Below are positions 1 through 64,000 of a DNA stretch of 64,000 nt, piece after piece; within the stretch, counting starts at the first letter, position 1; the number at the start of each line of letters is the position of its first letter. Source of the stretch: Escherichia phage vB_EcoM_ESCO50; sequence record OM386664.1, one strand, 5' to 3'. Below the pieces are notes generated by a model. It searched no databases and was not told the DNA's origin. It saw nothing but the letters and a program-made list of their open reading frames with translations. A program made the translations under genes and the position numbers.

Positions 1-952
1 AACAGTTGATACATAGGCTTTACAGAATCTTAACAGATGATTAACAAGAGCTAACAAGTTAATTTTTAAGGGTTATTTTGTTAAGATAATTAACAAGTTC
101 CTAACAAGTGTTTAACCTTTTTAACAAACTATTAACATGGTCACTACTCTTTTCTTATCATTCCCTTTCCTTTCTTAGTGACACCTTAAAAATGCCTTTT
201 AAAAGCTCTCTATAGCTCTCTATAGGCTCTTTTTAGTCTCTCCCTAGTATTTACCCCTCAAATGTATGAATAGCTCTTTATAGTGCTTTACAGTGCTTTT
301 AAGGCTATGCCAAAGGCTCTTACAAGGCTTTTACATGGCTTTAACAGAGATTTAACAAGGTGCTAACAAGTTGCTAACAAGCATAACTATGTAGGGGTTG
401 TTAATGGATTGTTAAAAAGATGTTAAAGGGGCTAGCATTTACGTAACTTTTACGTAACTTCAAAGTAACTTTATAGCCCCTTTTACGTAACTTTATAGCC
501 CCTATAACATACTTTTTAGTGACTATCAAGCCCTTTTTAGTAGTTCACGAGATACTAGTCAGCCTATAAGCTTATACCCTTAAAAGTTTCTTTTAAGGCT
601 CTGTAAAGCCTTATAAAGGGCTTTTTAAGGTTAGTTAATGCAATCCCTTAAGTTATATTGATAATGCTGTTATAGAGCGTTATAGAGCGTTATAGAGCGT
701 TATAGAGCGTTTAAAGGTTTGCCCTTCCCTCTCGGGCTATGGGCTTGTATTTAAGTTGATTTGATAAAAGGCTATAGGGTAGACTATAGAGTTATTGCTT
801 TTTAAGGTATGAGATAAACTCTATCGAATCAGTGGGAGATTCTGGAAAGGTGAGGAAAGGGATTGCATAAGGATTTGATAGACGTAAAAAAGCCCCATTT
901 AAGGGGCTATATAAAGGTGTCTGGGGCTATTTAGCCCCGCTGCATTGACAAC
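1..952. repeat. Repeat-rich non-coding region with several families of short direct repeats (TAACAAG >=7 copies, TTACGTAACTT x4, GTTATAGAGC x4 in tandem near 669-708, CTCTATAG pairs); iteron-like, candidate origin, genome end or protein-binding array
   Basis: No ORF >=60 aa in any frame; repeats read directly from sequence. Confidence 0.6.
885..908 (-). terminator. Rho-independent terminator on minus strand (stem AGCCCC/GGGGCT, followed by U-run), 3' of gene 953-1483; a second hairpin GGGGCT-ATTT-AGCCCC lies at ~923-938
   Basis: Inverted repeat with adjacent A-run on plus strand (U-run on minus transcript). Confidence 0.5.
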
Positions 953-1483
953 TTACAGATTTTTGATTGTATCATCGATATCTTTTTCAATATCTTTTAA
1001 AGTTTTTTCTAAATTCTTGATATTGAAAGATAAGCCCTCTCCCAATGTCTTAGAATAACCTTCAGGGCGTAAATCGTACAGGTTAATTTTTTCCACTTCA
1101 AAGAGACTAACCAGCTCACCGCTTACATTGTAAGCCATTGAAACAGTATTTACAGGGGCTTTATAAAACTTGTTCAATGACTTGATTGAACGCTCATAAG
1201 TCATTTTATAACTGTTTAACAGGTTTTTAACGTGATTGTAAATGTTTTTACACTCATCTAAGTAAATCTCTAAGAATAACGGTAATAATTTTGCGACAGC
1301 TTGCATAAAATGAGAGACTACAACGGTTGCAACATTACGACGATGGACATAATAAGCCCCTTTTCCTGATTTAGTGATAGTTGCAAAATGTACACCATTG
1401 CAGCGAAATTCATATGTATCTTTTACAGGTTTAGACATTACAGCATTTGAACGAATATAGTTGATAGCTTGAAATTTGTTCAT
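953..1483 (-). CDS. Hypothetical early protein (176 aa)
   Basis: ORF with GGAGA RBS ~8 nt upstream of ATG; own promoter/hairpin cassette upstream; no recognisable motif. Confidence 0.5.
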   Translation of the reverse strand: MNKFQAINYIRSNAVMSKPVKDTYEFRCNGVHFATITKSGKGAYYVHRRNVATVVVSHFMQAVAKLLPLFLEIYLDECKNIYNHVKNLLNSYKMTYERSIKSLNKFYKAPVNTVSMAYNVSGELVSLFEVEKINLYDLRPEGYSKTLGEGLSFNIKNLEKTLKDIEKDIDDTIKNL

Positions 1484-1704
1484 TTTTAGAATCTCCAGTT
1501 TAGGACTTTATTTAGTGGGGAGGTCATCCCTCCCCGTTGGTTAGTAATTTACTTGGTTTGATATCTGATTGCAAGCATTTTTTTAAGTTTATCTATAAAG
1601 AAATCTTTTAAGTGAATCCCTTTTAGATAAGCCCCCTCGAACAATATTATCAATGTCAAGAGGGATTGTCAACACTTTTTTAAAAGTTTTTTGTAAGTTA
1701 TTGA
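1484..1704 (-). promoter_or_regulatory. Type A cassette: sigma70-like promoter (TTGCAA-N17-TAAATT, ~1546-1574) followed by GC-rich 5' hairpin GGGGAGG..CCTCCCC (~1517-1535) and GGAGA RBS
   Basis: Conserved repeated intergenic sequence; hexamers and 17-nt spacing read on minus strand. Confidence 0.55.
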
Positions 1705-2046
1705 TTAGCTTATAAATATTTTTTCAGGTTTTACATAGCTGATACGCTGATTTTTTAGCAAGTCATTCCAGATTAGCGCGGCAATATGAGAATAACCGGA
1801 TTCACGTAAAATTTTCATTGTTTTCCTTCTCGTTTCAAATCTGGTTGCATAGTACTCACTATTTAAAACCGTTTTATTGCCTTCACTGTCCACATGGATA
1901 ATCTGCATTACTTGGAAGGGGCTTACATCCTCGCCTTTATTCCATTGTTCAAAGTATTTTAGGCACTGCATAGGTGACATCTTGTCACTTACTTGAGTTG
2001 ACCAAGATGAATCCTCTTTATCAGTGACTACGGTTACATAAGCCAT
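1705..2046 (-). CDS. Hypothetical early protein (113 aa)
   Basis: ORF preceded by type A cassette and RBS. Confidence 0.5.
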   Translation of the reverse strand: MAYVTVVTDKEDSSWSTQVSDKMSPMQCLKYFEQWNKGEDVSPFQVMQIIHVDSEGNKTVLNSEYYATRFETRRKTMKILRESGYSHIAALIWNDLLKNQRISYVKPEKIFIS

Positions 2047-2138
2047 ATTTTGAATCTCCTAGTTTAAGGACTTTACTTAGTGGGGAAGGTCATTCCCTCC
2101 CCGTTGATTGATAATTTATAGATTTTTATCTGGCTTGT
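2047..2138 (-). promoter_or_regulatory. Type A cassette (hairpin GGGGAGGGAATGACCTTCCCC with one G-U pair, TAAATT -10-like element, weaker -35) plus RBS
   Basis: Near-identical copy of the 1484-1560 repeat. Confidence 0.5.
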
Positions 2139-2372
2139 CTAGTCTTTTTTAATGATGATTTCATCTTGCCCGTCAACACTGTCGAAATAGATTCCATCGT
2201 CATCTTCTGTTTTAAAGTAACATTTAATGTCATCACTGGCGGGGTAGTCTTGTCTTGCTATCTGGCAAACCTGAATAGCATTTTCTTTACTCCCTGTAAA
2301 CTCCTCAAGCCCTTTAAAATCGCATGAATACCCATTACAGGTGGAAAGGATGAGATAAACGGTTATAAGCAT
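2139..2372 (-). CDS. Hypothetical small acidic protein (77 aa), hydrophobic N-terminus
   Basis: ORF; acidic C-terminal half. Confidence 0.45.
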   Translation of the reverse strand: MLITVYLILSTCNGYSCDFKGLEEFTGSKENAIQVCQIARQDYPASDDIKCYFKTEDDDGIYFDSVDGQDEIIIKKD

Positions 2373-2438
2373 GATTAAAGCCCTCTAAAAGCCCCTACAA
2401 GGGGCTGAATAGTGTTTATAAGGTGATTGTATAGGTTA

Positions 2439-2981
2439 TTAGAAAAAGCTCTTCAAATCTCTTTCTACAATGTTTTCTGTCAGTGCGTCCATGATGTCAC
2501 AAAAAACCTGAATACTATCCACCTGTTGAACACTTTTAGCAAGAAATTCTAAAGGCTCCTCAATATAGTTTAAATTCGGATTATCCAACGAAGGGAGACA
2601 AAAAGGCGAGTACATCGCATTAAACTCGGTTACGTAAACCTTTTTAATCCAATTCAAATCGAAATATTCTGTAAAACTTGCCACGCTCGACATATTATCG
2701 CAAGAGAAATCATCGTTTAATTCATCCTCTGGAATATCAAGTTCTAAGATAACAATATTTTGAGTTTTCATTTGAAAGGCCGCTGATATAGTGGCATTTC
2801 CTAGCGCTTGTTGAATTCCTTCCGATGTTATCTCTTGCTCATCGTCGCCATAGATTTTATTTTCTGGGTACACGTAAAAATTGCCGTCCATGTCCGAACA
2901 ATTCCATGCACCTGATGGCTTGTCGCCGTTATTAATCAGGTTGAGGAAATTTTCTTGAGTAGTACCGTGAAAACATTTCAT
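2439..2981 (-). CDS. Hypothetical protein (180 aa), acidic
   Basis: ORF preceded by type B cassette. Confidence 0.5.
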   Translation of the reverse strand: MKCFHGTTQENFLNLINNGDKPSGAWNCSDMDGNFYVYPENKIYGDDEQEITSEGIQQALGNATISAAFQMKTQNIVILELDIPEDELNDDFSCDNMSSVASFTEYFDLNWIKKVYVTEFNAMYSPFCLPSLDNPNLNYIEEPLEFLAKSVQQVDSIQVFCDIMDALTENIVERDLKSFF

Positions 2982-3073
2982 TTTAGAATCTCCAGTTTAG
3001 GATTTAGCGGTAAAGCTCTTTATCTGGGGCTTACTATATCGAACTGTAAGCCCCTTGTAAAGTACTTTATCAA
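2982..3073 (-). promoter_or_regulatory. Type B cassette: promoter TTTACA-N17-TATAGT with the spacer and -10 embedded in hairpin GGGGCTTAC...GTAAGCCCC, then RBS
   Basis: Conserved repeat; one stem position changed with a compensating change relative to other copies. Confidence 0.55.
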
Positions 3074-3271
3074 TTATTTTTTGACAACTTTTAAAACGGC
3101 AAGATAACCTAAACAATATGAATCACCGAAGAGAGTCCGGCCCATAAATGAATCCTCTTTAATATCCTTTGCAGTGACGGTTTTTTCTACGCCGTGGGAG
3201 AGGACTACATCGCCAACTTTAATGTCTTTGATATGTGTAGTTTCAATGTTTAAACCGTTAATAATAGCCAT
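3074..3271 (-). CDS. Hypothetical small protein (65 aa)
   Basis: ORF between two cassettes. Confidence 0.4.
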   Translation of the reverse strand: MAIINGLNIETTHIKDIKVGDVVLSHGVEKTVTAKDIKEDSFMGRTLFGDSYCLGYLAVLKVVKK

Positions 3272-3377
3272 TTTTAGAATCTCCAGTTTAGGACTTTATT
3301 TAGTGTGGGAGGTCATTCCCTCCCCGTTGATGTGTAATTTAGTCTATCTAAAAACCAGTGTCAACAATTTTTTTTTT
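3272..3377 (-). promoter_or_regulatory. Type A cassette: TTGACA (~3359-3364) N17 TAAATT (~3336-3341), 5' hairpin ~3307-3325, RBS
   Basis: Read on minus strand; consensus -35 and 17-nt spacer. Confidence 0.6.
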
Positions 3378-3782
3378 TTAAAGTTCTGTATAAATTGCGT
3401 CGCAGATATCACGAAAGTCGTGATTTGACAAATTACGCTGCAACCAAGTAGCGAAAAAATCAGCGATTGCAAAATTCGCGCCATACTCGACGGATAACCA
3501 TACTTTCACGGCGAATCTGAATATTTTTAAATCAAGTTCTTTATTCATTACCTTAGATTTGCCCAACATGTCAGCCATTTCATATTGTGCGCCGTCTAGC
3601 GTGATACCCGCTGCAACGTCAATCAGTGAGGTTTTTACGCTTTCAACGTCTAAGATAACACTCTGAATCTTCCCAATAATATTATATAAGGTTTCATCTG
3701 GCGCTGCTGATGTCAGAGCATTAATCCGGTTAACGGTCAAACGTGCTTTTAAGATTAATAACTCACGGTTATTAATAGTCAT
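3378..3782 (-). CDS. Hypothetical protein (134 aa)
   Basis: ORF with cassette upstream. Confidence 0.5.
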   Translation of the reverse strand: MTINNRELLILKARLTVNRINALTSAAPDETLYNIIGKIQSVILDVESVKTSLIDVAAGITLDGAQYEMADMLGKSKVMNKELDLKIFRFAVKVWLSVEYGANFAIADFFATWLQRNLSNHDFRDICDAIYTEL

Positions 3783-3867
3783 TTTAGAATCTCCAATTTA
3801 GGATTTAGCGGTAAAGCTCTTTATCTGGGGCTTACTATATCGAACTATAAGCCCCTTGTAAAGTACT
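3783..3867 (-). promoter_or_regulatory. Type B cassette (TTTACA-N17-TATAGT overlapping hairpin GGGGCTTA...TAAGCCCC)
   Basis: Repeat copy. Confidence 0.55.
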
Positions 3868-4140
3868 TTATACTAAATGCAGCTTTTTGCCTTTTACCAT
3901 GATGTAACTTGATGCGCTATTGCTATATACATCCTGATAAATTCTGCGCAAACGTCCTTTATAGTGAACTTTCCAGCTCGTTGGTATCTTTTTCCCATAT
4001 CCGGTAGCAGTTTTTTGAAGTCCAGCAATTTGCCAATCCAAAATATGTTGTTCCGCTTGTAAATCCTCAAAATTCATCACGCCGTCTACATAGTGGCGTA
4101 GAGTGACATTTAGAGTACGGCCATTGTTAGTAGTATACAT
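3868..4140 (-). CDS. Hypothetical protein (90 aa)
   Basis: ORF with cassette upstream. Confidence 0.5.
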   Translation of the reverse strand: MYTTNNGRTLNVTLRHYVDGVMNFEDLQAEQHILDWQIAGLQKTATGYGKKIPTSWKVHYKGRLRRIYQDVYSNSASSYIMVKGKKLHLV

Positions 4141-4235
4141 TTTTTGAATCTCCTAGTTTAAGGACTTTACTTAGTGGGGAAGGTCATTCCCTCCCCGTTG
4201 ATGTGTAATTTAATATATCTAAAAATCAGTGTCAA
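4141..4235 (-). promoter_or_regulatory. Type A cassette: TTGACA (~4230-4235, overlapping stop of upstream gene) N17 TAAATT (~4207-4212), 5' hairpin, RBS
   Basis: Repeat copy with consensus -35. Confidence 0.6.
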
Positions 4236-4564
4236 CTGTTTTGTTTTCGTTTGCTCATTTCTTGAGCAATTACAGCGTAGTAGTCTTTTAAGTCACTGAT
4301 ATTCAAAGCATTTATCAGAGAGTTATAATCATCGACTAACTGAAAATCATCTTTAAAGATATCGCTGATTTGATAGGTTTTTGCTTTAAATCTAAAGCTC
4401 ATCTCTAGCCGTTTTATTTGCTCATCGCTTAAACGCTCTAAAAAGCTCTCTACGAGGTTATTGCTAACCTGTTGTGTGATTGCCTTATCTGCTAAATTAT
4501 AGGCGCTGTAAGCCTTATAAAGTGCTATAATGGCGATGATTGCAGTAATTCCCATCATTAACAT
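4232..4564 (-). CDS. Hypothetical membrane protein (110 aa; N-terminal hydrophobic helix)
   Basis: ORF; N-terminus MLMMGITAIIAIIALYKAY is hydrophobic. Confidence 0.5.
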   Translation of the reverse strand: MLMMGITAIIAIIALYKAYSAYNLADKAITQQVSNNLVESFLERLSDEQIKRLEMSFRFKAKTYQISDIFKDDFQLVDDYNSLINALNISDLKDYYAVIAQEMSKRKQNS

Positions 4565-4580
4565 GATGTTTCCTCTTAAT

Positions 4581-5093
4581 TTAATTTTTAAAGATATTCA
4601 GCACCGAATCTTTTAATGATTCCAAGCGTTCTAATACTTCAGATTCTGCGCCTGAATTGCTCACCTCCTCTTTTAGTCTATCCTCTAAATCAACGCCGTC
4701 GCTATAGCACCAATCGAAAGCGTAACCAATAGAAAAACTATCTAAAACCGTTTTTCCGTTTGCGTCTACAACTTTTGCAGATAGGTAATACTCTGAAGCC
4801 TCTAAATCCCTTTTTAGCTCTTCCTGTAAGCTTATGTAAGCCTCACGGGATGGATTTTTCCGGCCTTGTTTTGCATAGTCGCTTGAGAGCTGTTTAAGGC
4901 TGTAATGTAAAGGGATTGCATATTTAAATTCATTGCGTTGATAGTTAGGATTTTTAATAGTCGCACCGCCTTGATGGTCATCTGTAAACTCCCAATTTTC
5001 AAGGGCATGACTTGGTTCATACCAAGTAACAGCCTCATAAATGATTGAGAATTTTTCTTTTACAACTTCAAAGGTAGCGTCTATAGTTTTCAT
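4581..5093 (-). CDS. Hypothetical protein (170 aa)
   Basis: ORF closely following upstream gene. Confidence 0.5.
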   Translation of the reverse strand: MKTIDATFEVVKEKFSIIYEAVTWYEPSHALENWEFTDDHQGGATIKNPNYQRNEFKYAIPLHYSLKQLSSDYAKQGRKNPSREAYISLQEELKRDLEASEYYLSAKVVDANGKTVLDSFSIGYAFDWCYSDGVDLEDRLKEEVSNSGAESEVLERLESLKDSVLNIFKN

Positions 5094-5177
5094 TTTAGAA
5101 TCTCCAGTTTAGGTTTAGTGATAAAGCTCTTTATCTGGGGCTTACTATATCGAACTATAAGCCCCTTGTAAAGTACT
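5094..5177 (-). promoter_or_regulatory. Type B cassette
   Basis: Repeat copy. Confidence 0.55.
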
Positions 5178-5561
5178 TTATTTGTTAATTTTGAAGATAG
5201 TTACATAGCCATCGCTCCCGATGATTTGAGATACTCCAGCTTTTTCTACTGAATAGCCCATATTCTCAAGATGATAAACAGCGTCATCATAACCATATGC
5301 GCCGCCCTGATAGCGTCTCTTATTGCATTTTATCAGGTTTTTACCACGTCCAGCAAGTGCATTTAGTACGGCTTTTTCACTTGAAAGCGTACCGTCTAAC
5401 ATTGTTGCCGTGTAATGATTGATTTTATTCCCGTTGATATCATACTTGAAATTAAACGAGTGAACAACAATTATTTTATCGTTAAATTTTTCATCAAGCG
5501 CCTTCTCTAATACATTACGGAAATTTTCTTTATTGATGAATTTAGGTGCACGATATGTCAT
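5178..5561 (-). CDS. Hypothetical protein (127 aa)
   Basis: ORF with cassette upstream. Confidence 0.5.
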   Translation of the reverse strand: MTYRAPKFINKENFRNVLEKALDEKFNDKIIVVHSFNFKYDINGNKINHYTATMLDGTLSSEKAVLNALAGRGKNLIKCNKRRYQGGAYGYDDAVYHLENMGYSVEKAGVSQIIGSDGYVTIFKINK

Positions 5562-5649
5562 TTTTAAGTTCTCCAGTTTAGGTTTAGTGATAAAGCTCTT
5601 TATCTGGGGCTTACTATATCGAACTATAAGCCCCTTGTAAAGTACTTTA
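5562..5649 (-). promoter_or_regulatory. Type B cassette
   Basis: Repeat copy. Confidence 0.55.
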
Positions 5650-5856
5650 TTAGATTTCGTAGTAGTAAACTGCTGTCTGTCTTATGTGCTTTCTTGTTAC
5701 TCTTGTAAGATAGCAATTAGAGTCTATAGCCGTTTCTACATAATTGCAATAATCAGACTCTGAAATTCTGGACCATGCACCGCAAATTTGCATGTAAAAA
5801 CGCTTTACATTTGTGTTAACGTTAGTTGTGACCATCAATTCACGACCGTATAGCAT
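5650..5856 (-). CDS. Hypothetical small protein (68 aa)
   Basis: ORF with cassette upstream. Confidence 0.4.
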   Translation of the reverse strand: MLYGRELMVTTNVNTNVKRFYMQICGAWSRISESDYCNYVETAIDSNCYLTRVTRKHIRQTAVYYYEI

Positions 5857-6368
5857 TTTTAGATTCTCCTAGTTTAAGGCTATTGGGCTTGTTTGCCTGT
5901 CTGATGAAAATACTAAATGACCATATCCAGAGAGTCAATAAAAAATTTTAAAAATATTTTCAGGAATTGCCAGAGAGGAACGGGTGCGCGCGAATACCAC
6001 AAAACAGAACACAAATCAAGAATTATTTTTCAATCCGCTACAAATTTTTCTGTTGACTTTTCTTTTTGGATGTGGTAGCCTTGTGAGAAATGGCGACATC
6101 CCCGCCTAGACCCGCTTACCTGCACAATTCTAAAATGATTTTTCTTGCCCGACCTGATTTTTCTCTGCACGTTTTGAAAATGAAAAAGCTCTTTGGAGAT
6201 TACCTGCACAGTTTGAAAATGAATTTTCTCTTTGGAGTTCAAAATTTTCTCTACAGATTTCTCTATAGAAATATACCTGCACAATTCTGAAATGAAAAAG
6301 CCCTCCTTACCTGAAAAATTTACCAGATAAGAAAGGCTTAGTCTATTGTGAATATTCTACAGAGTTTC
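5857..6368. repeat. Non-coding island with ~4 direct copies of CTGCAC(A/G)(A/T)TT(C/T)TGAAAATGA (~6115-6295) plus CTTTGGAG(A/T)T repeats and a GC-rich patch; candidate regulatory array
   Basis: Repeats read from sequence; track ORFs here (6030-6284, 6090-6290) only translate the repeats. Confidence 0.5.
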
Positions 6369-7154
6369 TTAGCTCTTTGCGTCTAAGAAGGTAACTTCTG
6401 GTGAAGAGAAGATTGCCTCGATATCCTCATCAGTTCTTGCATAAATGTAAGCATCGGCATCACTACCAAATGTCACAGCAATTCTGTGATTGCTCTTCGA
6501 CAGGTGGGTAACTAGAGCGTTACTTAGAGACATCTTTTCAACCGGAGGGTTACTTTGATGTATCTTACCTTTTCTTCGTCTGAAGAGGGTAACTGCGTTA
6601 TCTGTGAACACAACTACACCTGCAAAGTATTCTGGTTCACAGTAGTTTTTCCAACCTGAGTGTAACTCGTTGTACATCTCTGTCTCGTAGACATACAGAT
6701 AAACATCTACACTCTTCATCACCTGATTGATGATAACTGTGACAGCTTGAGGGTCAAGTCCACCGATACCTGCACCAATCATAGGTAAACCAACTTTCTT
6801 CAACTGGTTAACTTCACAGTATCTGTTAAGTTGCTTCAAAGATGACTCTAAAGCACTGTATCGGGCGTCTTTACCAGTCTTAAGCTGAGTGTAAAGGTTA
6901 GCTATACGACCTTGTTTTAAACGTGCTACAGAGAAATTACCCAGTAAATTTTCACAGGGTTTGTGGCCTATACCACCTGCATAGAGGTAAACTTCTGTAT
7001 CGGTCTCATATGCTTTTGGGTAAAGTTTAGAAATCTTGTCAGCGATACCTGCACCCATTAAATTCATACAGTTGCAACCGTGACCAATGATGTCAAACTT
7101 ACCTTTATCAAAGGCGTCAAAGATATCACCATTGATGATTTTTACAATACCCAT
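6369..7154 (-). CDS. Macro-domain-like protein (ADP-ribose binding/processing) with ~100 aa C-terminal extension
   Basis: N-terminal GDIFDA...DIIGHGCNCMNLMGAGIA and later GLPMIGAGIGGLD resemble macro-domain glycine-rich loops; motif recognition only. Confidence 0.45.
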   Translation of the reverse strand: MGIVKIINGDIFDAFDKGKFDIIGHGCNCMNLMGAGIADKISKLYPKAYETDTEVYLYAGGIGHKPCENLLGNFSVARLKQGRIANLYTQLKTGKDARYSALESSLKQLNRYCEVNQLKKVGLPMIGAGIGGLDPQAVTVIINQVMKSVDVYLYVYETEMYNELHSGWKNYCEPEYFAGVVVFTDNAVTLFRRRKGKIHQSNPPVEKMSLSNALVTHLSKSNHRIAVTFGSDADAYIYARTDEDIEAIFSSPEVTFLDAKS

Positions 7155-7355
7155 TTAACATCTCTCCCAAGATTCTTTATCTTCTGAAGGCTTTACACGT
7201 TGCCCTTCGTGGTCTACCCAGATGCACCCACATCCTTCACAGATTACTGGCATTGCATAGCCAGCTTTGAAGTCATCTTCAGTGATAAGACCTTTTAAGT
7301 CACCTGTATCACGTCCAAACATTTCGATAGAACAGTCTTTGCAGAAGTCAGCCAT
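7155..7355 (-). CDS. Small zinc-ribbon protein (66 aa; CKDC...CEGCGC)
   Basis: Two Cys pairs; directly abuts the macro-domain gene. Confidence 0.45.
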   Translation of the reverse strand: MADFCKDCSIEMFGRDTGDLKGLITEDDFKAGYAMPVICEGCGCIWVDHEGQRVKPSEDKESWERC

Positions 7356-7367
7356 ATAATATACACC

Positions 7368-7595
7368 TTATAGTTCGGTTTCTCGTAACTCTTTACCTTC
7401 ATCATAGAAGCATTTATAGAATGTGTCTATAGAGATTCTGGCAAAGGTGAGGTCTTCAAAGTATTCCTCTGGAGTTGTCCCTGTAAAACTAAAACTATCG
7501 AGGCTGTAAAATGGTATCACTGTGTCGTGACTCACGAAAACACATGCTGACGTGACTTCTCCAGTATCTTTGTCAATTACCTCTAGAGCTTTCAT
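7368..7595 (-). CDS. Hypothetical acidic protein (75 aa)
   Basis: ORF. Confidence 0.4.
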   Translation of the reverse strand: MKALEVIDKDTGEVTSACVFVSHDTVIPFYSLDSFSFTGTTPEEYFEDLTFARISIDTFYKCFYDEGKELRETEL

Positions 7596-7896
7596 AGCTT
7601 ACCTTTTCGGTTAGTTCATATAAATCAACATGCTCAATGCTGTCAATGTTGATATCAATCTTTTTGAAACGTTCTATCACTTCGTTGGCAGTCATCCATA
7701 TCAGACACCAATGATTCTTGATGGATTCTTCAAGAAGGTCAACACAGTCTTTAAAGGTTTTTGTATCACTCCTTGTTCCGACTACTGCAATTGTCCCATA
7801 TAGCCACTTACCATTGTCATAAGATACTTGTGCTACACCAACCTCTTTATCTTTCTCGTAGTAAACGGCTACAAAGTCTCTTCCATTAATCTGCAT
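7573..7896 (-). CDS. Hypothetical protein (107 aa)
   Basis: ORF. Confidence 0.45.
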   Translation of the reverse strand: MQINGRDFVAVYYEKDKEVGVAQVSYDNGKWLYGTIAVVGTRSDTKTFKDCVDLLEESIKNHWCLIWMTANEVIERFKKIDINIDSIEHVDLYELTEKVSYESSRGN

Positions 7897-7898
7897 AG

Positions 7899-8168
7899 TT
7901 ACTTCCTCGTTTTAAGAACTGCTAAGATTTCTTTAGAGTCTGGTAAGAACCATGTGTAGTGATTTTCTTTGATTTCTGGATGAGTGTCAACCTTTATTTT
8001 GCACTCTTTACCAACATGCTTAAGCTGTGCTGTGACACCTTGCATAAAGATATGGCACATCACATTATCCATAATGGTTGGTGAGAAATCAATTCGCATA
8101 TAAGTTTCTTTTGGTCGTGGTAACAGTAAGTAACCCTCTACATAGAAAGTATCTTGATTCTCTGTCAT
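7899..8168 (-). CDS. Hypothetical protein (89 aa)
   Basis: ORF. Confidence 0.45.
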   Translation of the reverse strand: MTENQDTFYVEGYLLLPRPKETYMRIDFSPTIMDNVMCHIFMQGVTAQLKHVGKECKIKVDTHPEIKENHYTWFLPDSKEILAVLKTRK

Positions 8169-8434
8169 TGCTGCTTATTCCCTAATAAAATCATGTCAAT
8201 AAGGTTGTTAGCTTTGATTGTGCACTGGTAAAAGCCGTCACGATAGAACTCAAGTGCTGCTGCTACATCACTGCCTGTGTTACCTTTGATGATATACCGT
8301 GATTCTTCTTGAGTGTACTTATCACTCTCACTTACTTGGGAGTTTTTGAATGTACTGCTCACTTTGTTCGTTGAACACCCTGACATAGTTATCAGTAACA
8401 CAAACATTATAAAACTCTGGCTTAGTTTTTTCAT
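8165..8434 (-). CDS. Putative lipoprotein, possible outer-membrane spanin (Rz1-like), in a different frame overlapping the 3' end of the upstream gene
   Basis: Signal peptide with lipobox-like ITMSGC; ~107-nt out-of-frame overlap with 8328-8675. Confidence 0.4.
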   Translation of the reverse strand: MKKLSQSFIMFVLLITMSGCSTNKVSSTFKNSQVSESDKYTQEESRYIIKGNTGSDVAAALEFYRDGFYQCTIKANNLIDMILLGNKQQ

Positions 8435-8675
8435 ATGTTAGTACCTCTTTTGTATGCTTATTCTTAGCAAGCACATCTTTCAAATCATTTTTGTAATTGG
8501 TGCTCAGTGTGGCTAACCCTTCCTGATAAGCATCTTTAGCAACACTTATGAGCTTCTGATTGTTTAGCTCAGCTTCAGCAACTTGATAGTCTCTGTAAGA
8601 GTATCCTCCCCAGACACCTGCCCCAACTAAGAAAACAATTATGAAAGTGGCTTGACAGAACTCTTTAAATGTCAT
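8328..8675 (-). CDS. Putative inner-membrane spanin (Rz-like): N-terminal TM helix plus coiled-coil region
   Basis: TM segment FIIVFLVGAGVWGGY, charged helical remainder; overlapping lipoprotein ORF. Confidence 0.4.
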   Translation of the reverse strand: MTFKEFCQATFIIVFLVGAGVWGGYSYRDYQVAEAELNNQKLISVAKDAYQEGLATLSTNYKNDLKDVLAKNKHTKEVLTYEKTKPEFYNVCVTDNYVRVFNEQSEQYIQKLPSK

Positions 8676-8694
8676 TTAACAATCTCCTGAAATG

Positions 8695-8715
8695 AAAAAG
8701 GCTCCCGAAGGAGCC
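8695..8715 (-). terminator. Hairpin GGCUCC-UUCG-GGAGCC followed by U-run on minus transcript, immediately upstream of RBS of gene 8328-8675
   Basis: Inverted repeat with UUCG tetraloop and U-tract. Confidence 0.5.
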
Positions 8716-8727
8716 TGTATCTTAACC

Positions 8728-9192
8728 TTAACCGAGGACTTTAGCAAGGATATTCGCAGCCATCGAAGAGGCTTTTGCAGCAGCAACTACGCCAGCTTTG
8801 ATAGCACTATCCTTGATAGCAGATACCGTTGCAGCATCAGTAAAGAGATAAGTAGTTGTTTTAGAACCACTTGTAAAGGAAAGCATAAGAGCAGTTTCCA
8901 GATTGAAAGAGCGATACGGAGCACCTTCTTTAACGATACCTTCAGCACCTAACTCTGAAGCCATACCCATATCATAGATAGTCATCAGGTTTTCTTTGTG
9001 TGCAGTCGTTGAACCAGCACCTTTGACGTGTTTCTTAACATTCAGAAGAGCACGATACTCCCGGATGTTACCGTCTGCTTTTACATTGACAGCACGGAAG
9101 ATTTTACCTTCAAAGTTGCTCTTGATAATGTTACGAACTACTTCAGATTTGTTTGCTGTAACGTCCAGTGCTACCGTAATGATACTGTTCAT
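8728..9192 (-). CDS. Hypothetical protein (154 aa)
   Basis: ORF. Confidence 0.5.
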   Translation of the reverse strand: MNSIITVALDVTANKSEVVRNIIKSNFEGKIFRAVNVKADGNIREYRALLNVKKHVKGAGSTTAHKENLMTIYDMGMASELGAEGIVKEGAPYRSFNLETALMLSFTSGSKTTTYLFTDAATVSAIKDSAIKAGVVAAAKASSMAANILAKVLG

Positions 9193-9201
9193 AAGTTTCT
9201 C

Positions 9202-9897
9202 TCAATGTTTAACTAACATGGTTTTAATGTGTGGAAGGATTCTGTTTACCTTCTGCACATTCTTCTCTGTATCTTCTATAAAACATACTATATTAAAGTA
9301 AGGCAGAATGCAAGACTGAATCATCCTCACTTTCAAACTTTCTGCACTTATAGAGTTAGCCCCAAAACCACGCATAAAAAGCATGTAGTCATGCTCTATG
9401 TAATGCCTTAAAAACATCTCAGTAGGTATTCTCTGAGATTCACCCCTCGCTGTCAAGAGTCCAATGGCAGCATGGTTGGCAATTGCATCAATAATATTGA
9501 AAACATACGTTGGTTTTGCACTTACAGAGTCAAGCAAATTAGTGTACTGTGAAAATGAACCATCAATCAGTTCCGTTGAGCAATCTTCGTGATTAAAATT
9601 TGTAAGAACACCATCAATATCTGCTAAGATGAGGTTACCTTTTTCTACAAGGTCTTTATTGACTATGACTAAACTGTCACGTCTTACACCTATAGATTGC
9701 CCCGTCTCTTTATCCACAACGTTCACAATCGGTTCTGAAGTGTGGAACTCTTCAAGTGAACATACAACTTCTCTTGCAGTGTCTTCAAAATCCCTACACT
9801 GTTCTGGAGTCCATACACCGGAATCAAGACCTAACTCATGAGGGTGTAAGTCATAAGCATGACACAGTACTTCATCAGACTTTCTTAATTTTTTCAT
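9202..9897 (-). CDS. HAD-superfamily phosphatase-like protein
   Basis: Motif I ILADIDGVLT (DxDG), motif II LLTAR. Confidence 0.45.
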   Translation of the reverse strand: MKKLRKSDEVLCHAYDLHPHELGLDSGVWTPEQCRDFEDTAREVVCSLEEFHTSEPIVNVVDKETGQSIGVRRDSLVIVNKDLVEKGNLILADIDGVLTNFNHEDCSTELIDGSFSQYTNLLDSVSAKPTYVFNIIDAIANHAAIGLLTARGESQRIPTEMFLRHYIEHDYMLFMRGFGANSISAESLKVRMIQSCILPYFNIVCFIEDTEKNVQKVNRILPHIKTMLVKH

Positions 9898-10423
9898 GGT
9901 TTACCTTAGAAATGTTTGTTGCAAATTCACATTGAGCAATAACTTTCATGTTGTTATAGACATCTTGAGAATATTTCTTAGCTTTAGGGATTCTGTACGA
10001 ATACCCAGCATTATATGATGCTAAAACTTTTTGTAAAGTCTTCTTTGACTTTGGATGACCATGTACCTTTGTCCAAAACTCAAGCTCTTTGTGAGTTTCC
10101 TTCGCAGCATAATCAAAGTCTCTTAAGAGTTTCTTTTTAGCCACATTAGGACTAATTTTGTTACGCTTTACAACAGTCTTCAAGTGATTCTGGAAAATAC
10201 CATAATCGTGTGTCTTTTTATTCTCTACCTTCAGACCTAACTCTGACTCTTGTAAGGCTATAGCAGCTAGAGTGATACCCCAACCTTTACCCATGTTATT
10301 CTCACCATACTGGTAAGCTTTTAACATGTTTACTTTTTGACTAATTGATAGCTCTGGGCAGTCAACTGCATAAGATAAGTGTGCTATAAACATTAAGCAC
10401 AAACCTAGAATCAATTTCTTCAT
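9875..10423 (-). CDS. Secreted lytic transglycosylase (SLT domain) with N-terminal signal peptide
   Basis: Signal peptide MKKLILGLCLMFIAHLSYA; SLT motifs ALQESELG, YGIFQ, AYNAG. Confidence 0.65.
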   Translation of the reverse strand: MKKLILGLCLMFIAHLSYAVDCPELSISQKVNMLKAYQYGENNMGKGWGITLAAIALQESELGLKVENKKTHDYGIFQNHLKTVVKRNKISPNVAKKKLLRDFDYAAKETHKELEFWTKVHGHPKSKKTLQKVLASYNAGYSYRIPKAKKYSQDVYNNMKVIAQCEFATNISKVNHEKIKKV

Positions 10424-10483
10424 TGGTTCCCCTGTTTAGTTTATCGTAACAACAATTATACAGCACTCTGCACAAAATACAAA

Positions 10484-10510
10484 TAAAAAAGGCCGCCGAA
10501 GCAGCCTTTT
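10484..10510 (-). terminator. Rho-independent terminator (GGCUGC-UUCG-GCGGCC plus U-run) between lytic transglycosylase and rIIB-like gene
   Basis: Inverted repeat flanked by A-run and T-run. Confidence 0.5.
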
Positions 10511-10523
10511 AAGAAATTACTTA

Positions 10524-11633
10524 TTAGATTTCACGTTTACGTTGAGAGATAAGTTCACCAGCAGTGCCAACGATGACATGCAAAGCTTCAGTCTTACCAT
10601 CCCATGCTTTCAGCACTTTACGTTGATTATCAACGATTGCTGCAACTTCATAACGAGAGGAACGCATCTTCATATCGTTGTAATCAGTTGGAACAGATAC
10701 AACATCTCGTGGATGGACACGAACCTTCAGGATGGTATCACCTGAGAAGCAACGAACATAATCCCAAGCACCAACATGAAGACCTTGAGAGCAAGTTACG
10801 TTACGGTTGTTATCAACCATCCAACGTGGCATCTCTACAATGTTACCCAAATCATTAGGTACTCTGTAGGTGTGGGAGTCAACCAGCTTGCCTTCACGAG
10901 TAGATACTTTCTTCCAACCAATGATGTAGCCTTCTTCATCAATTTCAACATCAAGGTGAGATACAAAGCCCCAAAGTTGTTCTACAGAGTCTTTAGATGG
11001 GTTTTCCATCAGTTTTTCGAAGAACATCACAAGGCGTTCAAAACCTTTATCTCCAGTCTTCATCATGTGAAGAATACGGTCAACCAGAGTAGAACGCATC
11101 TCAACAGCACCGTAGAATAGCTTGTCGCCTTTGATTGTGATAGCACCCTGAGTGAAGTTTTCGATAGACTTACGAATGTTCATCAGTTCAAATGCTTTCT
11201 TGAACTCACCCTTCACAACATGAACTACAATCTCTTGATAGTTTGGATGAGTAGACTCAACAATTTCAGATTCTGAACCATAAGTCATAATTACAGAATC
11301 ACCAGTAATCATGTACTCAATATTGTCATCTTTCTGCATAGCTTCATGCAGTTTATTTACCGGAGCTTTCTGTACAGGCTCTTTAACAGCCTTTTTAACT
11401 GGCTTATCAGCTTTCTTTTTAAAGGTCTTAGCAACTTGCTTTAAAGTCTTCGTAGCTGGTGTAGAAGTTGCCTTTTTATTCCCTTTTAAGGTTGCTTCAT
11501 GACGCTCTACAGCACGACCGACTGAACGGGTTGATGTGTTAAATTTCTGTGCAATAGCTGTTTTAGTCAGCTCGCCCTCTTTAACCAGTTTGTAAATTTC
11601 TGCGTCAATCTGTGCTTTAGTTTTAGTAGTCAT
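10524..11633 (-). CDS. Possible rIIB-like protein (369 aa); N-terminal HTH-like segment, Lys/Ala/Pro-rich linker
   Basis: Sits immediately downstream of the rIIA-like gene; assignment rests on position, not on recognised motifs. Confidence 0.3.
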   Translation of the reverse strand: MTTKTKAQIDAEIYKLVKEGELTKTAIAQKFNTSTRSVGRAVERHEATLKGNKKATSTPATKTLKQVAKTFKKKADKPVKKAVKEPVQKAPVNKLHEAMQKDDNIEYMITGDSVIMTYGSESEIVESTHPNYQEIVVHVVKGEFKKAFELMNIRKSIENFTQGAITIKGDKLFYGAVEMRSTLVDRILHMMKTGDKGFERLVMFFEKLMENPSKDSVEQLWGFVSHLDVEIDEEGYIIGWKKVSTREGKLVDSHTYRVPNDLGNIVEMPRWMVDNNRNVTCSQGLHVGAWDYVRCFSGDTILKVRVHPRDVVSVPTDYNDMKMRSSRYEVAAIVDNQRKVLKAWDGKTEALHVIVGTAGELISQRKREI

Positions 11634-11678
11634 CTTATTACTCTCTCTTTTTTAATTAATAAATCATTTTGTGAGGCT

Positions 11679-11708
11679 ATTCTAAGGGGCTTCAAAGCCC
11701 CTTGTCAA
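11679..11708 (-). promoter_or_regulatory. Sigma70-like promoter TTGACA-N18-TAGAAT with hairpin AGGGGCT..AGCCCCT in the spacer
   Basis: Hexamers read on minus strand upstream of 10524-11633. Confidence 0.5.
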
Positions 11709-11713
11709 GAACC

Positions 11714-14080
11714 TTAATCGTAAACTGTTGTACCTTCTGGAACACATTTCACATTAAAGCCTAAAAACTTACTCACTTCAATAGGTGACACTTTATTCCA
11801 ATCTAAATGGGAAAGCAAGAAATTTTCTTGTTTTCTTTTTGAAAGGTAGTTTGTCACCTTAATAACCATACGGTCACCAGCTTTCCTGATTTTCTTGTAA
11901 AGCTTTGTGTTATTGTCAAGACACCCTTTCAGAGTTTGCAAGACACTAATAGTGTAAGTGTACGCAAACGGTGCAGCAACGTATTGGATTTTACCGAACA
12001 TTGCCTCTACAGCCTCTTCATTACCTTCTAGGAAGATAGTTTTGTTAGTATCTCGTGAATAGCAATAACCACGAGAAATCTTCCTGTTATTGAATGTAAA
12101 GTTTCTGGCAATAATCCAACTGCTTGTAAGGTCAAGAACACCATTCATGTAGATGCGTGTCATATACCTGTTATGATTAATCCAATGAACATCCGTTAAG
12201 CTGTCGTTCAAGAGCTTCTCATCTACTTCAATCCAGTCTTCTGGTATCTTTTTCCAATTTGCTTTTCGGAAAACATAGACTGTCTTACCTGTAACATTAG
12301 CAACTGACTTAGCTACATCCTCTGGAGATGAGCAAAAACATCTACCATCAACTGTGTCACCTACTGCCTTAATATAAAGCTGAGGCTCTTCAATTGTGTC
12401 TAAGTCTTCTGACACCTCTTTGTATGAAGCTTTAGTTTCTGCTGGAACAGCTTTCCAGAGTTTTACAACACCTCTTACAGCTTCTTTACGCTGATAGTGA
12501 TGTTCCTTATCAGACATCTTCACAATCTTTAACAAGCTTTTATCAAGTTTGTGCAGATTGATTAAGTCATCTAGCTCTTTCTCTGTAGAGAATACAAAGA
12601 CAATACCATTGTATCTGTGAAACAGATTTGACTCACTGGCGTAGTCTCGACATGCACCACGCAAAATTTGATTGCGTCCTACAGTCTTCTCAGTACCGTT
12701 TTTATTGCGACGGTCATTAATCACGAACAAAAACTGTTCAATTTGGCTTTTACGCATTGCACCAAAGATATTGAACATGCTTGCCTCTTGAGTGTAGGAA
12801 AGTGCTGTTACACGAATCTTACTCTCTAAAGAGTTGAACTTGACATAAGCAACTGGGTCATAAAGATAATCTACTTTAGGGATATTGTTCCCGTTCCTAT
12901 CAACCTTAATATTGCCTTTACCATCACGTTCATAAATGACTGAGCCGTCTTCTGCGTAGATAATTCCACGACGAATGTTTAACAATTCTTCTTCCAGAGA
13001 ATCAAGCTTAACGCCTCCCCACTCTAGCTTTGGACACACAGCATTAAACATCTCTCGTGAGTTCAAACGTAACTCTGCATAAGCCTGTGCAGCATCCATG
13101 AGTGTAGGTTGGCTATTAACTTTCTTGATAACATCCTTTGTAATTGCTTCAGTTATCTTTTTGGTAGCCTCGATGATAACATTTTTTGTCGTATCATTCA
13201 TCTGCAATGCTTCACGAGAAGCTGCTATAGCAACTGAACCAATAGGCATGTAGATGTTTACAAGGTCTACGCTCCTACGGAAAAACTCTGGCAAGACTTT
13301 GAAGAAATCATCACCAAGTAATGCTTCCATGTTCACTGGATAGGCAATATTACCCATCACCACATTAAACTCTAGCCTATTACCACTAGAACGCCAGCTT
13401 TGCTTATGAATCATGGCATCATAAACACCTTCTTCACGGGCAATGACGTTCATATCTGCTAATACATCGTCGTACTCAATATTACTTTCTGGTTTTACAG
13501 CAAAGTATGAGTACACATTTCCAGCTTCTTCAAAGAACTTTGAGATACGGTGGTCAGCAACTGCCACACGTACAGCTAAACCATTAGGTTCTTTTGTTGG
13601 GTTAGTGGTCAGCTTAGTTACTTGAGGGATACCATTCTCAAGATAAACAGAGTACTTATTAACAACACCATCAACATAGCTAGATACTGTGAATGACTGA
13701 GCAATTGCAAATGGAGATTTTGAGCCGATACCCATTGCACCAATGTAGTCATTAGAGTCATTCTTCGTAGAAGCCCCGTAGTTTAGGTACAAACTCATAA
13801 CTTTATCATGAGTCAATCCAGTTCCAAAATCACGAACTTCAAAGTAAGGCTCAAAACGAGTAGGTAAATGCACATGGAACGGGATATTCTCTTTTCCAGC
13901 TTCTTTCTGAGCATCTACTGCATTGCATGACAGTTCACGAATCACTGCCCTTTCTTTAAATGTGTATACACCAGAACTCAGAAGGCTGAACATTTCAGGT
14001 GTCATTGTAATCTGTGCTTGAGATGTCTCCAAAGAAGTTGAACTCTTAATCACTTCTGCGTGGTCATTTACCATGCGCAT
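11714..14080 (-). CDS. rIIA: rIIA-like protein with N-terminal GHKL (Bergerat-fold) ATPase domain
   Basis: N-box ELSCNAVDA, G1 DFGTG, G2 GAMGIGSKS; 788 aa, comparable to T4 rIIA. Confidence 0.55.
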   Translation of the reverse strand: MRMVNDHAEVIKSSTSLETSQAQITMTPEMFSLLSSGVYTFKERAVIRELSCNAVDAQKEAGKENIPFHVHLPTRFEPYFEVRDFGTGLTHDKVMSLYLNYGASTKNDSNDYIGAMGIGSKSPFAIAQSFTVSSYVDGVVNKYSVYLENGIPQVTKLTTNPTKEPNGLAVRVAVADHRISKFFEEAGNVYSYFAVKPESNIEYDDVLADMNVIAREEGVYDAMIHKQSWRSSGNRLEFNVVMGNIAYPVNMEALLGDDFFKVLPEFFRRSVDLVNIYMPIGSVAIAASREALQMNDTTKNVIIEATKKITEAITKDVIKKVNSQPTLMDAAQAYAELRLNSREMFNAVCPKLEWGGVKLDSLEEELLNIRRGIIYAEDGSVIYERDGKGNIKVDRNGNNIPKVDYLYDPVAYVKFNSLESKIRVTALSYTQEASMFNIFGAMRKSQIEQFLFVINDRRNKNGTEKTVGRNQILRGACRDYASESNLFHRYNGIVFVFSTEKELDDLINLHKLDKSLLKIVKMSDKEHHYQRKEAVRGVVKLWKAVPAETKASYKEVSEDLDTIEEPQLYIKAVGDTVDGRCFCSSPEDVAKSVANVTGKTVYVFRKANWKKIPEDWIEVDEKLLNDSLTDVHWINHNRYMTRIYMNGVLDLTSSWIIARNFTFNNRKISRGYCYSRDTNKTIFLEGNEEAVEAMFGKIQYVAAPFAYTYTISVLQTLKGCLDNNTKLYKKIRKAGDRMVIKVTNYLSKRKQENFLLSHLDWNKVSPIEVSKFLGFNVKCVPEGTTVYD

Positions 14081-14266
14081 AATACTTTCCTCTTAGTTTA
14101 CTGTTAAATTACTTATTAAACATTCTACCAGAACCACCACACATAGGGCAACAACCTGCTCTTGTATAACCTTCTCCATTACAGTAGTAACATCTCTTGT
14201 GCTCTGCATAGTACTTGCAAAGAAGGTAAACAAAAACTGCTACACTACCAAGTGACAGTAAAATTT

Positions 14267-14602
14267 CTATCCAATATGCTTGCATGACTCACCTCTCATA
14301 TTTTTGTAAAGGATAAAGCTTCTGTCATGGACGATACTTGTAGATACTGCAAAGTTACTTTCAAGCATCTGTTTGTTTGGATTGTAGAAGCTTTCTTTAA
14401 ACTCGTCAAGCGCAAATTGGTGATGTTGTGGAAGACCTTTTACACAGATTTTTATTGTGATTGCTGCTGCAATCTTGCCAGTCAGTTCTTCTTTAGCTGC
14501 TACTAAAATTTTGTTAAGAAACTTTTCACCATCTTCAGGTTTTTTAATGTTTTCCCAACGTTCTTCTAGGACAATGTTAATGTTCAACTCTTTGATTTTC
14601 AT
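14267..14602 (-). CDS. Hypothetical protein (111 aa)
   Basis: ORF with GGAG RBS. Confidence 0.5.
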   Translation of the reverse strand: MKIKELNINIVLEERWENIKKPEDGEKFLNKILVAAKEELTGKIAAAITIKICVKGLPQHHQFALDEFKESFYNPNKQMLESNFAVSTSIVHDRSFILYKNMRGESCKHIG

Positions 14603-14619
14603 AGTCTTCTCCAGAAATT

Positions 14620-14640
14620 AAAAAGGCTCCCGTAGGAGCC
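14620..14640 (-). terminator. Hairpin GGCUCC-UACG-GGAGCC plus U-run, between NAMPT-like gene and downstream ORF
   Basis: Inverted repeat with tetraloop and U-tract. Confidence 0.5.
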
Positions 14641-14655
14641 TCTTATCATATACTT

Positions 14656-16437
14656 TTAAAGCTGCTTGTCAATAATATTTCGAATATCACCAAGAGTTGT
14701 GTAACCGAACTGCTCAGAGTCGCTAAAGACTAAACGTAAAGCACAAGCTGGGTGGTCAAGTACGTCTGCAAAACTCTGGAATCCGTAGCCATCTACAGCT
14801 TTCAGCTTATCACCATCCCACATAGGTGCTACACCACCAAAGGCAGACTTCTTAACACCACTATCTGTTTTAGGGTCTTTTGCAAGCATAATCTCTTTAC
14901 CACCAATGCTTGCAAGAGTTGCTTTGACAGCAAATGCAAAGGTGTCACGAGTCATGTACTGGTAAGTGTAAGAGCCTACACCAAATACTACGTTAGAGCT
15001 TGCAAAACCCATTTCATACAGACGCTTCAGGATTTCGTTTGCACGTTCCAGCGTGATAGAGTCACCATAGATAAGGCCAATGTGCTCATCCAGTACCTTA
15101 AAACCTTTAGAGTTAATAGTTCCTCCAAAGATGTTATACAGAGTCTTAATAGCTCCGTCAATCTCAGCTACAGGACGTGTTACAACGTTTGCAGAACCAA
15201 CCATATAAGCATTTTTCAACATCACTGTGTCAGCAACTTCAAAGTCTTCTCTGTCAACAACCATTTCGTAGCCTTCTGACAGTAGCCATCCAGCAATACC
15301 ATAGTTGATGTTTTCAAGCTTCATGTTCAGAACAGCATTCAACATTGTGTCGCTGGCTTCCAGCTTGCTTAGGTGCTCGTAATAAGCCTTCTTAGCACAT
15401 TCTAAGTGGATTGCTTTATAACCTGTGACAATATGTACAGGGTCTCCAGAGTCAGGACGAATTACCAGTTTGCCATCACGTTCCATAATTTCTTTACGAA
15501 GTGCTGGTAAAATTTCTGACACAGTTCTCCAGAAGTTATAAGTGTCTGAAACAATACTTGCAATACCAGTTGGGTAAGTTTCTGTTAAGAAACGACGGAA
15601 GGTTTGCAACTCACCTTTAAATCGTCTTTCTTCTTCAACCAACTCGTTACCACCTTCCCAAGCAATGTTTGCACACATTACAGAGTGTTCAGTGGCTGGT
15701 ACAGAGCTTCCAATATCAGAGATTGGATAGGTCTGCCCATAGATACGTTTAGCCGTGTATACAGCAGGGAAGCTATCAGTCCCTTTAAAGCTGGTTAAGT
15801 GGCCTACAGCATTGAATGCGTCATCAGTAAAGCCTGACATACCACGCATAGCAAAGTCATGGCACTGATAAGGTAAATGCAAGTCATTGTCGCAAGTAAG
15901 GTCAGCCCACTTCTTACAGATACGTTTGTAGTGTAATGCAATAGTAGCAATGGTGCAAGCTTTCCAAATCTCAGCAGAGAAAGCGTCTTCCAGATAACCT
16001 GCTACCCAATGGAAACCTGAAACAGTGTTCTGGAAGACAATCATTGGGACACGCATAGGAACAACTGTACCTTCTTCTACAGCGTACACTTCAACTGGTA
16101 GATAGCCTAAGTCGTGAAGTGCTTCCCAATGCTCTCGACCGATAGCATCTTTACCCAGAACACCATTCATAACTTCTAAGATTTCGTCAATTGCTTCTTT
16201 TTTATCACGTTCAAAGAAAGTGGCGTTCCAGTGGTCTATCAAGTAATCTTTAACAAAACGTTGAATACCAAAAGCCACTACACCATCAATTGCTAAAGGA
16301 CTGTTAAACCATTTGTCGCTACGTGGTGTTAGGTTCAACATAAGATATTGCGTAGCATCTGGATACTGATATATATGTGATGCCTTGTAAGCATCTGCAT
16401 TAAGACCTGCTGGTACTGCGTAAAGTGACTTACTCAT
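14656..16437 (-). CDS. Nicotinamide phosphoribosyltransferase-family enzyme (NAMPT/NadV-like; candidate Namat of a NARP1-type pathway)
   Basis: HDFAMRGMSGFTDDAFNAVGHLTSFKGTDSF aligns with the NAMPT active-site region HDFGYRG...FKGTD; 593 aa. Confidence 0.8.
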   Translation of the reverse strand: MSKSLYAVPAGLNADAYKASHIYQYPDATQYLMLNLTPRSDKWFNSPLAIDGVVAFGIQRFVKDYLIDHWNATFFERDKKEAIDEILEVMNGVLGKDAIGREHWEALHDLGYLPVEVYAVEEGTVVPMRVPMIVFQNTVSGFHWVAGYLEDAFSAEIWKACTIATIALHYKRICKKWADLTCDNDLHLPYQCHDFAMRGMSGFTDDAFNAVGHLTSFKGTDSFPAVYTAKRIYGQTYPISDIGSSVPATEHSVMCANIAWEGGNELVEEERRFKGELQTFRRFLTETYPTGIASIVSDTYNFWRTVSEILPALRKEIMERDGKLVIRPDSGDPVHIVTGYKAIHLECAKKAYYEHLSKLEASDTMLNAVLNMKLENINYGIAGWLLSEGYEMVVDREDFEVADTVMLKNAYMVGSANVVTRPVAEIDGAIKTLYNIFGGTINSKGFKVLDEHIGLIYGDSITLERANEILKRLYEMGFASSNVVFGVGSYTYQYMTRDTFAFAVKATLASIGGKEIMLAKDPKTDSGVKKSAFGGVAPMWDGDKLKAVDGYGFQSFADVLDHPACALRLVFSDSEQFGYTTLGDIRNIIDKQL

Positions 16438-16451
16438 ATTTTATCTCTCTC

Positions 16452-16943
16452 TTAGTTATGTCTTGCAAACTCACCATGAAGTTCTATTCGCTTTTTAATT
16501 ACAGCTTCTTTTGCTTCTTCTACCGTTTTAAATCTTCCACAAAAGTATTCTTTATAGTAAAGCATGACTCTTGCTTTGTAAAGACCTGTTTGTTTACAAA
16601 AACTTACACCCTTCACACCAGTTTTATTATTCTTGTGTATACCCCTATTTCGCTGATTTTGTGACTTTGTGCTAAGTCTTAAATTCTCCAACTTATTATT
16701 AGCTTTATCAAGGTCTATGTGGTCTACCTCATATCCACTTGGTATCTCACCTCCAGACATAATCCATGCAATATTATGTGCATAGTACCTCTTCTTATTT
16801 ATCTGGACTTGGATATAACCCTTCTTAGACCTTGTGCCAGCCACATTACCAGCAATAGCGGTACTGCAAAGGGTTACTCTCCAAATTAATAAACCTGTAT
16901 CTGGTTCATATATTAGGTATTTTTCAAAATAACCCTTATTCAT
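16452..16943 (-). CDS. HNH homing endonuclease with C-terminal AP2-like DNA-binding domain
   Basis: HNH motif EVDHIDLDKANNKLENLRL; AP2-like TGVKGVSF...YKARV; paralog of 39707-40210. Confidence 0.75.
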   Translation of the reverse strand: MNKGYFEKYLIYEPDTGLLIWRVTLCSTAIAGNVAGTRSKKGYIQVQINKKRYYAHNIAWIMSGGEIPSGYEVDHIDLDKANNKLENLRLSTKSQNQRNRGIHKNNKTGVKGVSFCKQTGLYKARVMLYYKEYFCGRFKTVEEAKEAVIKKRIELHGEFARHN

Positions 16944-16951
16944 ACTGTTAC

Positions 16952-17857
16952 CTAATCAAGGTTTGCTACAGTAACTTTACCATAATGTGTTAAGCCACGG
17001 TCTTTAGCTTCCCCTAAAGAGTTTGTAGTGTAGATATGGTCAATGCCATTGTCAAGAAGGTTTTCAACATCTTTAGAGAAGATACCATGTGTTACATAAA
17101 GTTCCACACGTTTTGCACCTGCTTCACGAAGATGTTTCGCTGCTTCTATGAAGGTTCGACCACCATCACAAATATCATCAAGAATCATGACAGTTTTATC
17201 TGTCAAATCAACATCATCAAGGATTCGCATACCAGTTATTTCACCAGTCTTAAGGTTGCGTACTTTAGACATTGTGATATATGGTTTATCCACCTCTTTA
17301 GCAGTCTCTGCAATCTTCTTAGAAGCACCTGCATCTGGGGCTACTAAGTAATCAATCAGAGGGTCATTTGCATAGTGGACTGCAATCTCCTTTTGAGGAA
17401 TACTTTGGAAGCAGTTGAAAAGGTTATCTGGAACGTAACTATGAGGGTCAACTGCACAGACTGCATCAAAACCCATTGCATTAACCTGTTGTGCAAACAC
17501 TTTCAAAGCTGCTGCATCACCTTTAAACATGTGACGGTCGTAACGTGCATTTGGCAAATAGTAAAAGATAGCAGTCTTCATAGCAAACTTATGAGGTACT
17601 AAATCATCAATTGCTTCTTTAGCAAGTGCCACAGCAAACAATGTGTCCTTGTCATAGCCTTTTACAATAATAACCACATTGTTGATGGATGATGCTGCAT
17701 AAGCAGTAAAATCAACAAGCTCTTGTGAAAAGTGTCCACCAATCTCACCAGAAGGGAACTGGATGATGTTAAACTCTTCTTCATGAGACCCTTTTGTCGG
17801 TGAATGAATTATAACACGAATCGATGTCTTCATAGTTTTCCCTCTCTTTATTCCCAA
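16952..17857 (-). CDS. Ribose-phosphate pyrophosphokinase (Prs)-family enzyme (candidate Adps of a NARP1-type pathway)
   Basis: PRPP-binding loop ILDDICDGGRTF, NARYDR motif; 301 aa. Confidence 0.75.
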   Translation of the reverse strand: MGIKRGKTMKTSIRVIIHSPTKGSHEEEFNIIQFPSGEIGGHFSQELVDFTAYAASSINNVVIIVKGYDKDTLFAVALAKEAIDDLVPHKFAMKTAIFYYLPNARYDRHMFKGDAAALKVFAQQVNAMGFDAVCAVDPHSYVPDNLFNCFQSIPQKEIAVHYANDPLIDYLVAPDAGASKKIAETAKEVDKPYITMSKVRNLKTGEITGMRILDDVDLTDKTVMILDDICDGGRTFIEAAKHLREAGAKRVELYVTHGIFSKDVENLLDNGIDHIYTTNSLGEAKDRGLTHYGKVTVANLD

Positions 17858-18255
17858 ATAACCTTTCTACGCTTTATCTGGATAATGTTCTTTTTACAAT
17901 ATTCGATAGCTTCATCTATTGACCCAAAACTTTCCTTCTCCACAAAGAAGCGAACTTCACCATCTTGTATCTTTTGTTCTTCGGCTGTTGGCTCTTCAAG
18001 TATTTTACTTGATACTTCTCTGTTAATCTGCATTACATACTCGAAAGAGTTCTTCTTGTACCCAACTATTTTAATGTAACCCCTCTGGCGAAGACGATTG
18101 AACCGAGTTGACTTGTTTGTCTTGGATACATCTGGAAATTCCTTGTCATGGATACTACGTATCTGTGAGCAAGTAAATGTTTTATCATAACCAAACTCAT
18201 TATACAGGACTTTTAACAGTTCAATCATAACATCACTCCCAAATAACTTTTGCAT
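17848..18255 (-). CDS. Paralog-family protein A1 (ends ...RRKVIWE); start set at MQKLFGS by analogy with A2
   Basis: Shares N-terminal LLKVLY..FG.DKTF and C-terminal EAIE(H/Y)CKK..I..K..K(V/I)(I/V)WE with three neighbours; track ORF extends to 18300. Confidence 0.5.
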   Translation of the reverse strand: MQKLFGSDVMIELLKVLYNEFGYDKTFTCSQIRSIHDKEFPDVSKTNKSTRFNRLRQRGYIKIVGYKKNSFEYVMQINREVSSKILEEPTAEEQKIQDGEVRFFVEKESFGSIDEAIEYCKKNIIQIKRRKVIWE

Positions 18256-18697
18256 GTTTAACTTTAATAAGATGCTCTTTGCAGTGCTCAATAGCTTCAT
18301 CTAGTGTTTTAAACATAACATCCGCGATAAAGTATCTTACGTCAGGTTGTACATCAACATCTTTAACCTCAGATAAGTTTGATTTTTGTGAACTCCCCAA
18401 CTCTTCACGCGTGTTATCTAGCATCCTTGACAGTTGTATGTGCTTCTCCATAAAGGCTCGATTTAATTGATTAATACTTAGTCTACCTTTGCTTTTTACC
18501 TGCCCTACAGTCAGCAGTACACCAGACTGTCTTAACATTGTTAGATACCCACGGGTATTACTGATTGACTGGCCTCGTATAAAAAGGCTATTCTCTCTTA
18601 ATGCGTCAATTGCTTCGTTAGAGTCAAAAGTGTTTTCTGTCCCGAAGGTTTTGTATAAAATCTCTATTACGTGCTTCTGTAAATTGCAAAAAATCAT
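18233..18697 (-). CDS. Paralog-family protein B1 (154 aa)
   Basis: Conserved C-terminal ...DEAIEHCKEHLIKVKHAKVIWE; 23-nt overlap with A1. Confidence 0.55.
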   Translation of the reverse strand: MIFCNLQKHVIEILYKTFGTENTFDSNEAIDALRENSLFIRGQSISNTRGYLTMLRQSGVLLTVGQVKSKGRLSINQLNRAFMEKHIQLSRMLDNTREELGSSQKSNLSEVKDVDVQPDVRYFIADVMFKTLDEAIEHCKEHLIKVKHAKVIWE

Positions 18698-18718
18698 AGT
18701 GTATTCCTAATCAAATGT

Positions 18719-19141
18719 TTAAACTTCTTCCCAAACAATACGCTTTCTTTTTGTTTGGATAACCGTTCTCTTACAATGCTCAACTGCTGCCTCCATACTG
18801 GTAAAGTGTATGTCACCTATGAAGTATCCTACTTCACCTACACTAACCTCTTCATCCTTTTGTTGATGGCCATTACAATTTAGAAGCACATTTTTAGCTT
18901 TGCTTTCATTGATTCTCATAAGATACTCATTATTAAATCCTGTCGCTCCAACAACACTAATGTACCCACTTTTACGTAATCTGTGAGACCAATTAGCTTT
19001 ATCCCTGATTGAAGCATGTGGTAGATATTTATTAAAAACCTTAGTTAGTTGTGAGCCAGAAAATGTTTTATCATAGCCAAAATTTATATACAGAACCTTC
19101 AGAAGCTCAAACATGTTATTACTCCCAAATAATTTTTGCAC
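18719..19141 (-). CDS. Paralog-family protein A2 (140 aa)
   Basis: MQKLFGS N-terminus; conserved C-terminal motif. Confidence 0.55.
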   Translation of the reverse strand: MQKLFGSNNMFELLKVLYINFGYDKTFSGSQLTKVFNKYLPHASIRDKANWSHRLRKSGYISVVGATGFNNEYLMRINESKAKNVLLNCNGHQQKDEEVSVGEVGYFIGDIHFTSMEAAVEHCKRTVIQTKRKRIVWEEV

Positions 19142-19574
19142 GTTTTACTTTGATAATATACTTTTTGCAGTGTTCAACAGCATCTTGGAGTGTATCAAAC
19201 ATCAACTCACCAATAAAGAATTTTATGTCTGGAGACACACCTACACCACCACTTAAGTCTTTTTGCTGCTCTTCACGTTGGTTTCGTGGCTCTTTAAGTA
19301 AATAGTCTAGCTGAATGTGCTTCTCAATAAAACCTCTATTTAATTGGTTGATGAGCATCCTCCCTTGTTGCTTAATCTGTCCTACCACGATGAGCACACC
19401 CCACTTTCTCATCTGAGTCAAGTAGTACCTGATGTTTGCTATTGGCTGTTTTTTGATGTAATCACTTCCTTCTTGTAGGGCTTCAATAGCTTCATTTGAG
19501 TCAAATGTGTTATCTGTCCCAAACTTATTGTATAGAATCTCAATAATTCTTTTTTGGAAGCTGCAAAAAATCAT
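19119..19574 (-). CDS. Paralog-family protein B2 (151 aa)
   Basis: MIFCSFQK N-terminus like B1; 23-nt overlap with A2. Confidence 0.55.
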   Translation of the reverse strand: MIFCSFQKRIIEILYNKFGTDNTFDSNEAIEALQEGSDYIKKQPIANIRYYLTQMRKWGVLIVVGQIKQQGRMLINQLNRGFIEKHIQLDYLLKEPRNQREEQQKDLSGGVGVSPDIKFFIGELMFDTLQDAVEHCKKYIIKVKRAKIIWE

Positions 19575-19583
19575 AATTTTCTC

Positions 19584-19862
19584 TCAATCAAAAGTTACGT
19601 TTGTTACTGCCATTGCAGATTTGCATTTTACAGGGTCTACAACGTGATAAAGTACACTACAGTTACCTGTGCTGTCTGGTACAGGCTTTACCCATTGCTG
19701 CTTTATAGTTGGTTCTCCTAAGTCTTTGTAAGAGCCGTCTGTAAAATTGTTTACCATCTCAAGTGCAATTGGTTCTGGGACATGACCACGTATCATGTAC
19801 ATTTCACAACCATTACCACCATCGCTGACTAGTGGTAAAATCTCCCACTTTTCTTTAGCCAT
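19584..19862 (-). CDS. Hypothetical Cys-containing protein (92 aa)
   Basis: ORF. Confidence 0.45.
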   Translation of the reverse strand: MAKEKWEILPLVSDGGNGCEMYMIRGHVPEPIALEMVNNFTDGSYKDLGEPTIKQQWVKPVPDSTGNCSVLYHVVDPVKCKSAMAVTNVTFD

Positions 19863-20370
19863 TGTAAGTCGCCCTATAAACTGTCTCGAACTTCAACAGG
19901 AGAGATATTGCCAAATCTGTATAGTTGTTGTCAAGCACATCTGGCATATTATTTTTGATATATTTCTCTTGCTCTTCATAGGTCATCTTAGGAGTGCTTA
20001 GAAGGTTATCTCCTTGCTTCTGGTTATCAAGTTTAGTCTGGATAAACCAGTTTGCACAGTGATGCTCACCACCCTTTGTAACAGGTTTGTGGTGGCCTAA
20101 TGTGAAGGATTGACTACCTGTGTATCTGCAAAGTTTATTGAGTACTGTAATGGTGTTCTTCACAACAAAACATTCATACAGGTTGTCTATGGTGTAGTGT
20201 GGGTAGTAGCGGAATAGTGCTCTTTCACGAGTGCTATCACGATTCCAGAGAATCATGTGATTAGAGTTTGAAGGGTCATATTGGTGGGAGTCAATGAACT
20301 CTTGGCGTTCCTCAAAGCTGAGTCTTAACACTGACATTGCAGCAGAACGTTTCAGGTTTAACAGGTACAT
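19855..20370 (-). CDS. Possible HNH-like nuclease (171 aa)
   Basis: GHHKPVTKGGEHHCANWFIQTKLDNQKQ resembles an HNH core; weak. Confidence 0.35.
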   Translation of the reverse strand: MYLLNLKRSAAMSVLRLSFEERQEFIDSHQYDPSNSNHMILWNRDSTRERALFRYYPHYTIDNLYECFVVKNTITVLNKLCRYTGSQSFTLGHHKPVTKGGEHHCANWFIQTKLDNQKQGDNLLSTPKMTYEEQEKYIKNNMPDVLDNNYTDLAISLLLKFETVYRATYNG

Positions 20371-20382
20371 ATTATCTCCAAA

Positions 20383-20408
20383 ATAAAAAGGGAACCTTTA
20401 CAGTTCCC
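20383..20408 (-). terminator. Hairpin AGGGAAC...GTTCCCT followed by U-run on minus transcript
   Basis: Inverted repeat plus A-run on plus strand. Confidence 0.45.
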
Positions 20409-20421
20409 TTATAGTATTTGT

Positions 20422-20742
20422 TTACTGAGCTACTTTCAAGATGCTTGTGAACGAGATTTCACTCTCATCCATAAACTCTTTTGCTTCTCCAGTAACTTTT
20501 ACAAAGTTATCTAGGCAGATAATCTTCTTATCTTTCTTGCTGTAGGTTAGCTTAACCTTTTCAATATCTTTCTTAGAGCTTTCCTCTTCATTAAAGAGCT
20601 TTACAGCTTCTTTGAATGGGAGGTATGAGCCATCATCATCGCTAATAAAACCTGTACCACAATAGTAGAAGTTATATTCTTTAGCCATAAACTGGCACAG
20701 TACGAAAATCTGTAATTTGCGAGTGTTATAAACTTTACCCAT
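20422..20742 (-). CDS. Hypothetical protein (106 aa)
   Basis: ORF. Confidence 0.5.
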   Translation of the reverse strand: MGKVYNTRKLQIFVLCQFMAKEYNFYYCGTGFISDDDGSYLPFKEAVKLFNEEESSKKDIEKVKLTYSKKDKKIICLDNFVKVTGEAKEFMDESEISFTSILKVAQ

Positions 20743-20744
20743 GA

Positions 20745-21002
20745 TTATTTAGCCTTCTTATTACGTTTATGGTTACGAGCTTTCTTAGCTGCTCGTTTAA
20801 TAGCTGCTGCACCAGACGGACGGTGGGCTTGTTTCTTACCACCTTTATCACGGCCTACATAGATACTTTTCATAACCTCATTAGCCAGCTTCTCCTCCAT
20901 CTTAAAGTTCTGCATAAGATGAGTCACATCAACACCAGTGAGCATACCTAATGAAGCTAGTGCTGCTTTTACTTTTGATTTAAAACTATTCCAGAGTCCC
21001 AT
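20745..21002 (-). CDS. Hypothetical protein (85 aa) with strongly basic C-terminus
   Basis: ORF; C-terminal KRAAKKARNHKRNKKAK. Confidence 0.5.
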   Translation of the reverse strand: MGLWNSFKSKVKAALASLGMLTGVDVTHLMQNFKMEEKLANEVMKSIYVGRDKGGKKQAHRPSGAAAIKRAAKKARNHKRNKKAK

Positions 21003-21006
21003 TTCA

Positions 21007-21041
<35 letters not shown>

Positions 21042-21147
21042 CTTTTCACAAATGTTTTAAGTTCTCCTTCAGTGACACCAATGGTTAAGTTTGTTCTGTA
21101 GAACATTGTAAAGTGGTCTTTACCGATAACCTACTTTACAACGAGAT

Positions 21148-21633
21148 TTACTCTGCTCTCCACTGGCAATCACCTTGCCATCCATACTCTTTTCTCCAGA
21201 GGTTTTGGTTATCAGAACCACGATATGGTTTAGCTGTTGGTTTAGATAAATCATACTTGCCATCAATCACCACGTCAATGTATTTCATCACATCAAGGTG
21301 AATTTTTTCGTGTAGTTGAAAACCTGTCCAAAGCCATATAGACTTCTCTGGATAAACAGTTTTAATACGTTTACATATATTGGTAACCTCTTGAATATTT
21401 CTATCATCCAGAGGTTCTCCACCAAGTATTGACAAACCACTGACAGCATTATCACCCATTAGTTGGATGATTCCGTAGAGGTTTGCATAAGTAAACTCTT
21501 TACCAGCATTAAACTTCCAAGACTCCCTGTTAAAGCAGCCTTCGCAGTGATGCTTACAACCAGCTACGAAGAGGCTTACACGAACCCCTTCACCATTAGC
21601 TGTATCAAATGGTCTAATATCCATGTAATTCAT
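21148..21633 (-). CDS. nrdG: Anaerobic ribonucleotide reductase activating protein (radical SAM)
   Basis: N-terminal Cys cluster CKHHCEGC; directly downstream of nrdD-like gene. Confidence 0.75.
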   Translation of the reverse strand: MNYMDIRPFDTANGEGVRVSLFVAGCKHHCEGCFNRESWKFNAGKEFTYANLYGIIQLMGDNAVSGLSILGGEPLDDRNIQEVTNICKRIKTVYPEKSIWLWTGFQLHEKIHLDVMKYIDVVIDGKYDLSKPTAKPYRGSDNQNLWRKEYGWQGDCQWRAE

Positions 21634-21697
21634 CTAGTTACCTCACCAATAAAAAGGTGATGTAAGCCTATCAAAACCCACACCACCTTGTCAAGTT

Positions 21698-23842
21698 TTA
21701 CATAGAAACCCTATCCTTAATTTCTGCCATCTTAGCGTCATTCATTCGAGACTGACCTTTAATTTTTGTGAATGACAAGTACCCGCACACCCTGTTAATC
21801 ACAGAGATATCGTGTGAATGACAAACCTCACATTCTTCAACATCAGCCTTTGGTCTGTTACCACAATGTTCACAGATTGCTAAGTCAAAGTTAAGGCCCT
21901 GATAGAAACCTTTCAACATCCCTCTGGTAATACAACTTTTAAGTGCTGATAAGTTTTCTGGATTAGCTACCCTTACATACTGGATTCTGCCGCCTCTACA
22001 GATATGGAAGAATGGCTCTTCTAAGTCCTGCTTCTCAAATGGTGTAATATCTGCTGCAACATTCATATGAAAACTATTTGTAAAGTATTCCTTATCAGAA
22101 ACACCTTTGATAACGCCAAACATATCTCTGAACTGTTTTAGCTGAGTTCCACAAAGTGATTCTGCTGGAGTGCCATATACCGCATACAAGAAGCCATCTT
22201 CGTTCTTAAACTCTTCAGTTTTCATGTTAATGTATGCCAGAACATCATATGCAAAACTACAGCTTCCAACTTCATGGAGTCGTTTACCCTCAGCAAGAAC
22301 AGATAGCTCATCAAGCGCAGTAACCCCAAAAGAGGCTGTGAAAGATTTCATGATATCCCAACCAACCTTATCAGTAGGCTTCTTAGTCCCTTTGTACAGA
22401 CCACCTTGTGTAAATGCAAGAGGGTTAGAACTTGCTGGCATATTAGCAATCATTTCGTAACGTTTCTTGTGGAAGCTGCGAATCATCTCTAGGTACTTAT
22501 CAAGCTCTTTCCAGAAATCTAAACCATTCTCTTTAGAATACTGGTAAATCATTGGTAAGTTCAAAGATACAGCACCAATGTTAGCACGACCAACGTAGAA
22601 CTCTTCCCCATTCTCGTTAAAATATGGAGATAAGAAGGCTCTGCAACCCATCGGGGAAATTACCTTGCCAGAACGCTCAAAAGCCTCTGCTACAGCACCA
22701 TGACCAGATACACTTAAGAAATCTGGATACATTGCTTTAGAGCAACACTCGATGGCTTTACTGTACAGGTGTCCTTGACAGATATTCTCATCGTGTCTCT
22801 TCTGGTCATAAATATAAACCAGTTTAGGAAATACAACAGGCTTCTTACTCTTACCTTGTCCATTCATACGAACATCTAGGAGGGTACTTGCAATCATGTA
22901 TTGCAGTCGGTTATCTTCATTAGACATATCTGAGTCAAGTAACCCGAATGTCAAAGTTGTGAATGCAAAATCCCCACGGCTACAAGGTACAGTGTTTAGT
23001 TTCATTTCAAGTGACTGGAAACCTTGAGTCAGTTCAATCTGTAGCTGCTCCATGACATAATTGTGGTAATGTTCTTTAGGAATACCATAAGATGCTGCTT
23101 TCTCAGCATGATAGCGTAGAGACTTCTTAGCATACGGCACAAGTACCTTATCAATCTCTGCTAAAGTAAAACCACCAAATTGCTGTGCAGTTGCTGAAAG
23201 AACTACATCACCAATAACCTGTAAGGCTGACAGTACAGACTTCGGTTCACAGTATTCAATGCCAGACATTTCAAAGCCACCTTTCAGGACTTTACCAATG
23301 TCAAACAGACAACAGTTGATACCACCAAAAATTAGGTCTCTTAAATCATGGATATAGATAAACCCTTTTTCAATGGCTTCAAGTTCCTCTGGTGTTAAAT
23401 GGTACTGTTTAAAGATTTCTTTAGTCAGATAACCACGAATAATTGAGCCTTTTGTAGAAATTAAACTGCTGTCAAAGTTAGCATTCTCTCTGTCACCTAA
23501 GAAGAGTGTATCTTTGGTCTTCTGGTAAAGTTCATCCCAATTTTGAGCAACTTCTTTACGGTAATTTCTATATGTTGAGTAAGACTCATAAATCTCGTGG
23601 TTGACTTCTGCCAAAGCACCCTCAACAATACTGTGAATATCATTTACTGAAATGAGTAAATTATTCTGCTTAGTGGATTTTACCAGAACCCTCATAAATG
23701 CTGACTCAAGAGCTTGGGTAACATCTGGTGGAAGCTCTTTATAACCAACTCTGTTAGCTGACTTTGTGACTGCTGTTAAAACTTTTTTGATATCAGGTTC
23801 TTCGAGTGAGCCATTCTTTTTAATAATCTGTACTTTGTTCAT
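21698..23842 (-). CDS. nrdD: Anaerobic ribonucleoside-triphosphate reductase (class III)
   Basis: 714 aa; C-terminal glycyl-radical motif RVCGYL and Zn site CEHCG...CEVC. Confidence 0.85.
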   Translation of the reverse strand: MNKVQIIKKNGSLEEPDIKKVLTAVTKSANRVGYKELPPDVTQALESAFMRVLVKSTKQNNLLISVNDIHSIVEGALAEVNHEIYESYSTYRNYRKEVAQNWDELYQKTKDTLFLGDRENANFDSSLISTKGSIIRGYLTKEIFKQYHLTPEELEAIEKGFIYIHDLRDLIFGGINCCLFDIGKVLKGGFEMSGIEYCEPKSVLSALQVIGDVVLSATAQQFGGFTLAEIDKVLVPYAKKSLRYHAEKAASYGIPKEHYHNYVMEQLQIELTQGFQSLEMKLNTVPCSRGDFAFTTLTFGLLDSDMSNEDNRLQYMIASTLLDVRMNGQGKSKKPVVFPKLVYIYDQKRHDENICQGHLYSKAIECCSKAMYPDFLSVSGHGAVAEAFERSGKVISPMGCRAFLSPYFNENGEEFYVGRANIGAVSLNLPMIYQYSKENGLDFWKELDKYLEMIRSFHKKRYEMIANMPASSNPLAFTQGGLYKGTKKPTDKVGWDIMKSFTASFGVTALDELSVLAEGKRLHEVGSCSFAYDVLAYINMKTEEFKNEDGFLYAVYGTPAESLCGTQLKQFRDMFGVIKGVSDKEYFTNSFHMNVAADITPFEKQDLEEPFFHICRGGRIQYVRVANPENLSALKSCITRGMLKGFYQGLNFDLAICEHCGNRPKADVEECEVCHSHDISVINRVCGYLSFTKIKGQSRMNDAKMAEIKDRVSM

Positions 23843-23861
23843 TATTGCCCCTTTACATTCT

Positions 23862-23890
23862 AAAAAGGTCTCCGAAGAGACCCTTTCATT
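23862..23890 (-). terminator. Hairpin GGUCUC-UUCG-GAGACC with flanking U/A runs upstream of nrdD
   Basis: Inverted repeat with tetraloop. Confidence 0.5.
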
Positions 23891-24097
23891 TTAAATCTTT
23901 TTAGAAAACTTCGCAAAGAGTTCTCTTAGTTTTTCAGTGATACCTAACTGTATCTCTAATATTTCAAAGATAACCCATAGTAACATGGCTCCAAACAACG
24001 AACCTTGTTCAAAGTCAGTAAATAGGTTAACAATAAGCATACCAATCACAATAGCTGGTGCATCAACAACCAAACCTTCCCAAATGCGTTTAAGCAT
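23891..24097 (-). CDS. Small hydrophobic/membrane protein (68 aa)
   Basis: Two hydrophobic segments. Confidence 0.4.
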   Translation of the reverse strand: MLKRIWEGLVVDAPAIVIGMLIVNLFTDFEQGSLFGAMLLWVIFEILEIQLGITEKLRELFAKFSKKI

Positions 24098-24332
24098 TAT
24101 TCACCTCTGCCATAAAATTCTGTAGCGTCCCAACAGGTTTTAGGTTTTGTCCATCAGTTTTCATGATGAATGGCATCTGACGAACTGGCATCTGTGCAAT
24201 ATCCATTAGTTCTGATAGCTCATAATCCTGTCCTAACATTCTCACAACATGGTCAATACCACGAGCTTTTGCAAAATTCTTTGCAGTCTCACACTGAGGG
24301 CATCCAGTTTTGGAGTAAATTACATAAGTCAT
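24090..24332 (-). CDS. Glutaredoxin/NrdH-like redoxin (80 aa)
   Basis: CPQC redox motif near N-terminus; next to nrdB. Confidence 0.7.
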   Translation of the reverse strand: MTYVIYSKTGCPQCETAKNFAKARGIDHVVRMLGQDYELSELMDIAQMPVRQMPFIMKTDGQNLKPVGTLQNFMAEVNNA

Positions 24333-25408
24333 TAAGGAACCTCTAAAAATCCACTATTCAAATCGTCTACAACAGTATTCAATAGGTACGCACCGTTCTG
24401 TTGCTCCTGATTAGCATTCTGCTCTTTATCAATTTCCATCTTCTTAATCATGTACTTCAAAGGTGGTTCTTTAGGAGCTACAAAATCTCTTTGAATACCA
24501 AACATATCATATAGCGGGGCAGCATTATAGTAAACCCACTCATGAAGAAGCTTTGTATTTAAGCCAACTACAGCACGTCCTTCGGAGAAGATATAATACG
24601 ACCATTTCTCTTCACTTTCAACTACTTCATCTAAGATTACTTTAATCTCTGGAAGAATTTGTTGAAAAGCTTTCTGCCACTCATCGTCTCTTAAAGTTTC
24701 TTTTAAAACTTCAATATCAATTTTAGTGTGAAGGATTTCGTCAAGCATAATTTTCTGGACAGCTTGAGCAATACCCTGAAATTTATCTTGAGCATCAAGT
24801 GCAAAGGTACATGCAAAGGATGCCATAAAAGATATACCTTCCAGTGCAGTCACTGCAAATAGACCTTTCAGAATCACTTTATGGAAGTGTAAAGGGTCTT
24901 TGTCCAGAAGTGAGTCGCGCACATAACTCAGACGATAGTTTATACCTTCATCCAGTAATTCTTCAAGAACACGATTCACAGTTTTTAATCGGTCTTGCAC
25001 AGCAACATTCTGGTTAATTTCGTCTAAGATTGTTTCAGGGTTTTTAATACATTGTCTTACAATCTCTGAGTAAGTAAGAGCATGTAGGTTTTCAATCTCA
25101 GACTGCTTCATAATTGCAGTTGCATAGATGTCATCAGAGATAAATGGTGCAAAGGCAAATGCCAAGCTCTTAGCAACTTGAGTGTCTGCTTCCCATTGCC
25201 ACTTAAGAATCTCAAGCATTACACCTGACATTGATGCTGGGACACTCTCAAAATCAAGACGTGATTGTTCAAAAGGAAACTCATCTTCTGACCAGTCTTG
25301 TGCTTTTTGTTGTTTATAAAGTTCAAAGATTTTTGGGTAGTGCTTGTTAAGTGAGTCAAAAGTTTTTCTCTCACCACCTAAAAAGATTGGGTGCTGGTTA
25401 ATCATAGT
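24332..25408 (-). CDS. nrdB: Ribonucleotide reductase small subunit (class I); start likely the internal Met (MINQHPIFLGG)
   Basis: Ferritin-like diiron motif LDEILHT; track ORF runs to 25465 but overlaps the upstream gene. Confidence 0.8.
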   Translation of the reverse strand, partial: TMINQHPIFLGGERKTFDSLNKHYPKIFELYKQQKAQDWSEDEFPFEQSRLDFESVPASMSGVMLEILKWQWEADTQVAKSLAFAFAPFISDDIYATAIMKQSEIENLHALTYSEIVRQCIKNPETILDEINQNVAVQDRLKTVNRVLEELLDEGINYRLSYVRDSLLDKDPLHFHKVILKGLFAVTALEGISFMASFACTFALDAQDKFQGIAQAVQKIMLDEILHTKIDIEVLKETLRDDEWQKAFQQILPEIKVILDEVVESEEKWSYYIFSEGRAVVGLNTKLLHEWVYYNAAPLYDMFGIQRDFVAPKEPPLKYMIKKMEIDKEQNANQEQQNGAYLLNTVVDDLNSGFLEVP

Positions 25409-25659
25409 GTGATTTCTCCTTTCTTTATCATTTCTGAGGCTTGTTTTCTGTCTAAAACTTCCCAATTTTCTTTGTTAAACATCTCATAAGGTCTTGCGTA
25501 GATTTTACCATCTGCTGTAGAGATGTAAGAGATACCAGCAACCCATGAGTCATCTTTTTGTTTTATCATCATATCTGTGCTACTCACATAGTACATCGTT
25601 TTCCGAGGCTTATGGAGCAAGTATATAGGCCGCTCATGTTTTTCTATTAAATCTTTCAT
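25402..25659 (-). CDS. Hypothetical small protein between nrdA and nrdB (start probably MKDLIEK)
   Basis: ORF; track version 25402-25743 overlaps the nrdA 3' end. Confidence 0.4.
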   Translation of the reverse strand: MKDLIEKHERPIYLLHKPRKTMYYVSSTDMMIKQKDDSWVAGISYISTADGKIYARPYEMFNKENWEVLDRKQASEMIKKGEITL

Positions 25660-25714
25660 GGTCTCTCCAAAGTTATTTTTAGAGGGTCTTTTACGACCCT
25701 CATAGTTGTTAAAA

Positions 25715-27949
25715 CTAAACACCACAACCCTCGCAATAAGCATCTTGCAGTGCAGATTTACCTACACCAATGCGACTGTTAAGGTAGTACATGGTTTTCA
25801 TACCTACCGAGTTGGCATAAATCATGTACTTCAGAGCTTGAGCCAATGATACCTTTTTAGACTTTGCATAGTCAACATAGAAGTCTGAAGAAATAGCTTG
25901 ACCAGTGAACTTTTGAACAATTGCATAACAATCAATCATATCAAAGGTGTCAATATCCCAAGCAATTTCATAGACATACTTCAACTCTTCATAATCTGGA
26001 ACAATAAACAGCACGTTACCAGTTGCAGACTTTTTAGTTAAAATAAAGTCACGAATTGGGTACAAGCCATTTGTCGTATTAGTTGCTAGTGAAGAACTCT
26101 CATTAGGCATGTAAGCTTCTAATACAGAGTTTCGGATTCCACCATTTTCTTTGATACGTTGTGCTAAGTCATCCCAATCATATCGTAGTTTTGCATCATG
26201 CTTTTCATCAATCTTCTTGTTAGCTGTTTTTGGAGGAACCCAGCCTTCAGGATACTTAGTGAACTTCATGTACTCTGGAACGCCACGCTCTTTAGCAAGT
26301 CTCAGAGAGGCTTCATGCAGATAGTAAGAGTGCATCTCTGCCAGTTCATGAAGTTTCGTTTTACCTGCTCGTGAAGAGTAGTTCACGTAGTTCTTCGCAA
26401 GGTAATGAGCCACATTTGTAAGGCCAATCCCAACAGAACGACGCTTCTGTACATGGTTACGCATCGACGGATACGGATAATCCATAAGGTCAATAACGGA
26501 GTCAACCATTGCAAGAGCATAATAAGCAACGTCAGCGTATTCATCTTCTGAAATTCTCCCTGCAACCAAACTAGCTAGGAAGCAAAGAGCTACCTCACCA
26601 TCCTCTTTCACAGCATCGTCTCTGTAAAGGTCTGTCTCTTTCTCAAAACCATACACTGGCAACACAATTTCCATACAAAGATTTGACATCTTCAATGGTT
26701 CTTTAAATGGTGTATGTGTGTTCGCATTGTTAGTGAAGAATGGATACACACGACCTGTAGCATAACGCTGTTGAATAAACAGTTTAGCAATTTCACGAGC
26801 CTTTACTCGTCTGTGCTTAACTCCTGAATGTACTGCGTGACCAACTGCCATAGCAAACTCATCAGCAGATGCTGTGTAGAACATGTCATAGAGTTTTGGT
26901 GCATCTTTGTAAGAGAATAGCAACCAATCTGTATCATACTGAACACACTGCCAGAAGTAATCGTTTGTGCCGAATGAGTAGTCCATCTCATTAATACGTT
27001 TAGAAGGAACCGTTGTAGGGTGCTTCAAACGCAGTAAATCTTCAATCTGCGGGTCTAGAGCAGTGTAGAAGTTATTAGCTGAACCACCACGACTCTTCTG
27101 TTTGTTTGCCTCTACAGATGAACGTACAAGCTTGTAATAAGGTAGTTTACCCATGTGCTCAATCGTATTTTGACGGATACCATCACCGATGGTACGTGTC
27201 TCCATCAGCATACCAATACCAGCTTGCTTTGTGGTCATATCATAAGCAACCTTTGCAGCAATACCAAGTGATTCAGCAGTATCATTTGCCTTAATCAAAC
27301 AGCATGACGCATAGCCTGACTTGGTGGCTCTTAAACCGTTTAAATAAGGCGTAGGAGCGTTAATCTTCAGGTCAGATAGGTAAGTGTACAGCTTGATAAC
27401 ATCTTGTAACCTACGGTGCTTTGGTTGCTTCTCAAAGGCTTTCATAGCCATACCCATAAACATAAACTGTGGTGACTCAAAAAGTCTTCCAGTTTTAATA
27501 TCACGGATACCATACTTGTCTCTGAACTGTTTCAAGACTGCATAACCGTAAGAGATATCTTTTGAGTGTACGATGTAACCTTGCAGGTATTCAAGCTCTT
27601 CCTGTGAATAATCCATCTTCTCCCAAAGTCCTGCTCTCTCCATATTTTTAACGAAGGTAATCAGCGTAGGAACCTTAGTAAAGCCTCCAAAGGCTTCTTT
27701 GTAGATAATACCCAAAAGTAGCCGTCCAGCCATATCTGAGTATTCTTGAGTTTGTTTATCAACACAAACATCAATCATGGCTTGGTGCATCTCTTTTGTA
27801 GTGCAACCTTCATAGATACGTTTCATAGCTTCCATAGTGACTTCTGACCAGATAATTCCACGTTTATCTGCCCATGATGCCCACTTATTCAGTCTTTCTG
27901 GGTCAAAGCTTACTACTGTACCGTTTGATTTTTTAATTGTCTTAATCAT
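25715..27949 (-). CDS. nrdA: Ribonucleotide reductase large subunit (class I)
   Basis: 744 aa; N-terminal ATP-cone-like region; followed by nrdB. Confidence 0.85.
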   Translation of the reverse strand: MIKTIKKSNGTVVSFDPERLNKWASWADKRGIIWSEVTMEAMKRIYEGCTTKEMHQAMIDVCVDKQTQEYSDMAGRLLLGIIYKEAFGGFTKVPTLITFVKNMERAGLWEKMDYSQEELEYLQGYIVHSKDISYGYAVLKQFRDKYGIRDIKTGRLFESPQFMFMGMAMKAFEKQPKHRRLQDVIKLYTYLSDLKINAPTPYLNGLRATKSGYASCCLIKANDTAESLGIAAKVAYDMTTKQAGIGMLMETRTIGDGIRQNTIEHMGKLPYYKLVRSSVEANKQKSRGGSANNFYTALDPQIEDLLRLKHPTTVPSKRINEMDYSFGTNDYFWQCVQYDTDWLLFSYKDAPKLYDMFYTASADEFAMAVGHAVHSGVKHRRVKAREIAKLFIQQRYATGRVYPFFTNNANTHTPFKEPLKMSNLCMEIVLPVYGFEKETDLYRDDAVKEDGEVALCFLASLVAGRISEDEYADVAYYALAMVDSVIDLMDYPYPSMRNHVQKRRSVGIGLTNVAHYLAKNYVNYSSRAGKTKLHELAEMHSYYLHEASLRLAKERGVPEYMKFTKYPEGWVPPKTANKKIDEKHDAKLRYDWDDLAQRIKENGGIRNSVLEAYMPNESSSLATNTTNGLYPIRDFILTKKSATGNVLFIVPDYEELKYVYEIAWDIDTFDMIDCYAIVQKFTGQAISSDFYVDYAKSKKVSLAQALKYMIYANSVGMKTMYYLNSRIGVGKSALQDAYCEGCGV

Positions 27950-27967
27950 TTTCGAATCCTACAGATG

Positions 27968-27989
27968 AAAAGAGCCTCCGAAGAGGCTC
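27968..27989 (-). terminator. Hairpin GAGCCUC-UUCG-GAGGCUC plus U-run upstream of nrdA
   Basis: Inverted repeat with tetraloop. Confidence 0.5.
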
Positions 27990-27995
27990 CCTAGT

Positions 27996-28334
27996 TTAAA
28001 TCTTGAAAATTTGCTCATTCTGCCACATATCGTAAAACTTATCGCTTACTTTTGTGACTGAAGAGGTGTGCATACAATTCAGGGAGAACCATGATGATGT
28101 ATTATCATTCATAAGTGTTTCAAGTTTTTGTGTAGCGTTCACATCCATGTCTGCAACAACGTAATTACCTCGCATCTTGCAAACAATTCTTCCAAACAAG
28201 ATTGCACTTCTGCCTCTTCGGTCATCACAGTACATAACTGTGTCCCCGTGCTTAACATCTTGTCCGATACTATCAACACCTAACTTAGCACCTGAGATGA
28301 TGTCATCATAAGATAGCTTTTTTGTTTTAGACAC
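27996..28334 (-). CDS. Hypothetical protein (112 aa)
   Basis: ORF. Confidence 0.5.
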   Translation of the reverse strand: MSKTKKLSYDDIISGAKLGVDSIGQDVKHGDTVMYCDDRRGRSAILFGRIVCKMRGNYVVADMDVNATQKLETLMNDNTSSWFSLNCMHTSSVTKVSDKFYDMWQNEQIFKI

Positions 28335-28659
28335 GGTATTTCTCCAAGTTTCTTTTCAGATACAGCCAACCATAGTCAGTCCTTTCTACACCCATAAAGA
28401 GCGGAGCCATCACAACTTTACCAAAAGTGTTCCTGTGTTGGCAGATTTCAAAAGAATACTCTTTCTCAATGTCAATCCCGTATTTGTACAGGACTGCTTT
28501 TAAAACTTGTTCATTATCCAGAAGTGTATCTGGAGTCTCACCATACTTTTCAAGTAACGGGTCATTCATAAACACCGTCATAGAAATATTGTAGTTTGAG
28601 AAGTGGCTCTTCTGAGCCACACCCTCTTTATTAATGTTCTGTGAATCCATTATAACCAA
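28327..28659 (-). CDS. Hypothetical protein (110 aa)
   Basis: ORF. Confidence 0.5.
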   Translation of the reverse strand: MVIMDSQNINKEGVAQKSHFSNYNISMTVFMNDPLLEKYGETPDTLLDNEQVLKAVLYKYGIDIEKEYSFEICQHRNTFGKVVMAPLFMGVERTDYGWLYLKRNLEKYRV

Positions 28660-29386
28660 CCCCTTTTAACCAGCACTTCAGGTTATTAGCATCATAATTA
28701 AGTTTCGGGTATGAGGTTACATGGAACTGTTCACCATCATAGTAGACAATATCTGCAATCCATAGTCCATTCTCTTTACAGAAGTCTTTATCTGCTTTAG
28801 AGGTAATTGGATTAACTTCTACAAAACCATCTACACCCAAATCCTTTAAGCTACCTACAAGACCTTTGCAGATAACGCATGTCTCAGATACTACCACAAA
28901 AAGTTCTTGGCTTTCAAGTTCTACAATGTATTCACCAAGCTGTACTTTAGGGAGATTCGATTGCTTCATAATCTTCCCATCTGCTGCACGAACAATCGCA
29001 TACCACTCTTTACTATCAACTACTGACATTCTGATAGTACACTCTTGACCAGTACGCTTTTCAATGTCTGCAAGACGTTTTAAAGCTTCTTCATAGTCAT
29101 CTGTGTACTTCAGGTCGTTATTATGGCAAACAGCTTCCATAGCACCATTATGGTCATGTTGTGACAGGTAAATCAAACCGTCAAGAACATATTGCAAATC
29201 TGCCTGAGCATCCAGTGTCTCAATGGGGTCTTTCTCTTCAATTGCTTTTACAAGCTCTTTTGCTTCTTCAAGCATACACAGAGATTGAGATTTTAAAGAT
29301 TCCCAATACTCATCACTATAAGGTTGCTTTTGAGTGTTCCCACAACGAAGGTTCCAGTTTTTTACTGATTCTCTTGAGTTAAACAT
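28631..29386 (-). CDS. Hypothetical protein (251 aa)
   Basis: ORF; no confident motif. Confidence 0.5.
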   Translation of the reverse strand: MFNSRESVKNWNLRCGNTQKQPYSDEYWESLKSQSLCMLEEAKELVKAIEEKDPIETLDAQADLQYVLDGLIYLSQHDHNGAMEAVCHNNDLKYTDDYEEALKRLADIEKRTGQECTIRMSVVDSKEWYAIVRAADGKIMKQSNLPKVQLGEYIVELESQELFVVVSETCVICKGLVGSLKDLGVDGFVEVNPITSKADKDFCKENGLWIADIVYYDGEQFHVTSYPKLNYDANNLKCWLKGVGYNGFTEH

Positions 29387-29625
29387 TCGGACTCCTTAAA
29401 ATATTTGTTAACCTTTAGCTCTCGTGTTTCAATATATTCTAGATGCTCACGTAGCTCTTGACGTTTAAGCATTAGGTGCTGTATTTGAGATTCAACAGCT
29501 TCAACTTCTTTAATTATTGACTCTCTAGCATTTGCAAGGATGCGCTCAAGTTCTTCAATCTTGCTGTCAACTTTCGCTACATGACTCGCAGCTTTGCTTT
29601 TGTTAAACATTTTATTCTCTCTCAA
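29362..29625 (-). CDS. Hypothetical coiled-coil protein (87 aa)
   Basis: ORF; heptad-like charged sequence. Confidence 0.45.
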   Translation of the reverse strand: MRENKMFNKSKAASHVAKVDSKIEELERILANARESIIKEVEAVESQIQHLMLKRQELREHLEYIETRELKVNKYFKESECLTQENQ

Positions 29626-29631
29626 TAGTTA

Positions 29632-30129
29632 TCAAGCACAATTTGCTTTCATTACCTTGTGGATTCTTTTTTCAGCATCTTCATAAGTTTCTTTAGTAAT
29701 AAACTTAATTGCTGCAATGTTGGCATTGTAGAAGAGTCTGAGCTTAGAGTCAATCCTTTTTGTCATTACATCGAATTTATGTTGAAGGTTTGCTTCACCA
29801 TAGACTAGACCGCCTTTTGTGTAGTAGGTCTGAATAATGTAAAAGTCAAAAAATTCTTTCCCAAAGCTCTCAATATCTTTTTTAATATACTCAGAAGAAG
29901 TCTCGTAAGTCAGCCAATCACTTTCCTTAGTGACTACCTTCTTCCGAGTCTTCCCAGCAACTTTTCTTTTGGTCACACTGTTAAGCTGTTTCTTTCCTAT
30001 ATAATATTGTCCAGTCTTCTTACAGTGTACTAAATAGACAAAGCCAAAATGTTTAGTGGGGTCAACTTCCCCACATAAAGATACCCAATGACCATAGGTG
30101 GGGCAATTGCCAAATCCTTTAATCTTCAT
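29632..30129 (-). CDS. GIY-YIG-type endonuclease-like protein
   Basis: GFVYLV...GQYYIGKK motif. Confidence 0.5.
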   Translation of the reverse strand: MKIKGFGNCPTYGHWVSLCGEVDPTKHFGFVYLVHCKKTGQYYIGKKQLNSVTKRKVAGKTRKKVVTKESDWLTYETSSEYIKKDIESFGKEFFDFYIIQTYYTKGGLVYGEANLQHKFDVMTKRIDSKLRLFYNANIAAIKFITKETYEDAEKRIHKVMKANCA

Positions 30130-31159
30130 TCATACACGGCTCCCAATTATATTTCTTGAAAGAGAAATCGTCTTTCTTATTTCTTTCCTGATAAGCTAAG
30201 AAAAAGTGTTGCTGCATTAACTCTAAGGGTGTTCTGGTAATTGTTTGACCATCCCACGAGACATAAGTGTACGACTCTTTCTTAGCATAAAGCTCATAAA
30301 TTGCATCAAGACACTCTTTGTAAGTGGTTTTACCTTCAAGGGCTTTCATTACAGTAGCCTTACCAACGCCCTTTAAACCAAAATAATTATCCGCGTTATC
30401 ACCAGCCACAGCTTGATAACAAAGGAATTTGAAACCTACACCAACTGTCTTCTTAGCTTTTGGTGTTGATTTTATTGGGCAATCCCAAATTTCACCAACG
30501 TTGTTATCAGCAATGAAAATCAAAGGTGACTTTTCATAGGTCATATCAATGCAGTAAGTCCCTTCAGCTTGGCGAAGGTCTTTATCAATACTCATTAAGG
30601 CAGCCTTTTTACCCATCTTTTCAGCTTTAGCAATAACGATAGAGTCAGCTTCAAATCCATCAAGAATTAGTTTGAACTCTGGTCTTGACAGAAGATATTC
30701 ACGACAAGCAACTAAGTGTGTTGGTGTGACAGCATTTTTGCGGTTACCTTGATATTGGTGCTCAAGACCTTTAATGTCTTTATGCTTATGCACACCTTTC
30801 TCTGTTAAATAGCCTACCCAAGTTCTCTCTTTACCAACAACCTTAAGCCATTCCTGAAGCACCTGTTGAGTAGCCATGATAGCTTCTTTTTCACTCTTAG
30901 CTTCTTTCCAAGTCTGTCTTTCCCATTCATCTTCATCAAATGTCAGGCCAAGCTCTTCCACAAGGATTCTCTGGTCTGCTAACCATCTTGCAGCATCTTT
31001 CGCATTATCAAATGGCTCAGACTCTTCTGCTGTGAGTTTATTGACGTATTTATATTTTGCTTTCTCAACTACACAAGCACCTTTATAGGCAATACTGTCA
31101 GAGTCAATAAAGACGTGTGTAACTGAATCGGGAAGTTTTGTTAATGTGTACTTCTCCAT
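30119..31159 (-). CDS. 5'-3' exonuclease / flap endonuclease (FEN family)
   Basis: H3TH motif AGDNADNYFGLKGVGKAT; N-terminal acidic cluster VFIDSDSIAYKGA. Confidence 0.75.
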   Translation of the reverse strand: MEKYTLTKLPDSVTHVFIDSDSIAYKGACVVEKAKYKYVNKLTAEESEPFDNAKDAARWLADQRILVEELGLTFDEDEWERQTWKEAKSEKEAIMATQQVLQEWLKVVGKERTWVGYLTEKGVHKHKDIKGLEHQYQGNRKNAVTPTHLVACREYLLSRPEFKLILDGFEADSIVIAKAEKMGKKAALMSIDKDLRQAEGTYCIDMTYEKSPLIFIADNNVGEIWDCPIKSTPKAKKTVGVGFKFLCYQAVAGDNADNYFGLKGVGKATVMKALEGKTTYKECLDAIYELYAKKESYTYVSWDGQTITRTPLELMQQHFFLAYQERNKKDDFSFKKYNWEPCMNED

Positions 31160-31175
31160 TATGGCTCTCCATATG

Positions 31176-31210
31176 AAAAAGCCCCATACTGAGTACAGGG
31201 CTTTAAAGTA
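31176..31210 (-). terminator. Imperfect hairpin (AGCCC..GGGCU around a TACT/AGTA core) followed by U-run, between SSB and exonuclease genes
   Basis: Inverted repeat plus A-run; weaker than the others. Confidence 0.35.
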
Positions 31211-31221
31211 ACTTTTAGAGA

Positions 31222-32076
31222 TTAGTCTTCTGTATCGAAGTCTTCATCTTCTTCGTCATCTGGGTCTGGCAAATCTTCTTCATCATCATCAGAATCATTC
31301 GAAGGTTTGTGGTCTGTTGCGTCTTCTTCAGTGATTTCACCGTTATCTTCAACACCATCAAGACCAAGCATAGCCAGTTCATCTTCATCCAGTTCAGGTT
31401 CACCATTAGCACCGTTACCACCAGCGTAAGGTACAAGAGTATCAATGATAAACTGTTCCTGAATAGGTTTTGTCAGAACATTGTTCTCAAAAGTGTAGAA
31501 GTGAGTAGAAAGAATCACACTACCAAAAGAACCGTTACCAACTGCAATATCTGGATGAATTACATCATAGTTCTTGTCATCTTCATGTTTATCAGATGCT
31601 TGAGCTTTGATTTTCTTCATCGGCTGTTTAACAGCTACACGCTTACCATTTACTTCTTCAATCAGCATTACAGGGAATGACTGTTTAGCTGTCCATACAG
31701 CACCATCTTTATAAGCTGCTGCACGACTTACTTTCAAGATGTGGTAAGTGTCTGCTTCAAAAGGTGGTTTACAACCAAACTTCTCTTCGAAGTCATCTGC
31801 ATCAACTGCTTCAGTAGTGACTTTATCCCAACCTTCTGGGTTCTTCTTAGACTTAGTAAACTCTTTAAATAGTTTGTTACCGTCTTCTGCCAGAATTGAT
31901 ACGCTGTAGTTACAGTCTTTGCCTGGGAATTTCTTATCAATAGACTTACCTTTCCCCGGACGTGGTGAAGTGTTCAGGTAATAAAACCAGACATCTTTCA
32001 GCAGGTAACGCAGAGTTTGACGTTCAGTACCATTGTACTTCTCTACCGGAGCTTTCATTTTAACAACTTTAGACAT
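31222..32076 (-). CDS. Single-stranded DNA-binding protein (T7 gp2.5-like) with acidic C-terminal tail
   Basis: C-terminus ...DDEEDLPDPDDEEDEDFDTED; position in replication module; own promoter. Confidence 0.55.
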   Translation of the reverse strand: MSKVVKMKAPVEKYNGTERQTLRYLLKDVWFYYLNTSPRPGKGKSIDKKFPGKDCNYSVSILAEDGNKLFKEFTKSKKNPEGWDKVTTEAVDADDFEEKFGCKPPFEADTYHILKVSRAAAYKDGAVWTAKQSFPVMLIEEVNGKRVAVKQPMKKIKAQASDKHEDDKNYDVIHPDIAVGNGSFGSVILSTHFYTFENNVLTKPIQEQFIIDTLVPYAGGNGANGEPELDEDELAMLGLDGVEDNGEITEEDATDHKPSNDSDDDEEDLPDPDDEEDEDFDTED

Positions 32077-32113
32077 TATTTTAAACCTCTATCTCAATTT
32101 ATGAAGAGTACCA

Positions 32114-32142
32114 ATTCTAATTTGTTGACACTCTATTGTCAA
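32114..32142 (-). promoter_or_regulatory. Sigma70-like promoter TTGACA-N17-TAGAAT upstream of the SSB gene
   Basis: Consensus -35 and 17-nt spacer read on minus strand. Confidence 0.6.
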
Positions 32143-32149
32143 ATACTAA

Positions 32150-32299
32150 TTACTGGAAGTTGTGCTTATCTTTAGAAGCTGCTTTACGTGCAGTTTTTCC
32201 AGTTCTTACACGTTTTTCTTCATAGTATTTTGCTGGTTTTCCAGCAGTGGCTTTTAAGGAATCCCCAAAAACTTTTTCAAATGCTTTAGAGTGTTTCAT
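32150..32299 (-). CDS. Small Lys-rich protein (~49 aa; MKHSKAFEKVFGDSLKATAGKPAKYYEEKRVRTGKTARKAASKDKHNFQ), absent from the >=60 aa track
   Basis: Hand-translated; GGAG RBS ~7 nt upstream of ATG; coordinates approximate. Confidence 0.35.
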   Translation of the reverse strand: MKHSKAFEKVFGDSLKATAGKPAKYYEEKRVRTGKTARKAASKDKHNFQ

Positions 32300-32551
32300 G
32301 ATATTCTCCGATATACTTGATATTCAAACACGTTTTCTTTCATTATAAACAGCCAACTAATATTATGCTGAGGCAGCGAAATAATGACTGTAATCATGCT
32401 TTGGTGGAAATCCTCTTTTGCCTCAACTTCCCCATCGCATTTCATGAGGAGCATTCTATAGAACCTATCAAGCTTTGTCAAACACTCTTCCTGAAATTTA
32501 TTTAAACTTTTTTCTTCAAAGAAGGGTGTGAACCCCTCTCTTTTATAACTA

Positions 32552-34543
32552 TCACTCAGTTTCGAACGGGCAGTCATCTGCATCCTCACTTAATACAGGT
32601 GGAATCGTTGAGCTTTGACGCTGCTCTTCAGTATAGACTTCACCAGTATCACGGTCAAACACTTCATCCTCATAATGTGGCAAAGAGTCATCGTAATGGT
32701 CTTCAGCTTCACCAATGCCAAACTGTTGGCGAATATTTTCTGCTGCACCATCAATGTCAACTCCGCAACCAGATGCTTTGATAAGACGCCCTGTATCTGG
32801 ATTGTACCAAGTATGACCAGCAATACCCGTTGACTTACCATGACGACGACATTTAGTTAACTTGATTTTTGTCAAGTTTTTCTTAACAGGGTCTGGGTCA
32901 ACCTTGTTACGCATTAACAGAATGTTGTTCATAGAAATCTGGAAATACGCACCAGAACCTTTAATATCCTCTTCAGAGATATCCCCACCTTCAGAGTTAG
33001 CCTTCTGACCACCTGCACTCTTACGAACGTGACAGACGTTTACCTGTGCATACTGGTAGCGTTTGCAACGGCGCAATAGCTCAGACAAAACTTCCTCTTC
33101 ATCCGTATCTGAACGTGATAGAGCCAACGTAATAGGGTCAAGAATAATAATCTTACAATCTAAACTATTAACAAGATAGTCAACAAACTCCAGCAAGTTA
33201 TCTTGGTCAATTGCCCCTTGATGGTCTACGATGTGGATACGACGACCTTTAGATAGTTCTGCGTGTGCTTCCTTCAATTCATCCCAATCACGTTCGTCAT
33301 AAGGAATCTCAGAAATCTGCTTGCTCAGGTGGATTGCACAGAGCATCTCCATCAACTCTTCATAGGTATCTTCTACAGGAATTACACCAATGTTGTAATC
33401 GGTATCTTTCCAAGCAGTATAAATCATTTCACGAGTGTATGCAGATTTACCCACTGAAGATGGTGCTGCCAGAGTTGTAATCTCACCTAAACCATAACCA
33501 CCATAAGTCAGCCTGTTCAAATCTCCGAAAGACTCTGGGAAAGGAATCAATGGAATCTGACCACGATTCTTCATTGCCTCAAAACCATCTGCGAAGTTCT
33601 TGATACCAGCAGGACAGTAACGAGGTGCATTGTAGATACGCTGCTTAAACCCTTCCAGAACTGTATCTTTCTCTTTATAGAACTTTGTCCACCACTCGTT
33701 AAGGTCTTTTACACCCTCTGGATACTGGAATAAACGAACCTTCTCAATAGGTAGGATACCAGCAGCCTCTTTAGTGGCTTTAGCACCTGCTTCATCGTTA
33801 TCAAAGCACAGGTAAATTTCATCAAATGATGTAATGTACTGATAGTTATCTTTGATAGACTTAATGTTTGCACCTGATGGAACAGATACGTGACAGTAAT
33901 TCTTACGACGAGACTTATCCTTAATCGCCAAAGAAGTCATATAGATTGCTGTCGCACATTCCATCTCACCTTCCCAGATGAATAGACGGTTACCACCTTC
34001 TGGAGCAATCCATGAACCGAACATTGCCAGTTCACCTTTAATGTCTCCAACGCCACCAGAAAAGTCTTTTAACTTACCACGTAGGTGCTCTTTTGGATGG
34101 TCTTCTGGGTAACGGTGACGAACACGGTAGCCAACATGCTCTAGCTTGCCATCTTCATTACGTTTGTAAGTTGGATAGAAGTGCGCATCAATTTCACCGT
34201 CACTGTCAATGTCAACCTTGATACCTAAGCGTTCAAGGACTTTTGCAGGAATCTTCCTGTCCTTTAAGTCCATTGCTTCTAGGTTTTCTTTCACATCGTC
34301 TAAATCCATCCCACGGAAAGTACGGTTTTTATTGTCTGAACCAGTAGAATAAGTGCTCACGATTTGTCCTTTATCAAAATCCCACTCTGGGAAACCTTTG
34401 TTACAACTAAAGCAAGTCATCGAATAAGAATCATCGTCATGATGATAGATTGAACCAGCATCTGATGAACCACAACGTGGACATGCACAATGACCAATAA
34501 ACTGACCAGCCTCTTTCAATTTACGACCTTTAGACATTAGCAC
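32552..34543 (-). CDS. Bifunctional DNA primase-helicase (T7 gp4-like)
   Basis: N-terminal zinc ribbon CACPRCG...CFSCNKG, TOPRIM LCFDNDEAG, Walker A GKSAYTRE. Confidence 0.85.
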   Translation of the reverse strand: MLMSKGRKLKEAGQFIGHCACPRCGSSDAGSIYHHDDDSYSMTCFSCNKGFPEWDFDKGQIVSTYSTGSDNKNRTFRGMDLDDVKENLEAMDLKDRKIPAKVLERLGIKVDIDSDGEIDAHFYPTYKRNEDGKLEHVGYRVRHRYPEDHPKEHLRGKLKDFSGGVGDIKGELAMFGSWIAPEGGNRLFIWEGEMECATAIYMTSLAIKDKSRRKNYCHVSVPSGANIKSIKDNYQYITSFDEIYLCFDNDEAGAKATKEAAGILPIEKVRLFQYPEGVKDLNEWWTKFYKEKDTVLEGFKQRIYNAPRYCPAGIKNFADGFEAMKNRGQIPLIPFPESFGDLNRLTYGGYGLGEITTLAAPSSVGKSAYTREMIYTAWKDTDYNIGVIPVEDTYEELMEMLCAIHLSKQISEIPYDERDWDELKEAHAELSKGRRIHIVDHQGAIDQDNLLEFVDYLVNSLDCKIIILDPITLALSRSDTDEEEVLSELLRRCKRYQYAQVNVCHVRKSAGGQKANSEGGDISEEDIKGSGAYFQISMNNILLMRNKVDPDPVKKNLTKIKLTKCRRHGKSTGIAGHTWYNPDTGRLIKASGCGVDIDGAAENIRQQFGIGEAEDHYDDSLPHYEDEVFDRDTGEVYTEEQRQSSTIPPVLSEDADDCPFETE

Positions 34544-34730
34544 CTCTTCGTTGTAGTTCTGCTTTTAAGCCATTTTCAATCTTGTTCAGTTCATGAATTT
34601 CATCTGCAATCTCTTTCCTTCGTGATTCAACTCTCTTAAGACGTTCAATCATTACCTCATTGGAAAGAGATGAGAGTTCCACTAAACGGTGGTCAATAAC
34701 TTTAAAATTGTCTTTCACTCCCATCTTCAT
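34530..34730 (-). CDS. Hypothetical coiled-coil protein (66 aa)
   Basis: ORF. Confidence 0.45.
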   Translation of the reverse strand: MKMGVKDNFKVIDHRLVELSSLSNEVMIERLKRVESRRKEIADEIHELNKIENGLKAELQRRGANV

Positions 34731-34738
34731 TCTCTCTT

Positions 34739-35482
34739 TTAAATCTTCAGGATAGCTCTTAGCTTGCCCTCAAGGTCTTCAATAGTACCATTATTATGAA
34801 TAATGTCACGCTCATATTTTGTAGAAATGCCATTTTCTGAAACATGTGATGAAACTTTGTCCACATTGTCTCTTTTTACTTCAATAGTTTGGTGTGCAAA
34901 TCTGCTCAACCACTCAGCTTCAGAGTCAAATCTTAAATCACTGATTAAAACAACGCCTTCTTGATTTCTAAGTGAGCAAACGTCAAAGAAATTTACCATT
35001 CGTTTTTCAAGGTCTTTAGCCCAGAACTTGTCACCCATAACTTTACGGATAACTTCAGTGCCCCAAATCTGTTGAATTTGTCTTGATGAGAATTTATACT
35101 TTTTACTAAATCCCAGACGTGTTAATAGAGTCGGTTTAGCAACCTTCTTAAGCTCCATGATTAAGCGTCCTGTCAATTCCGACACAAGTTTAAAGTCCGT
35201 GTGATAACGTTCACCTTTGAAGGTGAACTCCGTAGCTTCGGTAACTTTTAACATTAGTTCAGGATATGATAAGTCAAAAACCTGTGGAGTCTCTTTAGTT
35301 TCACCATACAGGTCATTCCAAGTCAAGTCAAATATCTTTGATGCAGATAGTTTAAGGTTGTCTGCAAAGGCCATTACTTCAACATTGTAGCCATACTCAT
35401 CCTCTAAGATGTTCTTCACAATAGAACATGAGGTGTCTTTTCCAGAACGTGCCTTTCCAGTAAATGCAATGATTTTACTCAT
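34739..35482 (-). CDS. P-loop nucleotide kinase, likely dNMP kinase
   Basis: N-terminal P-loop IIAFTGKARSGKDT, reminiscent of T4 gp1. Confidence 0.55.
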   Translation of the reverse strand: MSKIIAFTGKARSGKDTSCSIVKNILEDEYGYNVEVMAFADNLKLSASKIFDLTWNDLYGETKETPQVFDLSYPELMLKVTEATEFTFKGERYHTDFKLVSELTGRLIMELKKVAKPTLLTRLGFSKKYKFSSRQIQQIWGTEVIRKVMGDKFWAKDLEKRMVNFFDVCSLRNQEGVVLISDLRFDSEAEWLSRFAHQTIEVKRDNVDKVSSHVSENGISTKYERDIIHNNGTIEDLEGKLRAILKI

Positions 35483-35543
35483 TTTATCTCCCTTAATTAC
35501 TAAAAAGCCCCCAACTAAGGAGGCTTGTAAAATTTATAAAGAC

Positions 35544-36344
35544 TTAGTGCAGTTGCTCAGCAGACTCTTTTTCAGCCATAGCTGAGAGTTGCTTCACAAA
35601 ATCATCACCGAAGTTAATGCGAAGTTTCTCTTCAATGATTGAAGCACCAATGTTCACCAAAACATCATTGATTGCTTGCATACTAACACCACCAGTCATC
35701 TCCTCAATGAACTCCATACTCACACCCATCACCTGTGAAAGTTGGATTAGTGCAACGATATTCATCATTGTAGAGATAGCTGGAATCATCAGTGCAACTT
35801 TCACCTGAAGTGGCTCTATATCAGCTACAGAGTCATTCTCAACAGCTTCTTCCAAAGACTCTTTGGTTTGCTGGATAATCTCTTTGATTCGTGGGTTTAA
35901 TTCCTCTACGCCCCAATCAAGCTTTTCATATCGTGACAGCTTTTCTTCCATACGCTTCTCAAGAACAGCCATAACAGCACTCGTTGATGAGATAAGCGTA
36001 TCAATAATGAAATCAGTGTCCTTAGTCAGCAGTAGTTCCTTATCTTCGTCTGACATCCTGATATAGTCATTCTTTTGCATTTCATAAAAAATGAACTCAG
36101 CAAGTGCATCAACACCAACCGCAATAGATGCCAGAGCAAGTGTAGTGTCTGTCAACATCATGTTAACCTGTTCTGCAAAAGCACCGTTATCAGACTTGTC
36201 TTTAGGCAGATTGTAGCTTGCAGGCATAAACTGTTCTGTGTAGTTGTTACCACGAAGAATCATAGCCATGCTTTCTACGGCATTGATTAAGAACGCTTCG
36301 TCAATACCCTTTTCTTCAAGCATCTTTTCTACATCGATATTCAT
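35544..36344 (-). CDS. Hypothetical protein (266 aa)
   Basis: ORF. Confidence 0.5.
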   Translation of the reverse strand: MNIDVEKMLEEKGIDEAFLINAVESMAMILRGNNYTEQFMPASYNLPKDKSDNGAFAEQVNMMLTDTTLALASIAVGVDALAEFIFYEMQKNDYIRMSDEDKELLLTKDTDFIIDTLISSTSAVMAVLEKRMEEKLSRYEKLDWGVEELNPRIKEIIQQTKESLEEAVENDSVADIEPLQVKVALMIPAISTMMNIVALIQLSQVMGVSMEFIEEMTGGVSMQAINDVLVNIGASIIEEKLRINFGDDFVKQLSAMAEKESAEQLH

Positions 36345-36345
36345 A

Positions 36346-36768
36346 TTATTTCTCTCTCAGTTGGTTAAGTTTCTTTCTAGAACATTTTAAGTTTTCTGAT
36401 GAAGAAAAGTCAAGTGTCTTTTCAGAACGTGGATAATAGTGCCTATCCCAAGAAGTTTCAACATCATTAATCAGTGACGCTAGATTACACAGGTCTGTAC
36501 CACTTTGCAACCTCTTTTTAAGAGAATCTAGTAAAGCAACTGTGTCTTTAGCTTTACGTCTCGCTGTAGCAACATCTTTCATATGCTCAAATACAGAGCA
36601 TTTTAAGTCATCTTCATAGTTTTCAGATAACTCTATTTCATGTTGTATATCAACCATTCTCCTGTGATGGTGAGCATATTCCCGTTGAGCAGCAATGTCA
36701 AGTTCTTCCAACTTCTGCAAAGCTCTAACAAAGTCAGCTATGTCTGGGTGAACAAACATTTTCTGCAT
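36346..36768 (-). CDS. Hypothetical protein (140 aa)
   Basis: ORF. Confidence 0.5.
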   Translation of the reverse strand: MQKMFVHPDIADFVRALQKLEELDIAAQREYAHHHRRMVDIQHEIELSENYEDDLKCSVFEHMKDVATARRKAKDTVALLDSLKKRLQSGTDLCNLASLINDVETSWDRHYYPRSEKTLDFSSSENLKCSRKKLNQLREK

Positions 36769-37025
36769 GTAAGCCTCTTTTAAGTAACTATTAAGTTTTA
36801 ATCTTTTATCTTAACGTATTCTATACGTTATACTTTAAAGCTTTTTAAAAACTATTAAATAGTCTTTTAAGAGTTTTAAAGTATCTGTATAGTTAAACTG
36901 TTAAGTAACCTTTTAAGTAAAAACCCACTTCGCAAAGATTAACACCTTGTCAAGTACATTGTCAACTTGCTTTTTATAATTTTTTACAGTAATGTATGAG
37001 ATTAATGATTTAAGAGGGAGTAAAA
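36769..37025. promoter_or_regulatory. AT-rich divergent intergenic region with TTAAGTAA(C) direct repeats and TTGTCAA elements between minus-strand genes and the DNA polymerase
   Basis: Strand switch here; repeats and promoter-like elements read from sequence. Confidence 0.45.
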
Positions 37026-39725
37026 ATGGAAAACGTAGATTTTAAAAACTTACATTTAGTTGGCGATACAGAAACTGATGGTTTGCTCCTTGAGTTCACT
37101 AAAGTGCACGTAATGGCTTTCGCAGACTATAAATCTGACGATGAAGAGCCACCTGTATGGGTCTTTACAGATGAGCCTATCCTCGGTCACAAGTACACTA
37201 AGTACCTTAAGGGTGGTTTACGTGAAGGTGTTGAGTTTGCGTTAAAGGCAAAACGTCTTTGCATCCATAATGGTCTCGGTTATGACTGGTGGGTTTTCAA
37301 TCACATTGCACCGGATTTATGGAACTTTGATAATCCAAAGTGTAAGCCGTGGAGTAATTTCTTTCAGGATTCTCTTATCCAGTCTCGTGTTCAGTGGATG
37401 GATAGGCCAACTCCAAAGGGTTATAAAGGTGCTCATGGTTTGGCTGCATGGGGTGCTCGTGTTGGTGTTCGTAAGCCAGAGATTGAGCATTGGGGTGTGT
37501 GGAATGCAGAAATCTTCACTCGTGTTGTAGATGATATCCGTATTAACGCCAAAACTAAACGGGCACTTGATAACGAGTATCTCAAGCTTAAGAAGTGTGG
37601 CATAGACACTTATGAAACCTACATGCGAGCTAAAGAAACATCTTTCTGGATGAGTCAACAAGCTATCAATGGTTGGAAAGCTGATAAAGAGCTTATGGAG
37701 TTCCATGTGAAGGAACTTGACAAGTTGACTAATGAGCTTGCTTCAGAGGTTGAACCACATCTTCCTCCAACTATTAAGACCAAAGGTAAAGTCACTGGAG
37801 AAGAGTTTGCAAAAGCTTGGAATGAGTATGTTGAAACATTTGGTCATGCAGATGGACTGAAAAGAATTACCAAGTACCCTAAGACAAAGTATCGTCAGCA
37901 GGTACGTAATGGTGAGATGCAGACATACGAAATCAAACCATTTGGTAAGCCAACTACAAAGATTTTTAACATTGAAAAGAGAAATTGCTATACACCAACC
38001 AACTCTGTAACTGGTGAAGAGTACAAGGAAGGTTTTGTAGCAATGAAGGATGCTCGTGCAATTTGCAATGAGTTGAATGCAAAGATTGGTAAGAAGTGCA
38101 AAGACTGGAAGCCAGTAAAAACAGTCAAAACTGTGAAGTATTATAACAGCCACGTTGTTAACCACTTTGAACTTGAGTCAAGTCGCTACACAGGTTTGAT
38201 TGATGCACCATATACACCAATTGAGTTTGAAGTTTCTCGTATGACTCAGGTAGCAGTTGTTAAAGACTACTTGAAATCAGTTGGTTGGATTCCAGATGAC
38301 TGGAACTACAAGAAAGACTCAGACGGTCGCCCTGTCAAAGTTTGTCGTTTCAAAGACAATAAAAAGATGATTACAAAACATCCTAAGTGGCAGGAGATGG
38401 TTGAACGGTGTGGTTTGAGTTATGTTGAACATGAAGGTGTACAGTACATTGAGCATAACTGGTCTGTGAAGAAATACACAGATTTGCTTGAACCTTGCTT
38501 AATCCGTACTTCACCAAAACTTACTGAATCATCTTATGACACGATTGAAGGTGAGCTTGGACAGAAGATTGCGAAATACTACACTTTGATGCACAGACGC
38601 AGAACTATTGAGAACTCAAAGGATGATGAAAAAGGTTGGTTAAACCAGATTCGTCCCGATGGTCGCCTTAGTGCTGGTGCAATGGTGTTTGGTACTTCAA
38701 CTGGACGTATGACACAATATGGTATTGTAAACGTACCATCTGGTGCTGCTGTCTATGGAGCACCTATGAGGGAGGTTTGGACTTGTGAAGATGGTACAGA
38801 TATCATTTCCGTAGACCAAAACTCAGCCCAGCTAGTTCTCCTTTGTAACTTTATGGGTGATGAAGACTTCACTAAAGCGGTAACTGAGGGTAAAGAGTCA
38901 GTAGAGTTCACTAAGCAAGATGATGGTAGATACTACTGTAAGCATCTTGACAAGTATCTTAACCCAGAAACTGACAAGTATCTGCGTTATGATGCTGAAA
39001 ATGACCTCTATGAAGTCTACACAGGGACTGATGCGCATACACTGAACAGTATTTACTTTGGTCTGAACAAAGAAGAAGATATTGTTCGTTGTAGGGAGAC
39101 ACAGGATGAGGAGCTTCTTCACGAGATTACAAAAGGTCGTAAGAAGAGCAAAAATGGCATCTACGCCCTGTTATTTGGAGCCGGAGACGAGAAGTTTGCA
39201 AAAACTATCAAGGCATCATCTACGGAAGAAGGTGCATTGACTAAACAAACTTACTTTGTGCGTCTACCTAAGATTAAAAAGCTGCTTGATAGACTAGAGG
39301 AAGACTTCAAAGCAACTAAGAAAGCACTTGAAGAGGTTTTTGGAAAAACTTCTGCAATTGCGAAAGGTGGGTACATCAAAGTTGCTGGAGCGTGGTTATG
39401 GTGTAAATCTCCACATAAGTTATTGAATTACACACTTATGGGCAGTGAGGCGCAGGTGCAGAATGAGGGTATTAACTTGGCTAACAGAGAGTTAACAGAG
39501 CGTAAGCTTACAGTCCTAAATGGTAGGAAACCAGCTATTGGTGCTAGATGGGTCTGTAGTTACCACGACGAAGTTTCTTTAGAGGTTCCAACAAAAGATG
39601 TACCAGATGTTAAGGAGATTATTGATAGGATGTATGGTCAAGCATCAAAAAATCTTGGATTAAAAAGTAAGACGCTTGTTACAGGCACTGGTAAGGTAGG
39701 TAAGACATGGTACGCCGTACACTAA
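37026..39725 (+). CDS. DNA polymerase, family A, with 3'-5' exonuclease domain
   Basis: Exo I VGDTETDGL; motif A DQNSAQL; motif B KKSKNGIYALLFGAGDEKF (T7 gene 5-like); motif C YHDE. Confidence 0.9.
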   Translation: MENVDFKNLHLVGDTETDGLLLEFTKVHVMAFADYKSDDEEPPVWVFTDEPILGHKYTKYLKGGLREGVEFALKAKRLCIHNGLGYDWWVFNHIAPDLWNFDNPKCKPWSNFFQDSLIQSRVQWMDRPTPKGYKGAHGLAAWGARVGVRKPEIEHWGVWNAEIFTRVVDDIRINAKTKRALDNEYLKLKKCGIDTYETYMRAKETSFWMSQQAINGWKADKELMEFHVKELDKLTNELASEVEPHLPPTIKTKGKVTGEEFAKAWNEYVETFGHADGLKRITKYPKTKYRQQVRNGEMQTYEIKPFGKPTTKIFNIEKRNCYTPTNSVTGEEYKEGFVAMKDARAICNELNAKIGKKCKDWKPVKTVKTVKYYNSHVVNHFELESSRYTGLIDAPYTPIEFEVSRMTQVAVVKDYLKSVGWIPDDWNYKKDSDGRPVKVCRFKDNKKMITKHPKWQEMVERCGLSYVEHEGVQYIEHNWSVKKYTDLLEPCLIRTSPKLTESSYDTIEGELGQKIAKYYTLMHRRRTIENSKDDEKGWLNQIRPDGRLSAGAMVFGTSTGRMTQYGIVNVPSGAAVYGAPMREVWTCEDGTDIISVDQNSAQLVLLCNFMGDEDFTKAVTEGKESVEFTKQDDGRYYCKHLDKYLNPETDKYLRYDAENDLYEVYTGTDAHTLNSIYFGLNKEEDIVRCRETQDEELLHEITKGRKKSKNGIYALLFGAGDEKFAKTIKASSTEEGALTKQTYFVRLPKIKKLLDRLEEDFKATKKALEEVFGKTSAIAKGGYIKVAGAWLWCKSPHKLLNYTLMGSEAQVQNEGINLANRELTERKLTVLNGRKPAIGARWVCSYHDEVSLEVPTKDVPDVKEIIDRMYGQASKNLGLKSKTLVTGTGKVGKTWYAVH

Positions 39726-40210
39726 CACTTCAAGATTACAAGGACAATTTTATTTACGACCCCGACAAAGGGGTCTTCTACAACAAGTATGACAGGAATA
39801 GGCAAGCTAAAGCTGGTCAGGTTGCCGGAGGAAGTGATGCTTATGGTTACAGGGTACTTAAATTCAAAGGTGTTGTAATAAAAGTACATCACCTTGTTTG
39901 GTGGTTTGAGCATGGTTACAAACCTACTAAGATGATAGACCACATTGATGGTAATAGGAGCAATAACCACATTTCTAATCTTAGAGAGGCCGATAAATAT
40001 GGAAACGCTCAAAACAGAGTAAAGCAGACAACTAACAAATCAGGTTACAAGGGTGTATATTACTTTAAAGACTGCAATAAGTGGAGGGCAGCTATAACAT
40101 GCAGAGGTAAAAGGACATCACTTGGTTTATTTGACACACCTGAAGAAGCCCATAAAGCTTACTGTGAAGCTGCTATAAAACTCCACGGAGAGTTTGCAAA
40201 ACTAAGTTGA
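39707..40210 (+). CDS. HNH homing endonuclease with AP2-like domain; overlaps polymerase 3' end by 19 nt
   Basis: HNH motif MIDHIDGNRSNNHISNL; AP2-like GYKGVYYF; paralog of 16452-16943. Confidence 0.75.
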   Translation: MVRRTLTLQDYKDNFIYDPDKGVFYNKYDRNRQAKAGQVAGGSDAYGYRVLKFKGVVIKVHHLVWWFEHGYKPTKMIDHIDGNRSNNHISNLREADKYGNAQNRVKQTTNKSGYKGVYYFKDCNKWRAAITCRGKRTSLGLFDTPEEAHKAYCEAAIKLHGEFAKLS

Positions 40211-40261
40211 CAAGGTGCTCAGGGAAGAGTACCTTATACTATATCTTGTATAGGAGGGCTT

Positions 40262-40480
40262 ATGACACTTTCAGAGATTGAAGTTCAGTTGCAATGTGCT
40301 GGTTATTCTCAAAAAGAGATTGAAGGGATGTTTATTGTTCTTTGCAGTGGTTCTAGAAATTTGAAGGTAAGTCCTGAATTTCTTCGTAGAGTAGATATCT
40401 TTATTGCTGGAGGCAAAATTGCAAAAGACAAGACAGGGTACTTAAAAGGTGAACGTATTGATATTCTGGAGTTGATATGA
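40262..40480 (+). CDS. Hypothetical protein (72 aa)
   Basis: ORF with GGAGGG RBS. Confidence 0.45.
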   Translation: MTLSEIEVQLQCAGYSQKEIEGMFIVLCSGSRNLKVSPEFLRRVDIFIAGGKIAKDKTGYLKGERIDILELI

Positions 40481-40746
40481 ATAGTTTGTATAGTCTCTGG
40501 AGAAGGGTTATGTGGAAAGCAGTAATTGCACTTGGTGTTATTTTTCTATCTGGCTGCAATCCTTCTTATGAAGATAAAAATGCTTCTTACAGTCTCCCAC
40601 CAGAGATGCAAGATTGCATAGTCTATGAGTTATATGGTGATACTACAAGTAGAGATATTGTTGTTGTAAGATGTCCAAACTCTCAAACAACAACATCTTA
40701 TAGCTATGGCAAAAATGGCCAATCACATACTACGGTTATTGAGTGA
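40477..40746 (+). CDS. Putative lipoprotein (89 aa)
   Basis: Signal peptide with lipobox FLSGC. Confidence 0.45.
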   Translation: MNSLYSLWRRVMWKAVIALGVIFLSGCNPSYEDKNASYSLPPEMQDCIVYELYGDTTSRDIVVVRCPNSQTTTSYSYGKNGQSHTTVIE

Positions 40747-40756
40747 GGTTTTCACG

Positions 40757-40963
40757 ATGGAAGTCCTAGTAAACTATATCTATCGTTATGATGTTGTTCA
40801 CTCCACTACAACCATAGCTCAACGTAATCCAATCGTCCCACGAGAAGGTGAGTTTGTTCGCATTGAGGGTTGGACTTACACTGTGGAAAGCATCATTCAT
40901 AAGTTTGATGTTGCTGGCGATGTTCAAGTTATCGACGTAGAAATTGGTAGTAAGAGAAAATGA
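40757..40963 (+). CDS. Hypothetical protein (start placed at MEVLVNY; track ORF begins at 40706)
   Basis: ORF; GAGG RBS before the internal ATG. Confidence 0.4.
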   Translation: MEVLVNYIYRYDVVHSTTTIAQRNPIVPREGEFVRIEGWTYTVESIIHKFDVAGDVQVIDVEIGSKRK

Positions 40964-42060
40964 CAACACTGTACAAACAAAATAAAGATGGCTCTTTCAA
41001 CGTCTGGTCATGTACTGCTGTAGGTGATAAAGTTATTACAACCTACGGTAAAGAAAATGGCAAGATGATGTTTGAAGAGTATACAGCAGAACCTAAAAAC
41101 ATCGGTAAAAAGAATGAGCGTAATGCTGAACAGCAAGCCCTCTTTGAAGTTGCTGCTAAGTATAAAAAGCAAGTTGACCGTAAAGGGTATGCTTACACAA
41201 AAGAGTCTGCACAGAATACTGAGAAGGTAGGTGTACAGCTTGCTCATGATGCTGCAAAGGTTAGCCATGCAAAGTATCTGAAGTTCCCTGCTGATGCTCA
41301 ACCAAAGCTTGATGGTGTCCGTTGTAGAATTTCAAGAGATGCTGATTCAGTTAGTTTCACAGCTTATTCTCGTGAGAATACTGTTTACAACGTTCCAGCA
41401 GAACTAATCCCAGATTTGCTTTTGTTGCTTAAATTACATCCACAAGTTGAAGACTTTGACGGAGAGATTTATGCTCATGGTTGGGACTTAGAAGATATTG
41501 TGTCTATGATTAAGAATGCTGACAATCCAGACCGTCACCTTCTTAAATTCTACTGGTATGATACCTGTGACAATTCAAAATCTTGGCCTGAGCGTCGTGA
41601 AGTTATTGATAACTCACCCATTGTTGAACTTGGGGATACCTGTAGAGTGGTTCCTGTACAGACTATCCGTGTAAATTCTTGGGAAGAGTTTGACGAAGCT
41701 CATGATAAGTGGGTTGAAGCTAAGTTTGAAGGTGCAATGTACCGTTCAATCTCTGAAGACTCCTTCTATGAGTGTTGTCACCGTTCATACTTCTTGATTA
41801 AGCACAAGAAGATGCACACTGAAGAGTTTAAAGTGACTGGTGTCAAGACCGATAAGCGTGGTCATGGTAAGTTCGTTGTAGAGACTCTTCCTAACGTCTT
41901 TGTAGATGTCTCATGGAAGACTACTCATGAGAAGAAACAGTATCTTGCTGAACATCCTGAAGAGTTTATCGGGAAACCTTTAACAGTTCAGTTCCAGAAG
42001 ATGACTCGTAAGGGTTCTTTACAGTTCCCTGTTGGGCTAGTTATTCGAGATTACGAATAA
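40960..42060 (+). CDS. lig: ATP-dependent DNA ligase
   Basis: Adenylation motif KLDGVR (KxDG); 366 aa. Confidence 0.8.
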   Translation: MTTLYKQNKDGSFNVWSCTAVGDKVITTYGKENGKMMFEEYTAEPKNIGKKNERNAEQQALFEVAAKYKKQVDRKGYAYTKESAQNTEKVGVQLAHDAAKVSHAKYLKFPADAQPKLDGVRCRISRDADSVSFTAYSRENTVYNVPAELIPDLLLLLKLHPQVEDFDGEIYAHGWDLEDIVSMIKNADNPDRHLLKFYWYDTCDNSKSWPERREVIDNSPIVELGDTCRVVPVQTIRVNSWEEFDEAHDKWVEAKFEGAMYRSISEDSFYECCHRSYFLIKHKKMHTEEFKVTGVKTDKRGHGKFVVETLPNVFVDVSWKTTHEKKQYLAEHPEEFIGKPLTVQFQKMTRKGSLQFPVGLVIRDYE

Positions 42061-42067
42061 AAAGTTG

Positions 42068-42095
42068 TTGACATAGAAAATTTGGTGAGTATACT
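42068..42095 (+). promoter_or_regulatory. Sigma70-like promoter TTGACA-N16-TATACT just after the ligase stop, driving transcription into G-rich element A
   Basis: Consensus hexamers read from sequence. Confidence 0.6.
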
Positions 42096-42149
42096 GAGCA
42101 GCATAAACCGACGGGTACTCACCAGCATCACTTAAGAGTCTTATAAGAG

Positions 42150-42266
42150 GGTTTTTAAGTGATGTAATGTAAGGCAAGGCAAGGCAAGGTGGGGTGTGGT
42201 CTGGCCAGGTTAGGTTCGGTGATGTCAGGTATGGGTAGTTAGTCTCAGCTACATTAAAATGAGACT
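42150..42266 (+). other. G-rich 5-nt-periodic element A ((CAAGG)4 then NNNGG pentamers) ending in hairpin AGTCTCA-GCTACATTAAAA-TGAGACT plus T-run; candidate structured ncRNA or DNA element
   Basis: Pentamer periodicity and terminal hairpin read from sequence; no ORF. Confidence 0.5.
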
Positions 42267-42289
42267 TACCTTTTTAAAAGGTCTTTAAG

Positions 42290-42412
42290 AGGGTTTTTTA
42301 ATGAGGTAGGGTAAAGTAATGCTTGGTCTGGTTTGGTAAGGCGCGGTCTGGTTTGGTAAGGTAAGGTTCGGTATGGTGTGGGTGGATGGTAGTAGCCACA
42401 TTAAAAATCTAC
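42290..42412 (+). other. G-rich 5-nt-periodic element B (GGTNN pentamers) ending in hairpin GGTAG-TAGCCACATTAAAAATC-TACC
   Basis: Second copy; same leader AAAAGGTCTTTAAGAGGGTTTTTTA, same loop, different stem. Confidence 0.5.
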
Positions 42413-42471
42413 CAAGTTTCTAAAGAGTCTTCTGTTGAGGGTTCTTTACAAACAACTTAACAATAAACTAA

Positions 42472-43520
<1,049 letters not shown>

Positions 43521-43531
43521 GTTGACTAGGT

Positions 43532-43555
43532 AGCCTCTTCGGAGGCTCCTTTTTA
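43532..43555 (+). terminator. Rho-independent terminator AGCCUC-UUCG-GAGGCU followed by UUUUU
   Basis: Tetraloop hairpin plus U-tract after stop of gene 43074-43520. Confidence 0.6.
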
Positions 43556-43574
43556 AAAGGTCTTTAAACAGGGT

Positions 43575-43679
43575 CTTTTAGTAAGGCATGGCTAGGTGAG
43601 GTCTGGTAGGGTAGGGTGAGGTGGGGTTGGGTTGGGTTTGGTATGGAAGGATGGCAGTAGCCTTATAAAAAATCTGCCA
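43575..43679 (+). other. G-rich 5-nt-periodic element C (includes GGGGTTGGGTTGGGTTTGG) ending in hairpin GGCAG-TAGCCTTATAAAAAATC-TGCC
   Basis: Third copy; conserved leader and loop, compensatory stem. Confidence 0.5.
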
Positions 43680-43770
43680 AATAAGCTATAAAATCTGTTG
43701 ACAAGTCAGGTGTTATAGCTTATTTTTATACTCAACGTAATACAAAATTTAATATAACTTTGAGGTCATT

Positions 43771-44154
43771 ATGAAAAAGATTTTATTAGCTACTGCAATG
43801 GTTATGGCAATGAATTTACCAGTCAATGCAACAGAACTTCCAAATGTGAACTTATCAGGTGTTCCAGAAGACACTTGCCAGATTGTTAAAGGTGTTGCTC
43901 TATATAGAGGTGAGCTGCTTAAACCAATCTCTGAAGAGTCTTTAACAGAGATGACTGATAAGGTAACTGACTACCAGTATCGTGTTCTTGCAGAGTATTT
44001 CCTGCAATCTGCAAACATTAAAGAGAAACACCATGACGATATTGATGTACAGGCGATGCTCAATCACCGTATCCAGTTTAAAGAAGATTTGATGCAAAAA
44101 GCTATGTATGGTGTTGAGTATTTCTTAGAAAACAGAAGCTGCACAGGTATTTGA
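43771..44154 (+). CDS. Hypothetical secreted protein (127 aa) with N-terminal signal peptide
   Basis: MKKILLATAMVMAMNLPVNA signal-like N-terminus; GAGG RBS. Confidence 0.5.
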   Translation: MKKILLATAMVMAMNLPVNATELPNVNLSGVPEDTCQIVKGVALYRGELLKPISEESLTEMTDKVTDYQYRVLAEYFLQSANIKEKHHDDIDVQAMLNHRIQFKEDLMQKAMYGVEYFLENRSCTGI

Positions 44155-44155
44155 T

Positions 44156-44368
44156 ATGGCTCTTAAAAAGTTACATCCCAGAAGCGGTTATGGTAAGATA
44201 ATTGACGATACAGACGGCTTTACAGTCTTTACAGTCATCTGTCAAGATGATTCACAGATTGAAAAGGTTCTTGACGATTATCTTAATGATGAACGTGAAA
44301 AGGTTAGGGCTACAAACATAGATTCATTAATTGACACTTCACGCAAACGGAAGAAGAAAGATGAATGA
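44156..44368 (+). CDS. Hypothetical protein (70 aa)
   Basis: ORF. Confidence 0.45.
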   Translation: MALKKLHPRSGYGKIIDDTDGFTVFTVICQDDSQIEKVLDDYLNDEREKVRATNIDSLIDTSRKRKKKDE

Positions 44369-44660
44369 GGTTTTTGACCCTTATGCCCCACAAGATGATT
44401 GGGAGGCTGATAGAGAGGCTGAAATGGAGAGTTATATTTGTCCAATGGATGTAGACGAAATGAGAGACTTCGTTGCACATCGTTTTAAGAGAGAGATTAA
44501 ATCCAGAGGTCTTTCTCAAGAGCAAGTTGCTAAAATTTGTGGTATCTCTCAGGCTCGTGTGTCCAACATAATCCATCTCACTGGTAACGTCTCCCTTGAG
44601 TATATGTTGGAAGTATGTGAAAAATTTGGTGTTAATTTTAATTTAAGGTTGGCAGATTAA
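44361..44660 (+). CDS. Helix-turn-helix DNA-binding protein (start at ATGA overlap; track ORF starts at 44331)
   Basis: C-terminal HTH-like LSQEQVAKICGISQARVSNI. Confidence 0.45.
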   Translation: MNEVFDPYAPQDDWEADREAEMESYICPMDVDEMRDFVAHRFKREIKSRGLSQEQVAKICGISQARVSNIIHLTGNVSLEYMLEVCEKFGVNFNLRLAD

Positions 44661-44661
44661 T

Positions 44662-45021
44662 ATGAAACGTGAAAACATTATCTACTCTGAAAACTTCGCA
44701 TTAGGCTTTTACGGTGTACCTACTCACCTTGAAAAGTATTATGGTGTAAAGATTCTTTCCAATCTTATTATGGCTTACAAAGATGGTAAGATTAAGCATA
44801 CTGAGAAGAAACGTGTCATGGGTTATATGGCTGTAGGTTCAGCAATCTCGAACATTAAGTTGGAAACAACTAGCAGTCAGATTGTGAAAGACCACTTCAT
44901 CAAAGAGCTTTACCAGAATCTTGATGGTGTAGATGTTCAGGCTGTTTGGCTGGATGTTGATGGTCACAACTACACAAGTTTTGTTTTCAAAAACGATGAC
45001 ATTAAGTGCTTGTTCCCATAA
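44662..45021 (+). CDS. Hypothetical protein (119 aa)
   Basis: ORF. Confidence 0.5.
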   Translation: MKRENIIYSENFALGFYGVPTHLEKYYGVKILSNLIMAYKDGKIKHTEKKRVMGYMAVGSAISNIKLETTSSQIVKDHFIKELYQNLDGVDVQAVWLDVDGHNYTSFVFKNDDIKCLFP

Positions 45022-45034
45022 TAGGTGATTAACT

Positions 45035-45550
45035 ATGATTGATATCTTCTTACAAGATGCTCATGCAGATTTCCTTAAAGAGATGCTTAAAAAGTTTATG
45101 GCTTCACAGTATGAGAATGAAGCATCTTTTAAAATAGTTACATGTGGCGATGAAGCTGGTTTTGTTGAGATTGAACATGAAGGTACTGGAAAGACTGTTT
45201 GTAAACTACCTGATAGTATGTTCTCTAACACATTCTTAACAAAGACTAGTATAAATGTTAAGCTTGTACCGCAGATTGAAACATACTCTGGTACAGATTA
45301 CCCTAAAGGTTTCAAGTCACTGATGAAGTATTTCTTAGATGACTTTGTGGGTAATCTTCTGAGGGAGGTAAAAGAAAGTCGTACAGTGTTAACTGTAGAG
45401 AATATAGGAGACACTATAAGGGTCACTTCTGACTGTTTTGTTATGAGCCTCTTCGACTTCGTTCCTAAGAACTTTGATGGTATTCTGGATGAAGAAGATG
45501 ACTGTGTAGACTTTATATTGGTTCTTGAACCAGTTTTTGAGGTTAAATAG
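45035..45550 (+). CDS. Hypothetical protein (171 aa)
   Basis: ORF. Confidence 0.5.
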   Translation: MIDIFLQDAHADFLKEMLKKFMASQYENEASFKIVTCGDEAGFVEIEHEGTGKTVCKLPDSMFSNTFLTKTSINVKLVPQIETYSGTDYPKGFKSLMKYFLDDFVGNLLREVKESRTVLTVENIGDTIRVTSDCFVMSLFDFVPKNFDGILDEEDDCVDFILVLEPVFEVK

Positions 45551-45811
45551 ATGAAAATTGAACACTGCTATGGGTCTGACGGAACACCTATCCGATGTCC
45601 ACATTGTGGGTGTACAGACTTACAAGGTGAGGTAAGTGAAATAGTCAACGGTCATATTGCTGAAGAGAGTACAAGGTGTACAGGATGTAATGAAATCATT
45701 GCTTTCTGGGCTTATGGTTCATACCAACCTACACCACACTTAATCTACCATAGCAATAAAGCTGTGAAGAATGTTATCAACTGGTTTATTAAGAAAGGAT
45801 TTACAAAATGA
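45551..45811 (+). CDS. Small zinc-ribbon protein (CPHCGC...CTGC)
   Basis: Two Cys pairs. Confidence 0.45.
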   Translation: MKIEHCYGSDGTPIRCPHCGCTDLQGEVSEIVNGHIAEESTRCTGCNEIIAFWAYGSYQPTPHLIYHSNKAVKNVINWFIKKGFTK

Positions 45812-46353
45812 TTAAATTAATCTTTGCAAGTGGTGAAAATGGAGAGTTTGGTACTCCAACTGGTATGCCGTGGCCTCGACATAAGCAAGATATGCAAGAG
45901 TTTAAGAGACTCACTAAAGACAACTTAGTAGTTATGGGTAATGAGACTTTTAAGACTCTAGGTAGTAAGCCTTTACCAGAACGTGAAAATCTTATCTTAA
46001 CAAACTCTGTTCCATATTTGGGTATAGACTTTGACAAAGACGATGTAATGTATGCTAAGGCTAGTAAAGAGTCCTTTGGAGCATTTTTGAAGTATCTTGA
46101 TAGCTCTATTGATGAAGATGTCTTTGTAATTGGTGGTGCAGGTGTTCTTGTCGATGCTTTGCCGTATGCTGGTGTAGTTTTCCATACAGTTTTCCATAAA
46201 GTTACTGAAGAGGCCACTGTGTATTTACCTTTTGAAAACTTCTTCGATAAACTGTATGATAGCCGTGTATTTGCAAAGGTGCAGTCAAGACCTTCAGATG
46301 ATGGTAAAGCAACCTTTGAGATTTATGTTCCACAAGTAAAAGGACACTTTTGA
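45808..46353 (+). CDS. folA: Dihydrofolate reductase
   Basis: N-terminal IFASGENGEFG...MPW pattern typical of DHFR; directly upstream of thymidylate synthase. Confidence 0.7.
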   Translation: MIKLIFASGENGEFGTPTGMPWPRHKQDMQEFKRLTKDNLVVMGNETFKTLGSKPLPERENLILTNSVPYLGIDFDKDDVMYAKASKESFGAFLKYLDSSIDEDVFVIGGAGVLVDALPYAGVVFHTVFHKVTEEATVYLPFENFFDKLYDSRVFAKVQSRPSDDGKATFEIYVPQVKGHF

Positions 46354-46354
46354 T

Positions 46355-47254
46355 ATGTCACAAGCTGATTTGAGTTACAAAAATATCCTGAACCATGTTT
46401 TATCCGTTGGCGAACTGCGTACTACACGAACTGGAGATGTTATCTCTGCATTTGCTCCACCACAATTTCGTTTTGATATGAGAACTGGTTTCCCACTCTT
46501 AACATCTAAACAGGTTTTTACACGGCAAGTTATTGGGGAAGCTTTATGGTTCCTGAATGGTGAGAATAAACTTGGTGAACTCCGTTATCGTACTTGGGGT
46601 GAAAATGATGGGGAACGCTGGACTATCTGGTCAGATGATTTTAAACGCTGGTTAAGTTCTAATTATTCTTCTGAACAAGATTGGTTAGAAGATGCAGGTG
46701 GGAGAATCTATGGGGTCCAGTGGAGAAACTTTGAAGGTCATAATGGTTGTGTTGTAGACCAGTTAGAGACCTTAGTAACGAAGATGAAAGGTGATATCAC
46801 AGACCGTTACATGCTTGTTAATGCTTGGAATGCAGCAGATATTGCAGCCAACTCGATGGCTTTAGCGCCTTGTCATGTTCTGTTTCAGATTTATATCACT
46901 AACGAAGGTGAAGTTGACTTACAATGGTATCAACGTTCTGTAGACACCTTTTTAGGACTTCCGTTTAACATTGCATCTTATGGTTTTATTCTGGAAGTTC
47001 TTTGCAAGATGACTGGATACACTCCACGGTACTTGATAGGCGTCTTTGGAGATACTCAGATTTATCAGAACCATATGAAGCAGGTTTATGAACTGATGAA
47101 CAATGAAGAGTTTCATGCACCTACTTTTGAGATTGGTGTGCAGCTTAATACTCTAAGTGATTTAAAACATCTTACTGCAAGTGATTTTATTGGTGGCATT
47201 AACAACTACCAACATGCAGGGAAGATTGAAGCACCCCTGTCAGTAGGTAAGTAA
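46355..47254 (+). CDS. thyA: Thymidylate synthase
   Basis: Active-site ALAPCHVLFQ (PCH); 299 aa. Confidence 0.9.
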   Translation: MSQADLSYKNILNHVLSVGELRTTRTGDVISAFAPPQFRFDMRTGFPLLTSKQVFTRQVIGEALWFLNGENKLGELRYRTWGENDGERWTIWSDDFKRWLSSNYSSEQDWLEDAGGRIYGVQWRNFEGHNGCVVDQLETLVTKMKGDITDRYMLVNAWNAADIAANSMALAPCHVLFQIYITNEGEVDLQWYQRSVDTFLGLPFNIASYGFILEVLCKMTGYTPRYLIGVFGDTQIYQNHMKQVYELMNNEEFHAPTFEIGVQLNTLSDLKHLTASDFIGGINNYQHAGKIEAPLSVGK

Positions 47255-47295
47255 AACAAAAAAGGCTCCCGTAAAAAGGAGCCTTAAAATTTTAT
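47255..47295. terminator. Bidirectional rho-independent terminator (GGCUCC...GGAGCC flanked by A-run and U-run) between converging thyA and minus-strand genes
   Basis: Inverted repeat with A/T runs on both sides at the strand switch. Confidence 0.6.
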
Positions 47296-47297
47296 TT

Positions 47298-47663
47298 TCA
47301 GTGTTCTTCTGTATTCTTCTCAGTAATAGCTTGGAGGGCTGATACTGATTGAGCCAGATTATTCACACTGTCAGAGAATTTATCAAGAGTTTTGGTAAGT
47401 TTTGCGTTTTCACCCTTAACATTCTCTAACTGAACTTTCTGGTTCTCCATCCCTAACTGAAGCAATCTCATGTCAGACTGTAAATCACGAATAGCTGAAT
47501 AGTTACTACTTGTGTAATTATCCAACTGTTGTAACTTTGTTTTGACAGACACCTCTTGTTTACCACTTGACACTTGCATGGTGGTATACATTCCGATAAC
47601 ACTAAAAATACCAACTACAATTGCACCAATATTATTTTTAAAAGCTTCCTCTAGCCACTTCAT
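47298..47663 (-). CDS. Membrane-anchored coiled-coil protein (121 aa); possible lysis-associated protein
   Basis: N-terminal TM IGAIVVGIFSVIGMY then heptad-like region; follows tail fibre genes. Confidence 0.4.
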   Translation of the reverse strand: MKWLEEAFKNNIGAIVVGIFSVIGMYTTMQVSSGKQEVSVKTKLQQLDNYTSSNYSAIRDLQSDMRLLQLGMENQKVQLENVKGENAKLTKTLDKFSDSVNNLAQSVSALQAITEKNTEEH

Positions 47664-47858
47664 TTATTTCTCCCCCTTAAAAGCTTTTTCTAAGTTATCT
47701 ACGAACTCATCATCAATAGGTGTGTCTGTTTTACTCGCAAGATATCTTGCAAGCTTAAAGAACACTTTCTCAATCATGTATTCACTTAGAAGGGATAAAA
47801 TGAGCTTCCAGAAGAAGCTACCTAGATTTTTTAGAAGAATTGCTAGGATTGTAGGCAT
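47664..47858 (-). CDS. Small membrane protein (64 aa); holin-like candidate
   Basis: Hydrophobic N-terminal helix, charged C-terminus. Confidence 0.35.
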   Translation of the reverse strand: MPTILAILLKNLGSFFWKLILSLLSEYMIEKVFFKLARYLASKTDTPIDDEFVDNLEKAFKGEK

Positions 47859-47937
47859 TTAATCACCTCATCAGCCAAGATGGTGAGAATACCCATAAAG
47901 AATATTAACACCATCTTAACAATCAGTCAACAAGGGA

Positions 47938-50283
47938 TTAAGCAGTTCTTACCCAAGCCATCAGCTTATAGAACTGGTTAGTAACACTAAATGCTGAACC
48001 AGAGCCTGTACCGCCAGTGTTACCGCTTACTGTATGGGTGTGAGCACCAATACCAACACTGTGAGCATGGTTACCATTTGATGCAGCAGTACCAGAGATT
48101 GTGTGGGTGTGAGCACCAGCAGAATCAGTGTAACCCGGTCCTGTACCGATTCTACCACCACCACCGCCAGAATAGTGTGTAGAGTTCTGACCAATCCATG
48201 AGATAGCGTGGTTGTGGTTACCAGCAGATGAAGTAGAACCACTTACAGAGTGTGTGTGAGCACCAGTCGTGTTAGTGTTTTTTGTTCCGTAGTCAAACGA
48301 TGAGGTAGTCGCAGAAAAACTGTGCGTGTGTGAAGGTAAGTTTCCAACTGCTAACGTAACAGAATCTGAACCACCTGTTGTAGCAACATCTGAACCGTTT
48401 GCTGCTGCAATTCTGATAGTTCTACCAACACCATTGTTCAGATACGTCCAAGTTAGACCAGGCAGTGCTGTATTAGGGTCAACATTACTGTTAAACCACG
48501 TTACAATACCTACTGGATAGATTTTATTCAGGTCTGTAGAGTCACTTACTGCCTGCGCAATCTTCTGGTCAGTTTCTGCTTTAGTGTATGCGCCAATATC
48601 TGAAGGGGTTGGTTTAAATGCCGTTGAATACAACTGTGCCTCTCCAACATATTCTCCATCTGACCCATAAGCATATGTGAAGACATCAAGACCTCTAGAC
48701 CCATATGTAAAAGCAATGCCTCTGGCATGAGCAATACCAGCAGAGTGTGCTACATGGATGGCTAAATCTTTCAGACCCTGCTCAATATCGTTATTTCTTA
48801 CAAACCCTGAATAATCTTTATTGAATGACGCTGTGTCCTCCAACCTATTAGTTGTCCTTACCATTAAAGATTGGTTTAGCAGTTTTGTTTTTAAGAAATA
48901 CCTAGCATCTAAGTTAGACCAATCAGAAGGCTGTACTTGTCCAGTGATTTTGACAGTTTTATTCAACAAGAAATCATCTTGCATATAAATCGTAGTTAAA
49001 GTTCTGTCGTTGTGGATAATAAGCCTTGTTGGGTTGTCTCTTTCCCCGCTACCAATGTACCATCTTCTCGCATTATCAGCATTATAACCACCAATATATA
49101 GCTCATTGTCTTGTGTGGTGTTCTTTAGCCGTAACAGTGAGCCATTCTGGTTGATAACTTGCGCAGACCTGAAAGTGTTTACATCACTTAGCTTAGCAAG
49201 ATTACTCAAAGTCCCTGCCGGAATATATCTAGAGTCAATGTTAGTCCAGTCAGAAGGTTGTACTTGACCAGTTACAGTTAGTGTTTTATTGATATCAACA
49301 CTTGTCCCTACAGTAATTTTGCCACTAGTTTTGTAGTTTTCTAGAGCTACGTTATCACCTCCATTATTATTACCAATGTACCATCTGTTGGCACCTGTGC
49401 TATCAATCGCTTTAATGTACAATGGTTGTGCAGCATTGGCATTCTGTAGCCTAATTACTTCACCATCTTTTTTGAAAACATTTAGTTGGTTGAAAGTGTT
49501 AGAGCCACTAAAAGTATTATCAGCAGTTAACTGTGCAAATCTCTGATTAGCTACTGTCTGAGTGAAGTATCTAGCATCTAAGTTAGAGAAGTCCGAAGGT
49601 TGAACTTGGCCAGTGATTTGAATTGATTTATTCACAGAGATTAGGTTAGCTAAAATCGCTACGTATGCACCAGATTTAACGTTTTTTAAAACAAGGTTGT
49701 CTGTGTTTCTATTATCATTACCTAGATACCATCTGTTAGTGCCATCTGCATCTTGACCACGAATATAGAGTGGCATCCCTTGTGTGATATTCTTAAAAAT
49801 AAGGGCTTCATTGTCAGAGAGAATATTTTGAGTCCCAGAGAATGTGTTTGTTACAGCAAGCCTTGCATATCTTGCATCATTTTCTTCATTAGTTCTCATC
49901 CCAAGTTCATTAGGACTTGGTTTATTCAAAGTATGATAAACAGTTGCCGACCTTGAAGCATCTGCAATAGTTAGTTTAAGACCATTTGCGTTAATTTTAA
50001 AAGTCTTTAAAACATCCCCAATAGTAATCTCAGAAGAGCCTGTTGGGTCAAATACTGCCTTACCACCATAAAGTAACTTAACAATCCCTAAGTCACCCGT
50101 CATAGTGCTACCAGCAATCTGAACAAATCTTTCAAGTTTAAAAGATGCTAAGAAGTCTTGATAGGTCATTCGACGGTCTTCATCACCCAGCATTTCAGGT
50201 CTCTTTTTAACTCTGACATGAAGAAGGTCGTCTGAACGAATTGTATCAATTGAGTTTAATTCACTCAACTTGTAATCTGCCAT
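47938..50283 (-). CDS. Tail fibre protein (781 aa) with internal repeats and C-terminal His-x-His-rich module
   Basis: Repeated TGQVQPSD(W/F)(S/T)N(L/I)D(A/S)RY units; RWY(I/L)G motifs like T7 gp17; C-terminus HTHSF...HNHAI...HTHTI...HAHSV ending WVRTA. Confidence 0.7.
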
Positions 50284-50329
50284 TATAAATTTTCCTCTTA
50301 AAAGGGGCTATACAGCCCCTGTAAAGAAA

Positions 50330-51478
50330 TTAAGCTGTTCTCTGCCATACATACAATACGAAGGATGGCTGTTCAACGCTAAATGCTTGACCAGAACCAG
50401 TTGTGCCAGTTGTGCCAGAGTGCGAATGCTCACCTGCTCCGGTTACTGTTACTGTTGCTGAGTGGTTGTGGGAGCCAATTGCAACAGAATGACTGTGAGC
50501 ACCAATCTCAACTGTGTGATTATGCGCACCAATTGCTACAGAGTGAGTGTGGTTGTTAGCTGTTGTCAGTGTAGCTCTCGGGTCATAGCTTGCCCCCTCA
50601 ACTGATAAACCTCTCCAACCACCATCAGCATAACCACGATTAATGAATGTTGTTTGTGTTAAACCAGCAGCACTGGTTGTTCTGTTACCATAGTCATAAG
50701 TAGATACAGTCTTTGTTCCATAGTCAAACGTTGTAGTCCCTTTAGTACCGTAGTCAAAAGCACTGATAGAGGCCGTTGCACCGTGTGTGTGACCACCACC
50801 AGTGACGTATACTGAGTGAGTATGTGCAGGAATGTTGTTAACTGTCAGTGCAGTAGTCTGCGAACCAAACGTTGAACCAACTGGCCTAGAAGCACTATCA
50901 TAACCTACAAGTGCTCTTCCTTTTGAAACTAACTCCCAAGTACCTCCACAAATTAAATATGTAGAAGGGTTTGCAGGATTCATAGAGAGATGGATAGTGC
51001 CTACTGGATAAGAAGCCTGAACAGCCTTGTACAAGTTATTTACTGCTCTTGCTGTAGCATACTTATCTGCATCCTCATTATAAAGGTTAGATGTCACCCA
51101 GTTCTGGACATTACTTAACCCAACCTGTGCCTTAGTGGTGTTGTGTGGGTTACTCTTATCATCAATATGCTGTTGAATAAGATTATTAACCTCTTCTGAA
51201 GACATAATCTGTAGATTTGCTCTTGCCTCAGCTACATTAACAATGTCTGATAAGTTATTTTCAGCAACTAACTGGAGAGCATTAATAACGTTATCTAAAC
51301 CAATTTGTGTCTTAGTAACACCATGAGGGTTATTTCTTAGGCTTGAGTGTGGAGCAAGTAATTGCTCAAGAGTACATCTCTTATCCTCGATACCCTGTTT
51401 AAGATGGAAGATATCACTAAGGTCAATTGGTAAGGCTGCTTGAGGCAAGGCACTAATTTGAATTTCACCTACTGCCAT
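50330..51478 (-). CDS. Second tail fibre protein (382 aa) sharing the C-terminal His-x-His module
   Basis: HTHSV...HTHGA...HNHTV...HSHSV ending ...QAFSV..P.F.L..W.RTA as in the 781 aa fibre. Confidence 0.65.
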   Translation of the reverse strand: MAVGEIQISALPQAALPIDLSDIFHLKQGIEDKRCTLEQLLAPHSSLRNNPHGVTKTQIGLDNVINALQLVAENNLSDIVNVAEARANLQIMSSEEVNNLIQQHIDDKSNPHNTTKAQVGLSNVQNWVTSNLYNEDADKYATARAVNNLYKAVQASYPVGTIHLSMNPANPSTYLICGGTWELVSKGRALVGYDSASRPVGSTFGSQTTALTVNNIPAHTHSVYVTGGGHTHGATASISAFDYGTKGTTTFDYGTKTVSTYDYGNRTTSAAGLTQTTFINRGYADGGWRGLSVEGASYDPRATLTTANNHTHSVAIGAHNHTVEIGAHSHSVAIGSHNHSATVTVTGAGEHSHSGTTGTTGSGQAFSVEQPSFVLYVWQRTA

Positions 51479-51480
51479 TA

Positions 51481-59511
<8,031 letters not shown>

Positions 59512-59512
<1 letters not shown>

Positions 59513-59751
59513 TACATTTTTCCTGCTCTTCTAAGTTCGTTGTAAGCAATTTCCTCTTTATACGACCTCTGAATCTCAAGAAATTGTCTCAATGATAATA
59601 AATCAGAGAATGTCATAGCAAAGAGTTGGTCAAGTGTTTCTTTACACCCTTCCATACCATAAATAGCAAGCACAAATTTCATCTCGTCTGCTTCTTCATA
59701 GGTTGCCTCTACAGCAGCATCAGTTAGTGGTGTCTGTAGAGTGTTACCCAT
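59512..59751 (-). CDS. Tail assembly chaperone, downstream frame (T part of a G/GT pair)
   Basis: ORF in -1 frame relative to 59754-60152; reachable by frameshift at the UUUUUUC site. Confidence 0.55.
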
Positions 59752-59753
59752 GT

Positions 59754-60152
59754 TTACTGAGAAGTTAGGCTTTTGAAAATGCTTGCTTCGAAAAAACTTC
59801 CGAAGTTTGCCTCCAGCGCAAATGCTAAGTAATCAATAAATTCACCATAGTTTGCTTGGAAGTATGTATCAATATTAAGTGGGAAGTCATCAACAGTTGC
59901 CCCTTGAAATAACAGGGTAGCCATTTCTTCAAGGTTAATTTCTTCAATTCTGTCAAAACAAGCTTCAACAAGTTCTTTAAATGGAACCGTCGGAGCTTCT
60001 TTCTTACCCTTGTCAGTCAGACTTGATAGCATCTGTGCAAAGGTTGGAACAACAATTTTACCCAACTTCATAGACATCTTGATACCATCTCTTGCCCCAA
60101 GCAGAATGATATTTACTTTCTTACCATTAATTACTCTAGATTCTGTTTTCAT
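59754..60152 (-). CDS. Tail assembly chaperone (G-like, 132 aa)
   Basis: Between tube and tape measure; slippery site near 3' end. Confidence 0.6.
   Translation of the reverse strand: MKTESRVINGKKVNIILLGARDGIKMSMKLGKIVVPTFAQMLSSLTDKGKKEAPTVPFKELVEACFDRIEEINLEEMATLLFQGATVDDFPLNIDTYFQANYGEFIDYLAFALEANFGSFFEASIFKSLTSQ
59790..59796 (-). other. Candidate -1 programmed ribosomal frameshift slippery heptamer U UUU UUC near the 3' end of the chaperone gene
   Basis: Heptamer read on minus strand; -1 frame stays open into the ATG of ORF 59512-59751. Confidence 0.55.
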
Positions 60153-60225
60153 TGTGATTCCTTAATACTTTTAAAAGAAACAAAAAAGGGGAAGACCTTT
60201 TAAAGTCTCCCCCTTATAGGATTTA

Positions 60226-60672
60226 TTAAACACTTGACGCTGGAATTGTAGAAGTGTAGTCTAGCTTCTCACAACCAAAAACCCAAGTTTTAGAGTTCTG
60301 GTCACGACCAAGTTCAATCTGTGGTAATTCCTGCAACCAAGCGTTAATACCAGTTGCCAGAACAGAGCCTGATGGGTCGTAGATTACGAAGTTAGAAGAG
60401 ATATCTTCTTCAAGTTCCATATTGTCTTGTTTAGCTTGAATTGCAGAAAGCATCTGGTTAGAGAGAGAAGTCTGCATTAACTCAATCTCAATAGTACCTG
60501 TCTTGTCTGCATTTCTTGTCAGAGCAACCTGACCACCTGCACCAACAACTGGTGTCACAAGTGGTGATGTTCTCTGTAGACGTAAGAATGAGTCTGGGGC
60601 AAAGCCTTCAATGGCAATACCATTCCAGCTACATACAACGTCTTTAGGGGAATATTGCTGATACATAGCCAT
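60226..60672 (-). CDS. Tail tube protein (148 aa)
   Basis: Size and position between sheath-sized gene and chaperones. Confidence 0.55.
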   Translation of the reverse strand: MAMYQQYSPKDVVCSWNGIAIEGFAPDSFLRLQRTSPLVTPVVGAGGQVALTRNADKTGTIEIELMQTSLSNQMLSAIQAKQDNMELEEDISSNFVIYDPSGSVLATGINAWLQELPQIELGRDQNSKTWVFGCEKLDYTSTIPASSV

Positions 60673-60687
60673 TCCAATTTACCTCTA

Positions 60688-62067
60688 TTATTCGTAAGCC
60701 ACTGTACCTTTCAAGTCAACATCCAAGATAGCCCCTGCTAAGATACCTGCGAAGGTAATGTCTTTCAGGATACGTGCTTTCTTGTCTGCTAAAGCAACTT
60801 GAGAGGCTTTAGGAACATTAACTGTGTAAGATGACAGGAAGTGTCTGTTGACTGCTCTTTGCAGAGAGGTTTCAATGACTTGACGAATGCGGGTAATACC
60901 AGTATCATCATAAGTAATCTTACCACCCTTCTGGTTAATTAGCAAGTCTCTCAGAGAAGTTTTCAGGTCTGATTCTAACCAGTCAACACCACGGATGATA
61001 TCAATCCATTCCCCACCAGAAGTAATCCCTCTACGAACCACTGGAACACCACCATCAAGGTCAATAAAGTTACAGTGACGTGCATCTAAAGCAGACTTCT
61101 GAATACTTGTCAGAGGTCTCTGATTAGATGGTTGTAGAGAAGCTGCTACACCAGTTAACTGAGCATTACCCCAAGCAATTGACCCTGCGTCATATGGAGC
61201 ACCATAAGCAATGTATGCCATTTCTGGATAGTCTTCTGCCGCTGCGTGATGCCACAAGCAAACTGTACGAGTGTACATATTCTTAGCAAGCTGTGCTGGA
61301 ACATCATTTGCACTGGCTAATTCTGTCCCTTGCAGTGCTGCTACATCAGAGTTAGCTGTAAAGAAGATTTTCTTGCGAGCCTGAATCTCAGAAGCCATTG
61401 CTAAGACAAACTGTTGAGTTCTGTCTTCTGCTGCAATGAAATACCAGTCAGTAGAATAAGCTTCAATGGCTGCCAGAGCAGTTGATGCTGTATCAGCAGT
61501 TGTACTTGCAATATATACAGTCTGTGCTGTGGTTGTTACTTTCACAAAGTCATTATCACCAGCTTTGGTAATAATCATTGTGGCAGAAGCACCACTACCA
61601 GTTACGTTCACAGAAACCTTATCTTTGATTGTTGGGTCAGCTTCAATCTGTGTTTTAAACTGTTGCAACACTACTTCAGCAGTATCTTCATCAGTATCTT
61701 CATCAGTTTCTTCTGTAATCTGTGAGGTGTACTGGAATGACTGAGAGATTCCACCGCTCACAGCTACAGTCAAAGAATAATCGGTGCCCTCAGTAACTTC
61801 ATCAGGAATTGATACAGTGTACTGCATAGCACGTCTACCAATATAAAGCTGAGTTACTTTAGGAGTCTGACTCCAAAGTTGTTTAGCAGCCTTATATGCA
61901 GCAGACCTCTCATCGAAATCTTCAGCAACTTCAGTTAAGGAAGTGTAGCCACGAACTCTTTCTTCAAAGTTATCTGTTGAAGCTAAGAATAGTGGCAAAC
62001 CAAAACCTTCTCTTGTAGTTCCTGCGGTGTTCAATGTAATATCTACATTAACAATTGGATTCCACAT
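60688..62067 (-). CDS. Contractile tail sheath protein (459 aa)
   Basis: Size and position directly upstream of the tube gene. Confidence 0.55.
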   Translation of the reverse strand: MWNPIVNVDITLNTAGTTREGFGLPLFLASTDNFEERVRGYTSLTEVAEDFDERSAAYKAAKQLWSQTPKVTQLYIGRRAMQYTVSIPDEVTEGTDYSLTVAVSGGISQSFQYTSQITEETDEDTDEDTAEVVLQQFKTQIEADPTIKDKVSVNVTGSGASATMIITKAGDNDFVKVTTTAQTVYIASTTADTASTALAAIEAYSTDWYFIAAEDRTQQFVLAMASEIQARKKIFFTANSDVAALQGTELASANDVPAQLAKNMYTRTVCLWHHAAAEDYPEMAYIAYGAPYDAGSIAWGNAQLTGVAASLQPSNQRPLTSIQKSALDARHCNFIDLDGGVPVVRRGITSGGEWIDIIRGVDWLESDLKTSLRDLLINQKGGKITYDDTGITRIRQVIETSLQRAVNRHFLSSYTVNVPKASQVALADKKARILKDITFAGILAGAILDVDLKGTVAYE

Positions 62068-62667
62068 TTATTTTACCCCTTTGGAGTCTACATCTAGATG
62101 GATAGTATATTCTGGTGGCTCTTGTCCTTCTTCATAAACCAACTCACCATCAGCAATGACACGCTCAATAATACTTCCACGTTCATCTTTCAGGACTGAG
62201 TTTTTTACAAGAGTTACAACAAGAGGTGCAGAATTTTCGAAATCTGTATTGAGATAAGTATAGTCATTCGGGATAGCTCCAGTGTCTAATACTGTAGCCC
62301 CTGTTTCTTCAAGGATTAAATCTCTGACTGAACTCATCTCTAATCGTTGTTTAAGCTCAAGCATAATACTGTGAGCACCTTTACCATTCACCGTAATTAA
62401 CACTGGAATCTGAAAAGCAATTCTGTAGTAAACTACATCATCCTCAACAAACTTATCAAGAACCCAACCATAAGGTGTTGCAGCATCTTGACAATATACG
62501 GTAATAAATGGCTGGTCAGGTTTTAAACCTTTGTCATTTGAGTTATCAGAAGGGTAAGCTCTAATTACATTCGGTCTATTATTTTTATCACGAGCTAGTC
62601 TGTGACCAATAACATCCACTAAGGTTCTAACTAGACCTTTTTCAAGTTCTGCTGTTTCTAACTGCAT
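62068..62667 (-). CDS. Neck / tail-completion protein (199 aa)
   Basis: Synteny upstream of sheath. Confidence 0.4.
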   Translation of the reverse strand: MQLETAELEKGLVRTLVDVIGHRLARDKNNRPNVIRAYPSDNSNDKGLKPDQPFITVYCQDAATPYGWVLDKFVEDDVVYYRIAFQIPVLITVNGKGAHSIMLELKQRLEMSSVRDLILEETGATVLDTGAIPNDYTYLNTDFENSAPLVVTLVKNSVLKDERGSIIERVIADGELVYEEGQEPPEYTIHLDVDSKGVK

Positions 62668-63043
62668 TCATTTTATCCCTTCTAATAATGATATATTCAT
62701 AATGGGATGTATGGGCTAATTGCTGTGACCAATCCATAATCATAAATACTTCATACTCATGACCATCAATCATAACAATGTCAGACTCGTTCCACTCTAC
62801 ATCATCTGAAGTTCTAAGTTTATATGTAGTATACAGGATTCTTGTATCGGTAAGCCTAATACCTTCCGGTAAAGCAATCTGTGTACCATTCTTTACAGAG
62901 CCTTTGATATATGGCTGGATATTACCTTTACAGTTAACCTCTACAATATCTTGTGAAGCTACCCAATCACCATCATCATTGTAATAACCATCTTCAGAGA
63001 CTTTACGCTTTACTACAAAGCTGTGTCTGTTTAAGAGTCTCAT
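62642..63043 (-). CDS. Head-tail joining protein (133 aa)
   Basis: Synteny. Confidence 0.4.
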   Translation of the reverse strand: MRLLNRHSFVVKRKVSEDGYYNDDGDWVASQDIVEVNCKGNIQPYIKGSVKNGTQIALPEGIRLTDTRILYTTYKLRTSDDVEWNESDIVMIDGHEYEVFMIMDWSQQLAHTSHYEYIIIRRDKMNAVRNSRT

Positions 63044-63522
63044 TTCTTAATACCCTTCTTAGTAGAAATTTTATAAGCAAGGTTATCTCTTAAGTCACCT
63101 GTCTCAACAAGAGGTGCGTTAAAGCCTTTTTTCTTGACTGTGGAAGGTGCGTTAGGAGGGAGGATAGCAGAATTACCAAAACCCCTTTTAATTGCCTTTT
63201 GAGCATTCTTTGCAAATGCTTCTAAGGTATTTGAAGGGTCTGTGTTGAGACTGCTAAGTTGCTTATATAGATTCTTCTTAGTCTGCTCTAACAAGGTCTG
63301 TTTGTTTAGCATCATAGTGATTTCAAACAACCTACGATATACTTTACCAGAAGCTGAAGGAACCCCAATAACTTCTTGTAAATACATTAAAGCAGGATAA
63401 GAAAAACCAGAGCTATGTTGACCTTGTTCTTGAAAATACCCAACTTGAGCATTAGCCGTTTGCAAGTTCTTCATAGCCCCGACTAATTTTGCTCTAGCGG
63501 GGTGAATAACCCTTTTAACCAT
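63040..63522 (-). CDS. Virion morphogenesis / head-tail joining protein (160 aa)
   Basis: Synteny. Confidence 0.4.
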   Translation of the reverse strand: MVKRVIHPARAKLVGAMKNLQTANAQVGYFQEQGQHSSGFSYPALMYLQEVIGVPSASGKVYRRLFEITMMLNKQTLLEQTKKNLYKQLSSLNTDPSNTLEAFAKNAQKAIKRGFGNSAILPPNAPSTVKKKGFNAPLVETGDLRDNLAYKISTKKGIKK

Positions 63523-63971
63523 TATTCATCTCGCTCGATAATAAATACGCCATTAACACGGTTGCAGTAATCTCTGCCTTCGTATCTGGCAGCATCACCA
63601 TATTCTGTGTATTTCTTGACAGAGCAAGGATTATGACGACGCATGTCAATATCACACTGATTAATACCACCTGCATAGGGTAGTCCTGAAACAGAGCTTT
63701 TAACAAGGTCGTCATAAACAGCTTTCAGAGATTTGAATCTGGAAGAGTTACGTAAATAAACACCACCAACCTTCTCATCTCCCATCTTGGCTACTTGAAA
63801 GAGTAAGTATTTAAGAGCTTTGATGGCTGCTTTCTTTTCATCCTTTCCAGACTCTAGATAGAACCACTCTAGCACAGACTGCTCGATAAGAATTTCATCA
63901 TTATTAGTGTCTGTGCAGAGGATTCTTACTCTATCAAGAGGGTTATTGGCTGGGTCGCCTGTATAACACAT
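63522..63971 (-). CDS. Head-tail connector-region protein (149 aa)
   Basis: Synteny; ORF start near window edge. Confidence 0.4.
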   Translation of the reverse strand: MCYTGDPANNPLDRVRILCTDTNNDEILIEQSVLEWFYLESGKDEKKAAIKALKYLLFQVAKMGDEKVGGVYLRNSSRFKSLKAVYDDLVKSSVSGLPYAGGINQCDIDMRRHNPCSVKKYTEYGDAARYEGRDYCNRVNGVFIIERDE

Positions 63972-64000
63972 TCATAACCCTCCTTAAGAATATTATGCGT

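What the first reader, a model, noticed from the sequence alone, without database searches (positions are those of the whole stretch)
59512..60152. Programmed -1 frameshift in the tail assembly chaperone pair
Between the tube and tape-measure genes are two ORFs of 132 and 79 aa in different frames. About 40 nt before the stop of the first lies the heptamer U UUU UUC (plus-strand ~59790-59796). Hand translation shows the -1 frame stays open from that site into the ATG frame of the second ORF, so a slip would give a fusion (...GSFF then RSKHFQKPNFSVN then MGNTLQ...). This is the conserved G/GT arrangement of tailed phages and supports the tail-module annotation.
Basis: partly seen in the sequence, partly recalled or inferred. 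Interest (0 to 1): 0.5.

Follow-up and report, generated by a model that had tools for sequence, protein, structure and literature searches.

The report
Known tail-chaperone frameshift in a Felix O1-like phage

Summary
On the minus strand a 132-aa tail assembly chaperone gene (60152..59754) is followed by a 79-aa ORF in the -1 frame (59751..59512). They lie between the tube gene and the tape-measure gene. An in-phase U_UUU_UUC heptamer (59796..59790) sits 33 nt before the first stop. The -1 frame is open from 59832 to a TAA that overlaps the tape-measure ATG, giving a 213-aa fusion.

Comparative evidence supports a programmed shift:
- In 17 diverged lineages (Ounavirinae, Vequintavirinae, marine and GC-rich contigs) the invariant Phe-Phe is always encoded NNT TTT TTY, and the -1 frame is always open.
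- The -1 frame evolves as coding sequence, and its first ATG is not conserved.
- A Buttiauxella prophage encodes the same fusion architecture as one unshifted ORF, and there the Phe-Phe codons are TCA TTC TTC.

I found no conserved downstream RNA structure. A GGAGG lies 13 nt upstream, but only about half the lineages have it.

The frameshift is already annotated as a joined CDS in phages Meda and Moogle and is described in the Moogle, Mijalis and Michonne genome papers. The verdict is: correct, ordinary, already known. The frameshift has not been shown experimentally in this clade, and RNA-polymerase slippage would give the same protein.

The parts
59754..60152 (-). ORF1, the G-type tail assembly (tape-measure) chaperone, 132 aa
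59790..59796 (-). Slippery heptamer U_UUU_UUC (codons AG-U UUU UUC = Ser119 Phe120 Phe121), in X_XXY_YYZ phase
   Evidence: position 356 of ORF1, phase 2. It is the only shift-prone in-phase heptamer in the overlap. It is invariant in 54 related loci: T6C in 51 and T7A in 3 (L011 read by eye), and it is also present in L056 and L057.
59810..59814 (-). Shine-Dalgarno-like GGAGG, 13 nt upstream of the heptamer; possible auxiliary 5' stimulator (inferred)
   Evidence: Sequence. The anti-SD duplex is -9.3 kcal/mol, and only 0.6% of 19-nt windows on this strand reach -9. The number of GGAGG expected in a 12-nt window is 0.004. It is present in 7 of 15 lineages and absent in SarahDanielle despite the same Leu-Glu-Ala residues.
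59512..59832 (-). Open -1 frame, from 36 nt upstream of the heptamer to the TAA that overlaps the tape-measure ATG
   Evidence: open 869..1189 in the oriented segment = 59832..59512.
59512..59790 (-). T extension read after the shift: 92 codons plus stop (RSKHFQKPNFSVNMGNTLQ...AGKM)
   Evidence: Coding signature in this frame: variable sites at codon positions 1/2/3 = 15/9/41, and synonymous:nonsynonymous = 109:42 against 18:131 and 13:142 in the other frames. PHROG 4963 'tail assembly chaperone', 2.8e-55.
59512..59751 (-). ORF2 as listed mechanically (ATG to TAA, 79 aa); probably not translated on its own
   Evidence: There is no SD upstream of its ATG. The first ATG in the -1 frame ranges from +13 to +65 codons among relatives, often inside the conserved T region.
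57269..59512 (-). Tape measure protein gene, 747 aa; its ATG overlaps the T stop codon by 1 nt (TAATG)
   Evidence: PF20155 TMP_3, 1.4e-16; stop context.
60226..60672 (-). Tail tube gene, 148 aa, upstream neighbour
   Evidence: PF11681, 1.1e-7. The homologous Sf14 gp40 was modelled into the Sf14 helical tail reconstruction together with the sheath protein gp39 (PMC11821841).
60186..60215 (-). Intrinsic-terminator-like hairpin (13 bp plus a T run) between the tube and chaperone genes
   Evidence: Annotated as a terminator at the same place in phage Meda.

Best explanation
This is the G/GT-type programmed -1 ribosomal frameshift of the tail assembly chaperone of a Felix O1-like myophage (Ounavirinae). 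Most ribosomes translate ORF1 to its stop and make the 132-aa chaperone G. On U_UUU_UUC a minority slip back one base. With tRNA-Phe on UUU in the P site and on UUC in the A site, both tRNAs re-pair on UUU UUU. Those ribosomes then read CGA AGC... in the -1 frame up to the TAA that overlaps the tape-measure ATG, making a 213-aa GT protein (G residues 1-121 plus a 92-aa T extension). By analogy with lambda, G and the G part of GT coat the tape measure protein, and the T part recruits the tube protein, so the fixed low GT:G ratio controls tail assembly. The site appears to work without a 3' RNA structure. A GGAGG 13 nt upstream may raise efficiency in this lineage. Shown here: the sequence anatomy, its conservation, that the T frame is protein-coding, and that the fusion architecture exists as a real protein. 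Inferred: that the ribosome is what slips, the efficiency, and the roles of G and T.
For: (1) Anatomy: an in-phase heptamer, an open -1 frame, and placement between the tube and tape-measure genes.
(2) ORF1 is a Phage_TAC_15 member.
(3) In 15 diverged lineages (26-99% identity) found by tblastn or pattern scan, and in 2 more found by protein search, the invariant Phe-Phe is always encoded NNT TTT TTY and the -1 frame is always open to just before the tape-measure gene. Given each lineage's own codon usage, the joint probability for 11 lineages is about 1e-7.
(4) Natural control: a Buttiauxella prophage has the same ENFGSFF motif encoded TCA TTC TTC, which is not slippery. It has no long -1 overlap. 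It has instead a separate 201-aa ORF that aligns collinearly across the predicted junction of the window's fusion (E 5e-13; T part alone 9e-7).
(5) The T frame evolves as coding sequence, and its first ATG is not conserved and often lies inside the conserved region.
(6) The heptamer and overlap are nearly invariant: 2 of 43 sites vary, against 65 of 236 in the T-only region, p = 7e-4.
(7) U_UU.U_UU.C is among the heptamers that shift above 0.1% in E. coli without stimulators, and IS elements use it (PMC4066793).
(8) Meda and Moogle carry a joined CDS over the same range. In Meda 641 nt + 1 = 642 = 214 codons, which fits only a -1 shift. The Moogle, Mijalis and Michonne papers describe the frameshift; the Michonne paper states that it is to the -1 frame.
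(9) Mass spectrometry of Sf14 particles detected the product of the T-ORF homologue FDI99_gp115, so that frame is translated.
Against: The papers and records I read contain no direct demonstration of a GT fusion or of ribosomal slippage for any Ounavirinae phage. No conserved 3' stimulatory structure was found: fold z-scores are about 0 and the alifold energy is -6.2 kcal/mol. The upstream GGAGG is absent from about half the lineages. In Sf14 the T-ORF product was detected but the G-ORF product was not, which is odd if T exists only as GT. A one-base insertion by RNA polymerase in the T6 run would give exactly the same protein.
Confidence: 0.85

Rival explanations
1. The frame change is made by RNA polymerase rather than by the ribosome. 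A one-base U insertion in the U6 run gives an mRNA that encodes the same GT protein by standard translation (AGU UUU UUU CGA = S F F R). The slip might be helped by the small hairpin just upstream, so that hairpin plus U run resembles an intrinsic terminator.
For: The product would be identical, as the sequence shows. The terminator scan flagged CUGGAGGCAAACUUCGG followed by AAGUUUUUUC at 59816..59800. Stem-loop-stimulated transcriptional slippage on short runs is described in the Atkins et al. review (PMC5009743).
Against: The run is only 6 T (7 in three marine lineages). The bacterial transcriptional slippage described in that review involves runs of about 9 A or T (PMC5009743). The upstream hairpin is weak (z = -1.1) and absent in about half of the lineages that keep the heptamer. 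No lineage has lengthened the run, as selection for polymerase slippage would favour.
Confidence: 0.07
2. ORF2 is translated independently as a 79-aa protein from its own ATG, 2 nt after the ORF1 stop, by termination-reinitiation coupling. No fusion protein is made.
For: An ATG follows the ORF1 stop closely in the window (UAAACAUG). Many records annotate two separate CDSs. In Sf14 the ORF2 homologue was detected by mass spectrometry without the ORF1 product.
Against: There is no SD before the ATG. In relatives the first -1-frame ATG lies +13 to +65 codons after the heptamer, inside or beyond conserved T residues in phiEa21-4, Wc4-1, CR8, A7_1 and PT11-V22. The -1-frame peptide upstream of the ATG (RSKHFQKP.F) is conserved. 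This reading does not explain the invariant NNT TTT TTY codons or the collinear single-ORF GT homologue in Buttiauxella, which aligns from KHFQKPNF onward.
Confidence: 0.05
3. The heptamer and the open -1 frame are coincidental, and the run of T is simply how Ser-Phe-Phe happens to be encoded.
For: For a single genome, an in-phase XXXYYYZ of any kind is expected about 0.10 times in the 79-nt overlap. Two other in-phase shift-prone heptamers in the window lead nowhere.
Against: Codon choice is conserved in 11 independent lineages, P about 1e-7, including a 65% GC contig. The -1 frame is always open for 79-124 codons. The only relative with an unshifted GT gene uses TCA TTC TTC.
Confidence: 0.02

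Closest known systems
Lambda gpG/gpGT and the conserved tail-assembly-chaperone frameshift of tailed phages (Levin 1993; Xu, Hendrix and Duda 2004; as summarised in PMC5009743)
   Same: Two overlapping ORFs between the major tail/tube gene and the tape-measure gene. An in-phase slippery heptamer lies near the end of the first ORF. A -1 shift gives an N-terminally identical, C-terminally extended protein. No obvious RNA stimulator is found (the lambda comparison on this last point is from my own knowledge).
Annotated frameshifted tape-measure chaperones of Felix O1-like phages: Meda MH586731, Moogle KM236239, Mijalis, Michonne
   Same: The same gene pair, the same range and the same joined CDS. 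The window region is 98.5% identical to Meda. Moogle has the identical heptamer context. The frameshift is described in PMC4319497, PMC5543628 and PMC4591319.
   Different: Nothing of substance; the window is another member of the same group. Most other GenBank records of the group annotate two separate CDSs instead.
E. coli dnaX -1 frameshift (A_AAA_AAG with a 5' SD-like element and a 3' hairpin)
   Same: A tandem-slippage heptamer, plus an SD-like GGAGG upstream at 13 nt. This is within the 6-17 nt window used for such stimulators in PMC4066793.
   Different: No 3' hairpin is found at the usual 5-9 nt spacing. The SD-like element is not conserved across the family. [quoted passage not shown]
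Buttiauxella noackiae prophage tail module (L055): G and a GT-like protein as two separate genes
   Same: A homologous G (about 48% identity), with the same ENFGSFF motif and a T-like C-terminal region, next to a TMP_3 tape-measure gene.
   Different: There is no slippery codon run (TCA TTC TTC) and no long -1 overlap. The long form is a separate 201-aa ORF with its own diverged G-like domain.

Membership tests
G/GT-type tail assembly chaperone frameshift (Xu, Hendrix and Duda 2004) | Two ORFs located between the major tail/tube gene and the tape-measure gene | tested here: met
   The minus-strand order is sheath, tube, ORF1, ORF2, TMP. The same synteny is seen in all relatives.
G/GT-type tail assembly chaperone frameshift (Xu, Hendrix and Duda 2004) | The second ORF overlaps the 3' end of the first in the -1 (or +1) frame and is open across the junction | tested here: met
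   The -1 frame is open for 79 nt before the ORF1 stop and 242 nt beyond it. The +1 frame closes after 10 nt.
G/GT-type tail assembly chaperone frameshift (Xu, Hendrix and Duda 2004) | A slippery sequence in the correct phase inside the overlap | tested here: met
   T_TTT_TTC at 59796..59790, phase 2.
G/GT-type tail assembly chaperone frameshift (Xu, Hendrix and Duda 2004) | The site and the frame arrangement are conserved among diverged relatives beyond what the protein sequence requires | tested here: met
   Seventeen lineages all use NNT TTT TTY. Joint P is about 1e-7 for 11 lineages. The unshifted Buttiauxella homologue uses TCA TTC TTC.
G/GT-type tail assembly chaperone frameshift (Xu, Hendrix and Duda 2004) | The second ORF lacks its own conserved translation start | tested here: met
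   The first -1-frame ATG lies at +13 to +65 codons, and there is no SD in the window.
G/GT-type tail assembly chaperone frameshift (Xu, Hendrix and Duda 2004) | Two proteins with a common N-terminus are made at a fixed low ratio | not testable with these tools
   The only indirect evidence is that the T-ORF homologue product was detected by mass spectrometry in Sf14 particle preparations.
G/GT-type tail assembly chaperone frameshift (Xu, Hendrix and Duda 2004) | G binds the tape measure, T binds the tube protein, and both are needed for tail assembly | not testable with these tools
   Inferred from lambda (PMC5009743).
Pfam PF21822 Phage_TAC_15 | HMM score above the curated gathering threshold | tested here: met
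   69.8 bits against 22, E 4.2e-19, covering residues 9-124.
Tail assembly chaperone fold (HK97 gp10-like / XkdN-like) | Structural similarity of the G model to solved chaperones | tested here: inconclusive
   [not shown]
dnaX-type stimulated -1 frameshift | A 3' stem-loop or pseudoknot 5-9 nt downstream of the heptamer | tested here: not met
   Fold z-scores for +1..+40 and +1..+60 are about 0 in the window and most relatives. The alifold consensus is -6.2 kcal/mol. There was no Rfam match.
dnaX-type stimulated -1 frameshift | A 5' SD-like element 6-17 nt upstream | tested here: inconclusive
   GGAGG at -18..-14, duplex -9.3 kcal/mol, top 0.6% of windows. It is present in only 7 of 15 lineages.
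Programmed transcriptional slippage | A long homopolymer run (about 9 A or T in bacteria) | tested here: not met
   The run is T6 in 51 loci and T7 in 3. The criterion is taken from PMC5009743.

The most novel reading that the evidence does not exclude
The frame change in this chaperone family is made by RNA polymerase, not by the ribosome. A terminator-like hairpin (59816..59800) abutting the U6 run would promote a one-base insertion, giving the same GT protein. That would be a new mechanism for the G/GT class. My evidence disfavours this reading but does not exclude it. A weaker alternative is that the T-frame product is retained in particles, as the Sf14 mass spectrometry hints.
Probability: 0.05. 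Interest if true: 0.5.

Novelty: already known. Interest (0 to 1): 0.12.

Why it matters
The finding confirms the tail-module annotation and shows that ORF1 and ORF2 should be annotated as G plus a joined GT CDS, which most GenBank records of this phage group still do not do. Two by-products are modestly useful. First, the slippery U_UUU_UUY is hard-wired into an invariant N-[FY]-[GS]-[SC]-F-F motif across the sampled relatives (Ounavirinae, Vequintavirinae, marine phages). Second, a Buttiauxella prophage has resolved G and GT into two genes and lost the slippery codons. That prophage is a ready-made natural control for asking why frameshifting is kept elsewhere. None of this changes current understanding.

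Tried and rejected
(1) Downstream stimulatory structure. I folded +1..+40, +60 and +90 nt after the heptamer in 15 lineages, with shuffles. The z-scores scatter around 0. RNAalifold on 11 Ounavirinae sequences gave -6.2 kcal/mol with no convincing helix.

(2) A hairpin at 59741..59707, 49 nt downstream of the heptamer (CUCUACAG...CUGUAGAG). It is present in Felixounavirus, Suspvirus and Mooglevirus. Only 61% of cells pair across Ounavirinae, covariation is weak, and it lies too far away for a classical stimulator.

(3) An Rfam scan of 59300-60300 found nothing near threshold.

(4) An upstream hairpin or terminator-like element as a conserved feature. It is absent in about half of the lineages.

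(5) Structure prediction of the full GT fusion. Only G was modelled.

(6) Foldseek against the PDB found no significant hit.

(7) The Sf14 supplementary files held no peptide-level data for gp41/gp42.

(8) The search for homologous proteins with the fusion as query returned only G-length proteins and no fused entries.

(9) Site variability within Felixounavirus alone. There is too little divergence for the test to be informative. An earlier ungapped comparison of the upstream part of G was invalid because of indels (first line only).

(10) Two other in-phase shift-prone heptamers in the window give -1 extensions of only 5-6 codons, so they are not programmed sites.

Full report
**What the window is.** The region is 98-99% identical to many Felix O1-like myophages (Ounavirinae, Felixounavirus); the best match is Escherichia phage vB_EcoM_ESCO56 at 99.2%. 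The genes lie on the minus strand in this order:

| Gene | Coordinates | Evidence |
|---|---|---|
| Sheath | 62067..60688 | DUF3383 |
| Tube | 60672..60226 | PF11681 |
| ORF1 | 60152..59754, 132 aa | see below |
| ORF2 | 59751..59512, 79 aa | see below |
| Tape measure protein | 59512..57269 | PF20155 |

The Sf14 homologues of the sheath and tube proteins (gp39, gp40) were modelled into the helical tail reconstruction of that phage (PMC11821841).

**Checking the observation.**
- The minus-strand sequence reads ...GGA AGT TTT TTC GAA GCA..., so TTTTTTC (59796..59790) starts at the third base of the Ser codon. That is the X_XXY_YYZ phase needed for tandem -1 slippage.
- The heptamer lies 33 nt before the ORF1 stop codon.
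- The -1 frame is open from 59832 to the TAA at 59514..59512, which overlaps the tape-measure ATG by one base. The +1 frame closes 10 nt after the ORF1 stop.
- The shifted reading is ...GSFF RSKHFQKPNFSVN MGNTLQ..., and the fusion is 213 aa.

For one genome alone the evidence is weak. An in-phase XXXYYYZ of any kind is expected about 0.10 times in a 79-nt overlap. In-phase TTTTTTC itself occurs only twice in about 55 kb of coding sequence.

The fold evidence is therefore compatible but not decisive. The Pfam match is what places ORF1 in the family.

**Comparative evidence.** This is the main evidence for a programmed shift.

*Relatives sampled.* A tblastn search with the hypothetical fusion found relatives down to about 27% identity. 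I fetched Suspvirus, Mooglevirus, Hafnia phage SarahDanielle, Erwinia phiEa21-4, Pectobacterium Wc4-1, three Vequintavirinae (CR8, 24-2-1, A7_1) and Alteromonas PT11-V22. I also took IMG/VR contigs, including a 65% GC one, and two metagenomic contigs reached through an independent protein search.

*Result.* In every one the invariant Phe-Phe of the motif N-[FY]-[GS]-[SC]-F-F is encoded NNT TTT TTC, or TTT in three marine lineages, in the same phase. The -1 frame is open from before the heptamer to just upstream of the tape-measure gene, for 79-124 codons.

*Statistics and bias.* Given each lineage's own Phe, Ser and Cys codon usage, the chance that 11 independent lineages all use NNT + TTT is about 1e-7. 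The IMG/VR scan used the FF peptide as one of its patterns, so it is biased at the amino-acid level. It is not biased at the codon level, and the tblastn and protein searches were not biased at all.

**A natural control.** A Buttiauxella noackiae chromosome carries a prophage-like tail module with a G homologue (about 48% identity). Its ENFGSFF motif is encoded GGC TCA TTC TTC, which is not slippery, and the -1 overlap is only 19 nt. Immediately downstream is a separate 201-aa ORF. It aligns collinearly with the window's hypothetical fusion right across the predicted junction (query 81-208, E 5e-13). The T part alone aligns from KHFQKPNF onward at E 9e-7. This shows two things. The G-T polypeptide is a real protein architecture. 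And the T-run is not forced by the amino acids, because it is absent exactly where no shift is needed.

**The T frame is coding but has no start of its own.**
- Among Felixounavirus and Suspvirus sequences, variable sites in the T-only region fall 15/9/41 on codon positions 1/2/3. Synonymous:nonsynonymous differences are 109:42 in the T frame, against 18:131 and 13:142 in the other two frames.
- The first ATG in the -1 frame ranges from +13 to +65 codons after the heptamer among relatives, often inside conserved T residues. The peptide upstream of the window's ATG (RSKHFQKP.F) is conserved as far as phiEa21-4. The window's ATG has no Shine-Dalgarno sequence.
- The heptamer plus the overlap is nearly invariant: 2 of 43 sites vary, against 65 of 236 in the T-only region, p = 7e-4. 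Within Felixounavirus alone there is too little divergence to test this.

**Stimulators.** I found no conserved 3' structure.
- Fold energies for the 40-90 nt after the heptamer have z-scores around 0.
- RNAalifold gives -6.2 kcal/mol.
- Rfam has no match.
- A hairpin 49 nt downstream (59741..59707) is limited to three genera and pairs in only 61% of cells.

Upstream, GGAGG (59814..59810) lies 13 nt from the heptamer. This is inside the 6-17 nt range used for SD-like stimulators in Sharma et al. 2014 (PMC4066793). Its anti-SD duplex (-9.3 kcal/mol) is reached by only 0.6% of windows on this strand. However, only 7 of 15 lineages have it, and SarahDanielle encodes the same Leu-Glu-Ala without it. 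I treat it as a possible lineage-specific booster, not as part of the core signal. U_UU.U_UU.C is listed among heptamers that shift above 0.1% in E. coli without any stimulator, and IS elements use it. A low level is what the lambda precedent requires: the G:GT ratio there is about 30:1 (PMC5009743).

**Rival explanations.**

*Transcriptional slippage.* Inserting one U in the U6 run would give the identical protein (AGU UUU UUU CGA). The terminator scan noted that a small hairpin plus the U run looks terminator-like, and hairpin-stimulated slippage is known (PMC5009743). Against this, the run is only 6-7 T in all 54 loci checked, whereas the bacterial slippage described in that review uses runs of about 9. 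The hairpin is also weak and not conserved. I give this reading 0.07.

*Independent translation of ORF2 by reinitiation.* This fits the two-CDS annotations and the Sf14 result, where the T-ORF product was detected but the G-ORF product was not. It does not explain the conserved codons, the non-conserved ATG or the Buttiauxella fusion homologue. I give it 0.05.

*Coincidence.* The comparative data effectively exclude it.

**Comparison with what is known.** This is the G/GT frameshift of Xu, Hendrix and Duda (2004), in its myophage form. It is not new for this clade.
- Phages Meda (MH586731) and Moogle (KM236239) carry a joined CDS over exactly this range. Meda's is labelled 'Tape measure chaperone frameshift product', and its 641 nt + 1 = 214 codons fits only a -1 shift.
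[quoted passage not shown] The Michonne paper specifies the -1 frame (PMC4319497, PMC5543628, PMC4591319).
- Most other records of the group annotate two separate CDSs.
- I found no experimental demonstration for any member.

**Verdict.** It is already known and of low interest (0.12). Two by-products are worth recording: the slippery site is conserved in every sampled relative that has the overlapping two-ORF arrangement, and the Buttiauxella prophage provides an unshifted natural control.

Noticed in passing
L055 (Buttiauxella noackiae GCA_000737905.1, JPRU01000001.1) 4001-4986: A prophage-like tail module in which G (126 aa) and a GT-like protein (201 aa) are two separate genes. The conserved SFF motif is encoded TCA TTC TTC, which is not slippery. 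The 201-aa protein aligns collinearly across the window's predicted frameshift junction (E 5e-13).
   Followed up: partly
window 60186-60215 (minus strand): A strong intrinsic-terminator-like hairpin (13 bp, then a T run) between the tube gene and the chaperone gene, annotated as a terminator in phage Meda. It could lower chaperone and tape-measure transcription relative to sheath and tube.
   Followed up: partly
window 59219-59225 (minus strand), inside the tape-measure gene: An in-phase A_AAA_AAG, which Sharma et al. associate with high frameshifting efficiency in E. coli, about 96 codons into the tape-measure gene. A -1 slip would terminate after 5 codons. It is probably incidental but would waste some tape-measure translation.
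   Followed up: partly
window 3453-3459 (minus strand), in a 139-codon stop-to-stop ORF 3797..3378: The only other in-phase T_TTT_TTC in the window, 82 nt before the end of its ORF. The -1 extension is only 6 codons, so it is probably not programmed.
   Followed up: partly
Shigella phage Sf14 (L053 801-1438; PMC11821841 Table 1): Mass spectrometry of Sf14 particle preparations detected the T-ORF product (gp42 = FDI99_gp115) but not the G-ORF product (gp41 = FDI99_gp116). This is unexpected if T exists only as part of GT and if the chaperones are absent from virions. The preparation was a pelleted lysate, so carry-over is possible.
   Followed up: partly
window 59707-59741 (minus strand): A hairpin, CUCUACAG...CUGUAGAG, just after the ORF1 stop and 49 nt downstream of the heptamer. 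It is stronger in Suspvirus and Mooglevirus (CCCCAU/AUGGGG) but is not kept in more distant Ounavirinae. Its role is unknown.
   Followed up: yes
[not shown]
   Followed up: no
window 59754-60152 against 59512-59751, compared across 24 Felixounavirus sequences: Within the genus, the first 320 nt of the G gene are much more variable (19% of sites) than the T-only region (3%).
   Followed up: no
window 59512: The T-frame stop and the tape-measure start overlap by one base (TAATG), and the same context is seen in close relatives. This suggests translational coupling of the tape-measure gene to the minority of ribosomes in the -1 frame, in addition to any de novo initiation.
   Followed up: no
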